Of a stretch of 64,000 nt of DNA, positions 1 to 64,000 are shown piece after piece. The position numbers were made by a program, and so were the translations under genes. The notes under the pieces are model-generated. The model worked only from the letters and a program-made list of their open reading frames with translations, made no database searches and was not told where the DNA came from. The DNA is from Longimicrobiales bacterium (GTDB taxonomy: Bacteria; Gemmatimonadota; Gemmatimonadetes; Longimicrobiales; Gaopeijiaceae). The stretch is from positions 2,240,001 through 2,304,000 of the forward strand of contig OZ241869.1 in NCBI GenBank assembly GCA_965202805.1. The letters run 5' to 3'. How positions within the stretch are numbered: the stretch's first letter is position 1; each line of letters starts with the position of its first letter.

Positions 1-1
1 C

Positions 2-217
2 GACCTCTACCGCAAGAGGCACCTCCGCGCGGTCGTCGAAAAGGCGGTCAGCGAGTTGCCGGAGCATCACCGGGTCGTCTTCGTGCTGCGGGAACTCCAG
101 GGCAAGACGTACGAGGAGATCGCGGACATCACCGCGGTCAACCTGGGTACGGTGAAGAGCCGACTGAACCGGGCGCGCAACAATTTCGCCCGCATCGTCG
201 CACCCATGCTGGACTGA
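2..217 (+). CDS. ECF-type RNA polymerase sigma factor, C-terminal part (truncated by window edge)
   Basis: Own translation ...LPEHHRVVFVLRELQGKTYEEIADITAVNLGTVKSRLNRAR...MLD* is a sigma-70 region 4 HTH; a zinc anti-sigma gene follows. Confidence 0.9.
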   Translation, partial: DLYRKRHLRAVVEKAVSELPEHHRVVFVLRELQGKTYEEIADITAVNLGTVKSRLNRARNNFARIVAPMLD

Positions 218-555
218 ATCCACGCCGGACGCACCATCCCGTCCGCGCTCCCGAACATCTCTTCCGCGTGTCGCCGGCGCAGCGGGCTGGACGCCCGCGA
301 CTTCCCCGCCGGCCATCGGATTCCGGCCCGGGCCCGGGTGGGAACCTCATCCTGCCCCTTCGGTAGCAGACCTTCCACCGTCCGCTCCCTGAGCGCCGTC
401 CCTCGAGTTTGCGGGGGAACCCGAGCGTTGCACTGCAAGTAGAGAACTCGGCAGGCACCGACGGGCCCACGGGATCGAATCCGGGTTGTCGGACGAGGGT
501 TGAGCCAGCACGGCTCGCAAGGAATAGTCGCCAAATCGCGAGTACACGAACGCAC

Positions 556-1056
556 ATGGATTGCAACGGCTTTCGGGAGCGCTTCTCCGAGTTTTATGAC
601 GGTGAAACGGCCGATGCGGGCGTATTCGAGCAGCACCTGACGGAGTGCGCGAGCTGCCGGCGCTATACGGAAACCGTAACGCGCAGCCTGGCTCTTTTGC
701 GCGCCATCCCCGGCGTGGCCGTTTGCGAAGATTTCCGTCCCCGACTTCAGCATCGCATCTACCACATCCAGGAGAAGCTTGCGCGCCGCCGTCGCGGCGC
801 CCCGTTCACCCGCCTGGGCGTGGCGTTCGCCGCCACGATTCTGCTGGCGCTGGCCGTATGGGGACCGGAACTCGTCCAGGAGACTCCCCAGGTCGCGCTT
901 CCCCCCATCGTCGTCTCCGAGCCTCCCTCGCCGCGCACGGCGGCTCCGTCCGCCACGGTACGCTATCGCAACATCCGCCTGCTCGACTCGAGCCTGGACG
1001 GCGACGACCTGTGGAGCCGCGCGCTGTACGAGTACTCACACCTCTCCCAGCGCTGA
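556..1056 (+). CDS. Zinc-finger (zf-HC2/ZAS) transmembrane anti-sigma factor
   Basis: MDC...HLTECASC (HxxxCxxC) followed by one TM helix; lies downstream of the ECF sigma. Confidence 0.85.
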   Translation: MDCNGFRERFSEFYDGETADAGVFEQHLTECASCRRYTETVTRSLALLRAIPGVAVCEDFRPRLQHRIYHIQEKLARRRRGAPFTRLGVAFAATILLALAVWGPELVQETPQVALPPIVVSEPPSPRTAAPSATVRYRNIRLLDSSLDGDDLWSRALYEYSHLSQR

Positions 1057-1081
1057 CCAGGCACCCAAGTCCCGCCAGCCG

Positions 1082-2140
1082 ATGATCCCCGCCCCCTACC
1101 GGCGCGCGCTTGGCGGGCACGGAGGCGGGGTCTTCTACCTTCACGGCGAAGACGACTTCCGCAAGCGTGAGGCCGCGCGGGAGATCGCCGAAGCCCATCT
1201 CGACCCGGCGACGCGCGACTTCAACTTCGATGTCATGTCCGGCCCGGAGCTCGACGTGCGCGATCTGGCCTCGGTGCTGGCCACCCCGCCCATGATGGCC
1301 GAGTGGCGCGTGGTGCTGGTCCATGGCGCGGAGGCGCTGGCTCCGCTTGCCGCGGCGCGCAAGCTCGTGCTCGGCATCGCCGCAGCGCCCCCGGAGGGGC
1401 TGGCCCTGATTCTGACCGCTACGCGGCCCGCACGCTCCAGGGCGCGTTTCTACCGGGACATCGTGCGCGCCGCGCGCTCGCTCGAGTTCCGACCCGTGCG
1501 GGCAAACGACCTGCCCGGCTTCCTGATCTCGTGGAGCCGCGACCGGCATGGCGCGGAGATGAACGAAGACGCCGCGCGAGCACTGGCGGCGGCGGTCGGG
1601 TCGGACATGGGAGTACTGGCGCAGGAGGTCGCCAAGCTGGCCGCCATGGTCCCCGAGGGCCGCCCGATTACGGTGGAGACGGTGGAGGAGGGAGGGATCC
1701 GGGTACCCCGCCTCGACCCATGGCGCTGGTTCGACATGGTGGGGGAACGAGACTTCGCCGCGGCCACCGCCGCCCTCGGCGAACTCTTCCTGCGCGGCCA
1801 ATCAGGCGTCTTCCTGGTCATGGGCCTCACCACCCGCTTCCTGCGCATCGGGCTGGCGCTCGACCGCGGGCTGTCCGGGCTTGAAGCCGCGCTTCCGCCC
1901 CACCAGCGCTGGCTCGCCCGCCGCATCCAGGGGCAGAGCCGGGGCTGGAACCGCGAGAGCCTGGACGCGGCGCTGCTCGGCCTGCGCCGGGTGGACCGGC
2001 TGATGAAGGCCAGTGCCCTGCCCCACCATCATCTTCTGGAGGAATGGCTGCTCGCGCAGCGTGCCTCCGCGGGAGAGGGGGGGCGAGCGGGGCCTCTCCG
2101 CGCCGGTACCCGGAAGCGGCGAGGAGAGGCCGTCAGGTAG
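1082..2140 (+). CDS. holA: DNA polymerase III subunit delta
   Basis: YLHGEDDF, DFNFD, TPPMMAEWRVVLV, LAQEVAKL motifs; start set at ATG 1082 within ORF 779..2140. Confidence 0.88.
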   Translation: MIPAPYRRALGGHGGGVFYLHGEDDFRKREAAREIAEAHLDPATRDFNFDVMSGPELDVRDLASVLATPPMMAEWRVVLVHGAEALAPLAAARKLVLGIAAAPPEGLALILTATRPARSRARFYRDIVRAARSLEFRPVRANDLPGFLISWSRDRHGAEMNEDAARALAAAVGSDMGVLAQEVAKLAAMVPEGRPITVETVEEGGIRVPRLDPWRWFDMVGERDFAAATAALGELFLRGQSGVFLVMGLTTRFLRIGLALDRGLSGLEAALPPHQRWLARRIQGQSRGWNRESLDAALLGLRRVDRLMKASALPHHHLLEEWLLAQRASAGEGGRAGPLRAGTRKRRGEAVR

Positions 2141-2149
2141 GGGGCGCGA

Positions 2150-2590
2150 CTATCCGCGAACGCCCAGGCTCCAGATGAATGCCGCGAGCGAACTGACTTC
2201 CCTGTCGGACAGACCCAGCCCGCCGCGCGGGAGCATCAGGCCGGGATACTCCTTCGGTTCGAGAACCCCGGTCTCGATGACCCGGATGATGCCGGCGTAG
2301 GTACCGTCGGAGTTGAGCCACACGTCGTCGGCGAGGTTAGGCGCCAACTGTCCCCCCTTGCCGTTGGCCCCATGGCACGCGGAGCAGGTCGCCCGGGCGT
2401 TGAAGAGGATCCGCCCCTCCGAAATGGACTCCAGGGTGACGCCGTCCGGAGCCGTGCCATCGTTCAGGGTTGCGCTCAGGACATCCGGCATCGGAAGATC
2501 CGCGTTCGCGTCTCCGGTTCCGCCGCATGCCGTGGCCGCAGCGATTATCAATAGTGGCAAGACATTACTCGGCAATGACTTATATAACAT
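2150..2590 (-). CDS. Mono-heme c-type cytochrome, probable lipoprotein
   Basis: Lipobox-like AATAC, CSACH heme motif, APNLADDVW and a distal Met (LMLPRG). Confidence 0.8.
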   Translation of the reverse strand: MLYKSLPSNVLPLLIIAAATACGGTGDANADLPMPDVLSATLNDGTAPDGVTLESISEGRILFNARATCSACHGANGKGGQLAPNLADDVWLNSDGTYAGIIRVIETGVLEPKEYPGLMLPRGGLGLSDREVSSLAAFIWSLGVRG

Positions 2591-2842
2591 CAGAAATTCC
2601 TTTCGGGATTGAGTGTCGTCGGGTGTTGACGACACAGCGGATGATACACCCGGAAGCGGGCAAGGAGCCCGCCCGGAAGCGCTCGCATCCAGCCCGATCC
2701 CGCTCGCGACCTGGCTGCGGTTCACGCCGGCGCTCCCCTTCCGGGACGGTCTGCGAAACCACAACTTGGATCATGGCCCCGGGTGGGGGTCGCGCACATC
2801 AGGACGAGCTTTCGGGATGATCTCCGGCACCAGCGCCACGCC

Positions 2843-5449
2843 ATGACCCAGGACACGCCGCTCATGCGCCAGTGGCGGGCCGTGAAGGCGCGCCATCGCG
2901 ATGCCCTGGTGTTCATCCGGGTAGGCGATTTCTTCGAGCTCTTCAACGAGGACGCGCGCAAGGGTGCGCGCCTGCTCGGGCTTACCCTGACCGCACGCAA
3001 CAACGGGGCGGCGCGGCAGGTCCCGCTCGCGGGCGTGCCCGCCAAGGCGCTGGACGACTACCTGCGCAAGCTGGTGAAGCTGGGGTGCCGGGTGACCATC
3101 TGCGACCAGGTCGAGGATGCCCGGGCGGCCAAGGGGCTGGTGCGCCGCGAGGTGGTTGAGACCATCACTCCCGGCACGGTCGTCCACGACGAGCTGCTGG
3201 AGGCCCGGCGAAACAACTTCCTGGTCGCGCTCGCGCCCGCGGCGAAGGAGGCCGGCGGTCTGGCCGCCCTCGACCTGTCCACGGGCGAACTGGTGCTCGA
3301 GGTTGTCGGCGAGGAGGCTCTCGCCGCCCGCATGGGCGAGTTGGCGCCGGCCGAGCTGCTCCTGCCCGCTTCCCTGGAGGGACGAGCCCTGCCGGGCGCG
3401 GCGCCCGACACGCTGGTCACCCTCCGCGACGACTGGATCTTCGGAGAGGAGGCGGCGCGCGAGGAAGCGCGGCGCGCCTACGGAGTGCTCTCCCTGCAGG
3501 GATTCGGCATCGAGGCGGGTGATGCGCCCGCGGTGCGCGCCGCGGGCGCCCTGCTCGCCTACGTCGCGGAGATCCGCCCCGGCGGGCTGGCGCACCTGCA
3601 GCCTCCCGTCGTGCGCCGTCCCGGCTCGACCATGGTGGTCGACGAGATGACGCGCCGGAACCTGGAGTTGACCGAGCCTCTGCGCCCGGGCGACCAGGGC
3701 GCCACCCTCATCTCGGTGCTGGACGACACCGTCACGGCCATGGGCGCGCGCACGCTGCGGAGCTGGCTGCTGGCGCCGCTGGTGGAAGCAGACGCCATCT
3801 GGAAACGCCAGGAGGTGGTGGGGGAGTTCTTCGAGCGGTTCGAGGTGCGGCGTGACGTTCGCGAGGCGCTCTCCGAGGTCGCCGACCTTGAGCGCCTGGC
3901 GGGAAAGATCTCGCTGGGCCGGGTCATGCCGCGCGACCTGCTCGCGCTGGCGCGTTCCCTCGACCGGGTCCCCCCGGTGCGGCGCGCGCTGGCGGCCGCC
4001 GAGCTCCCCGGGCTGCGGGAGCGGGGCGCCCGGCTCGACGCCATGGAGGACGTGCGCGAGATGCTCGGGCGGGCCATAGCCCCGGACGCACCCGCGACCC
4101 TTCAGGAAGGCGGCGCGATCCGGGCCGGGTACGACGCGGGTCTCGACGCGCTCCGCCAGACCCGCGGCGATGCGCGGACGTCGATCGCGACGCTGCAGGC
4201 CCGGGAACGGGAGCGCACGGGCATCGCCTCGCTGAAAGTCGCCTACAACAAGGTGTTCGGGTACTACCTGGAGGTCACCCGGGTCAACCTGGACCGGGTC
4301 CCGGACGACTATGTGCGCAAGCAGACGCTGTCCAACGCGGAGCGCTTCTTCACCCCCGAGCTGAAGGAGTGGGAAGGCCGCATTCTGGACGCCGAGGACC
4401 GCATCGCGACGCTAGAGGCGGAGCTGTTCGCCGCAGTGCGGGGGGAGGTGGCCGAGCAGGTGGGGCGGCTACAGAAACTCGGGCGCGCGCTCGGGCGTCT
4501 GGATGCGCTGGCGGGGCTCGCGGAGGTGGCGGAGCGGAGCGGCTACGTCCGCCCGGAGATCCATTCCGGCTACGCTGTCGAGGTACGCGCCGGCCGGCAC
4601 CCGGTGGTGGAGGCGGTGATGCCCGCGGGCAGCTTCGTGCCCAACGACCTGGTGCTGGAGGAAGACGGTCGGGTTGTCGTGCTGACCGGCCCCAACATGG
4701 CGGGCAAGAGCACCATCCTGCGACAGGCGGGGCTCATCCAGCTGCTCGCCCAGATGGGGTCCTGCGTGCCGGCCGACCGGGCAAGGCTGCCGGTCTGCGA
4801 CCGGATCTTTACCCGGGTCGGAGCGAGCGACAACCTGGCCCGCGGACAATCGACCTTCATGGTCGAAATGCACGAATCGGCGGCGATCGTCCACGGCGCC
4901 ACCGCGGACAGCCTGGTGCTGCTGGACGAGATCGGGCGCGGCACCTCCACCTACGACGGGGTCTCCATCGCGTGGGCGGTCACCGAGCACCTGCACGAAG
5001 TGGTCGGCGCCAAGACCATCTTCGCGACCCACTACCACGAGCTCACCCAGCTGGGCGAACTGCTCCCGGCAGTGCGCAACCTGAACGTGGCGGTGCGCGA
5101 GTCAGGCGAGGACATCGTATTCCTGCGTCGCCTGGAGCAGGGAGGCGCCGACCGGTCCTACGGAATCCAGGTGGCGCGCCTGGCCGGGATGCCGCCCGCC
5201 ATCGTGGAGCGGGCAAAGGAACTTCTGGCGGAACTGGAGGGAAGACGTACACATGACGACGGAGGGTGTCTGGGCCGTCAGGGTGAACGTCGGCCTTCTT
5301 CGGCCGTGGAGCCCGGCCAGCTCTCTCTCTTCGCGGCCGAGGCCGAACTGTGCGCCCGCCTTCAGGAGATCGATCTCGACAACATGACCCCACTGGAATC
5401 CATGACACTGCTCGCGGAACTGCGCCGGGTTGCGCGCGGGGCACGTTAG
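2843..5449 (+). CDS. mutS: DNA mismatch repair protein MutS
   Basis: TPLMRQW, GDFFELF, TGPNMAGKST, STFMVEM, DEIGRGTST, FATHYHEL, SYGIQVA. Confidence 0.98.
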   Translation: MTQDTPLMRQWRAVKARHRDALVFIRVGDFFELFNEDARKGARLLGLTLTARNNGAARQVPLAGVPAKALDDYLRKLVKLGCRVTICDQVEDARAAKGLVRREVVETITPGTVVHDELLEARRNNFLVALAPAAKEAGGLAALDLSTGELVLEVVGEEALAARMGELAPAELLLPASLEGRALPGAAPDTLVTLRDDWIFGEEAAREEARRAYGVLSLQGFGIEAGDAPAVRAAGALLAYVAEIRPGGLAHLQPPVVRRPGSTMVVDEMTRRNLELTEPLRPGDQGATLISVLDDTVTAMGARTLRSWLLAPLVEADAIWKRQEVVGEFFERFEVRRDVREALSEVADLERLAGKISLGRVMPRDLLALARSLDRVPPVRRALAAAELPGLRERGARLDAMEDVREMLGRAIAPDAPATLQEGGAIRAGYDAGLDALRQTRGDARTSIATLQARERERTGIASLKVAYNKVFGYYLEVTRVNLDRVPDDYVRKQTLSNAERFFTPELKEWEGRILDAEDRIATLEAELFAAVRGEVAEQVGRLQKLGRALGRLDALAGLAEVAERSGYVRPEIHSGYAVEVRAGRHPVVEAVMPAGSFVPNDLVLEEDGRVVVLTGPNMAGKSTILRQAGLIQLLAQMGSCVPADRARLPVCDRIFTRVGASDNLARGQSTFMVEMHESAAIVHGATADSLVLLDEIGRGTSTYDGVSIAWAVTEHLHEVVGAKTIFATHYHELTQLGELLPAVRNLNVAVRESGEDIVFLRRLEQGGADRSYGIQVARLAGMPPAIVERAKELLAELEGRRTHDDGGCLGRQGERRPSSAVEPGQLSLFAAEAELCARLQEIDLDNMTPLESMTLLAELRRVARGAR

Positions 5450-5451
5450 TC

Positions 5452-5895
5452 ATGCCGGCGCCGCTCCGGCACAGACATCCCCCGACCGGGACCGGGGGCC
5501 TGGCAGCCCGCGGACCAACTCCCGCCGTCGTGGGAGCGGCGGTGCATCCGCGCTGGATCGCGTTGCTGTGCGTGCCCTTGCTCACGGCCTGCTCCAGCGA
5601 TGCCGAGGTGGAGGATCCCGCGCCCCTTGGCGAAGGCGTCCCCATCGAATACCCGCTGGAGATGTGGGATCGGGGCATAGAGGGCGAGACGGTGCTCCAG
5701 GTCCGCGTCAACGAGCTGGGTGAGGTGGATTCGGTCGCGGTGATCGAGACCAGCGGCCACGAGTCGCTCGATTCGGCCGCCGCCGAAGGCGCGCGCGCGA
5801 TGCTCTTCCATCCCGGGCGCAGAGGCGGGCGCGACGTGCCGGTGTGGGTGCGGATTCCGGTGCAGTTCTCCAGGCAGTCGAGCCCCGAACCCTGA
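5452..5895 (+). CDS. TonB C-terminal domain protein (energy transducer TonB family)
   Basis: YP...GIEGETVLQVRVNELGEV...TSGHESLDSAA...VPVWVRIPVQF; lipobox-like LTAC. Confidence 0.8.
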   Translation: MPAPLRHRHPPTGTGGLAARGPTPAVVGAAVHPRWIALLCVPLLTACSSDAEVEDPAPLGEGVPIEYPLEMWDRGIEGETVLQVRVNELGEVDSVAVIETSGHESLDSAAAEGARAMLFHPGRRGGRDVPVWVRIPVQFSRQSSPEP

Positions 5896-5923
5896 TGGCC
5901 GCCCGCAGGGAAGGAGCGCGGCC

Positions 5924-7315
5924 ATGAGCGTCCGCCATCGCGAGCCCTACGACAACGTTATGGAGATGGTGGGGTGGACCCCGCTGGTGCGGCTGCACAG
6001 TGTCGCCGCGGACTGCCGCACCCCGGTTTACGGGAAGTGCGAGTTCATGAGCCCCGGCGGTTCGGTGAAGGATCGCATCGGCCTCGCCCTGGTGAGCGCC
6101 GCGGAGCGGGACGGGACCCTGCGGCCGGGCGGCGTCATCGTCGAAGCCACCAGCGGGAACACCGGGCTGGCGCTCGCGATGGCTGCGGCGACGCGCGGGT
6201 ATCGCTGCATCTTCACCATGCCCGACAAGATGAGCCAGGAGAAGGTGAAGCTGCTGCGCGCCTTCGGGGCGGAGGTGGTGATCACCCCCACGGCCGTCGG
6301 CCCCGACCATCCCGACCACTACCAGCAGGTCGCCCGCCGCATCACCCGGGAGACCCCCGGCGCCGTGCTGGCCGACCAGTTCTACAACCTCGAGAACCCG
6401 AACGCCCACTACGCCACGACCGGACCGGAACTCTGGGAGCAGAGCGGAGGCCGCATCACCCACCTGGTGGGCGGAGCGGGCACCGGAGGCACCATCTCCG
6501 GCGCCGGCGCATACCTGAAGGAGCGGAACCCGGCGGTCGAGGTGGTGGGCGTGGATCCGGTGGGGTCGGTGATCTCGTCCTTCTTCAACACCGGCGAGAT
6601 GGGGGAGGGACACCCCTACCTGGTGGAGGGACTCGGTAACGACAAGATCCCCGGCGCGCTCAACCTCGACGTGGTGGATGCGTACGTGACCGTCAAGGAC
6701 GGCGAAGCCTTCCGCATGGCGCGCCGGCTGACCACGGAGGAGGGGCTCTTCGTGGGGGGCTCGTCGGGGCTGAACACACACGCCGGGGTGGAGCTGGCCC
6801 GCCGGCTCGACGACCCGGAGGCCTTCGTGGTCGCCATTCTGTGCGACTGGGGAGAACACTACCTTACCAAGATGTACGACGACGAGTGGATGCGGGAGAA
6901 CGGGTTCCTGGAACGCCCGCGCAGGAGCGTCCACGACCTCGTGCGCGCCAAGGAGCCGCTCGGCTTCCGGCTGCTGACGGCGACGCCCTCCACTCCCGTG
7001 CGCATGGCGTTGTCCACCTTGAGCAGCCACGGGATCTCGCAGCTCCCGGTCGTCCGGGGCGGAGATTGCGTCGGCTCGCTGAGCGAGGGAAGGCTCATGG
7101 CACGCGTCATTCAGGACCCGGAAGTCCTGGACCACCCGGTGGAGACCGTCATGGGCTCGCCCTTCCCGGTGGTGGACAGCCATCTCGACGCCGAGAAGGC
7201 GACCCGGCTGCTGACCCGGGAAAACCCGGCGGTCCTGGTGAGGGCCAACGGGACCCTGGAGGACATTCTCACCCGCTTCGACATCGTGCGAACGCTCACG
7301 GGAGCGGCCGGTTGA
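5924..7315 (+). CDS. Cystathionine beta-synthase (PLP domain plus C-terminal CBS pair)
   Basis: PGGSVKDRI PLP lysine, EATSGNTG, GAGTGGT, C-terminal CBS domains (ISQLPVV). Confidence 0.9.
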   Translation: MSVRHREPYDNVMEMVGWTPLVRLHSVAADCRTPVYGKCEFMSPGGSVKDRIGLALVSAAERDGTLRPGGVIVEATSGNTGLALAMAAATRGYRCIFTMPDKMSQEKVKLLRAFGAEVVITPTAVGPDHPDHYQQVARRITRETPGAVLADQFYNLENPNAHYATTGPELWEQSGGRITHLVGGAGTGGTISGAGAYLKERNPAVEVVGVDPVGSVISSFFNTGEMGEGHPYLVEGLGNDKIPGALNLDVVDAYVTVKDGEAFRMARRLTTEEGLFVGGSSGLNTHAGVELARRLDDPEAFVVAILCDWGEHYLTKMYDDEWMRENGFLERPRRSVHDLVRAKEPLGFRLLTATPSTPVRMALSTLSSHGISQLPVVRGGDCVGSLSEGRLMARVIQDPEVLDHPVETVMGSPFPVVDSHLDAEKATRLLTRENPAVLVRANGTLEDILTRFDIVRTLTGAAG

Positions 7316-7337
7316 GCGGGGCCCGGCGGGGAATGCG

Positions 7338-8366
7338 GTGATGAAGGTCGCCGTGCTCATGGGCGGGACCTCCGAGGAACGGCCGGTATCGCTGGTCTCG
7401 GGCGCCGAGGTCGCCGCGGCGTTGCGCCGCCGCGGACATGAGGCCGTGGCGGTCGATCCCGCGTCGGGCGTGCTCAGCCGGGAACGGGAACGCGAGCTGC
7501 GCGAGTCCGGAGTGGCCCGGGAGGCGCCGCCCTCCGCGGGACCGGGCGGGAGCGATCCCCTGCTCCTCCTCGACGAGGCGTTGCGGGCCTGCGCGCCCGA
7601 CGTGGTCTTCCCGGCGCTCCACGGCGGGACCGGCGAGGACGGCACCGTGCAGTCGCTGCTCGACCTGATCGGGATCCCCTATGCGGGGAGCGGGCACACC
7701 GGCTGCGCCCTGGCCATGGACAAGGACCTCACCAAGCGGCTGCTGCGCGACGCCGGCATGCCGACGCCCGAGTGGATCACCGGACCCGCGCCCACGGAGC
7801 GCGTCGTGGCCGAGCTGGGGCTTCCCCTGATCGTCAAGCCGCCGAGGGGCGGGTCGACGCTGGGGCTCACGCTCGTGCATCGCGCCCGAGAGGTCCCGGC
7901 CGCGGAGGAGCAGGCGCTCGCCTACGGTGGCGAGGTGATGTTCGAGCGCTACGTTCGGGGACGGGAGTTGACGGTGGGGATTCTGGGGGACCAGGCACTC
8001 CCGCCCGGTGAGATCATCCCCGAAAACGAGATCTTCGACTACGAGTGCAAGTATCAGCCGGGGATGGCGCGCGAGATCTTCCCGGCCCACATCCCGGAGG
8101 ACGTCGCCGCCACACTCCGCCGGCAGGCGCTCGCGGTGCACGGCGTCCTCCGGCTTGACGGCTTCAGCCGCGTCGACTTCATCCTGGACTCCGGCGGCAC
8201 CCCCTGGTGCCTCGAGGCGAACGCGCTTCCGGGCCTCACCCCCGCCAGCCTCCTGCCGCGGGCCGGGCGCGCCGCCGGGCTGTCCTTCGGCGAACTGTGC
8301 GAGCGCATCGCCGCCCTGGCGCTGTCCGGACGCGCCGCGCCGGTTGCCGCCGGCCCCCGCGCATGA
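7338..8366 (+). CDS. ddl: D-alanine--D-alanine ligase
   Basis: GGTSEERPVSLVSG, LHGGTGEDG, FDYECKY, LEANALPG. Confidence 0.95.
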   Translation: MMKVAVLMGGTSEERPVSLVSGAEVAAALRRRGHEAVAVDPASGVLSRERERELRESGVAREAPPSAGPGGSDPLLLLDEALRACAPDVVFPALHGGTGEDGTVQSLLDLIGIPYAGSGHTGCALAMDKDLTKRLLRDAGMPTPEWITGPAPTERVVAELGLPLIVKPPRGGSTLGLTLVHRAREVPAAEEQALAYGGEVMFERYVRGRELTVGILGDQALPPGEIIPENEIFDYECKYQPGMAREIFPAHIPEDVAATLRRQALAVHGVLRLDGFSRVDFILDSGGTPWCLEANALPGLTPASLLPRAGRAAGLSFGELCERIAALALSGRAAPVAAGPRA

Positions 8367-9217
8367 GCTGGTCGTCGTTCCAGCCGGGCTACGGAGCGTC
8401 GGTGCTTACGCCCTGGGTGAAGCGACTGCTGATCGCCAACGGGGCGATCTTCCTGCTCATATGGATAAGCGGAAGCGCCGGCTTCTTCGTGGAGTGGTTC
8501 GCGTTCCGGCCGTCCCGCATCCTCACCCGCCCCTGGGGCGCGCTCACCTACATGTTCCTGCACGCGGGCTTCTGGCATGTGTTCATCAACATGCTGATGC
8601 TGTTCTTCTTCGGCCTGCCGCTGGAGCGGCGCTGGGGTTCGCGCGAGTTCATCAAGTACTACCTGCTGTGCGGACTCGGAGGAGTGGCTCTCAGCTTCGT
8701 CTTCCAGTCCTCTTCGATCATCGGCGCGTCGGCGGCGGTGTACGGCCTGATGGCCGCCTTCGCCATGACCTGGCCGGACGCGCCCATCTACATCTGGGGG
8801 ATCTTTCCGGTCAAGGCGAAATGGCTGGCCGCCTTCCTCTTCGTGGTGAGCACGCTGAGCGCCTTCGGGGGAGGGGGGGACGGGATCGCCCACTTCGCCC
8901 ATCTGGGCGGCCTGGTCACGGGATTCATCTACCTCAGAACCGACTGGCGCACTCCCGCGTGGCTGCGGGGGCGCGGCACGGGCGGCTCCTCGCGTCCGGG
9001 CGAAAGATCCGGTTCCGGCAAGAAACCGGCAGCGCGGCCGACCCCCCCGGCGGACTCCCCCGGTCCCCGGCGACGTTGGGGGAGAGCCGACGAGGAAGCT
9101 CTGCTGGACGAAGTGGACGCCATCCTCGACAAGATCTCGCGCAGCGGGATGAGGTCGCTGACGCGCAAGGAACTCGAACTCCTCAACGAGGTTTCCCGCC
9201 GGCGCCGCTCTTCCTAG
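8363..9217 (+). CDS. Rhomboid family intramembrane serine protease with C-terminal helical extension
   Basis: FLHAGFWHVFINM, IIGASAAVYG (catalytic Ser), AHFAHLGG; C-terminal VDAILDKISRSGMRSLT motif. Confidence 0.9.
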   Translation: MSWSSFQPGYGASVLTPWVKRLLIANGAIFLLIWISGSAGFFVEWFAFRPSRILTRPWGALTYMFLHAGFWHVFINMLMLFFFGLPLERRWGSREFIKYYLLCGLGGVALSFVFQSSSIIGASAAVYGLMAAFAMTWPDAPIYIWGIFPVKAKWLAAFLFVVSTLSAFGGGGDGIAHFAHLGGLVTGFIYLRTDWRTPAWLRGRGTGGSSRPGERSGSGKKPAARPTPPADSPGPRRRWGRADEEALLDEVDAILDKISRSGMRSLTRKELELLNEVSRRRRSS

Positions 9218-9298
9218 CTTCTGCTCCCGGCCGAATCCGCCGGAAACCACGACGCCGCGCCGCGTCGCCCGACTCAACACACGTTTTCAGGAGGCCAG

Positions 9299-11389
9299 AT
9301 GGCGGAAGGGAAGGAGTATCTGACGGAGGATATTCGCAACGTGGCCATACTCGGTCACGGGGGCTCCGGCAAGACCATGCTCGTGGACGCCCTCGCATTC
9401 GTGGGAGGGACGGCACGGCGCAAGGGCAATGTGGCGGAGGGACACGCCCTCACGATGACCGCGCCCGAGGAGATCCAGCACGGGATCTCGATGCAGCTCA
9501 CTCCGGCCTTCAGCGAGTGGAAGGGGACGAAGATCAACCTGATCGATACGCCCGGATACCTGGACTTCACCGGGGAGGCCCTGGCGGCGGTGCGGGTGGC
9601 GGACGCGGCCGTCATCGTGGTGAGCGCGACCTCGGGCGTCGAGGTCGGGACCGAACGGGTGTGGCGCTACTGCGAGGAGCGCGGCATTCCCTGCATCTTC
9701 TTCGTCTCGATGATGGACAAGGAGCACGCCGACTTCCGCAAGGTATTCGAGGACATCAAGGAGACCCTCGCCGACAGCGCATTGCCGGTCGAGATACCGG
9801 TGGGCGAGGGGCCCGGCTTCCGCGGGATCATCAACCTGTTCAGCGGACGCACCCACATGTATCGGGAAGGCTCCGTCACGGGCGAATACGACGAAGCCGA
9901 CATCCCCTCCGACCTGGAGGACATCTTCGAGGAGTGGACCACCGAGCTGCAGGAAACCCTCGCGACCACCGACGAGGAGCTCCTGGACCGTTATCTGGAG
10001 GGCGAGGAGATCACGCGTGAGGAAGCCCTCGAGGCCATGGCCATCGCGATGGGGCGGGGCGAGGTGGCACCCGTCTTCTGCGGGTCGTCGACGCGCGTCT
10101 ACGGGATCCGGGCGCTGCTGCGCAAGATGGTCGAGCTCTTCCCCGATCCCTCCGAGTCGGGCAGCCACTCCGCCTCCCGTCCGGGCCTGGACCAGGACGC
10201 GGAGCTGCAGGCGACCGACGACGGGTCGTTCGCGGCGCTGATCTTCAAGACCGCGACCGAGCCGCATGTGGGCGAGCTGTCGTATTTTCGCGTGTTCAGC
10301 GGGGTCGCGGTCAACGGAATGGATGCGCACAACGCCGACCGCAGCTCCAGCGAGAAGCTGAACCACGTGTCCATACCTCTGGGGCGCGAGCGCCTGGAGG
10401 TTCCCCGCCTGCACGCGGGCGACATCGGCGTGGTGGCCAAGCTCAAGAACACGAGCACCAACGACACCCTGTCCTCCTCCGCCCGGCCCCTCGTCCTCCG
10501 CAAGATCGACTTCCCGCAGCCGGACGTGTCGGTGGCGATGAGGGGGGCGACCCGCGCCGATGACGACAAGATCGGCGAGGCCCTGCAGAAGCTGCACGAC
10601 GAGGATCCGACCTTCCATGCCGCGTACAATCCCGAGCTGGGACAGACGATAGCGCGGGGACTCGGGGAGCTGCACCTGGACGTCCAGATGCAGCGCATGA
10701 AGCGCAAGTACAACGTCAGCGTCGAGACCGAGGAACCCAAAATCGCCTACCGGGAGACCATCACGCGCACCGCGCAGGGACGCGGGCGTTTCAAGAAGCA
10801 GACCGGCGGCCGTGGTCAGTTCGGCGACTGTTGGGTGCGCCTGTCGCCCCGTCCGCGCGGCGAAGGCTACGAGTTCGTGGACAGCATCAAGGGGGGCGTC
10901 ATCCCCGGGAAGTACGTCCCGTCGGTGAACAAGGGCATCCAGGAGGCCGCCGGAAGGGGGGTCCTCGCCGGCTTTGCGCTGGTGGATTTCGCGGCCGAGT
11001 GCTACGACGGCTCCTACCACTCGGTGGACTCCTCCGACATCGCGTTCAAGGTGGCCGGGTCGATGGCCTTCCGCGAGGTCGCGGCCAGGGCGGGACCGGT
11101 GCTGCTCGAACCGATCATCGAGGTAGAGGTGTCGACCCCGGACGAGTACATGGGCGACATCATGGGCGACATCACGCAGCGCCGCGGCAAGGTCCAGGGC
11201 ATGGTGCCCGGCAACGGAAACACGACCGTGCAGGCGCTCGTTCCCGAGGCCGAACTCTACAAGTACGCCACCGCGCTGCGATCCATGACCCAGGGACGCG
11301 CCCACCACACGCGTAACCTCGCCGGCTACGAGCCGATGCCGGCGCACGAGGCGCAACAGGTGATCGAGGCGCTCAAGGCGGAGGAGTAG
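9299..11389 (+). CDS. Elongation factor G-like protein (EF-G2 type paralogue)
   Basis: IRNVAILGHGGSGKT, DTPGYLDF, GLGELHL, KKQTGGRGQFG, DGSYHSVDSSDIAF; G2 and G4 motifs diverged; not next to rpsL/rpsG. Confidence 0.92.
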   Translation: MAEGKEYLTEDIRNVAILGHGGSGKTMLVDALAFVGGTARRKGNVAEGHALTMTAPEEIQHGISMQLTPAFSEWKGTKINLIDTPGYLDFTGEALAAVRVADAAVIVVSATSGVEVGTERVWRYCEERGIPCIFFVSMMDKEHADFRKVFEDIKETLADSALPVEIPVGEGPGFRGIINLFSGRTHMYREGSVTGEYDEADIPSDLEDIFEEWTTELQETLATTDEELLDRYLEGEEITREEALEAMAIAMGRGEVAPVFCGSSTRVYGIRALLRKMVELFPDPSESGSHSASRPGLDQDAELQATDDGSFAALIFKTATEPHVGELSYFRVFSGVAVNGMDAHNADRSSSEKLNHVSIPLGRERLEVPRLHAGDIGVVAKLKNTSTNDTLSSSARPLVLRKIDFPQPDVSVAMRGATRADDDKIGEALQKLHDEDPTFHAAYNPELGQTIARGLGELHLDVQMQRMKRKYNVSVETEEPKIAYRETITRTAQGRGRFKKQTGGRGQFGDCWVRLSPRPRGEGYEFVDSIKGGVIPGKYVPSVNKGIQEAAGRGVLAGFALVDFAAECYDGSYHSVDSSDIAFKVAGSMAFREVAARAGPVLLEPIIEVEVSTPDEYMGDIMGDITQRRGKVQGMVPGNGNTTVQALVPEAELYKYATALRSMTQGRAHHTRNLAGYEPMPAHEAQQVIEALKAEE

Positions 11390-11404
11390 CGCAGGAGGCA
11401 GCCC

Positions 11405-12154
11405 GTGGCCGGACACAGCAAGTGGGCCAAGATCAAGCGCAAAAAGGCCGTCAACGACGCCCGGCAGGGCCAGATCTTCACCAAGCTCATCCGCGAGCTG
11501 ACGGTGGCGGCGCGGGACGGAGGGGGCGATCCCGGCTTCAACCCGCGCCTGCGCCTGGCGGTGGACACCGCCAAGGCCGCAAACATGCCCCAGGAGAACA
11601 TCGAGCGGGCGATAAAAAAGGGGACCGGTGAACTCGCCGGCGTCAACTACGAGGAGGTGGCCTACGAGGGCTACGCGCCCGGCGGGATCGCGCTCTACAT
11701 AGAGACCCTGACCGACAACCCCAAGCGCACCGTGGCGGCGGTGAGGCACCTCCTCACCAAGAACGGGGGCAGCCTGGGGACGGCCGGGTCGGTGGCCTGG
11801 CAGTTCGACCGCAGGGGGCAGATCTACATCGAGGCGGCCGAGCATTCCGAGGAGGAGGTGCTCGAGGCGGCGCTCGAGGCGGGGGCGGAGGACGTGGCGC
11901 GTGAGGGCGGCGACATCATCGTCACGACGGAACTGGCCTCCTTTCACCAGGTCCAGGAGGACATGCGGCAGGCCGGAATCCGCATCGCTCAGGCGGAGCT
12001 GGCGATGATTCCGCAGAACGAAGTGGACGTCGCGGGCAGGACCGCGGAACGGCTGGTCCGCCTGGTGGAGGCGCTCGACGGGTCGGACGACGTTCAGAAG
12101 ATCTCGTCCAACGGCAACATCGACGAGGAAACCCTGGCCCGGCTGTCGGAATGA
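11405..12154 (+). CDS. yebC: YebC/PmpR family protein
   Basis: MAGHSKWAKIKRKK, YEGYAPGG, TDNPKRT; classic position before ruvC. Confidence 0.95.
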   Translation: MAGHSKWAKIKRKKAVNDARQGQIFTKLIRELTVAARDGGGDPGFNPRLRLAVDTAKAANMPQENIERAIKKGTGELAGVNYEEVAYEGYAPGGIALYIETLTDNPKRTVAAVRHLLTKNGGSLGTAGSVAWQFDRRGQIYIEAAEHSEEEVLEAALEAGAEDVAREGGDIIVTTELASFHQVQEDMRQAGIRIAQAELAMIPQNEVDVAGRTAERLVRLVEALDGSDDVQKISSNGNIDEETLARLSE

Positions 12155-12179
12155 CGGCCGGACGGCCGCGACGCGGGCG

Positions 12180-12680
12180 GTGAGGGCGCCGGGCGGGACG
12201 CTGATCGTGCTCGGGGTGGATCCGGGCACGGCGCGCACCGGCTACGGGGTGGTCGCCAGCCGGGAGCGCACGCTCTCGCTGCTCGAGTGCGGGGTGGTGC
12301 GCACCCGGCCCCGGCGCCCGCTCGCCGACCGCATCCGCCACATCTTCGAGGCGATTCAGTCGATCATGGAGCGCTTCGAGCCCTCCGTGCTCTCCGTCGA
12401 GAAGGTCTTCCAGGGGAGGAATCCGCAGAGCGCGCTGACCCTGGGCCACGCACGCGGCGCCATCCTGTTGGCGGGCGCGCTCGCCGAGGTCCAGATTGCC
12501 GAGTATTCGCCGGCCGCGATCAAGAACGCGGTCGTCGGCACCGGCCGGGCCACCAAGGAACAGGTGGGGTTCATGGTCAAGACACATCTGCGGCTGGCTT
12601 CCGCACCCTCGCCCGACGACGCGGCCGACGGAGTGGCGGTCGCGCTCTGCCACTGTCTGATCGGGAGCCTTCCCGGGTGA
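12180..12680 (+). CDS. ruvC: Holliday junction resolvase RuvC
   Basis: LGVDPG, VEKVF, LGHARG, GRATKEQV, DDAADGVAVALCH. Confidence 0.96.
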   Translation: MRAPGGTLIVLGVDPGTARTGYGVVASRERTLSLLECGVVRTRPRRPLADRIRHIFEAIQSIMERFEPSVLSVEKVFQGRNPQSALTLGHARGAILLAGALAEVQIAEYSPAAIKNAVVGTGRATKEQVGFMVKTHLRLASAPSPDDAADGVAVALCHCLIGSLPG

Positions 12681-13276
12681 TCAGCAGGCTGCACGGAGTT
12701 CTGATCGAGGGGGACGTGGACTCGGTCGAGGTCGAGACCCCGGGCGGCGTCGTGTACGAGGTTCACGTGCCGGCCACGGTGGCGGGGCGCCTGCCCCCTC
12801 CGGGCTCACAGGTGCGGCTGCGCACGGTCCAGGTCGTGCGCGACGACTCGGTCGCCCTGTACGGGTTCCTGGAGGCCCATGAGCGCGACATGTTCCAGCG
12901 CCTGCTGGGGGCGACCGGAGTCGGGGCCAAGCTGGCGCGCGAGATGCTGTCGACGTACTCGGTCCAGCGACTGGCGCAGGCCCTGGCCAACAAGGAGACG
13001 GCCGTCCTCACGCGGGTCAGCGGGGTCGGCAGGAAAAAGGCCGAGTTGCTCATCCTCAGGCTGAGCGACAAGGTGCGCGACCTGGCGCTGGCCCCCGATG
13101 GCGGCGCGGCGGCGCCTCACGGCACGCGCGAGGCGGTCAACGCCCTGATGGCTCTGGGGTATTCCTTCGCGCAGGCGGACGAAGCGGTGCGCGGCGTGCC
13201 GGACCGCGAGGGCGCGGGGGAGGAGATGAAGACCGAGGAACTGATCCGGAAGGCGCTGGAGCGCATCGGCCGATGA
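12677..13276 (+). CDS. ruvA: Holliday junction branch migration protein RuvA
   Basis: VISRLHG start (GTGA overlap with ruvC), [28 protein letters not shown]. Confidence 0.95.
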
Positions 13277-14336
13277 CCGATCGCTACGATGTCACCACGC
13301 CCCGGGAGCTCTCCGGGGAGGGTGCCACCGAGCTCTCCCTCCGCCCGGGCAGCCTTGCGGAGTTCATCGGCCAGGGGAAGGTCCGGGAGACGCTCTCGAT
13401 CGCGATCGCGGCAGCTCGCAGGCGGGGCGACGCGCTCGACCACCTGCTATTCCATGGCCCCCCGGGGCTCGGCAAGACCACGCTGGCGATGCTGCTCGCC
13501 TCGGAGATGGGGGTCGGGGTCAAGATGACCTCCGGGCCCGTGCTGGAGAAACCCGGGGATCTGGTGAGCGTCCTTACCAACCTGAACGACCGGGACATCC
13601 TGTTCATCGACGAGATCCACCGCCTGCGGCCCATCGTGGAGGAATTCCTCTACCCCGCCATGGAGGATTTCCGGGTGGAGATCCGCATCGCCGACGGGCC
13701 TGCGGCGCGCACCGTGACCATGCAGATCGAGCGCTTCACCCTGGTGGGCGCCACGACCCGCTTCGGCCTGCTCACGGAACCCATGCGCGCGCGCTTCGGG
13801 ATGGTCGAGCGGCTCGACTTCTATCCGCCGGAGGAGCTGACCCGGGTGGTCCGGCGCAGCGCGGAGATCGTGGGGGTGGACACCACCGATGAGGGCGTCT
13901 TCGAGCTGGCGCGGCGGGCGCGGGGTACGCCCCGGGTGGCCAACCGGTTGCTGCGCCGGCTTCGCGACTACGCCGAGGTGCGCGCCGACGGCGTGATCAG
14001 CGGCGAAGTGGCGCGCGCGGGGCTTCGGCTGCTCGAGGTGGACGAGTACGGGATGGACCAGATGGACGCGCGCGTGCTGCGCACCATCATCGAGAAGTTC
14101 GGCGGCGGACCCGTGGGGCTCGCCTCCCTGGCCGTGGCTCTCAGCGAGGACGAAGGGACCCTGGAGGAGGTCTACGAGCCGTTTCTGATCCAGAACGGTT
14201 TTCTCGAGCGCACCCCGCGCGGTCGCAAGACCACGGAGCGCGCCCACCGGCGCTTCGGCCACCCGTCCGGCGCGCGGGAGGAGGGGCGTTCGGGTCCTGA
14301 CGCAGGCGGGCACGACCAGTCGTCGCTCTTCCGGCG

Positions 14337-14340
<4 letters not shown>
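13273..14340 (+). CDS. ruvB: Holliday junction DNA helicase RuvB
   Basis: [50 protein letters not shown]. Confidence 0.98.
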
Positions 14341-16569
<2,229 letters not shown>

Positions 16570-16617
16570 AACACCAACCACCGGCCCCGGGCCGGCGCAT
16601 CATCGGAGGAACGAATC

Positions 16618-16962
16618 TTGGAACTCTGGATCGCGATATCGGCCCAGCCGCTCCGGCTGTCGCCGCTGGCAGGGCTGCCCCAGGGAGGGGGAGGCTCGGG
16701 CTTCGTCTTCTTCTTTCAGCTGATCGCGATCATCGCGATCTTCTACTTTCTCCTGATCCGGCCCCAGCGCAAGGAGCAGAAGCGCCACCGCGAAATGGTG
16801 GCGGCGCTCAAGAAGGGGGACAGGGTGGTGACCGCGGGCGGGATCGTAGGCAAGGTGATTCACGCTCAGGAGCAACATCTCACCATCGTGACGGCGGAGA
16901 ACACCCGCCTCGTGATCGAGCGCTCCAAGATCGCCGCGCTCACCAACCCGCGGGACTCGTAG
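16618..16962 (+). CDS. yajC: Preprotein translocase subunit YajC
   Basis: FYFLLIRPQRK, LKKGDRVVTAGGIVG; follows tgt. Confidence 0.93.
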   Translation: MELWIAISAQPLRLSPLAGLPQGGGGSGFVFFFQLIAIIAIFYFLLIRPQRKEQKRHREMVAALKKGDRVVTAGGIVGKVIHAQEQHLTIVTAENTRLVIERSKIAALTNPRDS

Positions 16963-16973
16963 CCACGCCCGGA

Positions 16974-17492
16974 ATGGCACTGCGCAGGATCGAGCTGTAC
17001 GGCAGCAAGGTGTTGCGGCGTCCGGCGGACCCGGTCGACGAGATCGATGACGAGGTGCGCGCGCTGGTGCGCGACATGTTCGAGACCATGTACGATGCGA
17101 AGGGCATCGGGCTGGCCGCGCCGCAGGTCGGCATCTCCCGGCGGATCGTCGTGCTGGACGTGGAGGAGGAGTCCGGCGAGTCGAACCCGGTGGCGCTGGT
17201 GAACCCCCGGCTGGCGAGCCGGACGACGAAGAAGGACAAGCAGGCGGAGGGGTGCCTGAGCGTTCCCGGAGTGGAAGGCATCGTGCAACGGCCGGTATCG
17301 GTCGTGGTGGACGGCATGGACCCGGAAGGACGGAGCGTGCGACTCGAGGCGGAGGGGCTCTTCGCGCGCGCGCTGCAGCACGAGATCGACCACCTGGACG
17401 GCGTGCTCTTCATCGATCGGCTGAGCCCCCTCAAGCGGCAGCTGCTGCTCAAGAAGTGGAGGAAGCTGCAGGCCGAAGCCGCGGAGCCGTGA
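16974..17492 (+). CDS. def: Peptide deformylase
   Basis: GIGLAAPQVG, EGCLSVP, QHEIDHLDG. Confidence 0.97.
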   Translation: MALRRIELYGSKVLRRPADPVDEIDDEVRALVRDMFETMYDAKGIGLAAPQVGISRRIVVLDVEEESGESNPVALVNPRLASRTTKKDKQAEGCLSVPGVEGIVQRPVSVVVDGMDPEGRSVRLEAEGLFARALQHEIDHLDGVLFIDRLSPLKRQLLLKKWRKLQAEAAEP

Positions 17493-18436
17493 GGGTTCTC
17501 TTCTGGGGAACGGCGACCTTCGCCCTCCCCTCCCTCCGAGGCCTGGCCGATGCCGGTCACGAGATCGCGGGCGTGGTGACGCAACCCGACCGGGGCGCGG
17601 GCCGGGGGCGGCGGCCGCGGCCCACTCCCGTGAAGGAAGCCGCGCGCACCGCGGGATATCCGGTCTTCACCCCCGAGCGCCCGGGCCGCCCGGCCTTCCT
17701 GGGGCGCATGCGAGCCCTCCGGCCCGACCTCTCCGTGGTCGCCGCCTACGGCCACTTCCTGAGCCGGGAGGCGCTGGATCTTCCCGCCCTCGGGTCGATC
17801 AACGTGCACGCGTCCCTTCTCCCCGAACTCAGGGGCGCGGCCCCGGTTCACTGGGCCATCGCGCGTGGCCACGCGGCCACCGGGATCACGATCATGCGCA
17901 TGGTGGCGGCCATGGATGCGGGCCCCATCCTGCACCAGGAGAAGACCGGCATCCTCCCGGACGAGACCGCCGGCGAACTCTACGAGCGGCTGGCGCTGGT
18001 CGGCGGCCGCGGGCTGGTGCGGGCGCTGGAGATGATGGGCGAAGGAACCGTCGGGGAGCGTCCCCAGGACCACGCGCGGGCGACCTTCGCACCCCGTCTC
18101 TCCCGCCGGGACGCGCGGGTGGCGTGGGCTCGCCCTGCAGAGGAGGTGGCCCGCTGGATACGCGCCATGGACGCGGTGCCGGGAGCGTGGAGCGAGCTGG
18201 ACGGCAGCCCCCTCAAGCTCTTCCGCCCGCGCGTGCTCGAGGGCGGTGCGCGGGACGGATGCGAGCGGCGGGAGCCCGGCACCGTGACCGCGGCGGACCC
18301 CGGGCAGGGGTTCCGCGTCGCGACCGGCAAGGGCTCGATAGAGGTGGGCGAGGTGCAGCCTGCCGGCAGACGGCGCATGCCCGCCCGCGACTGGCTGCGA
18401 GGCAGGGCTGCCCGGCCGGGGCAGCGATTGCGATGA
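17489..18436 (+). CDS. fmt: Methionyl-tRNA formyltransferase
   Basis: VVTQPDR, VVAAYG, INVHASLLPELRGAAPV, MDAGPI; GTGA-coupled to def. Confidence 0.95.
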   Translation: MRVLFWGTATFALPSLRGLADAGHEIAGVVTQPDRGAGRGRRPRPTPVKEAARTAGYPVFTPERPGRPAFLGRMRALRPDLSVVAAYGHFLSREALDLPALGSINVHASLLPELRGAAPVHWAIARGHAATGITIMRMVAAMDAGPILHQEKTGILPDETAGELYERLALVGGRGLVRALEMMGEGTVGERPQDHARATFAPRLSRRDARVAWARPAEEVARWIRAMDAVPGAWSELDGSPLKLFRPRVLEGGARDGCERREPGTVTAADPGQGFRVATGKGSIEVGEVQPAGRRRMPARDWLRGRAARPGQRLR

Positions 18437-19053
18437 TTCCACGGCTGCACGTCGTCACCGACGACCGCATCCTGGCGCGGGCCGGTTTTGCGGCGGCGGC
18501 CCTCGAGGTGCTGGAGGCGGGCGGGCGGGGGATCGCCATGCATGTGCGCGGGCCGCGCACCTCCGGTCGCGCGCTGTATCGGGCCGCCGCCGCCCTGGTC
18601 CGCCCGGCGCGCCGAACCGGCGCCTGGCTGGTGGTCAACGATCGCGTGGACGTGGCCCTGGTGCTGGGCATCAACCGGGTTCACCTGGGCGGCCGGTCGA
18701 TGCCCGCGCGGGTCGCCCGCCGCCTTCTTGGACCGGATGCCCGTGTGGGTCGCTCGGTTCATTCGGCGGCCGAGGCCGGTGGGGATCACGGCCGGATCGA
18801 TTATCTTTTTGCGGGAGCGGTGTTCGCGACGCCGTCCCATGCGGGGATCGCACCGGGCGGACTCGGGGTGGTGCGGGCTGTCGCGGCTGTGAGCCCCGCA
18901 CCCGTGGTCGGCATCGGCGGCATCAACTCGGGACGGGCGGCCGAGGTGCTCTCGGCCGGCGCCCGCGGGGTGGCCGTGATCCGCGCCGTGTGGGACGCGC
19001 CATCGCCCGGGGAAGGCGTGAGGTGTTTTCTGGACTCGTGGCCCGAGGAGTGA
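18433..19053 (+). CDS. Thiamine-phosphate synthase/TenI family protein
   Basis: LHVVTDD, VNDRVDVAL, VGRSVHS, GIGGI, GVAVIRAV; adjacent to thiS and thiG. Confidence 0.85.
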   Translation: MIPRLHVVTDDRILARAGFAAAALEVLEAGGRGIAMHVRGPRTSGRALYRAAAALVRPARRTGAWLVVNDRVDVALVLGINRVHLGGRSMPARVARRLLGPDARVGRSVHSAAEAGGDHGRIDYLFAGAVFATPSHAGIAPGGLGVVRAVAAVSPAPVVGIGGINSGRAAEVLSAGARGVAVIRAVWDAPSPGEGVRCFLDSWPEE

Positions 19054-19064
19054 CGACCGCCGGT

Positions 19065-19277
19065 ATGGACGGCAAGGTGACGATCCGCCTGAACGGAAAG
19101 GAGCGCGAGGTGGCCGCAGACATCACGGTGTCCGGCCTCCTGGACGAGCTGGGGCTGGTGCCCGGGATGGTGGTCGTCGAACGCAACCGGGAGATTCTCG
19201 CCCGCGACCGCTATCCCATGGTGCACCTGAGCGAGGGCGACCGGCTGGAACTGGTTCACTTCGTGGGCGGCGGATGA
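19065..19277 (+). CDS. thiS: Sulfur carrier protein ThiS
   Basis: IRLNG...VVVERNREI...GDRLELVHFVGGG, ending in C-terminal GG. Confidence 0.93.
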   Translation: MDGKVTIRLNGKEREVAADITVSGLLDELGLVPGMVVVERNREILARDRYPMVHLSEGDRLELVHFVGGG

Positions 19278-19375
19278 CGGGCGACCGGGCAGTCGGCGTC
19301 AACCTGGCGCGGGCGCTGGCGGAACCCGTCGCGAGCCGCGGGGAGCGGAGTCGGGCGCCCGTCACCACCGCCGGG

Positions 19376-19420
19376 ACCAATAAACCAGTAGATACCAGTA
19401 GATGTCATCATATACCAGTA
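19376..19420. repeat. AT-rich array of ACCAGTA direct repeats at 10/20-bp spacing
   Basis: ACCAGTA at 19384, 19394 and 19414, plus ACCAATA at 19376, in an otherwise GC-rich intergenic region. Confidence 0.75.
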
Positions 19421-19446
19421 ACAGCGGCCGGAGCGAAGAGGCTGTG

Positions 19447-20232
19447 ATGTCGACACATGCGAGCGCCGACACCCCGTTCGTGGTCGGGGGCAGGGAGTTC
19501 GACTCCCGCCTGATCGTGGGGACCGGCAAGTATCCCGACAACGAAACCATGGTGCGGGCGATCCGGGCCAGCGGCACGGACATGGTGACGGTGGCCGTGC
19601 GGCGGGTGGACCTCGACCGCACGCGCGAGGAGGGCATCCTCCACCATCTCGACCCCCGGGAGTTCTTCCTGCTCGCCAACACGGCGGGCTGCTACACGGC
19701 CGACGACGCGATCCGCTACGCAAGGCTGGCGCGCGCCGCGGGATTCAACGACTGGCTGAAGCTCGAGGTGATCGGCGACGAGACCACCCTGCTCCCGGAC
19801 ACCCACGCGACCCTCCAGGCCGCCCGGGTGCTGGTGGCGGAGGGGTTCAAGGTGATGGCCTACACCAACGAGGACCTCATTACCGCCCTTCGTCTGGAGG
19901 ACGCGGGCTGCGTGGCGGTGATGCCCCTGGCCAGCCCCATCGGCAGCGGGCTCGGGCTGCTTAACCCGTACTACGTGCGTGCGATCAAGGAGCGCTGCGA
20001 CGTCCCCATCGTCGTGGACGCGGGGGTGGGCACCGCCTCCGACGCCTGCCTGACCATGGAGCAGGGGGTCGACGGGGTGCTCATGAACACCGCCATCGCG
20101 GCGGCGCGCGATCCCGTGCGCATGGCGGCCGCGATGCGGGAGGCGGTGGTCGCCGGGCGGCTCGCCTACCTGGCGGGCCGCATGCCGACGCGCGAGGTGG
20201 CGGTCCCCTCCTCCCCGCCGCTGCCGGAGTAG
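19447..20232 (+). CDS. thiG: Thiazole synthase ThiG
   Basis: SRLIVGTGKY, TVAVRRV, NTAGC, LKLEVIGD, MPLASPIGSG, DAGVGTASD. Confidence 0.96.
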   Translation: MSTHASADTPFVVGGREFDSRLIVGTGKYPDNETMVRAIRASGTDMVTVAVRRVDLDRTREEGILHHLDPREFFLLANTAGCYTADDAIRYARLARAAGFNDWLKLEVIGDETTLLPDTHATLQAARVLVAEGFKVMAYTNEDLITALRLEDAGCVAVMPLASPIGSGLGLLNPYYVRAIKERCDVPIVVDAGVGTASDACLTMEQGVDGVLMNTAIAAARDPVRMAAAMREAVVAGRLAYLAGRMPTREVAVPSSPPLPE

Positions 20233-20248
20233 CACGCGCGGGCGGCGA

Positions 20249-21568
20249 ATGGGCGCGGACGGATCGCGCGATGCCAGGAGGGTCGCCCTCCGGGTGCTCG
20301 GCGCCTGCACCCGGGGCCAGCGCCTGGACCGCGCCCTGGACACGCGCGCCGGGGCCCTGGCGCCCCGCGACCGGCACTGGGTGCACGCGCTCGCCTACGG
20401 GGTGGCGCGGCTGCGCGGCCGTCTCGACTACACCATTGCCCGGCACGCGCACGGAGGGCTCGAGCGCCTCGACCCGGCGGTCCTGGACCTGCTGCGCATG
20501 GGCGTGTACCAGCTGCACCACATGGAGGGCGTACCCGCGTATGCGGCGGTCTCGTCCACGGTGGAGCTGGCTCGCGCGACCGGCGCGGGAGGGGCGGCAG
20601 GGGCGGCAGGGCTGATCAACGCGGTCCTGCGCGCCTCCGCGCGCGCGGGGTCGCCCGCGGACGCCTTCCCCGCCCCGGAGACCGACCTCGAGGGCCACCT
20701 CGCGCACTGGCACTCCCACCCCGGCTGGCTGGTGCGACGCTGGCTGGCGCGCTGGGGAGGGCCTGACACAGAGGCGCTCGTGCGACACGACAACCGGGTG
20801 CCGGGGCTCTTCCTTCGCCCGGTGGGCATCGGGATCGAACCCGCCCGCGAGCGGCTGCGGGCCGCCGGCATGACCGCCACCGAAGCCGGACTCGGTTGCG
20901 GGTGCCTGCGTCTCGCGGCCGGGACCGACGCGGCTCGCGCGCTCGAGATCGTTCCCGGTGTCATCCAGGACCCCGGCGCCGCGCTGGTCGCGCGCTACGC
21001 CGCCCCGCCACCGGACGCCGTGGTGGCCGATGTGTGCGCCGCTCCCGGGGGCAAGGCGCTGGCGCTCTCCGAACGGGCGGGATACGTGGTCGCAGCCGAC
21101 CTCTCCCTGCCCCGCCTGCAGCTCGTGACCGCGTCCGCCGCGCGCCTGCGGGCCCGCGTGGGCGCGGTCGTAGCGGACGCCGGCTCCGTCCCCGTGCGCC
21201 GGGCCGACCTTGTCCTCGCGGATGTGCCCTGCAGCGGCACGGGCACCCTGGCGCGCCGTCCCGACGCGAGATGGCGCCTGACCGCGACGGATCCCCAGAG
21301 CCTGGCCCGCATCCAGTCCCGCCTCCTCGCGGGCGCATCCCGCGCCGTTCCTCCGGGGGGACTTCTGGTGTACTCCACGTGTACATTGGAGCCAGAAGAA
21401 AACGACCAGGTCGTGGAGGGATTCCTGAGCCAGCACCCCGAATTCCGCCTGGAAGCTCCCGGAGACATGAATCCTCAGGTACTGGACGACCGCGGCCAAC
21501 TGCGCGTCCTTCCGCAGCGCACGGGTTTCGACGGCGCCTTCGCGGCGCGCATGCGCAGGGCTCGATGA
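20249..21568 (+). CDS. rsmB: 16S rRNA m5C967 methyltransferase RsmB (NusB-like domain plus MTase)
   Basis: LLRMGVYQL, INAVLR, HSHPGWLV, IQD, DVCAAPGGK, DVPCSGTG, YSTCTLEPEEN. Confidence 0.93.
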   Translation: MGADGSRDARRVALRVLGACTRGQRLDRALDTRAGALAPRDRHWVHALAYGVARLRGRLDYTIARHAHGGLERLDPAVLDLLRMGVYQLHHMEGVPAYAAVSSTVELARATGAGGAAGAAGLINAVLRASARAGSPADAFPAPETDLEGHLAHWHSHPGWLVRRWLARWGGPDTEALVRHDNRVPGLFLRPVGIGIEPARERLRAAGMTATEAGLGCGCLRLAAGTDAARALEIVPGVIQDPGAALVARYAAPPPDAVVADVCAAPGGKALALSERAGYVVAADLSLPRLQLVTASAARLRARVGAVVADAGSVPVRRADLVLADVPCSGTGTLARRPDARWRLTATDPQSLARIQSRLLAGASRAVPPGGLLVYSTCTLEPEENDQVVEGFLSQHPEFRLEAPGDMNPQVLDDRGQLRVLPQRTGFDGAFAARMRRAR

Positions 21569-22449
21569 GGCTGGGGAGTTCCATCGGCCGGCGCAGGCCG
21601 GCCCGCGGTGCCCGTCGGAAGCGCCGTGCCCGGGGAAGGAAGAGACGCCGCAGCGCCCGGCGAAGGCGTCCGGCCGGCGCCTTCAGGCGCGTTATGGGCG
21701 GCACCGTCCTGCTCGCCGTGATGTTCGGTCTCGGCTACGTGGTCGCCACCCGGGTCATCTTCCCCGTGCCCGCTCCGCCCCCGGACCTGCTGGGCGTGCC
21801 CGATCTGATCGGCCTCGACCTGGAGGGCGCTGCGGCCCGCGCGGAGGAGGCGGGGCTCGCGCTGGGCGCGGTCGACTCGATGTATCACCCATCGGCCTCC
21901 ACCGGATCCATCCTGGGTCAGAGCCCTCTGCCCGGCCAGCTCGCCCTCCCGGGAGCGACCATCGAACTCGCGATCAGCCTGGGCCCTGAACACCGCGCCG
22001 TACCCGACATGATCGGCCAGCACGAGCGGAGGGCGCGCATCCTTCTCGGAGCAAACGGCTTCTCGGTCGCCGTGGACTCCGTGGAGAACGAGGAACCCGC
22101 GGGCGAAGTGGTCGCCATGGAGCCGGAGGCGGGAACCGGCGTGAACCTGCCCTTCGAAGTGCGGCTTGTGATCAGCCTCGGGCCTCCGACGGTGGAGATG
22201 CCGCTCCTGCTCGGGCAGAGCGAGGAGGAAGCCGCCCTCCTGCTCGATTCCCTCGGGCTTTTCCTGACCGAGATCGAGCTGGATCCGCTCGTGGGAACGG
22301 AGTCGGGCGTGGTGATCGAGCAGGACCCGCCCCCGGCAAGCACCGTGGAGGTGGGGTCGGACGTGCGGCTGGTGATCGGCGACCGGGGCCGGCTGCCGGC
22401 CGAGATCCCGCCCCGCGACACCGCCGCAGCACAGGAACAATCACCGTGA
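21565..22449 (+). CDS. Membrane-anchored PASTA-repeat protein (three PASTA domains, no kinase)
   Basis: Arg-rich N-terminus, one TM helix, repeats VPDLIG / VPDMIG / MPLLLG with QSP/QDP motifs. Confidence 0.85.
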   Translation: MRLGSSIGRRRPARGARRKRRARGRKRRRSARRRRPAGAFRRVMGGTVLLAVMFGLGYVVATRVIFPVPAPPPDLLGVPDLIGLDLEGAAARAEEAGLALGAVDSMYHPSASTGSILGQSPLPGQLALPGATIELAISLGPEHRAVPDMIGQHERRARILLGANGFSVAVDSVENEEPAGEVVAMEPEAGTGVNLPFEVRLVISLGPPTVEMPLLLGQSEEEAALLLDSLGLFLTEIELDPLVGTESGVVIEQDPPPASTVEVGSDVRLVIGDRGRLPAEIPPRDTAAAQEQSP

Positions 22450-22513
22450 GCGCGAACATGACAAGGGTGATACCGTTACAGGTTCACTCCGCTGGTTCCG
22501 GGAGGCCGCAGAC

Positions 22514-23071
22514 ATGACCCACAGACCTTCGCGCATTCCGTATCTCGTGGCCGTGCTGGGGGCGGGCGCGCTCGTCCTCATGGCCTGGGCGGGCCGAGGG
22601 AGCTTTCAGCCCGTCGGGCTGGGAGCCGACGCCCCGGCGTTCACCATCTCCGACCTCCAGGGCGAGCCGGTGTCGCTCGAGGACCATCGCGACCGGGTCG
22701 TGCTGGTCAACATCTGGGCTACCTGGTGCGGCCCGTGCATCGTGGAAATGCCCTCGATGCAGCGCCTTTACGAGCAGCTTGAAGGCCAGCCGTTCGATAT
22801 CCTTGCGGTCAGCGTGGACGCGGCTCGAGGCGAACCCGACGAGGCGGGCAACATCGGCGGCGACGTGGCGCAATTCGTCCGGGACCACGGACTCACCTTC
22901 AAGATCCTGCACGACGCCTCCGGGCGGATCAGGCGGACCTACCGAACCACAGGGGTCCCCGAATCCTTCCTGATCGGCAAGGACGGGGTCATCTACAAGA
23001 AGATCGCCGGAGCAACGGAGTGGGATTCCCCCGAAAACCTGGAACTGATCCAGAGGCTGCTGGCAAGCTGA
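22514..23071 (+). CDS. TlpA/ResA family thiol-disulfide oxidoreductase
   Basis: N-terminal TM helix, VNIWATWCGPC, GVPESFLIG. Confidence 0.92.
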   Translation: MTHRPSRIPYLVAVLGAGALVLMAWAGRGSFQPVGLGADAPAFTISDLQGEPVSLEDHRDRVVLVNIWATWCGPCIVEMPSMQRLYEQLEGQPFDILAVSVDAARGEPDEAGNIGGDVAQFVRDHGLTFKILHDASGRIRRTYRTTGVPESFLIGKDGVIYKKIAGATEWDSPENLELIQRLLAS

Positions 23072-23115
23072 AGCTGCCCTGGCCGGCGTTCGAGTCGGGC
23101 CGCAAATCGACTCCG

Positions 23116-23763
23116 ATGCTTGCCGCGCTTGCCCTTGCGGTCGTTCTCTGGGTCGTCGTGCAGATGGAACAGCCGGAGCGCCGGGCCTTCGCCGGCGTGC
23201 CGGTTCGCGTGCAACTGAACGATCCCCAGTGGGCTGTCGCGGGCACCCCGACGCCCTCCAGCGCGACCGTTCGGCTGGCGGGCACCGCCCGTCAACTCCT
23301 GCGCCTCGCCGGGAATCAGCCTTTGATCATGGTTCCCGTGGATGCCGTGGGCTCCGCCGACACGTCCCTCGTGATCGATCGCAACTGGGTGCGGCTGCAG
23401 GGCATCGAGGGAGTGGTCGTCGAGGCCGTGGAGCCGGCCGCGGTCTCCGTCGCCTTCGAACCCATGGTCGCCGTGGAGGTGCCCGTCGCACCCACCGTGG
23501 TCGGCGTCCCGCGCGACGAGTTGACGCTGGTTGCGCCCCCTGTCGCATTCCCCCCTTCCATACGCGTCATCGGGCCGGCAAGCCGGGTCGCGGAGCTGCG
23601 CACGATCCGCCTCGATCCCGTGGACCTGTCGCGCATCGAGCGGTCGCAGGTGGTGCGGGTGGGCGTCGAGGACGGCATCGCGGGCGAGCTGATCAGCTTT
23701 TCCCCGGACACGGTCGAGGTGCGGGTCGAACTCGCCGGCCGAGAGGGGTCCCAGGGGCGGTGA
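23116..23763 (+). CDS. YbbR/CdaR-like protein (start uncertain)
   Basis: ALALAVVLW TM followed by repeated beta-rich units (TVRLAG, VPVAPTVVG, P.SIRVIGPASRV, PDTVEVRVEL). Confidence 0.7.
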   Translation: MLAALALAVVLWVVVQMEQPERRAFAGVPVRVQLNDPQWAVAGTPTPSSATVRLAGTARQLLRLAGNQPLIMVPVDAVGSADTSLVIDRNWVRLQGIEGVVVEAVEPAAVSVAFEPMVAVEVPVAPTVVGVPRDELTLVAPPVAFPPSIRVIGPASRVAELRTIRLDPVDLSRIERSQVVRVGVEDGIAGELISFSPDTVEVRVELAGREGSQGR

Positions 23764-24803
23764 GCGATCTCCTCGTTCTCGGCATCGAGACCAGTTGTGA
23801 CGAGACTTCGGCGGCTGTTCTCCACGGTGCGCACGACCTCCGCTCGCACGTCATCCTTTCCCAGGACATGCACGCCGTCTACGGCGGCGTGGTGCCGGAA
23901 CTCGCGGCGCGGGCCCATCTCCAGGTGGTGGACGACGTCGTGGGGCGCGCGCTGGAGGACGCCGGATGCATGCTGGCGGAAGTCGACGGCATCGGCGTCA
24001 CGGCCGGCCCCGGGCTGATCGGAGCCCTGCTGGTGGGGGTATGCTGGGCGAAGGCGGCCGCCTACGCCTCAGGGGTCCCCATCGTGGGCGTGCACCACAT
24101 GGAGGCCCACCTGTTCGCGCCCCACATCGAGGATTCCGCCGCGGAACCGCCCTTCGTGGCCCTCCTGGTCTCCGGGGGACACACCCTGCTCCTGCACGCG
24201 ACCGCCTGGGGGGAATACCGGCTGCTGGGGCGGACCCGCGACGACGCGGCGGGGGAGGCGTTCGACAAGGTGGCGCGCCTGCTCGGGCTGCCGTATCCGG
24301 GTGGAGCTCCGCTCGAGGCGCTCGCGCGGGAGGGGGATCCGGAGCGGTATGCGTTCCCGCGGCCGCTGCTCGCATCGTCAGGCAAACCGGACCGGGCGGA
24401 CGCCCTCGACTTCTCCTTCAGCGGGCTCAAGACGGCCGTTGCGACCCGGGTTGCCGAACTCGAGGCGAACGGCGGCCTCGACGCCGAACGCTCCCACGTG
24501 GCCGCATCCTTCCAGGCCGCGGTCAACGACGTACTCGCGACTCGAACGGCGCAGGCGGTGGACCGTACGGGCACCGACCGGATTCTGGTAGCGGGGGGCG
24601 TATCGGCGAACGGCGCATTGCGCCGGGAGTTGCGCAGGCGGCATCCCTCCGAAGTCCGGCTCTTCCACGCGACTCCGCGGCTGTCGGTGGACAACGGGGC
24701 GATGGTCGCGCGTGCAGCCGCCTTTCGCCTGGGCCTGGGAGAGAGCTCGGACCTCGATCTCTCGGCCGACGCTTCGCTCCCTTTCCCCGGCCTGCGCGAA
24801 TGA
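23760..24803 (+). CDS. tsaD: tRNA N6-adenosine threonylcarbamoyltransferase TsaD
   Basis: LGIETSCDET, GGVVPELAARAH, HHMEAH, LLVSGGHT, DDAAGEAFDK, FSFSGLKT, DNGAM. Confidence 0.97.
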   Translation: MSDLLVLGIETSCDETSAAVLHGAHDLRSHVILSQDMHAVYGGVVPELAARAHLQVVDDVVGRALEDAGCMLAEVDGIGVTAGPGLIGALLVGVCWAKAAAYASGVPIVGVHHMEAHLFAPHIEDSAAEPPFVALLVSGGHTLLLHATAWGEYRLLGRTRDDAAGEAFDKVARLLGLPYPGGAPLEALAREGDPERYAFPRPLLASSGKPDRADALDFSFSGLKTAVATRVAELEANGGLDAERSHVAASFQAAVNDVLATRTAQAVDRTGTDRILVAGGVSANGALRRELRRRHPSEVRLFHATPRLSVDNGAMVARAAAFRLGLGESSDLDLSADASLPFPGLRE

Positions 24804-24891
24804 CGCCCGCCCCTCCCGCGCCCATCCGCGGGCCGGAACGCCCGGCTCCCCGGCGCGGCGGCCCGACCCCACCCTGAGCCCACTGGGAACC

Positions 24892-25752
24892 GTGTATCCA
24901 ATCCTCTTTCGCTTTCCCGAATGGGTGCCGCTGCTCGGCGGAGAACCGGTCACCTCCTTCGGTGTCATGCTCTTCCTCGCCTTCCTGGCGGCCGGCTATC
25001 TGCTGCGCGCGCGGATGAGCGAGACCGGCATCCATCCCGACCGCGCCTGGGACCTCGTGTTCGCCGCGGTGATCGGGGGAATCGTCGGAGCCAAGCTCTA
25101 CTACGTCTTCCTCAACTTCCCGAGCCTCGTCGAGAATCCGCGCTTCCTGTTCGCGCGCGGCGGGCTGGTGTGGTACGGGGGCTTCCTCGGCGGAGCCCTG
25201 GCGGTCCTGTACCAGATGAGGCGACTCGGTCTCCGCGTGCGCCAGACGCTCGACCTCTGCGCCCCGAGCATGGCGATGGCGTACGCGGTGGGGCGACTCG
25301 GATGCTTCCTGGTCGGAGACGACTACGGCCGCCCGACCGCCTCGTGGGTGGGAATCCGCTTCCCGCAGGGTTCACCGCCCAGTTCGGTGGACAACCTGGC
25401 GCGTTTCGGAATCGAGGTGGATCCGGCGCTGGTGGAAACCTACGGCCAGATCGTGCCGGTACATCCCACGCAGCTGTACGAGATCGCCATGGCCCTGGTG
25501 ATCTTCGCGATCGTATGGCGTCTCCGGCACAAGGGGCATCCCCCCGGCTGGATGTTCTCGCTGTGGCTGGCGCTCGCGTCCGCCGCCCGCTTCCTGGTCG
25601 AGTTCGTACGCGCCAAGGACGACCGCTTCCTGGGCAACCTGACCATCGCGCAGGTCATCAGCGTCCTGCTGATCGCGGCGGCGGTGGCCGCGATGGTCCG
25701 CCTCGCGTCCCGGAACGGAGGGTCGCGCCCGAAGAAGGCGAGGGCGCCGTGA
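24892..25752 (+). CDS. lgt: Prolipoprotein diacylglyceryl transferase
   Basis: GGLVWYGG, GRLGCFLVGDDYG, HPTQLYE, RFLVEFVR; multiple TM helices. Confidence 0.93.
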   Translation: MYPILFRFPEWVPLLGGEPVTSFGVMLFLAFLAAGYLLRARMSETGIHPDRAWDLVFAAVIGGIVGAKLYYVFLNFPSLVENPRFLFARGGLVWYGGFLGGALAVLYQMRRLGLRVRQTLDLCAPSMAMAYAVGRLGCFLVGDDYGRPTASWVGIRFPQGSPPSSVDNLARFGIEVDPALVETYGQIVPVHPTQLYEIAMALVIFAIVWRLRHKGHPPGWMFSLWLALASAARFLVEFVRAKDDRFLGNLTIAQVISVLLIAAAVAAMVRLASRNGGSRPKKARAP

Positions 25753-26618
25753 GCGATCCCGACCGTGTATTCACCATCCTTCACGGCTCGGATCTGCACT
25801 TCGGGCGACCGCACGCGCCTGCGGCAGCCAGGGACTTTCTCACGCTGGCGCACTCCGTCTCGCCCGACCTGATCGCCCTCTCGGGCGACTTCACGCAGCG
25901 CGCCAAGAACCGCGAATACGAGGCGGCGGCCGCGTACCTGAAGCGCCTTCCACAGGTCCCCCTGGTGGTTACTCCCGGCAACCACGACGTGCCCCTCTAC
26001 CGTCTCTGGGAGCGTGCATCGGCGCCCTTCCGCAACTACCGGCGCTGGATCGCCGACGAACTCGACAGCGAACACGACCTCGGCGGGGCGGTCGTGGTCG
26101 CACTCAACACCACCACGCCCGACCGCGCGATCGTGAACGGCAACGTGGACGACGCACAGCTGGCACGCGCGGCGGCGGCGTTCGCCCGGGCGGGCAACCG
26201 GGGCCTGCGCGCGGTGGTGGTGCACCATGCGCTGGTCGGCGCGCCCGAAGGGGATCACATCGCGGCCCTCCCCCGCGCCCGGCGCATCGTTCGCCGGATG
26301 GCCGAGATGGGCGTGGAACTGGTGCTCTTCGGCCATCTGCATCGCGCGTTCGTCTCGGAGGGCGTGCCCAACGGCACGGCAGCGGGGGATTCACCCGTGC
26401 TGCTGGTGTGCAGCGGCACCACGGCCTCCGACCGGGGACGCGGAAGGGAGAAGGGCAAGAACAGCTGCAACCTGGTGCGGGTTACGAACGACCGGATCGC
26501 GGTGACCCGGTATCTGCGGTCCTCCCCGGTCGATGGCTTCCGGCCGGCCACGCGCGAGACCTTCCCCCGCCGCGACTTCGCGCACCCACGGTCACCGGGT
26601 ATCGCGAGCGGCGCGTGA
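25749..26618 (+). CDS. Calcineurin-like metallophosphoesterase (CpdA-like)
   Basis: SDLHFG, SGDFT, PGNHD, VHH, GHLH motifs. Confidence 0.9.
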   Translation: MSDPDRVFTILHGSDLHFGRPHAPAAARDFLTLAHSVSPDLIALSGDFTQRAKNREYEAAAAYLKRLPQVPLVVTPGNHDVPLYRLWERASAPFRNYRRWIADELDSEHDLGGAVVVALNTTTPDRAIVNGNVDDAQLARAAAAFARAGNRGLRAVVVHHALVGAPEGDHIAALPRARRIVRRMAEMGVELVLFGHLHRAFVSEGVPNGTAAGDSPVLLVCSGTTASDRGRGREKGKNSCNLVRVTNDRIAVTRYLRSSPVDGFRPATRETFPRRDFAHPRSPGIASGA

Positions 26619-26668
26619 TTCGGCGAAGCGGGTGTTCCCCGCCCAGGGTGACATCGCGCCGCCCGGCG

Positions 26669-28882
26669 ATGACCCGGACCTTCATCGCGCTCCTCCCCGC
26701 CCTGCTCGCCACGGCGTTCCCGGTTTCGGCGGTTCAGGGCGAACTGGAAGAAGTCACCGCGCTCCGCTTCGAGGGGAACGAGGTCTTCTCCGATCGCGCG
26801 CTGAGCGCCTCCATCATGACGCGGCCCACCGAGTGCCGGGGATTGCTGCTCAAGTTCTTCTGCTGGTCGGGAAGCTCTTTTGCCATGGATCAGCGTTTCC
26901 TCGGCCCGCGCGAATTCGAACGCGACGTGGTGCGCCTGCGCCTGTTCTACTACCGGCACGGCTATCGGGAAGCCCTCATCACGCCGACTCTGAACCGCAC
27001 CGGGGAAGGGGTTCAGATCACGTTCCGCATCGAAGAGGGGATGCCCGTACTCATCGACTCCCTGGCGTTCAACGGGCTCGATCCGCCCGCCGACCTGGAT
27101 CTCCTCGACGATCTTCCGGTGCGCATGGGAGAACCGCTCGACCAGATGGCCCTGGGCGCGGCCCGTGATTCCCTTACGATCCGGTTGCGCAACGCCGGCT
27201 ACGCCCACGCCGAAGTCCTTCTCGACATCCTGATCCCGGCTGCCGAGCCGTATCGCGCGCGCGTCAACTTCGACGTCTTCAAGGGGGCGCCGGCACGCTT
27301 CGGGCCCATCTCCATCGAGGGAAACGCAAGGGTGGATCAGGGCGTCATACTGGGCATGATTCCCTTCCGCGAAGGCAGCGCCTACGACGCCGACCTCGTT
27401 TTCGAGGCCCGGCGCAACCTCTACGGCATGGAGGTCTTCAGCAATGTCGCGGTAACGGAGGAGCTGGACGCGCAGCCGGACAGTGTGATCCCGGTCTCCG
27501 TCACGGTCGTCGAGGGCGACATTCACCGATATCGCGCGGGAGCCGGCTGGAGCACCGCCGACTGCGTCAACGCCGAGGCCAGCTGGACCAGCCGGAACTT
27601 CTCCGGGGGCGGACGCCGCCTGCAATTCCTCGGACGGCTGTCGAACATCCTCAACTCCCCGCTCAACTCCACGCTCTGCCGCGATGCCGGTACCGGCCCG
27701 TACGGACGCTACAACTGGTCGCTCTCGGCCCAGTTCTCCCAGCCCCACCTCTTCTCGCTGCGCACCACCTTTGCCGCCAACGTGTTCTGGGAACGACAAA
27801 GTCTGCCCGACCTCTTCGTCCGCCAGAGTCTTGGTGTGGATCTGTCCCTTACCCGGGGCGGCGCGGCGGGACGCTCGCAGACCATCTTCTTCCAGCCAAC
27901 GACCGGGAAGCTGGACGCGGCGGACATCTTCTTCTGCTCCAGCTTCCTGGTGTGCGACCTCGAGGGCATCGGGGTGCTGCAGCGCAGCAACTGGCTGTCG
28001 CCCGTAGGACTCCGCCTCGCGCACGAGGAGGTGGGGCAGGGCTTCGGTCGCGCCATGGGATACTCGCTGGGCGCGGAAATCGAGCACGCCTCACACCTGA
28101 CCGGGTCCGACTTCGCCTACAACCTTGCCGTGGGAGAGGCATCCGGATTCCGCGAATTGCGGGACGGCTGGGTCATGGCCGGGCGGCTGCGCGGGGGATG
28201 GCTTGGCGCCGGAGGATTTGGAGCGCTCGGCCGGGAGGTCAGCTCCGGGATCGCCCATCCGCAGAAGCGGTTCTACGCGGGGGGCGCCACCTCGGTGCGT
28301 GGCTTCGCCCACAATCAACTGGGTCCACGCGTGCTGTTCGTGGGTGTGGAGACGTTGCTCGGTGCCGCAGACGGCGGCGCGGCACCGTGTACTCCGGATC
28401 AGATCATCGACTACAGCTGCGATCCCCGCACCCTCAACGACGACCGCTTCACGTCCAATCCCACGGGGGGAAGCCGGTTGATCGAGGGCAACGTCGAGGT
28501 GCGCTTCCCGCTCAGTTCCGGTGACTGGCAGGGAACCCTGTTTCTGGACTTCGGACAGGTCTGGTCCGGCGGCGGCTCCCAGGAGCCCGCGCGCCTCGAA
28601 TGGGCCCCGGGAATGGGAGTCCGTTACTTCACCGCCATCGGCCCTCTGCGGCTGGACCTGGCGTACCGGCTGAGCGGGGGCGAAGAACAGCGCGTGCTGA
28701 CCTCCGGGATCCGGCCCTATCGGCCCTCCGTCGACCACCCCGAGGAAAGGCTGGCCGCCACACCCGACTTCGTGCGTTCGGGCCGGCTCGAGATCCTTCC
28801 GCACCCGGTGTTGTACGGCGAATCCGCCGATTGGTCGCTGAGCCGGCTTCAGCTCCATCTTTCCCTGGGACAGGTCTTCTGA
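26669..28882 (+). CDS. Omp85 family (TamA/BamA-like) outer membrane protein with POTRA domains
   Basis: Signal peptide, POTRA-like FEGN...YYRHGY, FYAGGATSVRGF, IGPLRLDLAY, C-terminal LSLGQVF. Confidence 0.9.
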   Translation: MTRTFIALLPALLATAFPVSAVQGELEEVTALRFEGNEVFSDRALSASIMTRPTECRGLLLKFFCWSGSSFAMDQRFLGPREFERDVVRLRLFYYRHGYREALITPTLNRTGEGVQITFRIEEGMPVLIDSLAFNGLDPPADLDLLDDLPVRMGEPLDQMALGAARDSLTIRLRNAGYAHAEVLLDILIPAAEPYRARVNFDVFKGAPARFGPISIEGNARVDQGVILGMIPFREGSAYDADLVFEARRNLYGMEVFSNVAVTEELDAQPDSVIPVSVTVVEGDIHRYRAGAGWSTADCVNAEASWTSRNFSGGGRRLQFLGRLSNILNSPLNSTLCRDAGTGPYGRYNWSLSAQFSQPHLFSLRTTFAANVFWERQSLPDLFVRQSLGVDLSLTRGGAAGRSQTIFFQPTTGKLDAADIFFCSSFLVCDLEGIGVLQRSNWLSPVGLRLAHEEVGQGFGRAMGYSLGAEIEHASHLTGSDFAYNLAVGEASGFRELRDGWVMAGRLRGGWLGAGGFGALGREVSSGIAHPQKRFYAGGATSVRGFAHNQLGPRVLFVGVETLLGAADGGAAPCTPDQIIDYSCDPRTLNDDRFTSNPTGGSRLIEGNVEVRFPLSSGDWQGTLFLDFGQVWSGGGSQEPARLEWAPGMGVRYFTAIGPLRLDLAYRLSGGEEQRVLTSGIRPYRPSVDHPEERLAATPDFVRSGRLEILPHPVLYGESADWSLSRLQLHLSLGQVF

Positions 28883-31800
28883 TGGCGGCCACGGCGCCCG
28901 CGGGGGAAGCCGGTGTGAAGTCGAGCCTTCCCCCCGGCCGCAGGCGCCGGCTTCTGCTGATCGGGAGCCTTTCGCTGGCCGGGCTCCTGTGCGTGGCGAC
29001 GGCGGCGCTGGTGTACACCCCCCCGGGCCAGCGGATGGTTCTGGAAGAAGTTCTTCGTCGGGCGTCGGCGCGGCTGAGCGCGGAGCTGGCGGTCTCGGGG
29101 ATTCGCTCGGCCGACCTGCTCTCCGGGGTCACCCTTTCCGGCATCACCATCGCGGAGGCAGGGCGGCCCGCCTCGTTCCGCGCGGACTCGATCCGCGCGC
29201 GCTATTCGCTCTGGAGCCTGCTCGGCGGGGAGTTGTCTCTCGCCGGACTGGAGCTGTGGAACCCCGTGTTGACGGTCGAGCGCCGCCCCGGGGAAGAGGA
29301 GTCGAACTGGAGCCGCATCCTTGCGGATCCCCGGGAAGCGGCCACCGCTCTCAACCTCCAGGCCGGATCCGGAGACGGTCTGGTCCTGCGCGACATCTCC
29401 GTGTTCGACGGCGACCTCATCGTGCGGCTGGCCACGGACGCGCCTCCGGGAAGCTCCGGCGTCGTGCCGAATCCGGACGGCGACGGCTTCGTGCGCGAAC
29501 AGCGCTTCAGCCGGATCCACGGGCGCCTGCCGGAGGTGGACCTGCGAGCGGAGCGGTCCACGCTCGACGTGTTCGCGCTCTCGCTGCAGGGGAGCGTGAC
29601 CGAAGAGCCCTTCGAACTGGCCGACTTCCGCGGGCAGGTCCTCGTGGGAGGGAGCGAACTCTACTTCGATGCCGAACGGCTCTGGCTCCCGGAGACAGAA
29701 ATGTCGGGAGCGGGCGCGGTCGCCTGGGACGGGGACCTGCGCATCAACGCGAGCCTGACGGCTCCGGTTGCGGCCCTCGAAGACATCCACTGGCTGGTTC
29801 CGGGACTGCCGCCGGCCCGAGGGGCCCTGGCACTGGGTCTGAATCTGAGGCCGGGGTTCACGTCGCTCGCCCTTCCCTCCCTCGACCTCCGGACGGAGGA
29901 TGGGGGACTCGAGGGTCGCCTCACGCTGACCCTTGCACCGGATTCCATGCTTCTGAACGGCGACCTCGCCCTGCGGGAACTGCGTGTCGCCGCGTTGGAC
30001 CCCTGGCTGACCGTGCCGCTCCCCTGGCGGGGTGCGCTGAGCGGCGGCCTGCGCATGCAGGGGAGGCCCGAGGACCTGCAGATTTCGGGCGAACTCGAGA
30101 CGGTCGCGACCGCCCGGACCGGCGATTCTTCCTGGTTCGAGTTCGAGGGTCGGCTGCACCTCGGGCCGAACCCGGGCGTGACCGGCTTTTCCCTTGCCGC
30201 CGCGCCGTTCCAGTACGGCCTGCTGGGCGAAATGGACGAGCGCGTCGCCATCGGAGGCTCGGGGTCACTGCGCGTCGAGGCCGGGGGACGACTGTCCGAC
30301 GGAATCGGCTTCTCCGCCTCGGCGGTGCACGCGGCTGCGGACCTCCCGCAGTCGGACGTTACCGTCAGCGGCACGGTCGGCCGCAGGGACGAGACAACGT
30401 TCGTGGAGGTGTCCGGTGACCTCCGGCCCCTGTCGTTCACCGCGCTTCGCGGCTCCTTCCCGTCACTGCCCCTGACCGGCGAGGTCACCGGAACCGTGAG
30501 CGCCCGCGGGCCATTTGCCGACCTGGCGGTGGAGGTCGACCTCGAGACCCCGGCGGGGCCCCTGGCGATGAGCACGCGCTTCGATGCACGCGACGTCGGC
30601 CGCAGCTACCAGGCGGAGACCGAGGTTCGCGACTTCCACCTCGCGCGCATCGTGCCCGGGCTTCCCGAACCCACGACCCTCACCGGGAGCGTGTTCGTGG
30701 ACGGTCGCGGGCTCGATCCCGACTCCGTCGCAGCCGATGTACGGGCTCGCATCGCTTCGGCCACGGTGGGGGTGGTCACCGTGGACTCGGCTCGAGCGGC
30801 GTTTCGCCTGGAAGCGGGCGCGGCCACACTGGACACCCTGCACGCCGTCACCAGCCTGGGCATGCTCGACGCATCCGGAGACCTGGGCCTCGCGGGAAGC
30901 CTCTCCCCGGGAGAGGTCCGTGTTGCCCTCGTCAGCGAGTCGCTGGACGGCCTGCGACGCTTCTTCATGACCGGCCCTATCATCGCTGCCGACACGCTGT
31001 CGCGCCTCGAGGCCGAATTGCTGCGCCTCGAGGGAATCGATCCCGACACCCTTCCCCTGTTGAGAGAGATCGAAGTCGGGGGGCGGATCTCTGCCGAAGC
31101 CACCCTGCGCGGCGCGGTAGACCGTTTCGCGGCGGAGGGGGTCGTCGCCATCGAGGGATTTCGCTTTCGGGACAACGCGATCACCCGGGCGGAACTGGAC
31201 CTGCAGGTCGACGGCCTGCCGGGAACCGGGGGGCGGCTCACCGCCTCCATCCTCGCGGACTCCTTCGGCATTGGAGGGCGGGATTTCACCTCCGCGGCCA
31301 TCGACCTGGGCCTTTCCCGCTCCGAGGGCCGCCTGCGCGCCGATCTGCAGCGCTCGGACGAAGAGAGCTACCAGGCGCGCGCCACATATCAGGCGGACTC
31401 GACCGGCGGGGTTCTCCACCTCGACGAGCTCACCGCCCGCTTCGCCGGCGGCCGCTGGAATCTGGGCGGGCCGGCGCGCCTCCTGTGGGATGCCGAGAGG
31501 TTCGTGGTCGACGACTTCAGCTTCACCCGTCCCGGGCTGGGGGGCATGAGGATCGAAGCCGACGGGATCATCCCGCGCGGCCGCGGCCCGGCGGACTTCG
31601 ACCTGGTAGTGCGCAGTCTGCCACTGGAGCGGCTGACCCACGTGGCGCAGCTCACCGACCTGGAGGAAGGCAACCTCCGGGGAGTGGCAAGCCTCGACCT
31701 GCAGGTCTCCCGTACCGGTGGCGACCCCGGAATGGAAGCCTCCTTTCAGGCCGAGGGCCTGGGATACGGCAACGTGGACTTCACCCGGGTTGCGGGCGAA

Positions 31801-33387
31801 CTCGAGTATCAGGACCGCAGGATCACCGGCGAGGTCGAGGCGTGGAGCCAGGAGGCACAGGTCCTGTCCGCCCGGGGCGCCCTGGCCGCGGACCTCGAAC
31901 TTCAGCCGGTGCCCGACCGCTTCCCCGAAGAATCGATGGACATCGACGTTGTCGCGCGGGAGTTCCCGCTTGCGGTCGTGTCGCGCGTGATCCCCGGCCT
32001 CGATGACGTGGAGGGCCTGGTCGACGGCGAACTGCGTCTGACCGGTCCCCCGGCGAACGTGCGCACGAACGGGGAGCTGTCCCTGACGGGCGGCGCCCTC
32101 TCCCTTCCGGAACTCGGGGTCCGGTACACGGACGTGGAAGCCGCCCTGGGGTTTGCCGAGGACGCGCTCGTCGCCCTCTCCGCCAGCCTGCGTTCCGATG
32201 GTCCCGCCCGCGTGAACGGATCGCTGCACCTGCGTCCGCTGCGGGACCCGGCCTTCGACCTCGCCATCGACGGAACCAGCTTCCGGGCCGTCAACCGCTA
32301 TGACATCGAGGGGGTCGTCAGCGGGCAGCTGCGCCTGACCGGGAACTATCGCAGCCCGGTCGTGCAGGGGGCGCTGGATGTCGAACAGGGCACCCTCTAC
32401 CTGGACGAATTCGCGCGCTACCAGACGATCGTGGACCTGGCGGACACCACCTTCTTCGCCGCCGTGGACACCACCCTGGCCGGAGTGCTGCCCATCATCG
32501 AGGCGGGTCAGAACCCCTTCCTCGACAACCTGGTCGCGGACATCGAGCTGAGCGTCGAGAGCGACAGCTGGCTGCGCAGCCGCCAGATCGACATGGAGAT
32601 CGACGGCGACCTGGAGCTGGAGTACGACCGCGGCGCACGCCGCTTCGTGGCGGTCGGGGAGCTCGCGGCCATCCGCGGATCCTACAACTACTTCGGCCGC
32701 CGCTTCGTCGTGCAGGAGGGAACCCTCGAGTTCATCGGCATTCCCGGCGTGAATCCGAACCTGGACATCCAGGCGGTCGCCCGCCTTCGTGCCGGAGACA
32801 GCCCGCTCAACGTGATCGCCAACGTGGGCGGCACCCTCGTGGCTCCCTCGGTGGCGCTGACCAGCGACGCGGCCGCTCCCATCGAGGAACCGGAGCTGGT
32901 CAGCTACCTGGTTTTCGGCCGGCCCCCGGCACTGCTGGGCTCCGGCGAGTCGTCGCTCCTGGGCGGGGCGATCATCACCGATGGCCTGTCCCTGGGTCTG
33001 GGTCGGCTGGCAGACGAGTTCCAGGAGGCCGTCGCGCAGGAGATCGGCTTTGTGGACTACTTCGCCATCTCCAACCAGCGGGCCACGCAGCGCCTTGGCC
33101 CCAACCCCAGCCTGCTGGGCACCCTCGCCTCCACCCAGATCGAGTTTGGCCGCTACCTGTGGGACGACGTCTTCCTCTCCGTCGACCTCGCCCCGGTGGG
33201 CACCACCACCCAGACGCGCACCCGCATTCCCAACGCACGTCTGGAGTGGCGCTTCGCCGACCTGTGGGGCTTCGAGAGCTTCGCCGAGGACCCGCTCCTG
33301 CGCCGGGGCGTCCTCGGAGTCCGGCAGAGCGGCCCCACCTACGCGCACTCGCTGGGGCTCTTCATCTATCGGGAGTGGGGCAGATGA
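28882..33387 (+). CDS. TamB/AsmA-like translocation and assembly module protein
   Basis: About 1500 aa, N-terminal TM, beta-taco-like repeats, C-terminal DUF490-like region ([28 protein letters not shown]); coupled to the Omp85 gene. Confidence 0.88.
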
Positions 33388-36275
33388 GCGGCGACATGCT
33401 CATCATTCGAGGAGCGCGCGAGCACAACCTGCGCAACATCGACCTCGAGCTCCCCCGCGAGCGCATCGTCGTCATCACCGGTCTGTCAGGATCGGGGAAA
33501 TCCTCCCTCGCCTTCGACACCATCTATGCCGAGGGACAACGGCGTTACGTGGAATCGCTGTCCGCGTACGCCCGCCAGTTCCTGGGCCTGATGGAGAAGC
33601 CGGATGTCGACGCCATCGAGGGCCTCTCGCCGGCGATTTCCATCGAGCAGAAGACGGTGAACCGCAACCCGCGCTCGACGGTGGGCACGGTCACCGAAAT
33701 CTACGACTACCTGCGCCTGCTGTGGGCGCGCGCGGGCATCCCCCACTGCGCGGAGTGCGGCCGGCCGGTCCTGCGTCAGAGCGCCACCCAGATCGTCGAG
33801 CAGCTTCTGGAGCGGCAGCCGGGCAGCCAGGTCGAGGTCCTCGCCCCCCTGGTGCGTGGACGCAAGGGCGAGTTCCGCGAGCTGTTCGAGCGGGCGCGGC
33901 GCACCGGCTTCGTGCGCGCGCTCGTCGATGGCCAGGTATACGACCTCTCCCATCCTCCCGCGCTCAATCGGTACGAGAACCACGACATCGCCATCGTCGT
34001 AGACCGCCTCGCGGTGCGCGACTCCGACCGCGGCCGCCTCGCCGACTCGGTCGAGACCGCCCTGTCGACCGCCGAGGGCGTCGTTGGGATCCGGGTTCGC
34101 GGCGAAGACGACACCCGGCTCTTCAGCGAGCACTACGCCTGCGTGGAATGCGGCACCAGCCTGCCGGAACTGGAACCGCGCCAGTTCTCCTTCAACTCTC
34201 CGTTCGGAGCGTGCGAAGACTGCGGCGGGCTGGGCACGCGCCGGGAGGTCAACCCCCAGCTTCTGCTCGGCGACCCCAGCCTCTCGGTGATGGAGGGGGT
34301 GGTGCTCCCCTGGGGGGATCCAGCCGGGCACCTGCGCCGGTCGGTGATCCCCGGGCTGGCCGCCGCCTACGAGTTCGACCCGCGCGAGCCCTGGAACACC
34401 CTGGACCCGGAGGTCCATCAGGGCATCCTCCGGGGTTCGGCTCCCATGAAGATCCGCTTCCCCTACCGGTCGGGCGGCTCCGCGGGATACTACGAGGACG
34501 TGTGGGAGGGCGTCGTCGCGAGCATCGAGCGGCGCTACCGGGAGACCGGGTCGGACTACGTGCGCGGCCAGCTCGAGTCCTACATGTCGGTGCTGCCGTG
34601 CAAGGCGTGCGAGGGGACGCGCCTCGCCCCCCGCTCCCGCGCCGTTACCCTGGGCGGCCGCTCCATCGGCCAGGTGATCGAGCTGCCCATCTCGGAATGC
34701 CTGGCCTTCGTGCGCTCGCTCCCGGTAACCGGCCGCCTGCGCTCCGACTCCGTCGAGCAGGCCCCCGGCCCGCCGCTCCCGGCCGAAATCGCCGGACCGA
34801 TCCTGAAGGAGGTGGAAGACCGCCTGCGATTCCTGACCGCCGTGGGCCTCGACTACCTCAGCCTGGGCCGCTCGGCCGACACCCTCTCCGGGGGGGAGGC
34901 GCAGCGCATCCGCCTGGCGACCCAGATCGGCAGCGGCCTGGTGGGGGTGCTCTACATCCTGGACGAACCGTCGATCGGCCTTCATCCGCGCGACAACCGC
35001 GGCCTGCTCGCCACCCTCCGGTCGCTGCGCGACCTGGGCAACACCGTGCTGGTCGTGGAGCACGACGAAGACACCATCCTCGCCGCCGACCACGTCGTCG
35101 ACCTGGGTCCCGGGGCGGGACGCAAAGGGGGCGAGGTGGTGGCCGCGGGCACGGTGCAGGAGGTCGTCAACCATCCGCGCTCGCTCACCGGCGCGTACCT
35201 GCGCGGCGCCCGCGAGATTCCCGTGCCGCCGCGGCGGCGCCCCGCCGACCCCGAACGCCGGCTCGTGGTGGAGGGCGCACGCCAGCACAACCTCCGGGAC
35301 CTGGCGGTGGGGTTTCCCCTCGGGTGCTTCGTGGCGGTCACCGGGGTCAGCGGATCGGGCAAGTCCACCCTGGTGAACCATACCCTGTATCGCGCCCTGG
35401 CGCGCCGCTTCTACCGGTCGGTGGCCCTGCCCGGAGACCACGACCAGGTGCAGGGCGCCGAGCTGATCGACAAGGTCATCGAGGTGAACCAGGCGCCCAT
35501 CGGAAGAACGCCGCGCTCCAACCCCGCCACCTACACCGGTCTCTTCACCCCCATCCGCCAACTCTTCGCGAGCCTTCCCGAGTCGCAGGTGCGCGGCTAC
35601 GGCCCCGGCCGCTTCTCCTTCAACGTCAAGGGAGGCAGATGCGAGTCGTGCAAGGGCGACGGCCTGGTGAAGATCGAGATGCACTTCCTGCCGGACGTCT
35701 ACGTGCCCTGCGACGTATGCCGCGGCCAGCGCTACAACCGCGAGACCCTCGACATCTCCTACAGGGGCCGGAACATCGCCGAGGTTCTGGCGATGCCGGT
35801 TGCCGAGGCCCTCGAGTTCTTCGACCCCGTGCCCCGCGTTCGCAACCGCCTGCGGACGCTGGCGCAGGTGGGGCTCGGCTACGTCCGGCTGGGCCAGCCG
35901 GCGACGACCCTGTCGGGCGGCGAGGCACAGCGGGTCAAGCTGGCCACCGAGCTCTCCAAGCGCGCGACCGGAAGGACCCTGTACATCCTCGACGAACCCA
36001 CCACGGGGCTGCACTTCGAGGACGTGCGCGTCCTGCTGGAGGTGTTGCACCGCCTGGTGGACCGCGGCAACACGGTGGTGGTGATCGAGCACAACCTGCA
36101 CGTGATCAAGACCGCCGACTGGCTCATCGACCTCGGCCCGGAGGGGGGCGCGGGCGGAGGGCGGGTGGTCGCGGCCGGGACACCCGAGGAAGTCGCCGCC
36201 GACCCGACCTCCTACACGGGAGCTTTCCTGACGGATGTACTGCCGGGACGGGCCCGTGAGCGCCGGAGGGCGTAA
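33384..36275 (+). CDS. uvrA: Excinuclease ABC subunit A
   Basis: [42 protein letters not shown], zinc fingers, [12 protein letters not shown]. Confidence 0.98.
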
Positions 36276-36511
36276 GCCGCCCGTGGACCAACTCCCCCGG
36301 CACTCGAGCGGATCCATCCACGGACCGCCGGCGCTCGCGATCCGCAGCCGAAACTGGCCCCGGCTCGTTCGCGTCTCCTATTTTGTTAGGTTATGCCATC
36401 GGATGACGCGACATCCCGGTCCATCGCGGCCGGCAGCGCCCATCCGGCGAGCAGGCTGACACCACGAGCGGGCAGAACCGCCCCGCCCCGCCCCGGAGAC
36501 GGAGTGAAGTC

Positions 36512-36931
36512 ATGGTAAGTCGAGAGGATGTCGAGGGCTTCCTGATCCGCATGGATCTGGACTATGAAGAGGTCGACGAGGGCATGTTCCTCGCACACGG
36601 CGACAACGGTGGCGCGGGCGTGGTGGTCCACCACTCGGATCCCGTGCTGGTGTTGCGCCTCAAGATGATGGATCTTCCGGCAGAGCCGGAGGACGAGCTC
36701 ACCGGGCTGTACCGGACGCTGCTGGAGCTCAACGCGACCGACATCGTGCACGGAGCCTACGGCATCGAGGAGGGAGAACTGATCCTCACCGATACCCTCG
36801 AACTCGAGAACCTCGATTTCACCGAACTGCAGGCCTCGATCGAGAGCCTCCAGCTCGCGGCGTCGAGTCACATGGGCAGGATCCGCGAGCTTGCGCAGGC
36901 AGGCAGCGTACCGCAGGCGATGGAGGGCTGA
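36512..36931 (+). CDS. YbjN/CesT-like type III chaperone-fold protein
   Basis: Acidic 139-aa protein with LYRTLLELNA and HGAYGIEEG, typical of the YbjN/CesT fold; directly upstream of pspA. Confidence 0.7.
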   Translation: MVSREDVEGFLIRMDLDYEEVDEGMFLAHGDNGGAGVVVHHSDPVLVLRLKMMDLPAEPEDELTGLYRTLLELNATDIVHGAYGIEEGELILTDTLELENLDFTELQASIESLQLAASSHMGRIRELAQAGSVPQAMEG

Positions 36932-36935
36932 ACTC

Positions 36936-37799
36936 ATGGGAATCTTCCAGAAGCTGTCGACGCTCATCAAGTCGAACATCAACGACTTGATCGCGAAGGC
37001 GGAAAACCCGGAGAAGATGCTCAACCAGATCATCCTCGACATGCGGGACCAGCTCGCCAAGGCGAAGCGCGATGTCGCGGGGGCGATCGCGGACGAGCGG
37101 AAGCTCGGAGCTCAGCTCGATGCCGAGGTCAAACAGGCCCAGGCGTGGAAGAAGCGGGCGGAACTGGCCGTCAGGGAGGGCCGTGACGACCTCGCCATGC
37201 AGGCTCTGGGCCGACAGCAGGAACACGCCCAGCGCGCAGGGGCGCTGGAGCAGACCTGGCGCGCCCAGAAGGAAGAGACGGAGAAGCTCAAGGCGTCGCT
37301 CCGGACGCTGAACGACAAGATCGAGGAGGCGAAGCGCAAGCGGAACCTCCTGATCGCGAAGCAGAAGCGGGCTCAGGCGCAGAAGCGCATCCACGCCACG
37401 ATGTCCGGGCTCTCGGACCAGTCGGCGTTCGATGCGTTCAACCGCATGGCGGCCAAGATCGAAGAGGAGGAACGCCAGAGCCTCGCTCAGGCGGAAGTCA
37501 CCGAGGCGCTGACGGGGGATTCGCTGGAGGATGAATTCCTGAGGCTGGAATCGGGCGGCGAGGGTGCCGCGCTGGACGACCGCCTGCTGGCGCTGAAAGC
37601 ACAGATGGGGCTGCTCCCGGGAGGAACCTCCGAGGCTCCCCGGCAGCTCACCGCCGGTGAAGGGGCCGGCGACGCCCCCTCCGAGGCAGCCGCGGAAGCC
37701 GACGATGCCGACGCCGGGTCTTCCGCTCCGGTCGCGCCGATACAGGAAGCGCAGCTCCTCGAGGAGTTCGAGCGGCTGGGCAGAAACGACGGGTCGTGA
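36936..37799 (+). CDS. pspA: PspA/IM30 family protein
   Basis: MGIFQKLSTLIKSNINDLIAKAENPEKMLNQ, coiled coil, AFDAFNRM, LLALKAQMG; acidic C-terminal extension. Confidence 0.92.
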   Translation: MGIFQKLSTLIKSNINDLIAKAENPEKMLNQIILDMRDQLAKAKRDVAGAIADERKLGAQLDAEVKQAQAWKKRAELAVREGRDDLAMQALGRQQEHAQRAGALEQTWRAQKEETEKLKASLRTLNDKIEEAKRKRNLLIAKQKRAQAQKRIHATMSGLSDQSAFDAFNRMAAKIEEEERQSLAQAEVTEALTGDSLEDEFLRLESGGEGAALDDRLLALKAQMGLLPGGTSEAPRQLTAGEGAGDAPSEAAAEADDADAGSSAPVAPIQEAQLLEEFERLGRNDGS

Positions 37800-37800
37800 C

Positions 37801-38652
37801 GTGGATACGGTATACCTGAACGGCGAGTACCTGCCGAGGGATGAAGCCCGCGTGGCGGCGGATGACCGCGGTTTTCTCCTCTCCGACGGGATCTACGAGG
37901 TCACCCCCGCGTACGGGGGACGCTTCTTTCGCGGAGACCGCCACCTGGCGCGCATGGCGCGAGGCCTGGCGGCGCTGCGCATCGAGTACGACACCGGACG
38001 GCTGCCCGCCGTCAAGCGACGGCTGCTGGAGGTGAACGGCCTCGCCGACGCCGACTTCGCCTACGTCTACATGCAGGTGACGCGGGGCACGGCTCCCCGC
38101 ACCCACTACTTCCCGCCGCACGCCGTGGAGCCCACCGTGTACGCCTACGCCCGCCCGCACCAGCGGCCCCTCAGGGTGATCCGGGAGCGAGGCTTCCGGG
38201 CGGTCACCGCGCCGGACCGGCGCTGGGCCAGGGTCGACATCAAGAGCATCGCCCTGCTGCCCAACGTGCTGGCCATGCAGGCGGCCGTGGACGCCGGGGT
38301 CGACGACGTCATCCTGGTGCGGGACGGGGTCGCCATCGAGGGAGCCCACAGCAATTTCTTCGCTGTGAGCGGCGGTGCGCTGGTGACCCACCCGGCCACC
38401 CACCAGATCCTGCACGGCATCACCCGCGAGTACGTGCTCGAGCTGGCGGCCGGACTGGGGATTCCGGTCGAACTGCGCCCCCTCCCCGTCGAGGAGCTTG
38501 CGTCGGTGAGCGAGGCGTTCCTGACGGGCACCACCACGGAGGTCCATCCCATCGTGGAGATCGACGGGCGGCCGGTGGGCAAGGGAACGGTGGGGCCCGT
38601 GGCGAAGCGGCTGTCGGAGGCGTTTCGCGAGGGGTTGCCGGGCGCGGCGTAG
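37801..38652 (+). CDS. Class IV aminotransferase (D-amino-acid transaminase-like)
   Basis: VYLNGEY, DRGFLLSDGIYEV, DIKSIALLPNV, EGAHSN, ILHGITR, EAFLTGTT. Confidence 0.9.
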   Translation: MDTVYLNGEYLPRDEARVAADDRGFLLSDGIYEVTPAYGGRFFRGDRHLARMARGLAALRIEYDTGRLPAVKRRLLEVNGLADADFAYVYMQVTRGTAPRTHYFPPHAVEPTVYAYARPHQRPLRVIRERGFRAVTAPDRRWARVDIKSIALLPNVLAMQAAVDAGVDDVILVRDGVAIEGAHSNFFAVSGGALVTHPATHQILHGITREYVLELAAGLGIPVELRPLPVEELASVSEAFLTGTTTEVHPIVEIDGRPVGKGTVGPVAKRLSEAFREGLPGAA

Positions 38653-38721
38653 GAAACCCCGCCGGCGGCGTGCCGGACGGAACTCCCGCCCAGGCCTTCA
38701 GACGAGAAAGCCTCCCCGGCT

Positions 38722-39006
38722 TCAGGGCAGAGGCTCGCCCACCGCGACCACGGCGCCCTCGGGCACCAGGTGCAGGTCGTCCTCGATGAGGTGGGTGGCT
38801 TCCGCGAGCACGATGACGATTCGTTCGGGCTCGAGCCCCTGGTCGTGCCCGGGGATTGAATGGTAGTCGTCGCTCGGCAAGTGCATCACCACCCGACCGC
38901 GCCTCAGCGAGCGGTCCGCGCAGGTGCCCACGAGACGCACCGTGGCCCACCCCGGGCGGGGGCTCCATGCGACGTTGCGCGGCGTGTAGATTCGTTGCTC
39001 GTCCAT
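38722..39006 (-). CDS. Small hypothetical protein, possibly GroES-like fold
   Basis: 94-aa ORF with a GGAG RBS upstream; beta-rich pattern (see findings). Confidence 0.6.
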   Translation of the reverse strand: MDEQRIYTPRNVAWSPRPGWATVRLVGTCADRSLRRGRVVMHLPSDDYHSIPGHDQGLEPERIVIVLAEATHLIEDDLHLVPEGAVVAVGEPLP

Positions 39007-39024
39007 GCCTGGCTCTCCTGGCTG

Positions 39025-39486
39025 CTAACCTTCCCTCAAGGTGGAACGCCCGTCAACCAGCAGGTCGCAGGTCGCCTGCTGCGCCGGGGACGGTTCGCTC
39101 GGCTGAGCCACCAGCAGGGCGCGCCCCTTCCCTCCCCGGGGCAGGTGCAGCACAAGCGCCTCGGGATCGGCCGGGGTCGAGTATTCGCGTGCCAGCCCCG
39201 TCCGGTCGATGGCGACGGTTCGTCCGTCGAAGGTGAGCCGGGCGATCGTGCGCGCGTATTCGACCCAGGCGGTGAACGGCTCTTCGCCCGCGGCGATCGC
39301 CGGGACAACCCGGTCGCGATAGTGGCCGAGCGCCTGCTCGAAGGCGGCCGCGTCGATGCCTTTCAGTTCCCTCAGGCGCTCCCTGCAGAGGCCTCGCGGG
39401 TCGCGCGCGCCCATCTTCTCGAGCGCGGCCTCCAGGCGCTGGTCCGCCACGGCCTGGGGGTCTTCGGTGTGTTCGGTGCCTGTCAT
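39025..39486 (-). CDS. Hypothetical protein
   Basis: 153-aa ORF with GAGGG RBS and host-like GC3 bias; co-oriented with 38722..39006; no recognised motif. Confidence 0.7.
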   Translation of the reverse strand: MTGTEHTEDPQAVADQRLEAALEKMGARDPRGLCRERLRELKGIDAAAFEQALGHYRDRVVPAIAAGEEPFTAWVEYARTIARLTFDGRTVAIDRTGLAREYSTPADPEALVLHLPRGGKGRALLVAQPSEPSPAQQATCDLLVDGRSTLREG

Positions 39487-39688
39487 CTGCCCTCGGTGCT
39501 GCCTGGCTGTCGCGCGACCCTCCCGGTCGCAAGATGCCGGTTGCCGGGCGGGCGCGCGACACGCGGGTCGCGTGGTGGCGTGGCCCGTCGACTCTCCCTA
39601 ACTTCTTCTGCCCGGAACCGCGCCGTGACGCAATGCCGGGCGCATCCGGTCCGCATCGCACTCCCGCACTCATCCACACCAGGCTGAC

Positions 39689-40228
39689 ATGCCATCCAGA
39701 TACAACCAGCCCCGCTTTTCGGATCCGACCGGAGACTATCTGGAAGTCTCCTGGGAGATGTTCGGGGAGCTGTGCCGGGCGCTCGCGCTCAAGGTGGCGC
39801 GCGAACACAGGCCGGACCTGGTCGTCGGTATCGCGCGCGCAGGCGTCATTCCGGGGGCCATCGTCGCATCCATGCTGCGCCTCGACTTCCACTCGATGAA
39901 GATCTCGCGGCGGGGTGTCGACAACTCCGTCCGCGAGCGCCCCGAAGTGCTCGACGCGGCCCCGCGCGTCGCCGCCGGCCGCCGGGTTCTGCTCGTGGAC
40001 GAGATCACCACTTCCGGAGAAACCCTGCGGCTGGGGCTCGCGGCCGTGCGCGACGTCGGGCCCGCCGAAGTTCGTACAGCGACCTGCTTCGCGCGGCCGC
40101 GCGGCTACAAGCCCGACTACTTTGCGCTGGAGACCGGTTCCACCGTAATATTTCCGTGGGACAGGAAGATCTTTCAGGACCAGCGGTTCGTCGTGAATCC
40201 GAGGTACGAGAGCGTACTGGACGAATAG
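39689..40228 (+). CDS. Type I phosphoribosyltransferase family protein
   Basis: VVGIARAG and PRPP-binding loop VLLVDEITTSGETL; IFPW C-terminal motif. Confidence 0.88.
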   Translation: MPSRYNQPRFSDPTGDYLEVSWEMFGELCRALALKVAREHRPDLVVGIARAGVIPGAIVASMLRLDFHSMKISRRGVDNSVRERPEVLDAAPRVAAGRRVLLVDEITTSGETLRLGLAAVRDVGPAEVRTATCFARPRGYKPDYFALETGSTVIFPWDRKIFQDQRFVVNPRYESVLDE

Positions 40229-40289
40229 AGTCGCATGCTGGCCGCTCCCCGGAGCGCCACGGCTTGACGATGCCCGACAGGAGGAAGAC

Positions 40290-41630
40290 ATGACCATCTC
40301 CCGGTACTCCGGCCGCACGCTGCTGCCTGCCCTGCTGTGCGCCGCCCTGCTGGCTCCCTGCGCGCTGGCGGCGCAGTCGACCAACGGGGACGAACCGGAA
40401 ATCACCTTCACGCGCGACATCGCCCCCATCGTGCAGGAAAACTGCCAGATCTGCCATCGGGAGTCGTCGGTGGCACCGATGTCGTTCGTGACCTACCGGG
40501 ATGTGCGCCGCTACGCCCGCCGCATCCGCGAGCAGGTGTCGCGCCGCCTCATGCCGCCCTACCACCTCGACGTGGGTGTCGGCATCCAGGACATCAAGGA
40601 CGACTGGCGCCTCGAACAGGAGGACATCGAGACCGTCGTCGCCTGGGTGGACGCGGGCGCGCCCGAGGGCGACCCGGCGGACATGCCGCCGCCAATGGAG
40701 TGGCCGAACCGGCAGATGTGGCAGCTGGAGCACATCCTCGGTCCCCCCGACCATGTCATCAAGTCCAAGCCCTTCACGGTTCCGGCCGAGGGCGGCGACA
40801 CCTGGTGGCGGCCGCGCGTCCCGACCGGGCTGGGCGAGGACCGCTGGGTGCGCGCGTTCGAGACGCGGCCCTCCTTCCCCGCCGGTCGCCAGGTGGTGCA
40901 CCACGCCATCCCCAGGCTGCTGAGGCTCAACGAGGAAGGCGAGTATCAGCGTATCGTCAGCCTCTCCGAATACGCCATGGGCAAGGTCGGCGAGATCGTT
41001 CCCGCCGACGCCGGCCGCCTCCTGCAAGCGAACGACCTCATCGAGTGGGACGCCCACTACTATCCCATGGGCTACGAGGTGCCGGACGACCAGGTCGAGC
41101 TCGGCATCTGGTTCCACGAGGAGGGATACACGCCCGAATTCGAGCAGGACCTGCGCCTCTATCCCCTGCGGGGAGACATCGCGCTGGCTCCGGGCGGCAC
41201 GGCGATGACTCAGGGGTTCAAGCGGTGGGACCACCCGGTCCGCCTGGACAGCTTCCAGCCGCACGGGCACGTGCACCTGCACGCCATGTCGATCAAGGCG
41301 ATCTATCCGGACGGCCGTGAGGAACTGATCAGCATGGTGACCGACTTCAACGCGCGCTGGCACCACAGCTACATCTACGGCGACGATGCGGCTCCCCTGC
41401 TCCCCGAGGGAACGGTCCTGGTCATGACAGGCTGGTATGACAACACCGAGGACAACCCGCTCAACCCGGACCCGGAGATCTGGTACGCGCGCGGCGACCG
41501 CACCACGGACGAGATGTCGCACGCCTGGCTCGCCATAACCCACCTGACGGATGAAGGCTACGAACGCCTCGTCGAGGAGCGTGAGGCCAGGGCGCGGGTG
41601 GTGAGCGACGGCAGCAGCGGGTCGCGTTGA
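40290..41630 (+). CDS. Secreted cytochrome c plus copper type II monooxygenase-like protein
   Basis: Signal peptide, CQICH, MPP, VVHHA, QPHGHVH, YDNT..NP.NPDP, DEM. Confidence 0.75.
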   Translation: MTISRYSGRTLLPALLCAALLAPCALAAQSTNGDEPEITFTRDIAPIVQENCQICHRESSVAPMSFVTYRDVRRYARRIREQVSRRLMPPYHLDVGVGIQDIKDDWRLEQEDIETVVAWVDAGAPEGDPADMPPPMEWPNRQMWQLEHILGPPDHVIKSKPFTVPAEGGDTWWRPRVPTGLGEDRWVRAFETRPSFPAGRQVVHHAIPRLLRLNEEGEYQRIVSLSEYAMGKVGEIVPADAGRLLQANDLIEWDAHYYPMGYEVPDDQVELGIWFHEEGYTPEFEQDLRLYPLRGDIALAPGGTAMTQGFKRWDHPVRLDSFQPHGHVHLHAMSIKAIYPDGREELISMVTDFNARWHHSYIYGDDAAPLLPEGTVLVMTGWYDNTEDNPLNPDPEIWYARGDRTTDEMSHAWLAITHLTDEGYERLVEEREARARVVSDGSSGSR

Positions 41631-41786
41631 CGAGATCCGGCCGACTCCGCGCCTGCCTCTCAAGGGGCGCCGGGCCCGGCGTCAGACAAAGAAGGAGCTC
41701 ACCGCGGATGTGGGGGGCTCCTTCCCCATTGTAGTGGACGGCGCACGACAGCCGACCGTGTCCAGTCGATGCTCGGAGAGTGAGAG

Positions 41787-42659
41787 ATGAAAGCCCTGCA
41801 ACCGAGACTTGGCATAGCCACGGCGCTCGCGGTCCTGGCGGCGGTTCCCCTGGGCGCGCAGCAGGTACAGCGACTCCCGCTGGCGCCCATCCCGCCGACG
41901 GGCGAGCCCGTGGCACCCTTCTTCGAGGGCTGGTATCGGAATGACGACGGTACTTTCACCTTCTCCTACGGCTTCTTCAACCTGAACACCGAGGAGATCC
42001 TGGACATCCCGCTCGGCACCGACAACTTCATCGAGCCGGCCGAGTTCGACGGAGACCAGCCCACCCACTTCCCGGTGCGGCCCCGGCGCGACCGCGGGGT
42101 CTTTTCGGTCACCGTGCCCGAGAGCTACGCGGATACCAGCCGGCGGGTGGTGTGGACGATCACGAGCAACGGCGTGACCTACTCCACGCCCGCGCGGGTG
42201 GGGATCGACGCGCTCCAGCTCGACTACGGGCCTCGGGCCATGGGTTCGGTGCCCCCGCTCGTACGGTTCGGAGACGACGGAGAGGTAGGCCAGCATATCC
42301 AGGGCGCGCATTCGGAACCACGCACCGCGACCGTGGGCGAGCCGCTCTCTGTCACCCTGTGGACATCGGAGGTATCGGAGCGCTCCCCGGACGACAACGT
42401 GAACACGGATGTCGAGGTTCGGGTCACCTGGTTCAAACACCAGGGACCGGTCGAGGAAGTGATCTTCGAGCCCCGGCAGATCACGGTTCCCGGCACCGGA
42501 GAAGCCGGCACTCTGGTAACCTTCACCGCCCCCGGCCAATACCTGCTGCGCGCCCGCGTGGACAACTTCAGCGCCAACGACAGCTCGGCAGGCAATCAGT
42601 GCTGCTGGAGCAACGGCTACGTGGCGGTGACCGTCAACGACCCCGCCGGAATGCGATGA
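41787..42659 (+). CDS. Secreted hypothetical protein with C-terminal Ig/PKD-like region
   Basis: Signal peptide, PFFEGWY.N.DG, FTAPGQYLLR, QCCWSNGYV. Confidence 0.75.
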   Translation: MKALQPRLGIATALAVLAAVPLGAQQVQRLPLAPIPPTGEPVAPFFEGWYRNDDGTFTFSYGFFNLNTEEILDIPLGTDNFIEPAEFDGDQPTHFPVRPRRDRGVFSVTVPESYADTSRRVVWTITSNGVTYSTPARVGIDALQLDYGPRAMGSVPPLVRFGDDGEVGQHIQGAHSEPRTATVGEPLSVTLWTSEVSERSPDDNVNTDVEVRVTWFKHQGPVEEVIFEPRQITVPGTGEAGTLVTFTAPGQYLLRARVDNFSANDSSAGNQCCWSNGYVAVTVNDPAGMR

Positions 42660-43153
42660 AGCTGCTCGGCCTCCTGGCCGTGGCGGCGGTGGTCGGTCCC
42701 ACGATTACCGGCGCCACCCCGGCCGCCGCGCAGGAAGCGATGGACCTCGACCGCCTCATCGAGCGCCGGGGCGTCTATCTCGAACCGGGCACCCTCGAAC
42801 CCTACAGCGGCCCGGTGGCGCGCATGTGGACGGCGGACGTCGTGCGCGAAAGAGGCACGCTCGCCGAGGGTCGCTGGACGGGCGTACACGAGTGGTTCCA
42901 CCAGAACGGCCGCCTCTCCGGGCGGGAGACCTGGCAGGACGGCGTCCTGCACGGACCCGCGGAGATGTACTTCAAGTCCGGCGTGCTCTCGGTGCGCGAG
43001 AACTACACAGACGGCGAACTCGACGGGCCCTACGAGTCGTACTGGACGCGCGGGGCGCTGGCCGAGCGGGGCACCTGGCGGGCCGGCGCCCCGTGCGGCG
43101 AGTGGACCAGCTTCGGCCGCTCCGTCGTCTTCCCTTCCTGCGCGCGGCCGTAG
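42656..43153 (+). CDS. Secreted MORN-variant repeat (YwqK-like) protein
   Basis: Signal peptide; repeats FHQNGRL / YFKSGVL / YWTRGAL with DG.LHG / DGELDG. Confidence 0.8.
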   Translation: MKLLGLLAVAAVVGPTITGATPAAAQEAMDLDRLIERRGVYLEPGTLEPYSGPVARMWTADVVRERGTLAEGRWTGVHEWFHQNGRLSGRETWQDGVLHGPAEMYFKSGVLSVRENYTDGELDGPYESYWTRGALAERGTWRAGAPCGEWTSFGRSVVFPSCARP

Positions 43154-43311
43154 GGGAACGCCGAGCGCAACTCGCGGGCAACGGCCGTCCGCCGGATCCC
43201 GCCTCCCCAGTCGAATTCGCCGAGCAACGCCCTGCCGGATCCCGCGTCCGCGGTCGAACTCGCCGATTGCCGCCTTGCCGGGTTCCGCCTGGCAGCCGGT
43301 TGGGCGGCTCC

Positions 43312-44562
43312 CTACGCCGCCTGCATGGAATCCAGGAACTCCCGGTTGGTTTCCGTGCGGTTCATGCGCTCGATCAGGAACTGGATGGCCTCGGCGACCG
43401 GCATGTTGGAGAGGAAGTTGCGCAGCAGGTACACCCGGTTGCGCTCGGTTTCGGTGAGCAGCAGCTCTTCCTTGCGGGTGCCGGACCGGTTGATGTCGAT
43501 GGCCGGGAAGACGCGTTTGTCGGAGATGTTGCGGTCGAGCACCAGTTCCATGTTGCCGGTGCCCTTGAACTCCTCGAAGATCACTTCGTCCATCCGGCTT
43601 CCGGTCTCGATCAGGGCGGTGGCGATGATGGTGAACGACCCGCCCCCCTCGATGTTGCGCGCGGCTCCGAAGAACCTCTTCGGCTTGTGCAGCGCGTTGG
43701 AGTCCACGCCCCCCGACAGGATCTTCCCGGAGTGCGGCACGGTGACGTTGTAGGCACGCGCCAGGCGGGTGATCGAGTCCAGCAGGATCACGACATCCCT
43801 GCCGTGCTCGACCAGCCTCTTGGCCTTCTCCAGCACCATCTCCGCGACCTGCGTGTGACGGTCCGCCGACTCGTCGAAGGTTGAGGCGATTACCTCGGCG
43901 TCGACGTTCTCCTCCATGTCGGTGACTTCCTCCGGCCGTTCATCGATGAGCAGCACGATCAGGTGCACCTCGGGGTGATTCTCGCTGATCGAGTTGGCCA
44001 CCTTCTGCAGCAGCATGGTCTTGCCCGCTTTCGGCGGGGAGGTGATCAGCCCCCGCTGCCCCTTGCCGATGGGAGCGACGAGGTCCACCACGCGCGTGGA
44101 CATGTCACCCCTGGAGCACTCCAGCCGCAGACGTTCGTCAGGATAGCGCGGACGCAGGTTGTCGAACGTCATCCGATGTCTGGCCCTGTCGGGCGGAGCG
44201 AAGTTGACGTTCTCGACCTTGAGCAGCGCCAAGTAGCGCTCACCCTCCTTGGGGGGGCGCACCTGACCCAGGATGGTATCGCCGGTGCGCAGGTCGAATC
44301 GCTTGATCTGCGAAGGACTTACGTAGATGTCGTCAGGGCCGTAGAGGTAGTTCCAGCTCTGCGAGCGCAGGAATCCGTAGCCCTCGGGGAGGATTTCAAG
44401 CACGCCTTCGCCGCGAAGCACGACATCGCTGTCGAGGAGCTTGTGTTCGATGCGAAAGATGAGATCCTGCTTCCGCAGCCCGGAATAGTTGGGGATGCGC
44501 AGTTCGCTTGCCAGCTCATGAAGCTCGCTGACCTTCTTGCTCTTGAGTTCGGCGATGTCCAA
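43312..44562 (-). CDS. rho: Transcription termination factor Rho (TTG start)
   Basis: [61 protein letters not shown] precedes the TTG. Confidence 0.97.
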
Positions 44563-44706
44563 GGGGAACTCCGATCGGAAAGGCGGGGGGCGCGACCGTG
44601 AACACGGCGGCGCTGGCAGGGTGGTGTCGGGCGGGCTGTGGGCGGGAGGCGAGCGGGAGGCGTTGAGGTGCTTGGGCGGGGCTTGCATCCTCGGTGGGTC
44701 GCCGGG

Positions 44707-44735
44707 ATGTTAAGCGGGCCAATTCAGGGGGTCAA
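44707..44735 (-). promoter_or_regulatory. Sigma-70 type promoter for rho
   Basis: Minus strand reads TTGACC-17 nt-TAACAT, about 145 nt upstream of the rho start. Confidence 0.7.
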
Positions 44736-44750
44736 GGGATCGGAGGCGCC

Positions 44751-45110
44751 TTGCCGAGACACAACCGGGAGGGTCGGGGACGGGATCAGCGGGGCTTCCC
44801 CTATGCGATCAGCTACCAGCCCGACTGCCTGAGGCGCATCACGGTGACCCGTTGCCTGGCGTCGGGGAGGCAGTCCACGAAGACCCTCTTCCGCAATCCC
44901 GCTTCCTTCCGTCAGGCGTCTCCGGGGAAGCGGGTTCGCACCCGGATCACCTCGCCCGAGCAGGGCATCGACCTCGAGATTGCGGTAAGCGGCGCCCGGA
45001 CCTCGGTGACGCGTGTCCAGGTCGCGTGCCACCTGCCCTCCGGACATCCGGCGACCAGAGACGACGAGGTCGTCTTCACGCTGGAAAGCGGGCTCCCCCC
45101 TCCCCCGTAG
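44751..45110 (+). CDS. Hypothetical protein divergent from rho
   Basis: GGAGG then TTG at 44751; strongly G/C third positions in this frame; MPRHNREG...YQPD...SGRQSTKTLFRNP. Confidence 0.55.
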   Translation: MPRHNREGRGRDQRGFPYAISYQPDCLRRITVTRCLASGRQSTKTLFRNPASFRQASPGKRVRTRITSPEQGIDLEIAVSGARTSVTRVQVACHLPSGHPATRDDEVVFTLESGLPPPP

Positions 45111-45197
45111 AAGGGTACGCCGGACCGGGACATTTTCGGAGGCGAACGGAGTATCCGGAGTGACACCTGGACCCCGATTTCCTCTATCTTCAAGCAT

Positions 45198-45980
45198 ATG
45201 CCGGGCAAGACGCTGGATTTCGTCGGCGCCACTGGGCGCGCAGCCGTACGTTTCGCGGCGACGGTGGGCGAGTGGGGCGTCCTCATGCAGGACACCATCC
45301 GCGGCCTGCGCGCGGTCCGGATCTGGGGGAAGCTGGTCTTCGAACAGATGATGCGCATCGGCGTCGATTCGGTGCCCATCGCGCTCTTCATCGCCGCCTT
45401 CACCGGCATCGTGCTCGCGCTTCAGGCCTCCTACACCTTCACGGGGGCTGTTCCGGTCTACCTGGTGGGCAGCCTGGTGGGAAAGACCATGATCATCGAG
45501 CTGGGACCGGTGCTGACCGGGCTGGCGCTGGCCGGTCGCGTGGGGGCGAGCATCGCCGCGGAGCTGGGGACCATGCGGGTGACCGAGCAGATCGACGCGC
45601 TCGAGACCATGGCCTACGATCCGGCGGCGTACCTGGTGCTCCCCCGGGTGCTCGCGGGCGCGGTGATGTTCCCGGCGGTGACCCTGCTGGCGTCGGCACT
45701 GGGCATCGTGGCCGGCTGGCTGACCGCCATTCAGCTGCTGGACATGTCCACGCCCGAGTTCGTGCGGGGACTCGAGACCTTCTTCGTGCCCTTCGACGTG
45801 GTCTTTTCGGTGATCAAGTCGTTCTCGTTCGGTCTGGCGGTGACATCGCTGGGGTGCTTTTTCGGCTTCCGCACCCGTGGAGGCGCCGCGGGAGTGGGGC
45901 GCGCCGCCACTTCGGCCGTGGTCGCAAGCAGCATGGTTATCCTGGTGTTCGACGCCTTCTGGGCCGCCGTACTGCTGTGA
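45198..45980 (+). CDS. mlaE: MlaE family ABC transporter permease
   Basis: ELGPVLTGL, GRVGASIAAELGTMRVTEQIDALE, GVGRAATSAVV. Confidence 0.93.
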   Translation: MPGKTLDFVGATGRAAVRFAATVGEWGVLMQDTIRGLRAVRIWGKLVFEQMMRIGVDSVPIALFIAAFTGIVLALQASYTFTGAVPVYLVGSLVGKTMIIELGPVLTGLALAGRVGASIAAELGTMRVTEQIDALETMAYDPAAYLVLPRVLAGAVMFPAVTLLASALGIVAGWLTAIQLLDMSTPEFVRGLETFFVPFDVVFSVIKSFSFGLAVTSLGCFFGFRTRGGAAGVGRAATSAVVASSMVILVFDAFWAAVLL

Positions 45981-46723
45981 TCCGCCTGCGCGGCGTGCAC
46001 AAGGCGTTCGGCAGGAAAGTCGTGCTGGACGGCTTTGACCTGGACGTTCCCGAGGGGGATACGGTAGCGCTGATCGGCGCCTCCGGGGCGGGCAAGTCGG
46101 TCGTGCTGAAGCATATCGTGGGATTGCTCGCCGCCGACAGGGGAAGCGTGACCGTCGACGGTCACGAGGTTGGCGAACTGGAACAGGAGGCGTTGTACGC
46201 ACTGCGGCGCAGGGTTGGCTACGTCTTTCAGTTCGCGGCCCTCTTCGATTCCATGACGCTCGCGCACAACGTGGAGATGGGGCTGCGCCGGATGCCCGGC
46301 CTGAGTCGCCGGGATATCCGCAGAAGGGCCGCCGAGTGCCTGGAGCTTGTGGACCTGGGAGGATTGGGAGACCGTTATCCGGCGGAGATCTCCGGGGGGC
46401 AGCGCAAGAGAGCCGGGATCGCGCGTGCGATCGCGACCCGCCCCCGTTATCTGCTCTACGACGAGCCCACCACCGGACTCGATCCGGTGACGACGACTGT
46501 GATCGCCCGCCTGATCCTCAGGTTGCGGGAAGAGATCGGGGCCACCGGACTGGTAGTCACGCACGATCTCGGGACCGCTTACGAGGTGGCCGACTCCATG
46601 GCGTTCCTGCACAACGGGCGGGTGCGGGCCCATGGCGCGCCGGGTGAAATCCGGCTCTCCCGGGATCCCGTGGTCAGGTCGTTCATCGAAGGGGCTCCGG
46701 AACTGATGGAGGCGATGGCATGA
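45977..46723 (+). CDS. mlaF: MlaF family ABC transporter ATPase
   Basis: GASGAGKS, VFQFAALFDSM, ISGGQRKR, LYDEPTTGLDP, VVTHD. Confidence 0.92.
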   Translation: MIRLRGVHKAFGRKVVLDGFDLDVPEGDTVALIGASGAGKSVVLKHIVGLLAADRGSVTVDGHEVGELEQEALYALRRRVGYVFQFAALFDSMTLAHNVEMGLRRMPGLSRRDIRRRAAECLELVDLGGLGDRYPAEISGGQRKRAGIARAIATRPRYLLYDEPTTGLDPVTTTVIARLILRLREEIGATGLVVTHDLGTAYEVADSMAFLHNGRVRAHGAPGEIRLSRDPVVRSFIEGAPELMEAMA

Positions 46724-47706
46724 GACGCAATGAGGTGTGGGTCGGGTCCGTCATCCTGCTGAGCGTCGTGGTCGCGGTGGCGGGCAGTTTCTGGCTGCGC
46801 GGGTACCGCCTGACGCGGGGCACGACCACGGTCGAGGCGCTCTTCAGCGGCGTGGGGCAGCTCATGGACGGCGCCTCGGTGAAGCTGCGCGGCGTGACCA
46901 TCGGGCGAGTAGACGGTATCGCCGTGGAGCCGGACGGGACCGCGGTGCGGGTGGGGCTCGCCATCAACACCGACGTGGAGTTGCCCGCCGACGCCGCGGT
47001 GCTCATCGCCCCCGAATCGATGTTCGGCGACTGGGGCGCGGAGATCGTGTCGCGATCCGCCAACCCGCGCCTCGACTTCTTCGAGCCTTCGGACTCCGGC
47101 GTATTGCCCGGCTTCAGCATCCCCGACCTGTCCCGCCTCACCGCCACCGCCGACCAGATCGCCGACAACCTGGCCACCATCACCGACCGGGTCGAGGTCG
47201 CCTTTACCCAGGAGACCGCCGAGAACCTGAGGCTGGTGATCGAGAACGTCGGCAGAGTCAGCGAGCAGGTGGCGGAGCTCGCCGACGCCCAGATCGGGGC
47301 GGTGGAAGAGCTGGTCGAGAACGTTCGCACCTCCACCGGCGAGGTCCAGGAGGCGGCGGCGCTGGCGACCCGTACGCTCGCCGAGGTGGAGAGGCTGCTC
47401 ACGGGCGGCGTCGTGGATTCCATCGTGGGCGACACCCGCGTCACCGCTGCCGAGTTCCGGCAGTTGGCCACCGATCTGCGCGAGACCACGACCGGGCTCG
47501 CGACCACGCTGCAGTTCGCCGACTCCACCTTCGTCCGCTTCGAGCGCATCGGACGCGAGCTGGAGACCGGGGAGGGGACGCTGGCCCAACTCCTGGCCGA
47601 CTCCACGGTTGCCGTCCAGACGCAGTCCGTGCTCATGCAGCTCAGCCTGCTGCTCGAGGACTTCCGCGAAAACCCGGGGCGCTACGTGCGCCTGTCCATC
47701 TTCTGA
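46720..47706 (+). CDS. mlaD: MlaD/MCE family protein
   Basis: N-terminal TM, GASVKLRGVTIGRV MCE motif, helical tail ending DFRENPGRY. Confidence 0.88.
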   Translation: MRRNEVWVGSVILLSVVVAVAGSFWLRGYRLTRGTTTVEALFSGVGQLMDGASVKLRGVTIGRVDGIAVEPDGTAVRVGLAINTDVELPADAAVLIAPESMFGDWGAEIVSRSANPRLDFFEPSDSGVLPGFSIPDLSRLTATADQIADNLATITDRVEVAFTQETAENLRLVIENVGRVSEQVAELADAQIGAVEELVENVRTSTGEVQEAAALATRTLAEVERLLTGGVVDSIVGDTRVTAAEFRQLATDLRETTTGLATTLQFADSTFVRFERIGRELETGEGTLAQLLADSTVAVQTQSVLMQLSLLLEDFRENPGRYVRLSIF

Positions 47707-47708
47707 CG

Positions 47709-48713
47709 ATGAAGGACATCGTCGACCTGACCATCATCGGCGGAGGCCCGACCGGCCTCTTCGGCGCCTTCTACGCCGGGATGCGCGGGATGACCTGCCG
47801 CATCGTCGACTCGCTGCCCGAGCTGGGAGGGCAGCTCACCGCACTCTATCCCGAAAAATTCATTTTCGACGTGGGCGGCTTCCCGAAGGTGCGCGCCAAG
47901 AACCTGGCCCGGGAGCTGGTGGACCAGGGGCTGCAGTTCGGCGCCGAAGTGGTTCTGGACGAGGAGGTGCGCGGGCTCCGGGAGGAGGACGGCGTCTTCG
48001 TGCTCGAGGGCGCCTCGGCGGAGTACCGCACCCGCACGGTGCTGATCGCCGGCGGCAAGGGCGCCTTCGAACCCATGGTGCTGAAGTGCCCCGGCTACGA
48101 GGAACTGCTGGGCCGGGGGGTCGAGTACTCGGTGCGCGATCCCGAGGTCTATCGGGGAAAGCGGGTCGTGATCGTCGGAGGAGGCGATTCCGCCCTGGAC
48201 TGGGCACTCATCCTGAAGGACATCGTCGAGCGGCTGGTCGTCGTGCACAGACGCGCCGTATTCCGGGCCCACGAGACATCCGTCGTCCACCTCCACGAGG
48301 CGGCCGAAGCGGGCGAACTGGACCTCAGGATCTTCTGGGAAGTGCGCGAGATCCGCGGCAACGGGAGGGTCGAAGGCTGCACCATCTTCGACAACCGAAG
48401 CGATGCGGAGGAGTCCTTCGAGGCGGATGCGGTGCTGACGTTCCTGGGCTTCAAACCGGACCTGGGGCCGATCAGGAGCTGGGGACTCGAAGTAGACAAG
48501 AAGCGTATTGTGGTCGGCCAGTTGATGGAGACGAGCTGGCCGGGCGTCTACGCCGCCGGGGACCTGGTCAGCTACCCGGGCAAGCTCGACCTCATCGCCA
48601 CCGGCTTTGCCGAGGCGGCAATCGCCGTGAACAACGCGATTCGCCGGGTGGACCCGAAGGCGCGCGTGAACCCCGGGCACTCGACCAACCTCAAGATCTT
48701 CAAGGACAAGTAG
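47709..48713 (+). CDS. TrxB-like ferredoxin--NADP+ reductase (YumC type)
   Basis: [53 protein letters not shown]; no CxxC. Confidence 0.88.
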
Positions 48714-48759
48714 CCGACACCCTGCTGCGGGTTTTCGGTTTTCGAATACAGGAAAAGGG

Positions 48760-49749
48760 ATGAAGATGACAGCAAAGCACGAACGGGTCGTGATCATCGG
48801 GTCCGGGCCGGCCGCATGGACGGCGGCCATCTACGCGGCGCGGGCCGCGCTTTCGCCGCTCGTCGTGGAGGGTGCCGGCAGCCGCACCATGATCCCCGGT
48901 GGACAGCTCATGTTCACGACCGATGTCGAGAACTACCCCGGGTTCCCGAAGGGCGTGACCGGCCCCGAGATGATGGACGCCTTCCGCGCGCAGGCGCTGC
49001 GCTTCGACACGCGCGTGATCACCGATGACATCGTGGAGGTGGAGCTGGTCCGTCAACCCAAGCGCCTGGTGACCGGGCGGGGCGACGAGCTCCTGACAGA
49101 CTCGGTGATCGTGGCCACCGGCGCCAACGCACGCTGGCTCGGGGTTCCCAACGAGGAGCGCCTGGCCCAGAGCGGGGGCGGCGTGTCCGCGTGCGCCGTG
49201 TGCGACGGGGCGCTTCCGTACTTCCGCGGCCAGGTCGTGGCCGTGGTCGGCGGCGGCGACAGCGCCATCGAGGACGCCACCTACATGGCGAAATTCGCGG
49301 GCCGCGTGATCGTGATTCATCGGCGCGACCGGCTGCGCGCCTCGGCGATCATGCAGCAGCGCGCCTTCGACAACGAGAAGATCGAGTTCCTGTGGAACAA
49401 GGTGGTGACCGAGGTGCTGGGCGACGAGGTGATCACCGGGCTGCGGCTGAGGGACACGGTCACGGGGGAGGAAAGCACGCTCGAGGCGGGCGGGATGTTC
49501 GTCGCCATCGGCCACATCCCCAACACGGGGTTTCTGAACGGCCAGGTTGAACTCAAGGCGAACGGCTACATCGAGCTGCCCACCGCGTGGCGGACGGAGA
49601 CCTCCCTGCCCGGCGTGTTCGCCGCCGGCGACGTCATGGACGACTACTACCGCCAGGCGGTGAGCGCCGCGGGGACGGGCTGCATGGCCGCCCTGGACGC
49701 CGAGCGCTGGCTGGCGCACGGGGGCCCGGCGGAAAACGGCGCCTCGTAG
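48760..49749 (+). CDS. trxB: Thioredoxin-disulfide reductase
   Basis: [43 protein letters not shown]. Confidence 0.95.
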
Positions 49750-49781
49750 CGGGCGGGGCCGTGCCCGGGACCGACGGCGGC

Positions 49782-49811
49782 CCGGCGTTCGCCGACGCCG
49801 GATTCTCCTTT
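49782..49811. terminator. Possible terminator hairpin between convergent trxB and SDR genes
   Basis: CCGGCGT-TCGCCG-ACGCCGG stem followed by ATTCTCCTTT; weak U tract. Confidence 0.3.
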
Positions 49812-49816
49812 GGGCG

Positions 49817-50620
49817 TCAGGTGGCGGCGTGCGCGCCCCCGTCCACCACGACCACCTCGCCGGTCATGAAGGGCGAGCGGTCGAGAAACACCACCGTGCG
49901 TGCGACGTCCCCGGGTGATCCCCAGCCGCCCAGGGGGATGCGCGCGGCGGCGGCCCGGATGGCTTCCGGGGAGGCGTCCTCCTCGGGGAGCACGGAACCG
50001 GGCGCGATCGCGTTGACCCGCACGCGGGGGGCCAGCGCCCGGGCCGCCACCCGGGTGAGGTGGGCGAGCGCGGCCTTGGAGACCGAGTGGTGGGGGTAGC
50101 GCAACCACGGCCTCAGCGCCGACAGGTCGACGATGTTGACCACGTTGCCCCGGCTGGCTGCGAGCGCCGCCGCGGTGGCCTGGATGAGCAGGAAGGGCGC
50201 CTTCAGGTTGACCGCCATCACCTGGTCCCACTCCTCCTCGCCGACCTGGTCGAACGGCGTGGCGAAGAAGGTGGAGGCATTGTTGACCAGCAGGTCGAGG
50301 CGCCCCCACGCGGTGGTCGCGGCCGCGGCCAGCTGCCGCGTGCCGGCGCTGGTGGAAAGGTCGGCCCGGACGGCGAGGGCACGCCGCCCCCCGCCCTCCA
50401 CCTCCGCCACGACCTCGCGCGCGGCGGCGGCGGATCCGTGGTATCCGACCACCACGTCGAGGCCCGCATCCGCCAGGGCCAGGGTGATGGCGCGCCCGAC
50501 GCGCACCGCTCCGCCCGTCACCAGAGCCACCCTGTTCCCGGGGCGCGGGGCGTCGTTTTCGGTGGGCGCGCGGCCGGTCGCGGACGGCTTTGGACCGCCC
50601 GTGGAGGGGGAGTCGTTCAC
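49817..50620 (-). CDS. SDR oxidoreductase, pteridine reductase/FolM-like
   Basis: VTGGAVRVG, LVNNAS, VNIVD, HSVSKAAL (YxxxK Tyr replaced by His), RVNAIAPG. Confidence 0.85.
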   Translation of the reverse strand: MNDSPSTGGPKPSATGRAPTENDAPRPGNRVALVTGGAVRVGRAITLALADAGLDVVVGYHGSAAAAREVVAEVEGGGRRALAVRADLSTSAGTRQLAAAATTAWGRLDLLVNNASTFFATPFDQVGEEEWDQVMAVNLKAPFLLIQATAAALAASRGNVVNIVDLSALRPWLRYPHHSVSKAALAHLTRVAARALAPRVRVNAIAPGSVLPEEDASPEAIRAAAARIPLGGWGSPGDVARTVVFLDRSPFMTGEVVVVDGGAHAAT

Positions 50621-50745
50621 CGGTGTCGGACCCCCCTTTTCCTCCGGGCCGCGCGAGGCCACCATTCGAGTCTGCGGACGCCCGCAAAGGGCGCCCTGAA
50701 GGAACCCGGAGAAGCTACAGGAGCCCGCAGCAGGCGGCAAACGAG

Positions 50746-51474
50746 ATGAGCGGAGCCAACAAACCGGCCGGAAGAGCGTGCGTCGTCACGGGGAGCACGC
50801 GCGGCATCGGCCTGAAGATCGCGCGGGCTCTCGCGCGGGACGGGGCCGACGTCGCGGTGAGCTCCAGAAGCGCCGCGGACGTGCATCGCGTGGCGGCCGA
50901 GGTGGACGCACTGGGTCACGGGCGCACGACCGGGATCGCCTGCGACGTGCGCGATGCGGAGGCCTGCGGACGGTTGATCGATTCCGCGGCCGAGCGTTTC
51001 GGGCGGCTGGACGTCCTTGTGAACAACGCCGGCTGGGGCCGCTTCGCTCCCATCGACCAGCTCTCCCTCGACGACTGGCGCCTGCAGATCGACACCAACC
51101 TCGGGGGCGTGTTCTACTGCTCCCGGGCCGCCGTGCCCCATCTGGCGGCCGGCGGCGGCGGCTGGATCATCAACATCGGCTCGCTCGCCGGGCGGCACGC
51201 CTTCGCCGGCGGAACGGGGTACAATGCCAGCAAGTTCGGCCTGCTCGGCATGACCGAGGCCATGATGCTCGACCTGCGCCACCGCAACATCCGCGTAAGC
51301 CTCATCATGCCCGGGAGCGTCAACACCGGCTTCCGCGGCCAGTCCGCCACGCACGACTGGAAGCTGGACGGGAGCGATGTCGCCCGGGCGGTGACGGACC
51401 TGCTGGCCTATCCCGGGCGCGCCCTCCCCAGCCGGATCGAGCTTAGGCCCAGCCGTCCCGGGCGGAAGCAATGA
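50746..51474 (+). CDS. Classical SDR oxidoreductase
   Basis: VTGSTRGIG, LVNNAG, NIGSLAG, YNASKFG, MPGSV. Confidence 0.9.
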   Translation: MSGANKPAGRACVVTGSTRGIGLKIARALARDGADVAVSSRSAADVHRVAAEVDALGHGRTTGIACDVRDAEACGRLIDSAAERFGRLDVLVNNAGWGRFAPIDQLSLDDWRLQIDTNLGGVFYCSRAAVPHLAAGGGGWIINIGSLAGRHAFAGGTGYNASKFGLLGMTEAMMLDLRHRNIRVSLIMPGSVNTGFRGQSATHDWKLDGSDVARAVTDLLAYPGRALPSRIELRPSRPGRKQ

Positions 51475-51533
51475 CGGCGGGCGGCACGGGTGAGTCACAT
51501 GGCGAGTCAGATTGAATCGCGGGGAGCCGCCGC

Positions 51534-52505
51534 ATGAAGCGGGCTCTGGTGGTCGGGGCCGGCGGCCAGGTCGGCACCGAGCTGGTTGCGGCGCTCCGCG
51601 GCCTGTACGGGCAGGAGAACGTGCTCGCGACGGACCTGCGCCGGGAAGCCGCGGCGACGCTGGGCGGACCCTGTGCGCCCCTCGACTGCACGGACGGGGA
51701 AGCCGTGCTGGCGGCGATGCGCCGCTTCCGTCCGGACATCGTCTTCCACCTCGCCGCGCTGTTGTCGGTAACGGGCGAGGCGCGCCCGAGGCTGGCGTAC
51801 CGCGTCAACCTGGGCGGGCTGCTCAACGTCCTCGAGGCCGCGCGCGGGGAGGGCCCGGCCGTCTTCTTCGCGAGCACGATCGCCAGCTTCGGCCCCTCCA
51901 TCCCGCTCGATGTGGTACCGCAGGACGCGGCCCAGCGGCCCACCACCATGTACGGCATCACCAAGGCCGCGGGAGAGATGATCTGCGACTACTACCACCT
52001 GCGCTTCGACGTCGACACCCGCGGCCTGCGCTTTCCGGGGCTGATCTCCCACATGGCCGAACCCGGAGGCGGCACCACCGACTACGCCGTGGAGGCTCTT
52101 CGGGGCGCGGTGGCGCACGGCGCCTACACCTGCCCGCTGCGCGCGGACACGCAACTGGACATGATGTACATGCCGGACGCCATCCGGGCCGCGATCGAGC
52201 TGATGCAGGCCGACCCGTCGCGGCTGACGCACCGCAACGCCTGCAACGTCACCGCCATGCAGTTCACGCCACGAGCGCTCGCGAAGGAAATCAAGCGCCA
52301 CCTGCCGCACTTCCGCATGGACTGCCGTGTGGATCCTCTGCGGCAGTCCATCGCCGACTCCTGGCCCCGGCGCATCGACGACTCCGTCGCACGGGAGGAG
52401 TGGGGCTGGAGGGAGGAGTACGATCTCGCCGCCATGACCGCCGACATGATCGCCAACCTCCGGCGGCCGGAATCCGCGTCCGCCGCATTCCCAACCACCG
52501 TCTGA
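51534..52505 (+). CDS. tdh: L-threonine 3-dehydrogenase (SDR/epimerase type)
   Basis: GAGGQVGTEL, HLAALLS, PTTMYGITK, PGGGTTDYAV, MMYMPD, IADSWP; adjacent to kbl. Confidence 0.88.
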   Translation: MKRALVVGAGGQVGTELVAALRGLYGQENVLATDLRREAAATLGGPCAPLDCTDGEAVLAAMRRFRPDIVFHLAALLSVTGEARPRLAYRVNLGGLLNVLEAARGEGPAVFFASTIASFGPSIPLDVVPQDAAQRPTTMYGITKAAGEMICDYYHLRFDVDTRGLRFPGLISHMAEPGGGTTDYAVEALRGAVAHGAYTCPLRADTQLDMMYMPDAIRAAIELMQADPSRLTHRNACNVTAMQFTPRALAKEIKRHLPHFRMDCRVDPLRQSIADSWPRRIDDSVAREEWGWREEYDLAAMTADMIANLRRPESASAAFPTTV

Positions 52506-52530
52506 CCGCCCTGGACGCCCCGGAGACCCC

Positions 52531-53765
52531 ATGCCCGTCGACCGCCTGACCGACGTACTGGACGGCCACGTCCGCGAACTCGAACGGAAGGGCACCGCCA
52601 AGGGCGCGGAAGCCGTGGTCACGGCGGTGGAGATGCCGCGCGGGGAACGCGGTCCCCGGGTACGGCTCGAGGGCGAGGGCGAACGTCCCTTCATCCGCCT
52701 CAACTCCAACTCCTACCTGGGGATGGGCCTGCGGTCCGACGTCATCGCGGCGGAGGAAGCCGAGGCGCGGGCATCGGGGGCCGGTCCGGGGGCGGTGCGC
52801 TTCATCAGCGGAACCTACGCCGCGCACGTGAAACTGGAGCGCCGGCTGGCCCGCTTCCACGGGCGCCAGGAGGCCATGCTCTTCTCCTCGGCCTACGCCG
52901 CGGTGGTGGGTTGCCTGGTCCCGCTCATCGACCCGGAGACCGCGCTCATCTCCGACGAGCTGAACCACAACTCCATCATCAACGCGGTCCGGCTCGCACG
53001 TCCCCTGTCGAAGGTGGTGTACCCGCACCTCGACATGCGCGCGCTGGACCGGGCCCTCGCGCGGGCGGCCGGAAAGGCCCGCCGCGCCATCGTGGTCACC
53101 GACGGCATCTTCAGCATGCGCGGCGTGCACGCGCCCGTGGACGAGATCATGGAGATCGCCCGCGGCCACGACCGCAACTTCCCCGAGAACGTGGTGGTGG
53201 TGCTCGACGACTCCCACGGCGTGGGCGCCGTCGGCGCCACCGGGCGGGGCACGGAAGAGTACACAGGCTCCCCTCCGGTGGATGTCCTGGTGGCCACCCT
53301 GGGGAAGGCGCTCGGGGTCAACGGCGGCTACGTGGCCACCAACGCCTCGCTGGTGCGCTATCTGCGCGAGAGCGCCCCGTTCTACATCTACTCCAACCCG
53401 ATCACGCCCGGGGAGGCGAGGGCCGCGCTGAAGGCGCTCGAGATTCTCGACAGCGAGGAGGGACTGCGGTTGCTGGGGCGCCTGCGCGCGCTCACCCGGC
53501 GCTTCGAGGATGGCCTGGTGCGGCTCGGCATCGAGGTGCTGAAGGGGGAGCACCCCGTGGTTCCGCTGATGATCCGCGACACGGCGCGCACGCATGAACT
53601 CGTGCGCCATCTGCGCGACCATGGTATCCTGGCCACCGGTCTGGCCTTTCCGGTGGTGCCGCGCGGAGACGAGGAGATTCGCGCCCAGATCAACGCCGAC
53701 CACACCGGGGCCGACATCGACTACGTGCTGGAAGTGCTGGCGAATCGTCCGGGAGCGGGGGGTAG

Positions 53766-53769
<4 letters not shown>
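52531..53769 (+). CDS. kbl: 2-amino-3-ketobutyrate CoA ligase (glycine C-acetyltransferase)
   Basis: [51 protein letters not shown]. Confidence 0.88.
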
Positions 53770-55625
<1,856 letters not shown>

Positions 55626-55704
55626 GGGCTTTCGGCCGTGCACCGGCGCATCAATTGGACGATACGCCCGGCACGAGGAGTACCGAAGAGCGTGTGTCCG
55701 TAAA

Positions 55705-55736
55705 ACTACTTGTGGTTCTACAAGTAATATTGTAGT
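55705..55736. promoter_or_regulatory. AT-rich operator/promoter with two overlapping palindromes upstream of the sigma-54 activator
   Basis: TACTTGT-N6-ACAAGTA (55707-55726) and CTACAA-N6-TTGTAG (55718-55735). Confidence 0.6.
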
Positions 55737-55744
55737 CTGGGGAG

Positions 55745-57268
55745 ATGCCGAACCTCCTGATCAGTTGGGTGGGTCAAGCTGACCTGCGCGCACCACGCGA
55801 AAGCCCTTCCGCCGGTGTGGGACCCATCGCTCAAGCTCTCACTGCGCGCTCCTATGACGCGGCGGTGTTGATCGCGGACTACCCGAAGGAAGAGGTAGCT
55901 CCGTTCCTGGATTGGCTCCGGTCTCGGAGTGAGACGGTCGTTATCGTCTGTTACGAGCCGTTGCCGGGGGGACCAACCCACTTCGGCCAGATCCACGAGG
56001 CTGTGGTCCGCGTCGTATCCGAGGCTCTCGAGCACCACGGAGAGAACGCCGGGCTCAGCTTTCATCTAAGTCCCGGGACTCCGGCCATGGCGGCCGTCTG
56101 GATCATCCTGGCGAAGACGCGCTTTCCGGCGGAACTCATCGAGTCATCGCGTGAGCATGGCGTGCGGACAGCCTCCGTCCCCTTCGACATCTCCGCCGAG
56201 TTCATCCCGGACCTCTTACGAGAGCCCGACCGGCGTCTCCAGAGCCTGACCGCCGGACTTCCGCCAGAAGCCCCGGAATTCACCGACATCATGCATCGCA
56301 GCCAGGCCATGGCCCGCGTGATCGCCAAGGCGCGTCGGGTGGCACCGCGGTCGGTTCCGGTTCTGATCGAAGGTGAATCCGGTACGGGAAAGGAGCTGCT
56401 GGCGCGGGCCATCCACCGGGCGAGCCCCAGGCGGAGCAAACCGTTCAAGGCGGTCAACTGCGGCGCGATCCCGTCGGAACTGGTTGAATCCGAACTGTTC
56501 GGCCACGAGAAGGGCGCGTTCACGGGTGCCGACAAGGCGAGAATCGGCTACTTCGAAGCCTCTCATCACGGTACGCTGTTCCTTGATGAAGTCGGCGAGC
56601 TGCCGCTTCCCGCACAGGTCAAGCTTCTTCGGACGCTTCAGGACGGGAGCGTCCTGCGTGTCGGTTCAACGACGCCGCGCCGCGTTGATGTGCGAATCAT
56701 CGCGGCCACCAATCGGATCCTCGTCGACGAGATCGTCGCCGGACGATTCAGGGAAGATCTGTTCTACCGCCTGGCGGTGGCCGGACTCCAGCTTCCGCCC
56801 CTCAGGGAGAGACAGGGTGACCTGGGCCTTCTTCTGGATCGACTGCTTGAGCGTGTCAACGAGGAGCACGGGGAGCAACCCGGATACGAGCACAAGCAAT
56901 GTTCTGTTGGCGCAAGAAATGTTCTTCTCTCCCATCCCTGGCCGGGGAACGTGCGGGAGCTGCTGAATACGCTGCATCGGCTCGCGATCTGGACTCCGGG
57001 CGCGACGATCCGTCGTGAAGACGTGCGAGAGGCGTTGCTGCCGGTGATCGGCGACGGCGAGACACGCATCCTTGACCGACCGTTGGGCAACGGCCTGAAC
57101 CTCCGGGATTTGCTGGCGGACGTGGCCAGGCACTACCTGGCACGCGCACTCAATGAGACCCGGGGCAACAAGACGCGAGCGGCTCGCTTGTTGGGCCTTT
57201 CGAGCTACCAGACGTTGACCAACTGGCTCAAGAAGTACGAGGTGGACGGCGAGTGGCACGGGTCTTGA
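55745..57268 (+). CDS. Sigma-54 enhancer-binding protein with N-terminal RtcR/CARF-like domain and C-terminal Fis-type HTH
   Basis: LISWVG..DL and FHLSPGTPAM N-domain; GESGTGKE, ESELFGHEKGAFTGA, LFLDEVG, FREDLFYRL, WPGNVREL; GNKTRAARLLGL HTH. Confidence 0.92.
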   Translation: MPNLLISWVGQADLRAPRESPSAGVGPIAQALTARSYDAAVLIADYPKEEVAPFLDWLRSRSETVVIVCYEPLPGGPTHFGQIHEAVVRVVSEALEHHGENAGLSFHLSPGTPAMAAVWIILAKTRFPAELIESSREHGVRTASVPFDISAEFIPDLLREPDRRLQSLTAGLPPEAPEFTDIMHRSQAMARVIAKARRVAPRSVPVLIEGESGTGKELLARAIHRASPRRSKPFKAVNCGAIPSELVESELFGHEKGAFTGADKARIGYFEASHHGTLFLDEVGELPLPAQVKLLRTLQDGSVLRVGSTTPRRVDVRIIAATNRILVDEIVAGRFREDLFYRLAVAGLQLPPLRERQGDLGLLLDRLLERVNEEHGEQPGYEHKQCSVGARNVLLSHPWPGNVRELLNTLHRLAIWTPGATIRREDVREALLPVIGDGETRILDRPLGNGLNLRDLLADVARHYLARALNETRGNKTRAARLLGLSSYQTLTNWLKKYEVDGEWHGS

Positions 57269-57269
57269 A
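57254..57269 (+). promoter_or_regulatory. Putative sigma-54 (-24/-12) promoter for the downstream ATPase operon
   Basis: TGGCACG-GGTC-TTGAA versus consensus TGGCACG-N4-TTGC(A/T); overlaps the activator stop codon. Confidence 0.65.
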
Positions 57270-57326
57270 CATGGGGACCGCCGGAGCACACCATCGTCCA
57301 CCCACAACCGGGAGCCTTGACATCCA

Positions 57327-60300
57327 GTGAAGCGATCTGAACTCGAATCCCGGGTGTCCGCGCTGCGGGATGCACACGGGGGGCACCAAGGCGGTTCTGC
57401 CGATGATGCTTACGGACCGTTCGTTGTTCCCCTCGCGGCGGCAATCCTGCTCCGGTGGGCGGAACACGCCGTGTCTCTCTCCCCGCGCTGGCGCGACCTT
57501 CGGGGACAGGAGTTGACCCGTTTCGTGGTGCAGGCACTTGACGCCGACCTGAAGGCTGACTTGGACCAAGAGGCACTGGATTGGTGGCTATTGTACATCG
57601 TTTTCGCGACCCACTACCTACATGGATCCCTTGCCGATTTCATCATAGACTGGGCTGTGGATTTAGATCTGGAGTCAGGTCGCAGGCGTGATGCGGCGAA
57701 CAATCCACTGGAGGGACTAATCGTCGGCTCAGCCAGCCATCTTCAACCAGGCAGAATCCTCTCCCCGGCCACGCCCAAGCCCGTCGCAAGGCTCATGGTC
57801 GATCTGGCGAATCCCCGCCCTGGAGAGCGCATTTATGATCCATGTTTCGGCCGCGGCGATCTGCTAACGGCGGCAGCCGGCAGACTCGCCGAACAGACCA
57901 GTCTCGTGCCGGAGAGCCTGGGAGATTCCAAGCAATTCTCTATTGGAGCCGGAACAGATGGTCCAGCGGTCGTGGTTGGGCTTGCCCGCATGGTTCTCGC
58001 CGGCATCGACGATCTGGGCTTCCAGTCATACGACGTGTTGAATCAGGCATCCGAGAGTGCGCCGTCTCCCGAACAGTTCGACTGCATTCTCTCCGCTCCT
58101 CCAGCGGGACGGAGGACGTGGGCGGGCGCCGCGGTCGACATCGAGACACAGGCCCTCCGGCACATGATGGCTTCTCTGCGTGAGGGCGGTCGAGCGGTCG
58201 TCGCCCTTCCCGAAGGCCTGCTGTTCAGGCGCGGCTTGGACCGCAAGGTCCGCCGGAAGCTTCTGTCCGACTTTCGGGTGAAAGGCGTGGTGTCGCTGCC
58301 GGAGGGGGCGTTCCAACCGTTCTCGAAGATCAGGAGAAGCCTGGTTCTCTTTCGCCGGGAGAAGCCCGCCCGGACGGTTCGGTTCCTCCAAGTGGAAGAA
58401 TGGCCGTCCTTTCGGCCCAACGACGCGCTTGCCCGCGAGCAAGCTCTGGAGACGGCGCGCACCGTCGCCGAAACGTTCAGGAATGGATCGTCGGACGACG
58501 ACGCGTGGGAGACACCGATTGCGAAGCTTGCGGAGCGCGGATGGGAATTAGTCGCGAAGAGAACGGGCGAAGAGAGTCTCTGCTATTCGCTCTCCGCTCT
58601 CGCCAATGAGAACGAGGGGTTCGAGGCACGACCACTCGGCGAAGTGGCGGAGATCTTCCTCGGTGTGCCCAATTGGAGCGGCACAGCTACGTCGGACAAG
58701 AATGATCCTTCCGTCGTCGCCGGCATCGTGCGTGCGGCGGACGTCGGGAAGCGACGCATCCGGAATCCGTCACGCTTCGTCACCGGCTCCCATGCAGCAA
58801 GAGTCCTTCTTGAGCATCGGTTACGGGTGGGAGACGTTCTGCTGAGTGTTTCCGGCACGGTCGGCAAGACCGGAGTCGTTTTCGAATCGTCCGATCTCGT
58901 CGGTGCGTTGGCTGCCCGCGGATTAGCCGTCATACGCCCTGGGCCGCAGGTGTCGCCGCTCTTTCTGAGACGCCTGCTGGCGTCCGAGACCTATCAGAAC
59001 TGGCTCCACGGGCATGCCCGAGGCGTATCGATCCAGCACCTCTCGGTCCAGGCCATCAGGCGTCTCCCTGTGCCCGTGCCTCGTTTGTCGATCCAAGAGC
59101 GTCTCCTTCGGCATGTATCCACACGCGACAGTGATGTACTCTCCAGATTCCGCCACATTCTTGGCGATGGCAGCTATTCGATAGATGTTTGGCTGCACGG
59201 CTCCCAAGTGCGGGCGGTACGTTCAGCTACCGATGCAGCTGACCGCCTAACACTCTTGGAGAAGACCGCGGACTCCCTCCAGGCGCTGCGGAATCAGGTG
59301 GTGCACGTTGACGGAAACGCGGAGCCGGGCCTGAATCGGTGGCTTCTGGCGCTCGCGGACTCGATGAGGACGTTCCAAGGTCTTAGCCACGTTCCCACCG
59401 GACCGGAGCGTGTGGCGATCCTCGATCGCGCGCAAGCGCGCATCGAGCGCATTCTGGCGGATCTCGTCAAGTCGTCTTCGCCAAATGCAGGCCCGGCGAG
59501 GAAGGCCACCCGCAGCATCTCCCGAATCGTTCGTTTGGAACGCGAGTCCATGCTGGAAAACGTGGAGATGGAACCGTTTGTCAGGCGGAGTTCGGTCCCG
59601 GCCGGGAAAGAAGCCGAAGTCCAGGTCTCGCTCAACAACCGGTCCCGTCTTGCCCTCCGCAACGTGTCGGTCTCGACCCGTCCGAATATCGGGGCTTCGC
59701 GCGTACCCTACCTGGCTGGTGAAAGGAAACTGAGTTTCCCTGTGCAAATTCCGGCAAGCGCGCCGGTGGGCAACTATCGGTTCCAGGTCCAGTGGCGAGC
59801 CGACCGGCTCGATGGCCAGCGGGTGCTCGGCGATGCTCCGCTCGCGGTCAGGGTCAGCGTAGCTCGAGAGACGGCTCCTCCGGGCGACCTCGGAACCAGC
59901 CCCTATATTGTCGGAAGCCCGATCGACCGGGACGAAATGTTCTTCGGTCGCGAGGACATCATCAACAAGATCCGCCGACAGCTTTCCACCCGCCACCGGG
60001 CCAACGTCGTCCTGCTGGAGGGCAACCGGAGGACGGGTAAGACCTCCATTCTCGGACGGCTACAGGCACCCGACGTGCTGCCAGGCTGGATCACGGTTAA
60101 CTGCTCGCTACAGGGAGGCGAGGGTCACGAAAGCAAGCCTGGATTGTCTACCAACGAGGTGTTCCGGCTAATGGCTCGTCATATCGGGTTGGCCGCTCAC
60201 GCCGCGGGGGTCCGCGTATGGTTACCCGACATGGATCCGCCCGACTCAAGGAAGCGGTTCAAGATCGCCTTCACCAAGGCCGTGCGGCAGGCATTCTCGG

Positions 60301-61151
60301 GTTCCCGACCCTTCGAGACGTTCGAACTCTTCCTACAGACCGTGATCGACACTGCAAAGCCTCGACGCATCCTCCTGATGCTCGACGAGTTCGACAAGCT
60401 GCAGGAGGGCATCGACAACGGCGTCACGAGCCCCCAGGTTCCCGAGAACATCCGCTATCTGTTGCACACCTATCCCGGCATATCCGCTGTACTGACCGGT
60501 TCCCGCCGTCTGAAGCGCCTTCGCGAGGAATACTGGTCCGCGCTGTTCGGACTCGGGCATCGTGTTGCCGTAAGCGAGCTTCGAGGGCGAGATGCGCGCC
60601 TGCTCGTAACTCGACCAGTGGAAGGACGACTCTCCTACGTGCCGGAGGCGAGAGACCGCGTGGTCAGTCTGTGCGCCCGGCACCCGTTCCTGATCCAATC
60701 CCTGTGCAACCGCATCTTCGACCGCGCCGCCGAGTCGGGCAGACGAGTCGTGACGGTCGGTGACGCGAACCGGGCCGCCAAGGAGATGGTGAGAGACAAC
60801 GAGCACTTCCGTACATTGTGGGACTACGCCGAAACCGAGCGGAAGAGATTTATTCTCGCATGGTGCCAGAGACTCCGAAGAGGACCGGATCCCGTTACTC
60901 TGAGCTTGCTTGAAACGAAACTCGAGGAATCAGGCGTCATCGTACCTCGCGGTCACCGTCTGGGAGACGATCTGGAGTTTCTCCGCGAACTCGAGCTCGT
61001 CAGGCTCGATAACCGGACGAGCGAGTCCGCGTACATGCTGGCGGTGCCATTGATGGGGATGTGGATCAAAGGCAGTATCGACTTTGAGAACCAGCGCCGG
61101 CGGGCGGTCCGCGAAGGCGAGGAACTGGATGATGGCGGTGAGGAATCATGA
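57327..61151 (+). CDS. Fusion: HsdM-like N6-MTase fold (motif IV degenerate) + HsdS-like TRD + Ig-like domain + STAND-type P-loop ATPase with probable wHTH
   Basis: IYDPCFGRG (motif I), FDCILSAPPAG (motif IV position), GRAVVALPEGLLFR, VVSLPEGAF; TRD GDVLLSVSGTVGK...LPVPVP..SIQ; SPYIVGSP..FFGRE, Walker A GNRRTGKT, Walker B LLMLDEFD. Confidence 0.85.
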   Translation: MKRSELESRVSALRDAHGGHQGGSADDAYGPFVVPLAAAILLRWAEHAVSLSPRWRDLRGQELTRFVVQALDADLKADLDQEALDWWLLYIVFATHYLHGSLADFIIDWAVDLDLESGRRRDAANNPLEGLIVGSASHLQPGRILSPATPKPVARLMVDLANPRPGERIYDPCFGRGDLLTAAAGRLAEQTSLVPESLGDSKQFSIGAGTDGPAVVVGLARMVLAGIDDLGFQSYDVLNQASESAPSPEQFDCILSAPPAGRRTWAGAAVDIETQALRHMMASLREGGRAVVALPEGLLFRRGLDRKVRRKLLSDFRVKGVVSLPEGAFQPFSKIRRSLVLFRREKPARTVRFLQVEEWPSFRPNDALAREQALETARTVAETFRNGSSDDDAWETPIAKLAERGWELVAKRTGEESLCYSLSALANENEGFEARPLGEVAEIFLGVPNWSGTATSDKNDPSVVAGIVRAADVGKRRIRNPSRFVTGSHAARVLLEHRLRVGDVLLSVSGTVGKTGVVFESSDLVGALAARGLAVIRPGPQVSPLFLRRLLASETYQNWLHGHARGVSIQHLSVQAIRRLPVPVPRLSIQERLLRHVSTRDSDVLSRFRHILGDGSYSIDVWLHGSQVRAVRSATDAADRLTLLEKTADSLQALRNQVVHVDGNAEPGLNRWLLALADSMRTFQGLSHVPTGPERVAILDRAQARIERILADLVKSSSPNAGPARKATRSISRIVRLERESMLENVEMEPFVRRSSVPAGKEAEVQVSLNNRSRLALRNVSVSTRPNIGASRVPYLAGERKLSFPVQIPASAPVGNYRFQVQWRADRLDGQRVLGDAPLAVRVSVARETAPPGDLGTSPYIVGSPIDRDEMFFGREDIINKIRRQLSTRHRANVVLLEGNRRTGKTSILGRLQAPDVLPGWITVNCSLQGGEGHESKPGLSTNEVFRLMARHIGLAAHAAGVRVWLPDMDPPDSRKRFKIAFTKAVRQAFSGSRPFETFELFLQTVIDTAKPRRILLMLDEFDKLQEGIDNGVTSPQVPENIRYLLHTYPGISAVLTGSRRLKRLREEYWSALFGLGHRVAVSELRGRDARLLVTRPVEGRLSYVPEARDRVVSLCARHPFLIQSLCNRIFDRAAESGRRVVTVGDANRAAKEMVRDNEHFRTLWDYAETERKRFILAWCQRLRRGPDPVTLSLLETKLEESGVIVPRGHRLGDDLEFLRELELVRLDNRTSESAYMLAVPLMGMWIKGSIDFENQRRRAVREGEELDDGGEES

Positions 61152-62713
61152 ACGACCGTCCGTACCAGGTCCTGGGCGATGGCGTTCCCCGGATGCTCGG
61201 TCGCAAGCGCATCTTTCGCAAGCTTCTTGGGCATTTGCTCAAAAACACACCGGATCATGTATGCGTTGTGGGGCCAACGCTATTCGGTAAATCGGTTCTT
61301 CTGCATCACCTCAGTTCGCACTTGAAGAGCGAAGACGATCATTACCTCACCTCGGTATACTGGGATCTCCGACACGGAACGCCCAGAACGGACGCCGAGT
61401 TCAGGGAGCGTCTTGCACAACGAGTCAGAGTTGCGCTGAAACCGGTGCGTGCCGACCTCGCGGAGTACCTGGATCCCGAAGATGAAGATCCCTTCGAACT
61501 GCTCGATATCGCCTTCGAGGAAATGCAAGGTGAAGGCCTCCGCCTTCTCGCCGTGCTCGACGGATTCGATCATGTTCTTGGTGGCGGGACCATTACCAGG
61601 AATTTCTGGGACAGAATGCGCGTGCTCGCCCAGCGCGGAAGTCTTCGGCTCGTGACCGGGAGCCGAGGAAGACTCCGGGAGCTTTGCAAGAGCGAAGACT
61701 CCCGGACTTCGGACTTCTGGGAGATTTTCTTCGATACGCCGCTCCAGGTCGGTTGCTTCGAAGAAGACGACTGGGATGGTTTCCTGGAGCCGTTCGCATC
61801 GAACGGCGTTGACGTTGAGGAACCCGCACGAAAAGAGCTGGCGAACTGGACCGGAGGCGTCCCGATTCTCGCCGCTTCATTGGCACAAAGGTTAATGGAG
61901 GACAGTGCGGTCACCGACTTGGTGACAAAGCCTTTCGTAGACCGAGTAGCGGGTGCGATGGCCAATGACGCTCCCGAGTCCATCCGCCAACTGTGGGATG
62001 ATTGCCCAGTCGAAGTACAGTCCCTGTTGACGGATCTTGGCAGCGGAGAGATTCCGGTCGGCGAGGTGCCGCCTGATCGTATTCGCTTCCTCAAGAGCCG
62101 GGGCTTCGTTGAGACTTCAGGCGGAAAGCTGCGATCTGCCTGCCGGCTGATGAAGGAATTTGCCCGTCAGCGCCAAAGTGAAGTCACAACCCTTCGACGC
62201 CTATTCGGCGACGAGGATCGGTTTGAAGCAAACCTTCGAGGGTTGCTCGAACTTCGTTTGGAGGGCATCAAGAATCGAGTGGATCCGACATTGGCTGGCT
62301 ACGCACTGAAGGCGATCCGGGAACTACCCGAACCTGATCATGCGATCGTGTGGATGCGAAGCTTCTCCGAGACAGCACTTGACCTGATCTGGAATGCAGA
62401 GCTCGAGCGTGACGACTCACTGCCAGAGGCCTGGGAGACCAGTGGGATTGAATTCGACGAGCACGATCAACTGCCCGTGAGTCGCGGCAAGCAGTGTGGA
62501 ATCCTCCGCAAGGCGACCGGCTCGGCGAACACCCCCCGGGTTACCAGATTTCTGACGAAGCCAGCGTTCCTGTTGCTGGACCATCTGCACGCCGTTGGGG
62601 ACTTCGGACAGCACAGGGAAGGAGCAACGATATCCGTGCCAACAGCCGCCGCCTTTTGTCTGTCGGCGATCGAGCTTTGCGAGAGGCTGGCTTGCGATCT
62701 GCCGAGGAGGTAA
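61148..62713 (+). CDS. Second STAND-like P-loop ATPase with C-terminal HEPN/DUF4145-like helical domain
   Basis: PY...MLGRK, Walker A GPTLFGKS, Walker B LAVLDGFD, WTGGVP; C-terminal MRSFSETAL...LHAVGDFGQH; ATGA-coupled to the upstream gene. Confidence 0.75.
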   Translation: MNDRPYQVLGDGVPRMLGRKRIFRKLLGHLLKNTPDHVCVVGPTLFGKSVLLHHLSSHLKSEDDHYLTSVYWDLRHGTPRTDAEFRERLAQRVRVALKPVRADLAEYLDPEDEDPFELLDIAFEEMQGEGLRLLAVLDGFDHVLGGGTITRNFWDRMRVLAQRGSLRLVTGSRGRLRELCKSEDSRTSDFWEIFFDTPLQVGCFEEDDWDGFLEPFASNGVDVEEPARKELANWTGGVPILAASLAQRLMEDSAVTDLVTKPFVDRVAGAMANDAPESIRQLWDDCPVEVQSLLTDLGSGEIPVGEVPPDRIRFLKSRGFVETSGGKLRSACRLMKEFARQRQSEVTTLRRLFGDEDRFEANLRGLLELRLEGIKNRVDPTLAGYALKAIRELPEPDHAIVWMRSFSETALDLIWNAELERDDSLPEAWETSGIEFDEHDQLPVSRGKQCGILRKATGSANTPRVTRFLTKPAFLLLDHLHAVGDFGQHREGATISVPTAAAFCLSAIELCERLACDLPRR

Positions 62714-62792
62714 GGTGTCGGCAGCGCTCCGTACGATCTTGCCGTCAGCCCGCGCAACCTCAGCCCCCCGGACGCGATGGGGAGCCGGAGGT

Positions 62793-63248
62793 TCAGGCCA
62801 GCAGCGCCTCTCCCCTCCGGAGCGGATCCCGGATGCGCAGTTCCGGGAAGAGCATGAAGTCCCGGTCCCGGGACAGGAGAACCTCGACCCCGTGCGCGAC
62901 GCAGATCGCGGCGACCCGCGCGTCGTGCACCACGCCCCCGTGCACGCGCGGGCGCCGGATGAAGGGTCTCAGCGTGGCGGGAAAGTCGTCGGTTTCGCCG
63001 ATCAGGCGATTCGATGGCGACGCGGCCCATGCTTCCAACTGTCGCCACGCCCGGTCCGAGGTGCTCGCCTCCTCCTTCCGTATTCGGCGGTTGGTGACCA
63101 CGCTCAGGAACTCGAAGCAGCAGGGCCAGGGGATGGCCCACGGGTGGCGCCCCTCCGCCAGCCTTCGCATGATCTCCCGAGCGGTCGCGTGCACCCGCGA
63201 TTCCCGGCGGTGCGCTTAGACCAGCACGCTGGTGTCTACGGCGATCAC
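62793..63248 (-). pseudogene. vapC: VapC PIN-domain toxin with a nonsense codon at position 11
   Basis: Minus strand reads VIAVDTSVLV*AHRRES...EFLSVVT...VHDARVAA...SRDRDF; TAA at 63216-63218 where the family pattern DTxxLVYAH has Tyr. Confidence 0.85.
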
Positions 63249-63434
63249 CGGCGTCGACGGGCCGGCGCCGATGATGACGGCCTGTCCCGGTCGTCGTAGA
63301 TGATGTCGCGCAGGTCCTGCCACGAGTAGTCTTCGAGCGGATCGCGAGCACCCGCGCGGCCGACGCTCAGATCGGGAAGCTCGTAGCGAGGAGGAGGTCT
63401 TGATGCGGCAAGCGCGAGGCGGAGGCCTGCCCAT
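63245..63434 (-). pseudogene. vapB: VapB-like antitoxin remnant lacking the N-terminal DNA-binding domain
   Basis: AGLRLALA...YELPDLSVG...SWQDLRDIIY ends in a GTGA overlap with vapC; the ATG at 63434 is out of frame with this remnant. Confidence 0.65.
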
Positions 63435-63459
63435 ATCCTATAATATGGGCAACCCATAT
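63428..63459. promoter_or_regulatory. Three alternating CCCATAT boxes (TA operator/promoter)
   Basis: TGCCCATAT-N6-ATATGGGCA (63428-63451) and ATATGGG-CAA-CCCATAT (63443-63459); TATTAT -10-like box on the minus strand. Confidence 0.7.
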
Positions 63460-63484
63460 CCCGGTAATCCAAGGAGTTGACGCC

Positions 63485-64000
63485 GTGCCAAATGGAGGTT
63501 CGGACTGCTGCGGCACCTGTTGGTTCAACCGCGCAAACGGAGGGAGGATGGGAAGCTCCCGTCATGACGATTCCATCCCGAGCCATTGCGAGATCAGGGA
63601 TCTGGCGATCGAGGATCCCTTTTATACCTACTGCTCGAATCATCCGTACCGGATGCAACGGCGGGTCCCGGTGCCCCTGGGCCCGGTGTACGTCCATGTC
63701 GATGAGTCGTTCGAGCGCGACGGAGAGACCTACTACACGCACGGGCGCGAGATCTGGGTGCATGCGCCCGACACCGACGAGGTTCGCAGCCAACTCCTTC
63801 GACTCCTGGAGGAGCCCGGCAGCGCGTCCGATCACTACCCGTTCTACGGTGACGACCTGTTGGGAGTCGTCGTTGACGAACTCGAGAGACTCCGCGAGCC
63901 GCGTGCCGTCTCCATCCTGGAGCGCGTTGCGGAAGAGGTCCGGGGGCACGAGGAGGCCTCCGAAGGCGTTCGGGACGCGCTCGCGAGGATTCGCAAGGCG
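63485..64000 (+). CDS. Cys/His-rich N-terminal domain protein with helical (HEAT-like) region; partial, runs off window
   Basis: AAGGAG RBS at 63471 and GTG at 63485; open to 64000: MPNGGSDCCGTCWFN...HCEIR...PFYTYCSNHP...LERLREPRAVSILER. Not in the ORF track. Confidence 0.75.
   Translation, partial: MPNGGSDCCGTCWFNRANGGRMGSSRHDDSIPSHCEIRDLAIEDPFYTYCSNHPYRMQRRVPVPLGPVYVHVDESFERDGETYYTHGREIWVHAPDTDEVRSQLLRLLEEPGSASDHYPFYGDDLLGVVVDELERLREPRAVSILERVAEEVRGHEEASEGVRDALARIRKA

Follow-up and report, generated by a model that had tools for sequence, protein, structure and literature searches.

A PspF2-linked cassette of paired STAND-like ATPases bearing a pseudo-HsdMS module in a Longimicrobiales bacterium, a candidate second-line guard

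To our knowledge, each bacterial STAND receptor described so far consists of one chain, whose C-terminal sensor recognises phage structural proteins. In the Avs proteins, as portrayed in the part of the census available to us, the effector is N-terminal and the sensor is a long C-terminal stretch of the same chain, only C-terminal regions of at least 400 aa having been kept (PMC13581612). Other designs are tied to type I restriction-modification (RM) systems. In Ronin of E. coli ECOR55, as far as the accessible portion of the report goes, an HsdM/HsdS decoy without hsdR does not need methylase activity and works even with a motif IV mutant, and cell arrest is triggered by Ocr, ArdA and Aop1; hsdM and hsdS are separate genes, accompanied by a 61-aa membrane toxin, ronA (10.1101/2023.04.06.535777). 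PrrC of EcoprrI, according to the relevant sections of PMC3710099, is an NTPase-HEPN back-up guard encoded with a type I RM system, a single ABC-type NTPase with an Rx4-6H HEPN domain that guards a real enzyme. PspF-like and RtcR-like activators head type I RM operons in the excerpts of PMC4012209 and PMC11090510, and in plants, by the passages of PMC9528088 at hand, paired NLRs such as RRS1/RPS4, RGA4/RGA5 and Pik consist of two linked STANDs, one of which carries a copy of a pathogen target.

The window analysed here, 64,000 nucleotides of contig OZ241869.1 from a Longimicrobiales bacterium, contains a clean insertion of ~7.1 kb 3' of glnS (53766-55625, directly upstream). The insertion, bounded by the stop of glnS and the end of a PIN-type gene (55626..62782), holds only three co-oriented ORFs, G1, G2 and G3, which lie with their domains and sites on the + strand. 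The preliminary description had read these as three co-oriented genes of atypical codon usage placed after glnS, with P-loop ATPase genes coupled by ATGA, and the ORF calls and GC3 values agree (0.75, 0.71 and 0.64 for G1, G2 and G3 against 0.92 for glnS); the gap between G1 and G2 is 58 nt, and the ATGA overlap occurs only at G2/G3. No integrase or hsdR lies within the insertion, and hsdR is absent from the whole window, as had been stated, but the genome encodes a separate type I system ~1.67 Mb away. The companion claim that no other nuclease gene is present needs qualifying, because a PIN-type gene with an in-frame stop adjoins the cassette directly downstream. In same-genus genomes glnS runs into the PIN gene without a break in 10 of 16 cassette-free regions; G3 is present in 3 of 19 genus genomes, every time at this glnS site, and among 401 genomes of the phylum G2 and G3 occur in the same three, a patchy distribution.

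Set beside Ronin, as far as the available text of that report supports the comparison, the cassette would share the use of HsdM/HsdS without hsdR as a decoy, but fuses M and half an S to a STAND ATPase and adds a STAND-HEPN-like partner and a sigma-54 activator; no ronA-like small membrane toxin occurs in the insertion, which is filled by three large genes. With PrrC, again by the sections named, it shares an NTPase and a HEPN-like domain that would back up a type I RM system, yet its ATPases are two in number and AAA+/STAND-like, its HEPN-like domain has no Arg, and its pseudo-enzyme is built in. G1 belongs to the same family as the PspF-like and RtcR-like activators of the excerpted surveys, and its promoter position and hsdRMS link match theirs. 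Supplementary File 4 of the 2014 survey (PMC4012209) even includes a row, D. oleovorans 158521274, with the Pfam set of G2, as annotation only; the fusion, the partner, the dead active site and the RM-less form are not discussed in the portions of PMC4012209 and PMC11090510 available. In linking a STAND-like switch to a candidate sensor and a candidate effector, the cassette recalls Avs/AVAST as outlined in the census, but the candidate sensor is N-terminal, the candidate effector sits on a second chain, and the Avs model in PADLOC matches none of the cassette proteins. The likeness to plant paired NLRs, so far as the passages cited describe them, is an analogy only, with no shown descent, and the cassette is without LRR, TIR and CC domains. 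Type I HsdM/HsdS (5ybb) provides the homologous MTase fold and TRD, but here the catalytic motif is lost, there is one TRD and not two, an ATPase is fused, and hsdR is gone. MADS gives weak domain-level matches far under cut-off (MADS2 41.6 bits against 720), and the eight-gene mad operon is absent. Overall, PADLOC and the literature yield no matching named system and no description beyond the annotation-level table row, and the BREX, Dnd, ternary-system and embedded-systems literature, in the parts covered, does not describe the G2-G3 architecture. The impression of an unrecognised architecture thus stands for named systems; it does not extend to the activator family and its RM link, which had already been described.

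G1 (55745..57268; 507 aa) is a PspF2-type, RtcR-like activator with a CARF-like domain, a sigma-54 AAA+ domain and a Fis-type HTH. Residues 3-500 match the RtcR_PspF2 CARF-AAA-HTH model of PADLOC (E 1.8e-196), Pfam finds Sigma54_activat and HTH_8, and Walker A, GAFTGA and Walker B are intact, as expected of the intact enhancer-binding protein first proposed; rpoN is encoded in the host genome. A sigma-54 -24/-12 promoter-like site, TGGCAC-N5-TTGAA (57254..57269), overlaps the G1 stop and is the sole pattern match in the window, its -12 element being TTGAA and not TTGCA/T. The pattern was loosened after the site had been seen, so that the chance figure of 0.02 is optimistic, and the strict consensus excludes the site; the real support is its conservation among homologues, with a site within -19..+3 nt of the G1 stop in 11/11 homologous loci and TTGC(A/T) in 8/11, which upholds the earlier placement at the activator's 3' end. 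Just 5' of G1 lies a conserved three-half-site motif, TTG-N6-CAA-N6-TTGTA (55707..55738), seen by eye upstream of G1 in 9/10 homologous loci; the pattern derived from it occurs at 2 places genome-wide, the window copy included, and we infer from sequence that it is a candidate operator or enhancer for the G1 HTH. No consistent motif emerged from an enhancer search near the G1 3' end, and no sigma-70 site was found in the region. At four G2-G3 loci both the activator and such a promoter are missing, so sigma-54 gating is common, not obligatory, and the transcriptional gating first suggested would apply to the loci with a conserved promoter and not to these four. By analogy with RtcR, as treated in the excerpts of PMC11090510, G1 may be activated by RNA ends or another ligand.

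G2 (57327-61151; 1274 aa, GTG start) begins with an HsdM-like helical part and an N6-methylase fold in residues 1-420 (57327..58586; Pfam N6_Mtase at 149-399, E 1.5e-23), the nearest solved relative being the type I HsdM 5ybb (E 3e-24). Residues 430-605 (58614..59141) form a single HsdS-type TRD, half an S subunit (PADLOC Specificity_I at ~437-600, E 1e-14). A linker follows in residues 606-850 (59142..59876), probably helical and then beta-rich as read from sequence pattern, with no Pfam match and a blank ESM Atlas search. Residues 851-1274 (59877..61151) are a STAND-like ATPase with Walker A GNRRTGKTS and Walker B LLMLDEFD, for which AAA_16 and nSTAND6 matches are sub-threshold only and the C-terminal profile has no solved relative (best E 0.44). 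The N6_Mtase, Specificity_I and P-loop assignments agree with the MTase-TRD-STAND fusion with RM-derived N-terminal domains that had been claimed. Among representatives of the family, taken as clusters at 50% identity from the best 150 of 1063 matches at E 1e-30, Walker A is kept in 114/117 and Walker B in 112/117, and all but one of 116 have one TRD; as with half-S mutants, a dimer could supply two TRDs. A STAND half joined to a wide variety of N-terminal domains was considered and rejected for that set, in which 116 of 117 representatives have MTase plus TRD and one has a helicase. The Esub1 structures belong, by their listing, to an unrelated study.

In the window copy motif IV is SAPPAG, and Gly takes the place of the acidic residue of motif II; with this acid missing, and the catalytic Asn and the aromatic residue too, the methylase is predicted to be catalytically dead. 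The earlier claim of a dead MTase fits the window copy but not the whole family, in which the canonical [ND]PP[FWY] persists in 39/116 distant homologues from the best 150 of 1063 matches. The first residue of motif IV is N/D in 0/112 close and, in the same best 150 of 1063, 55/116 distant homologues, and it changes 27 times along the ATPase tree. With dN/dS of 0.31-0.34 for the MTase, 0.19-0.38 for the TRD and 0.13-0.15 for the ATPase, the methylase-TRD half is, by this measure, under purifying selection. DNA identity between the window and L002 drops to 0.61-0.77 in 6 of 7 300-column windows (~57390-59430) and is 0.80-0.95 elsewhere; between P0004 and P0008 the likeness is 89-97% over the N half and 67-83% over the remainder. 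Judging from these alignments, the N-terminal half is exchanged between backbones of close relatives.

G3 (61148-62713; 521 aa) pairs a STAND/Cdc6-like ATPase and winged helix with an intact Walker A (residues 1-340, 61148..62167) with a HEPN-like helical domain in which R404, G484, G487 and H489 are invariant (residues 341-521, 62168..62713). The model (pLDDT 88.5) matches Cdc6/Orc, the archaeal ATPases 2qen and 2fna, and NLRs in Foldseek. Whereas Walker B of G2 is an intact DEFD, that of G3 is DGFD, in 114/114 sequences; because the catalytic Glu is missing throughout, G3 may bind ATP without hydrolysing it. The best structural match of the tail is the HEPN protein 2hsb (rmsd 2.6, 112 aligned), at a Z of 11.2 that is below the tool's caution level of ~13 for helical bundles; the HEPN proteins 1wol, LsoA, sacsin, HepT and Csm6 also rank high, and Foldseek matches for the HEPN-like tail are weak (E 0.5-1). 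Of the Rx4-6H motif the His is invariant and the Arg is missing, position 481 being Q, H or Y and 484 G in 114/114; HEPN families with His but without Arg appear in the sections of PMC3710099 cited above. Pfam finds nothing credible on the tail in 24 members, an ESM Atlas search was blank, and hhalign against DUF4145 gives 1.6% probability (E 0.032, a 5-row alignment), the motif spacing being alike by eye. The tail has a dN/dS of 0.16. The HEPN-like tail first noticed thus survives as a modelled bundle, and it lacks the catalytic Arg in the homologues examined.

The pairing of the two ATPases, which the preliminary description proposed to examine through co-occurrence, gene order and joint modelling, is supported on each count. 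G2 lies upstream of G3 in 19 of 24 informative loci; in the other five, three of them from one lineage, G3 has no upstream G2. Modelled as a complex, the G2 ATPase and G3 score 0.83 against 0.00 for the best control, a mark reached by 116/157 solved complexes and 2/215 mismatched pairs in a calibration that holds roughly, our own alignments having been used; runs agree in at least 96% of contacts, with partner pLDDT of at least 81. In the model, G2 857-871, 901-906, 927-940 and 1021-1024 face G3 150-164 and 184-198. The score may reflect likeness to solved AAA+ heteromers, e.g. ORC/Cdc6 and RFC. A G2-G3 chimera, P0386, surfaced in the search for longer G3 proteins and has deletions; it is not counted as a natural fusion.

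The G2-G3 pair belongs, as an accessory, to type I restriction operons regulated by PspF2. It lies beside intact hsdRMS in L005, L010 and L024; in L026 and L038 the gene directly upstream of G2 encodes an HsdR whose catalytic motifs are lost; a 5' stub of HsdR comes after the promoter in L005, L008, L009 and L028, and that of L009 is joined to the HsdS 3' end. A routinely adjacent hsdR had been named as grounds for abandoning the proposed new system, and this is partly what is found: full-length hsdR adjoins 5 of 19 G2-G3 loci and four more bear deletion scars, from which it follows that the pair arose inside type I RM operons. Recent duplication of a neighbouring hsdM was rejected, G2 being only ~30% identical to it (L010, L024).

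We consider it an even call that the cassette is a second-line guard, built on paired STANDs, in which a pseudo-HsdMS is bait for anti-restriction proteins. G1, by analogy with RtcR, would respond to a nucleic-acid damage signal and drive the sigma-54 promoter at its own 3' end, a step strongly supported by conservation. The non-catalytic HsdM-TRD half of G2 would mimic the type I methylase-specificity core and bait the anti-restriction proteins of phages or plasmids, for instance DNA mimics. In the modelled heteromer of the G2 and G3 ATPases, engagement of the bait would switch the nucleotide state of G2 and, in the weakest step, release or dimerise the HEPN-like domain of G3, leading to cell arrest. 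A bait would depend on its shape rather than its chemistry, so that the catalytic residue can drift and hsdRMS can be lost while the pair is kept. The guard reading is favoured by the hsdRMS flanks and stubs, the motif IV changes, dN/dS of ~0.2-0.4, the N-half exchange, the complex score, the patchiness and the precedents of Ronin and PrrC. Counted against it are the Arg-less HEPN-like domain and its weak fold scores, the roughly one third of distant G2s, among the best 150 of 1063, that look catalytically intact, the G3 loci without upstream G2, the split G3 of L002, and the site itself, whose surroundings do not form the defence island that had been looked for; an inducible bait, moreover, must be made after infection starts.

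A more specific form of this, possible though we hold it tentatively, is that bacteria have an equivalent of the paired NLRs of plants in which a decoy is integrated: one STAND would act as sensor and carry an exchangeable pseudo-HsdMS, the other would be its helper and carry a non-canonical HEPN effector, and the two would form a hetero-oligomer under ligand-gated sigma-54 control. In some loci the sensor would have a pseudo-HsdR besides the pseudo-HsdMS.

A direct sensor, rather unlikely in our estimate, would still be a defence, triggered by DNA or SAM and not by a protein bait: the MTase-TRD half would bind a DNA sequence and read its methylation state, or sense SAM depletion, and feed the G2-G3 switch. 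Since the SAM-binding acid is kept in 112/116 distant G2s from the best 150 of 1063, DNA or SAM sensing fits equally well; the aromatic motif IV residue is kept in 92/116 of that set, the canonical motif IV noted above is also in its favour, and exchange of the TRD-bearing half resembles specificity swapping. The window copy, however, has lost all three methylase residues and is nevertheless conserved. True HsdS TRDs are hypervariable, whereas the TRD of G2 varies no more than the regions next to it, its mean identity being 0.54 (MTase 0.60, linkers 0.43-0.54).

It is improbable, in our judgement, that G2 is an accessory or regulatory type I subunit that docks on HsdR or HsdM, the ATPase pair tuning restriction or assembly and the HEPN-like domain serving for dimerisation without catalysis; in this genome its target would be the distant type I system, reached in trans. 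The absent HEPN Arg, the co-operonic intact hsdRMS of three loci and of the published Desulfococcus oleovorans row (PMC4012209, the supplementary table), and the NPPY and DEAH motifs of the host system all suit this idea, but hsdRMS has been lost repeatedly while the pair was retained, H489 and R404 of G3 are invariant, and the host HsdR is similar to the type seen in L005 (39% over 1007 aa), not to the one that shares an operon with G2 and lies upstream of it. The nearest HsdR matches in the genome lie at C1:626 kb and 509 kb. That the cassette is a decaying, functionless relic of an RM operon is very improbable and already largely refuted by the selection data: loss of MTase motifs has gone further in the window lineage than in the family, and G3 is split in L002 and G1 collapsed in L012, but each of the three genes has an open frame, dN/dS stays under 1 for all domains (0.05-0.67), the Walker motifs and promoter are conserved, and the fusion is kept in at least 116 clusters at 50% identity.

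If true, the guard reading adds a two-chain STAND design whose N-terminal sensor derives from a restriction enzyme. The loci can be ranked in steps, with a complete RM operon at one end, degenerate hsdR and deletion scars in between and the RM-free cassette at the other end, and this series makes the guard-to-decoy transition testable; if the paired-NLR form is also true, the family records the stepwise change of a restriction enzyme into an immune bait. For the PspF2 CARF activators, for which we found no ligand reported in the literature, a conserved promoter and target operon are now concrete, and the HEPN-like domain of G3 offers an unusual active site.

Searches of viral contigs gave no relative of G2 or G3, and those of phage records, run with G2 alone, none of G2; 3 Acinetobacter plasmid records matched. 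Contigs of a public sequencing run, which may be the source sample, tile the locus with zero differences.

Overall, the cassette that follows glnS is a real, widespread and apparently undescribed system. Its three co-oriented genes, the PspF2-type activator G1 (55745-57268), the HsdM-TRD-STAND fusion G2 (57327-61151) and the STAND protein G3 (61148-62713), lie 3' of glnS and do show the atypical codon usage first remarked on (GC3 0.75, 0.71 and 0.64, versus 0.92 in glnS). The cassette is a clean insertion. Of the 18 other genomes in the genus, 17 were compared for the region behind glnS: the cassette is present in one, and among the 16 cassette-free regions 10 have glnS directly abutting the same PIN-type gene that lies 3' of the cassette in the window. 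That toxin-like gene (62793-63248, minus strand), named from its sequence pattern, is part of the empty site and not of the cassette; it has an in-frame stop at codon 11, where the frame is open in relatives. A Cys/His-rich ORF without family match (63485-64000, plus strand) occupies the same site in several relatives, cassette present or absent. Since the remaining window genes look housekeeping, judged from their sequences rather than a family scan, the site is not a defence island. G3 is present in 3 of 19 genus genomes, G2 plus G3 in the same three among 401 genomes sampled from the phylum, and the G1 CARF domain in five of those 401. Against the PADLOC and NCBIfam system models, G2 and G3 show domain-level matches but no fit to a whole system, in keeping with the preliminary description, and no account of the cassette was found in full-text literature outside subscription papers. 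A 2026 STAND census (PMC13581612) kept only long C-terminal sensors; the word element "methyl" does not occur in its main text, nor do MTase or Hsd terms in seven of its supplementary files.

The PADLOC RtcR_PspF2 model covers G1 end to end (E 1.8e-196), and Walker A, GAFTGA and Walker B are all retained, as expected of the intact enhancer-binding protein originally proposed; rpoN is present in the host genome. The accompanying -24/-12 site (57254) deviates from consensus at -12, and because the pattern used in the window had been relaxed to fit it, support for the promoter comes from comparison across loci: in all 11 distinct loci bearing G1 a site lies within -19 to +3 nt of the G1 stop, with a full TTGC(A/T) element in eight. 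The site persists behind a collapsed G1 in L012, where a remnant (482-713; first 30 and last 43 residues) is followed by a sigma-54-like site still preceding G2, and it precedes hsdR in L083. No comparable site was seen upstream of the operon in L024, L025, L026 and L038, four loci without visible G1; L038 has an upstream WYL gene instead of the CARF activator. Nine of 10 loci also carry a second conserved motif immediately 5' of G1, and two genes without Pfam family sit between promoter and G2 in L015 (4354-5803). A link between such activators and RM systems is already published (PMC4012209; PMC11090510).

The suspected partnership of G2 and G3 is supported by both gene order and modelling. 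With duplicates merged, 24 loci extend far enough upstream to be judged; G2 lies upstream of G3 in 19 of them and is absent from five, three of one lineage. Three additional loci, outside the 24, are too short. One lineage with G3 but no G2 at the locus (L018-L023, L030) has a divergent glutamine amidotransferase gene before G3 and a membrane protein after it. The G2 ATPase (residues 854-1269) and G3 are predicted to form a complex, scoring 0.83 versus 0.00 for the best control, a mark that 116 of the 157 solved complexes attain, as do 2 of the 215 mismatched pairs; these counts apply only approximately, as G2-G3 was run on our own alignments. Contacts agree between runs to 96% or better, pLDDT of the partner does not fall below 81, and G3 docks onto the ATP-site face of G2; neighbours in AAA+ rings pack likewise. 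Likeness to ORC or RFC could raise this score; by sequence, no solved relative of the G2 ATPase half was seen. The G3 model (pLDDT 88.5) structurally matches Cdc6/Orc, archaeal ATPases and NLRs, with Walker A intact and Walker B reading DGFD in 114 of 114 homologues. Folded alone (pLDDT 83.8), the G3 tail has as its best match among 48,161 chains the HEPN protein 2hsb (Z 11.2, rmsd 2.6, 112 aligned), and many further HEPN proteins are among its top structural matches. At the same time, Foldseek E-values are only 0.5-1, a Pfam search gave no family match, hhalign against DUF4145 gives 1.6% probability (E 0.032, 5-row alignment), and the Rx4-6H Arg is absent, H489 and R404 being invariant. "HEPN-like" is the label we have chosen for this tail, which may or may not be catalytically active.

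G2 runs from an HsdM-like methylase through one TRD and a linker to a P-loop ATPase. The "dead MTase" of the preliminary description fits the window copy, whose motif IV reads SAPPAG and which has Gly in place of the motif II acid. Of its 119 close homologues 112 cover motif IV, none of them with N or D, but the label fails for the family as a whole. Searching with a profile of the G2 C-terminal half yielded 1063 clusters at E 1e-30. Among the best 150, 117 reach 1100 aa or more, and MTase and TRD are present in 116 of them. Canonical motif IV is found in 39 of those 116 representatives, and the catalytic residue is N or D in 55; NPPW occurs in 4 of 16 G2s of the fetched loci. Because the catalytic residue also changes 27 times on an ATPase-domain FastTree of 114 tips (mean 38 for shuffled labels), catalysis appears labile across the family rather than uniformly dead. 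The N-terminal half has been swapped between backbones as well, since dS between the window G2 and that of L002 is 0.7-1.1 in this half and 0.2 in the ATPase, DNA identity falls to 0.61-0.77 in six of seven N-half windows (0.88 in the other), and homologues P0004 and P0008 have N halves 89-97% alike on backbones 67-83% alike. L002 (G425) is a close relative with a different N-terminal G2 allele, its G3 (10001-11487) split by a ~95-base deletion.

Whereas the architecture, the conserved promoter, the G2-G3 pairing, selection, module exchange and the origin from RM operons are shown by sequences or models, trigger and output we infer: by analogy, the cassette would work like known RM guards and decoys while belonging to none. 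We favour, at about an even chance, a role for the HsdMS-like module of G2 as bait, because the module is retained after loss of both its chemistry and hsdRMS, and because the HsdMS of Ronin likewise acts as bait without methylase activity. In P0273 a G2-type ATPase is joined to a DEAD helicase; in P0292 a DnaB N-terminal domain is inserted into G2, possibly a second bait domain. Direct sensing of DNA or SAM by G2 is a close but less likely rival, for which conservation of the SAM pocket across the family speaks (acid retained in 112 of the 116 representatives from the best 150 of 1063 clusters). An accessory role in an RM enzyme is unlikely, and a relic very improbable.

The lack of an hsdR partner noted initially holds for the window cassette and not for its relatives: complete hsdRMS occurs in 3 of 19 G2-G3 loci (on the 5' side in L010 and L024, on the 3' side in L005), hsdR with lost catalytic motifs lies immediately 5' of G2 in L026 (nuclease motif) and L038 (helicase motifs), and an HsdR 5' stub follows the promoter in 4 of the 19 (E 5e-27 to 0.006), joined in L009 to an HsdS 3' end. 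The window cassette thus stands at the stripped end of this series, which shows an origin in RM operons. In L013 hsdS lies at the contig end, and the G2 MTase shares ~30% identity with the HsdM type found in the same operons. In D. oleovorans (PMC4012209, Supplementary File 4), activator-hsdR-hsdM-hsdS is followed by a candidate G2, a gene with the same Pfam set that the table simply calls a methylase. Purifying selection on G2 is shown at the sequence level by pairwise dN/dS among three close copies (MTase 0.31-0.34, TRD 0.19-0.38, ATPase 0.13-0.15; point values without confidence limits).

In L007 (1939-2420), a frameshifted stub between two perfect sigma-54 sites resembles, by eye, a DUF4145-type HsdR N terminus, which suggests that a different hsdR was deleted there. 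The hsdRMS-G2-G3 operon of L024 (11889-20620) adjoins Tn7-like transposition genes. The host's separate type I system (G000:C1:619851-629095) comes after two McrBC-like ORFs, named by eye from sequence, and its hsdM and hsdS are separated by an 863-aa gene.

Follow-up and report, generated by a model that had tools for sequence, protein, structure and literature searches.

A widespread fusion of a drifted type I methylase to a STAND ATPase, coupled to a second ATPase, as a possible guard of type I restriction

Layout of the cassette

The window, that is, the whole 64,000-nucleotide stretch of contig OZ241869.1 of a Longimicrobiales bacterium that was analyzed, holds a removable 7.2-kb cassette made up of a CARF-sigma54 activator, a sigma54 promoter, a methylase–ATPase fusion and a second STAND gene. 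The three long genes lie 58 bp and −4 bp apart, and no separate hsdM, HsdS with two target recognition domains (TRDs) or HsdR was found in the cassette or between the regulator and the fusion. The features are as follows.

55707..55726, no strand: palindrome TACTTGT-N6-ACAAGTA, 5′ of the regulator, with a core that is single-copy in the genome
55745..57268, + strand: CARF-AAA-HTH sigma54 activator (RtcR-like, PspF2 family; PADLOC RtcR_PspF2), 507 aa
57254..57268, + strand: sigma54 (−24/−12) promoter-like site TGGCAC-N5-TTGA, overlapping the 3′ end of the regulator gene
57327..57758, + strand: HsdM N-terminal-like helical domain, aligning from the GTG start with HsdM and other fusions
57759..58571, + strand: pseudo-methyltransferase domain, motif I kept (57837–57857), motif II acid lost, motif IV APPA
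58620..59126, + strand: single HsdS-type TRD, net charge +11
59127..59561, + strand: helical bundle with a HEPN-like R-N-x-x-x-H motif (59289–59306), patchily kept
59562..59876, + strand: Ig-like beta-sandwich, all-beta in the model, with weak Pfam matches
59889..60596, + strand: STAND/Orc1-Cdc6-like AAA+ ATPase, Walker A GNRRTGKT (60021–60044), Walker B DE (60384–60389)
60597..61151, + strand: AAA+ lid and winged helix, from model secondary structure, aligned to residue 1249 with 2qen and 2fna
61148..62713, + strand: second STAND ATPase, 521 aa, its start overlapping the fusion's stop

The regulator matched the PADLOC RtcR_PspF2 profile (PDLC01995) over its length (652 bits, E = 1.8e-196, amino acids 3–500 against profile positions 2–480 of 481), which makes it an RtcR-like PspF2 CARF-AAA-HTH protein, and it scored under the NCBIfam RtcR cut-off (332.7 vs 650). 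Its dN/dS against the homologous locus L001 is 0.14. The palindrome core ACTTGT-N6-ACAAGT occurs once in the 4.02-Mb genome, and a similar motif is visible by eye 5′ of the regulator in loci L001–L003; we infer a candidate operator or upstream activating site. The sigma54 consensus is TGGCAC-N5-TTGC, and the site here carries TTGA as its −12 element. Comparison of loci shows the promoter to be conserved after the regulator, with at most one mismatch to the consensus directly behind that gene in 14/18 loci vs no site with fewer than three mismatches in 15 control windows; this support is positional, the pattern by itself not being enriched in the window (44 sites vs 53.6 expected). The genome contains rpoN. 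Passages of PMC4012209 and PMC11090510 describe RtcR-like or PspF-family CARF activators that head defence operons and are linked to type I restriction–modification (R-M). The setting of the fusion, a sigma54/CARF-led restriction and defence operon, is in line with the original prediction.

The fusion (57327–61151, +) is a single intact frame of 1274 aa, ordered as HsdM-like part, one TRD, helical domain, Ig-like sandwich, Orc1/Cdc6-like STAND ATPase and wHTH. Pfam N6_Mtase matched amino acids 149–399 (E = 1.5e-23) and PADLOC Specificity_I amino acids 437–599 (E = 1.4e-14). The alignment-based model (mean pLDDT 84.4; the single-sequence model, at 37.6, was of no use) likewise runs from one TRD through a helical bundle and a beta-sandwich to the STAND ATPase with its wHTH. 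The one TRD, beta-sandwich and ATPase with intact Walker motifs of the original prediction are borne out; its 'helical linker' is indeed helical, yet no mere linker, being a domain of ~145 aa with R-N-x-x-x-H. The sandwich gave weak NPCBM_assoc, CARDB and DUF11 matches in 3–5 of 26 members. A P-loop with complete Walker A and Walker B motifs, together with a lid and a winged helix, marks the ATPase as STAND/Orc1-Cdc6-like, its nearest structures are Cdc6/Orc1 and TnsC, and in the model the protein ends behind the winged helix, with no C-terminal effector or repeat sensor after the STAND part. Fold searches, run on the whole fusion model, barely probed the helical and Ig domains. The top Foldseek match, 7eew, a single-chain methylase crystallized with Ocr, is one of fold, not function; the closest sequence match was 5ybb (E = 2.5e-24), and the methylase and TRD layout superposes on monomeric DNA-bound CamA, M.BseCI and M.TaqI.

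Motif IV drift and selection on the methylase half

The fusion folds like a type I M subunit and has SAM motif I. Both starting observations were confirmed, DPCFGRG being retained at 57837–57857 and SAPPA standing at 58092–58106 in place of NPPF/Y. A-P-P-A (58095–58106) in place of N-P-P-Y/F lacks the catalytic residue as well as the aromatic one needed for stacking, and the (N/D/S)PP(Y/F/W) required of a catalytic HsdM is absent from the fusion. The acidic residue of SAM motif II (~57945–57959) is Gly in this copy vs E/D in 109/111 diverse homologues covering it, and motif X is missing as well. Assembly error as the source of APPA was ruled out by independent contigs: those from two runs within a single study span the cassette piecewise with 0 differences, and a second study's contig is identical over 57578–58388 (0 differences). 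APPA is also present in the homologues P0002, P0003 and L001.

On homologue alignments, the loss of catalysis is a family-wide drift; strain-specific decay, the alternative weighed in the original prediction, was ruled out. None of 114 close homologues has N, D or S at the catalytic position, which varies over 14 residues among 112 diverse homologues while SAM motifs I, II and III stay conserved (kept in 106–109 of 111–112 diverse members). A canonical [NDS]PP[FYW] persists in 48/136 diverse members, which, judged by this motif, may be active methylases. The adjacent genuine HsdMs have NPPY in 19/19 cases.

Purifying selection keeps the fold of the dead domain (three pairs gave dN/dS values of 0.32, 0.27 and 0.07). 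The DNA-facing half and the TRD are retained in this lineage (TRD 95% identical to that of L001, dN/dS 0.19) while the SAM half decays, evolving fast in this copy (0.41 vs 0.81). The N-terminal helical domain is ~21 aa shorter and eroding, with dN/dS 0.58 and an identity to the outgroup of 0.29 vs 0.57 inside the outgroup; the fusion ATPase has a dN/dS of 0.12. Reading frames are intact in eight full-length close copies. Four further close matches begin within the methylase domain, and these may be start-call or contig artefacts.

The fusion and second ATPase follow type I restriction genes (hsdM) in 23/30 loci and persist without their own hsdRMS in 7/30, likewise here, where such genes are absent. 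A different type I system, whose motif reads NPPY, is encoded elsewhere in this host's genome; no orthologue of the cassette's HsdR was found there (best match 29% over part). One plasmid locus has an intact hsdR directly 5′ of a dead-motif fusion and no hsdM or hsdS. Identity is 73.5% among adjacent HsdMs vs 48% among fusions, and fusions are no nearer their own HsdM (37.8%) than other HsdMs (37.7%). Their TRDs are more conserved (35%) than HsdS TRDs (26%) and do not follow those of the local HsdS, the pattern expected if the ligand is fixed; these comparisons rule out recent copying from local hsdM or hsdS.

The second ATPase and the helical domains

The second STAND gene, overlooked by the earlier reading, is an obligate partner, lying directly 3′ of the fusion in 27/28 loci that hold the fusion's ATPase. 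It keeps Walker A (61271–61294), and its Walker B is D-G-F-D without glutamate (61556–61570), the residue after the Walker B Asp being G or D, never E, in 145/145 members. Its C-terminal HEPN-like domain (62228–62710) conserves H489 in 145/145 and R404 in 143/145; it is probably this protein that makes the switch complete and bears the candidate effector. The model of the fusion ATPase with the second ATPase scored 0.83 vs 0.00 for the best control, with contacts agreeing to at least 90% and a partner pLDDT of at least 82, a mark reached by 116/157 solved and 2/215 mismatched pairs. The two ATPases are predicted to bind each other, and the score may be owed to likeness to solved Cdc6/Orc1 dimers.

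The helical domains of fusion and partner are only tentatively assigned to HEPN, from sequence. HEPN-clan Pfam matches are weak and sub-cut-off for both. In the fusion, R[NDH]xxxH occurs in 46/139 diverse members (shuffled mean 3.4, maximum 7), and R-N-x-x-x-H is missing from L001 and most nearest relatives; in the partner's tail, the HEPN arginine position is G in 143/145 and R in 2/145, with an invariant H. Alignment by hhalign to 11 DUF4145 domains was not significant (1% and 11% probability), a small DUF4145 profile exceeded 5 bits on 26/145 partner tails vs 0 to 4 in four control sets, which lends weak support, and Pfam DUF4145 had no match in this genome. PDB sequence searches with the two domains returned chance helical bundles only. 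In the ESM Atlas the partner's tail had no usable match and a homologue matched only clusters without names, and none of 27 stand-alone matches to the tail carried a Pfam domain.

What the fusion may sense

The fusion family is widespread and unnamed, and probably works as a back-up alarm, induced by stress, for DNA or DNA-shaped phage proteins. Our leading, still tentative, reading is that the fusion is a non-methylating sensor of DNA-shaped ligands guarding type I restriction as a Ronin-like decoy. The N-terminal half would be an old paralogue of the operon's HsdM plus one TRD, its DNA-binding groove kept and methylation dispensable, and would act as bait for DNA-shaped anti-restriction proteins of the Ocr or ArdA type. 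An occupied groove would switch the fused ATPase, which would pack head to tail with the hydrolysis-deficient second ATPase; oligomerization would then bring HEPN-like domains together and arrest the infected cell. The CARF-sigma54 activator would switch the operon on under stress, making the module an inducible back-up of type I restriction.

This proposal is favoured by the catalytic position drifting beside conserved SAM motifs and next to HsdMs that keep NPPY, by purifying selection on a dead domain, by the place after hsdM, by TRD conservation, by the Ocr-linked 7eew match and by the modelled ATPase pair; persistence without hsdRMS in a host with another type I system parallels Ronin. Against it, the basic TRD, Orc1/Cdc6-type ATPase and winged helix fit real-DNA binding equally well, 48/136 members keep a canonical motif IV, the HEPN assignment is weak, and ARMADA ArmB requires its NPPW motif for function. 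A methylation-independent decoy does have a precedent: as described in the Ronin preprint (Silas et al., bioRxiv 10.1101/2023.04.06.535777), HsdM/HsdS parts without hsdR are a tested decoy for anti-restriction proteins, independent of motif IV catalysis, which for the fusion is a proposal. In Ronin, HsdM and HsdS are intact, separate proteins accompanied by a membrane toxin of 61 aa, and ArdA or Ocr sets off cell arrest, as is proposed for the fusion. The fusion is instead a one-TRD pseudo-enzyme joined to a STAND ATPase; it comes with a second ATPase and usually neighbours a complete type I system. The cassette's three long genes do not show Ronin's layout of a small membrane toxin, ronA, next to separate hsdM and hsdS. 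With the type I R-M core (HsdM/HsdS; 3ufb, 5ybb, 7eew) the fusion shares the M and TRD fold, motifs I–III and the operon, and differs in its one TRD, lost motif IV, fused ATPase and not being re-copied from local HsdM/HsdS.

A more elaborate version, possible but doubtful, is a bacterial NLR pair with an integrated decoy, comparable to the sensor/helper NLR pairs of plants. Here the dead copy of the guarded enzyme in one STAND ATPase would catch phage DNA mimics and activate a partner STAND with a non-canonical HEPN-like effector, under a CARF-sigma54 alarm and with an exchangeable decoy slot, which in one homologue holds a DEAD-box helicase. Relative to Avs and bacterial NLR-like STAND receptors (8dgc; PMC12803255), the cassette reverses the order, with its candidate sensor N-terminal, has no TPR or other repeat domain (in the fusion model, no C-terminal repeat sensor) and forms a two-gene hetero-pair. 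MADS models matched poorly (Mad2 41.6 vs 720 bits, Mad5 27.4 vs 400 bits; second ATPase to PADLOC mad8, E = 0.021 only), and its eight-gene set is not present in the cassette.

Ranking close behind the decoy is a reader of real DNA, also doubtful, in which pseudo-methylase and TRD, as a monomer, would attach to a DNA site or to DNA that is modified or damaged and would load both ATPases onto DNA as a filament, tight sigma54 control limiting self-reaction. Cdc6/Orc1 and TnsC, the nearest structures of the ATPase, bind DNA; the superposition on monomeric DNA-bound methylases, the TRD charge of +11 and the retention of the DNA-facing half as the SAM half decays point the same way. BREX (PglX, BrxC, BrxB), as described in PMC12839542, similarly combines a methylase–TRD reader with two ORC/Cdc6-like STAND ATPases, one active and one crippled, but the fusion's reader is joined to the active ATPase and mostly dead, and Walker A is retained in the partner. 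Among the PADLOC and NCBIfam matches listed (for the fusion, the best 25 of 90), no PglZ, BrxC or PglX model hit the three cassette proteins, and no PglZ, BrxA or BrxL was seen in the cassette. Against this, a site reader lacking its own methylation would encounter its target in the host chromosome; the TRD is unlike the local HsdS and the pair survives hsdM loss.

Unlikely is an accessory subunit, whose dead M-TRD would dock on HsdR, HsdM or HsdS and monitor or tune the holoenzyme. PrrC with EcoPrrI is such an NTPase-HEPN back-up encoded in a type I operon, an ABC ATPase watching the real enzyme; the fusion differs in its built-in enzyme copy and STAND ATPases. The shared operon and the plasmid locus with hsdR fit docking, but fusions are no nearer their own HsdM, selection persists where hsdRMS is gone and this genome lacks an orthologue of the cassette's HsdR. 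A sensor of SAM or SAH levels tripped by phage SAM lyases, raised in the original prediction, would explain why SAM motifs outlast catalysis, yet is disfavoured to the point of being very unlikely in this copy: the motif II acid and motif X are gone, the SAM half evolves fast and the TRD would be superfluous. Also very unlikely, marginally more so, is a sensor half decaying in this lineage, the module working through its ATPases and other domains or being on its way out; the N-domain deletion and dN/dS, lost motif II and aromatic residues, short close matches and TTGA element suit it, but the intact frames, the constrained TRD and ATPase and the possible artefactual origin of the short matches do not. 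That this copy still methylates DNA through an unusual active site is highly improbable, for although fold and motif I are intact and some relatives have N/DPP(F/W/Y), APPA lacks the catalytic and stacking residues and the motif II acid is gone.

In the literature covered, no description of the system was found beyond one unannotated table row; the Makarova 2020 CARF classification and the supplements of the 589-clade STAND survey (PMC12803255), outside that scope, could each list the family. The row, in a 2014 table (PMC4012209 supplementary file 4), places the fusion's domain set after hsdRMS in Desulfococcus oleovorans Hxd3 (1505694–1509782) and bears no label beyond that of a type I methyltransferase subunit; the passages drawn from PMC4012209 and PMC11090510 mention no fusion, motif loss or partner ATPase.

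The cassette represents a two-ATPase add-on of type I restriction that is widely spread yet undescribed, and whose fusion databases label a plain methylase; under either the decoy or the DNA-reader reading, genes of this kind ought to be left out of counts of active methylases. If the DNA reader is true, the cassette would offer a three-gene model for BREX-like methylase–ATPase machines. If the decoy is true, it would be the first case found of a bacterial STAND receptor with a guarded enzyme built into it, and the living intermediates from NPPF to APPA would make it possible to test directly how pseudo-enzymes come about in immunity.

Motif IV drift in a retained methylase fold

The original prediction turned on whether loss of the catalytic motif IV, the (N/D/S)PP(Y/F/W) of amino-methyltransferases, from the HsdM-like half of the fusion was strain-local or family-wide, and alignment of homologues showed that it is not local. 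A word search returned 990 homologues; with the best 120 aligned to the query, none of the 114 rows spanning motif IV (one being the fusion itself, called from a later start) carried N, D or S before PP, and AVPPW was the most frequent form (76/114 close rows). To limit bias, a second search used the C-terminal half alone, and its 150 top-ranked 50%-identity representatives were kept. A methylase profile matched 119 of these, while 30 of the other 31 were shorter than 840 aa and one was a helicase fusion. Motif IV was spanned by 112 of the diverse homologues, its first residue being N in 40, V in 23, A in 14, D in 12, C in 6, H in 4, S in 3, T in 3, I in 2 and five singletons. NPPW is reported to work in ARMADA ArmB (PMC12458937). 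A third of the family may still be active, contrary to a blanket claim of dead methylases. Adjoining HsdM genes recoverable whole had NPPY in 19/19 cases. On an ATPase-region tree of 136 rows (two near-duplicates and the helicase fusion left out), 48 canonical and 88 non-canonical motifs were separated by at least 27 switches, compared to a shuffled mean of 39.6 and minimum of 32.

The SAM motifs were retained in the diverse homologues: D in 106/111 and G in 107/111 for motif I, E/D in 109/111 for motif II and D/N in 107/112 for motif III. Methylase-domain dN/dS was 0.32, 0.27 and 0.07 for three pairs, each lacking the catalytic residue. Given kept SAM motifs, low dN/dS and a drifting motif IV, the family is, as judged from sequence, one that preserves the fold and not the chemistry.

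Gene order, promoter and distribution

Thirty loci in named genomes of many phyla were compared and share a common order of CARF-sigma54 activator, hsdR, hsdM, hsdS, fusion and second ATPase (the partner). By tblastn, the activator lay inside the fetched flank in 21/30 loci, an hsdM orthologue was present in 23/30, and the partner directly followed the fusion in 27 of the 28 loci reaching the fusion's ATPase, the remaining one ending at a contig edge. hsdRMS is absent from seven of the 30 loci and from the window; in locus L011, an hsdR remnant persists. RtcR-like CARF activators have been described at the head of R-M and defence operons (PMC4012209; PMC11090510). A sigma54 site was found downstream of the activator in 14/18 loci compared to 0/15 control windows; the window's site has one mismatch, and rpoN is present in the host genome.

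Several loci showed local variations. In the window, the activator frame continues a few codons across the site (57250–57268), relatives' frames ending just ahead of it, and the −12 element is TTGA; both features are common to L001. Two genes without a Pfam match (327 and 153 aa) occupy the hsdRMS place between promoter and fusion in L002 (8489–9938), whose close relative L003 has hsdRMS. The L012 activator (7103–9385) has an additional N-terminal region of ~250 aa with no Pfam match. An Acinetobacter ursingii plasmid (L064, 3741–14563) carries a WYL gene, hsdR, a fusion with HPPV and the partner ATPase, and neither hsdM nor hsdS intervenes.

The three cassette genes form a 7.2-kb unit of low GC content (0.60–0.63 versus ~0.69) that is cleanly missing after glnS in the congener G117. 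Among five congeners, the cassette is absent from G117 and three more, the fifth being without synteny. The fusion's ATPase occurs in 3/151 genomes of the class, host included, and on 3/72,556 plasmid records. Genes near the cassette include GmrSD, SAVED-SMODS, EH-signature and RmuC and, at the right edge, the following:

62793–63248, reverse strand: putative PIN/VapC-like gene interrupted in frame by a stop (codon 11), where the frame is open in G117

Its downstream frame had no Pfam match at 1e-5. Elsewhere in the host genome lies a further type I R-M locus (G000:C1:616560-629095; HsdM with NPPY, HsdR of 1002 aa). This locus also contains an inserted 863-aa gene, two upstream genes that we take to be McrBC-like and a CTTGT-N6-ACAAG site at 628135, possibly by chance.

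Paired ATPases and a candidate effector

The partner has Walker A GK in 145/145 sequences and G (143) or D (2) at the Walker B glutamate position. Modeling with the fusion's ATPase region gave a score of 0.83 versus 0.00 for the best of three controls, with contact agreement of at least 90% and partner pLDDT of at least 82. This mark is reached by 116/157 solved and 2/215 mismatched pairs, and the score may stem from resemblance to AAA+ dimers of known structure. In the model, fusion Walker A/B residues 901, 902, 906 and 1021 face partner helix 150–160, in which W154 (143/145), D155 (139/145) and R158 (134/145) are conserved; we infer that an arginine may act in trans at this interface.

In the partner tail, H489 is invariant and R404 is found in 143/145, a pattern resembling DUF4145 HEPN, with a complete R-x4-H in 2/145. 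The fusion's helical domain contains R[NDH]xxxH in 46/139 (shuffled maximum 7). HEPN families keeping H and missing R are on record (PMC3710099). As HEPN-clan matches to both regions fell below cut-off and HEPN profile comparisons for both gave no significant match, a HEPN-like effector is a lead only.

Ligand of the fusion

Across 18 loci, the fusion methylase is equally close to its own locus's HsdM (37.8%) and to others (37.7%), and its TRD is better conserved among fusions (35%) than HsdS TRDs are (26%) and shows no correspondence with the local HsdS. On these comparisons, the methylase–TRD half reads as a paralogue of long standing whose ligand has become fixed. In P0172, a homologous protein, a DEAD-box helicase replaces this half on the same STAND ATPase, which hints that the N-terminal slot may be exchangeable.

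We tentatively favor a decoy for DNA-mimic anti-restriction proteins, for which Ronin, an HsdMS decoy shown to work independently of methylation, is a tested functional precedent. That the fusion reads real DNA is a slightly less likely second. Common to both, and probable, is a sensor that recognizes a DNA-shaped ligand without methylating and drives a paired ATPase switch. A role as accessory subunit of a type I enzyme is improbable.

In the window fusion's lineage, the motif IV aromatic, motif X and ~21 aa of the N-domain are gone, and the motif II acid is absent in the window fusion itself. Against the VPPW outgroup, identity falls to 0.29 in the N-domain (0.57 inside the outgroup) and to 0.41 in the SAM half (0.81), with smaller drops in the methylase second half (0.60 versus 0.75), TRD (0.52 versus 0.70) and ATPase (0.78 versus 0.85). 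This uneven erosion argues for a retained DNA-facing surface and against SAM sensing in the window fusion, leaving the latter very doubtful. The bait-or-sensor reading in the original prediction is partly supported, with motif IV drifting across the family and the SAM-level option disfavored for the window fusion. Simple decay is slightly less credible still, and a working methylase is the least credible of all. The window's 59889–61148 is more basic than the family (ATPase +9 versus −0.2, winged helix +5 versus −6.3).

No PADLOC 2023 or NCBIfam model matched the partner above noise. One row of supplementary file 4 of PMC4012209 (2014) lists a Desulfococcus gene with the fusion's domain set, labeled simply as a type I methyltransferase subunit. 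Full-text search and passages of PMC7159879, PMC12839542 and PMC12803255 turned up no account of either the fusion or the ATPase pair, a scope that does not prove absence from print. The fusion–partner system is real and conserved, apparently without earlier description, and combines known defence components in a new way.
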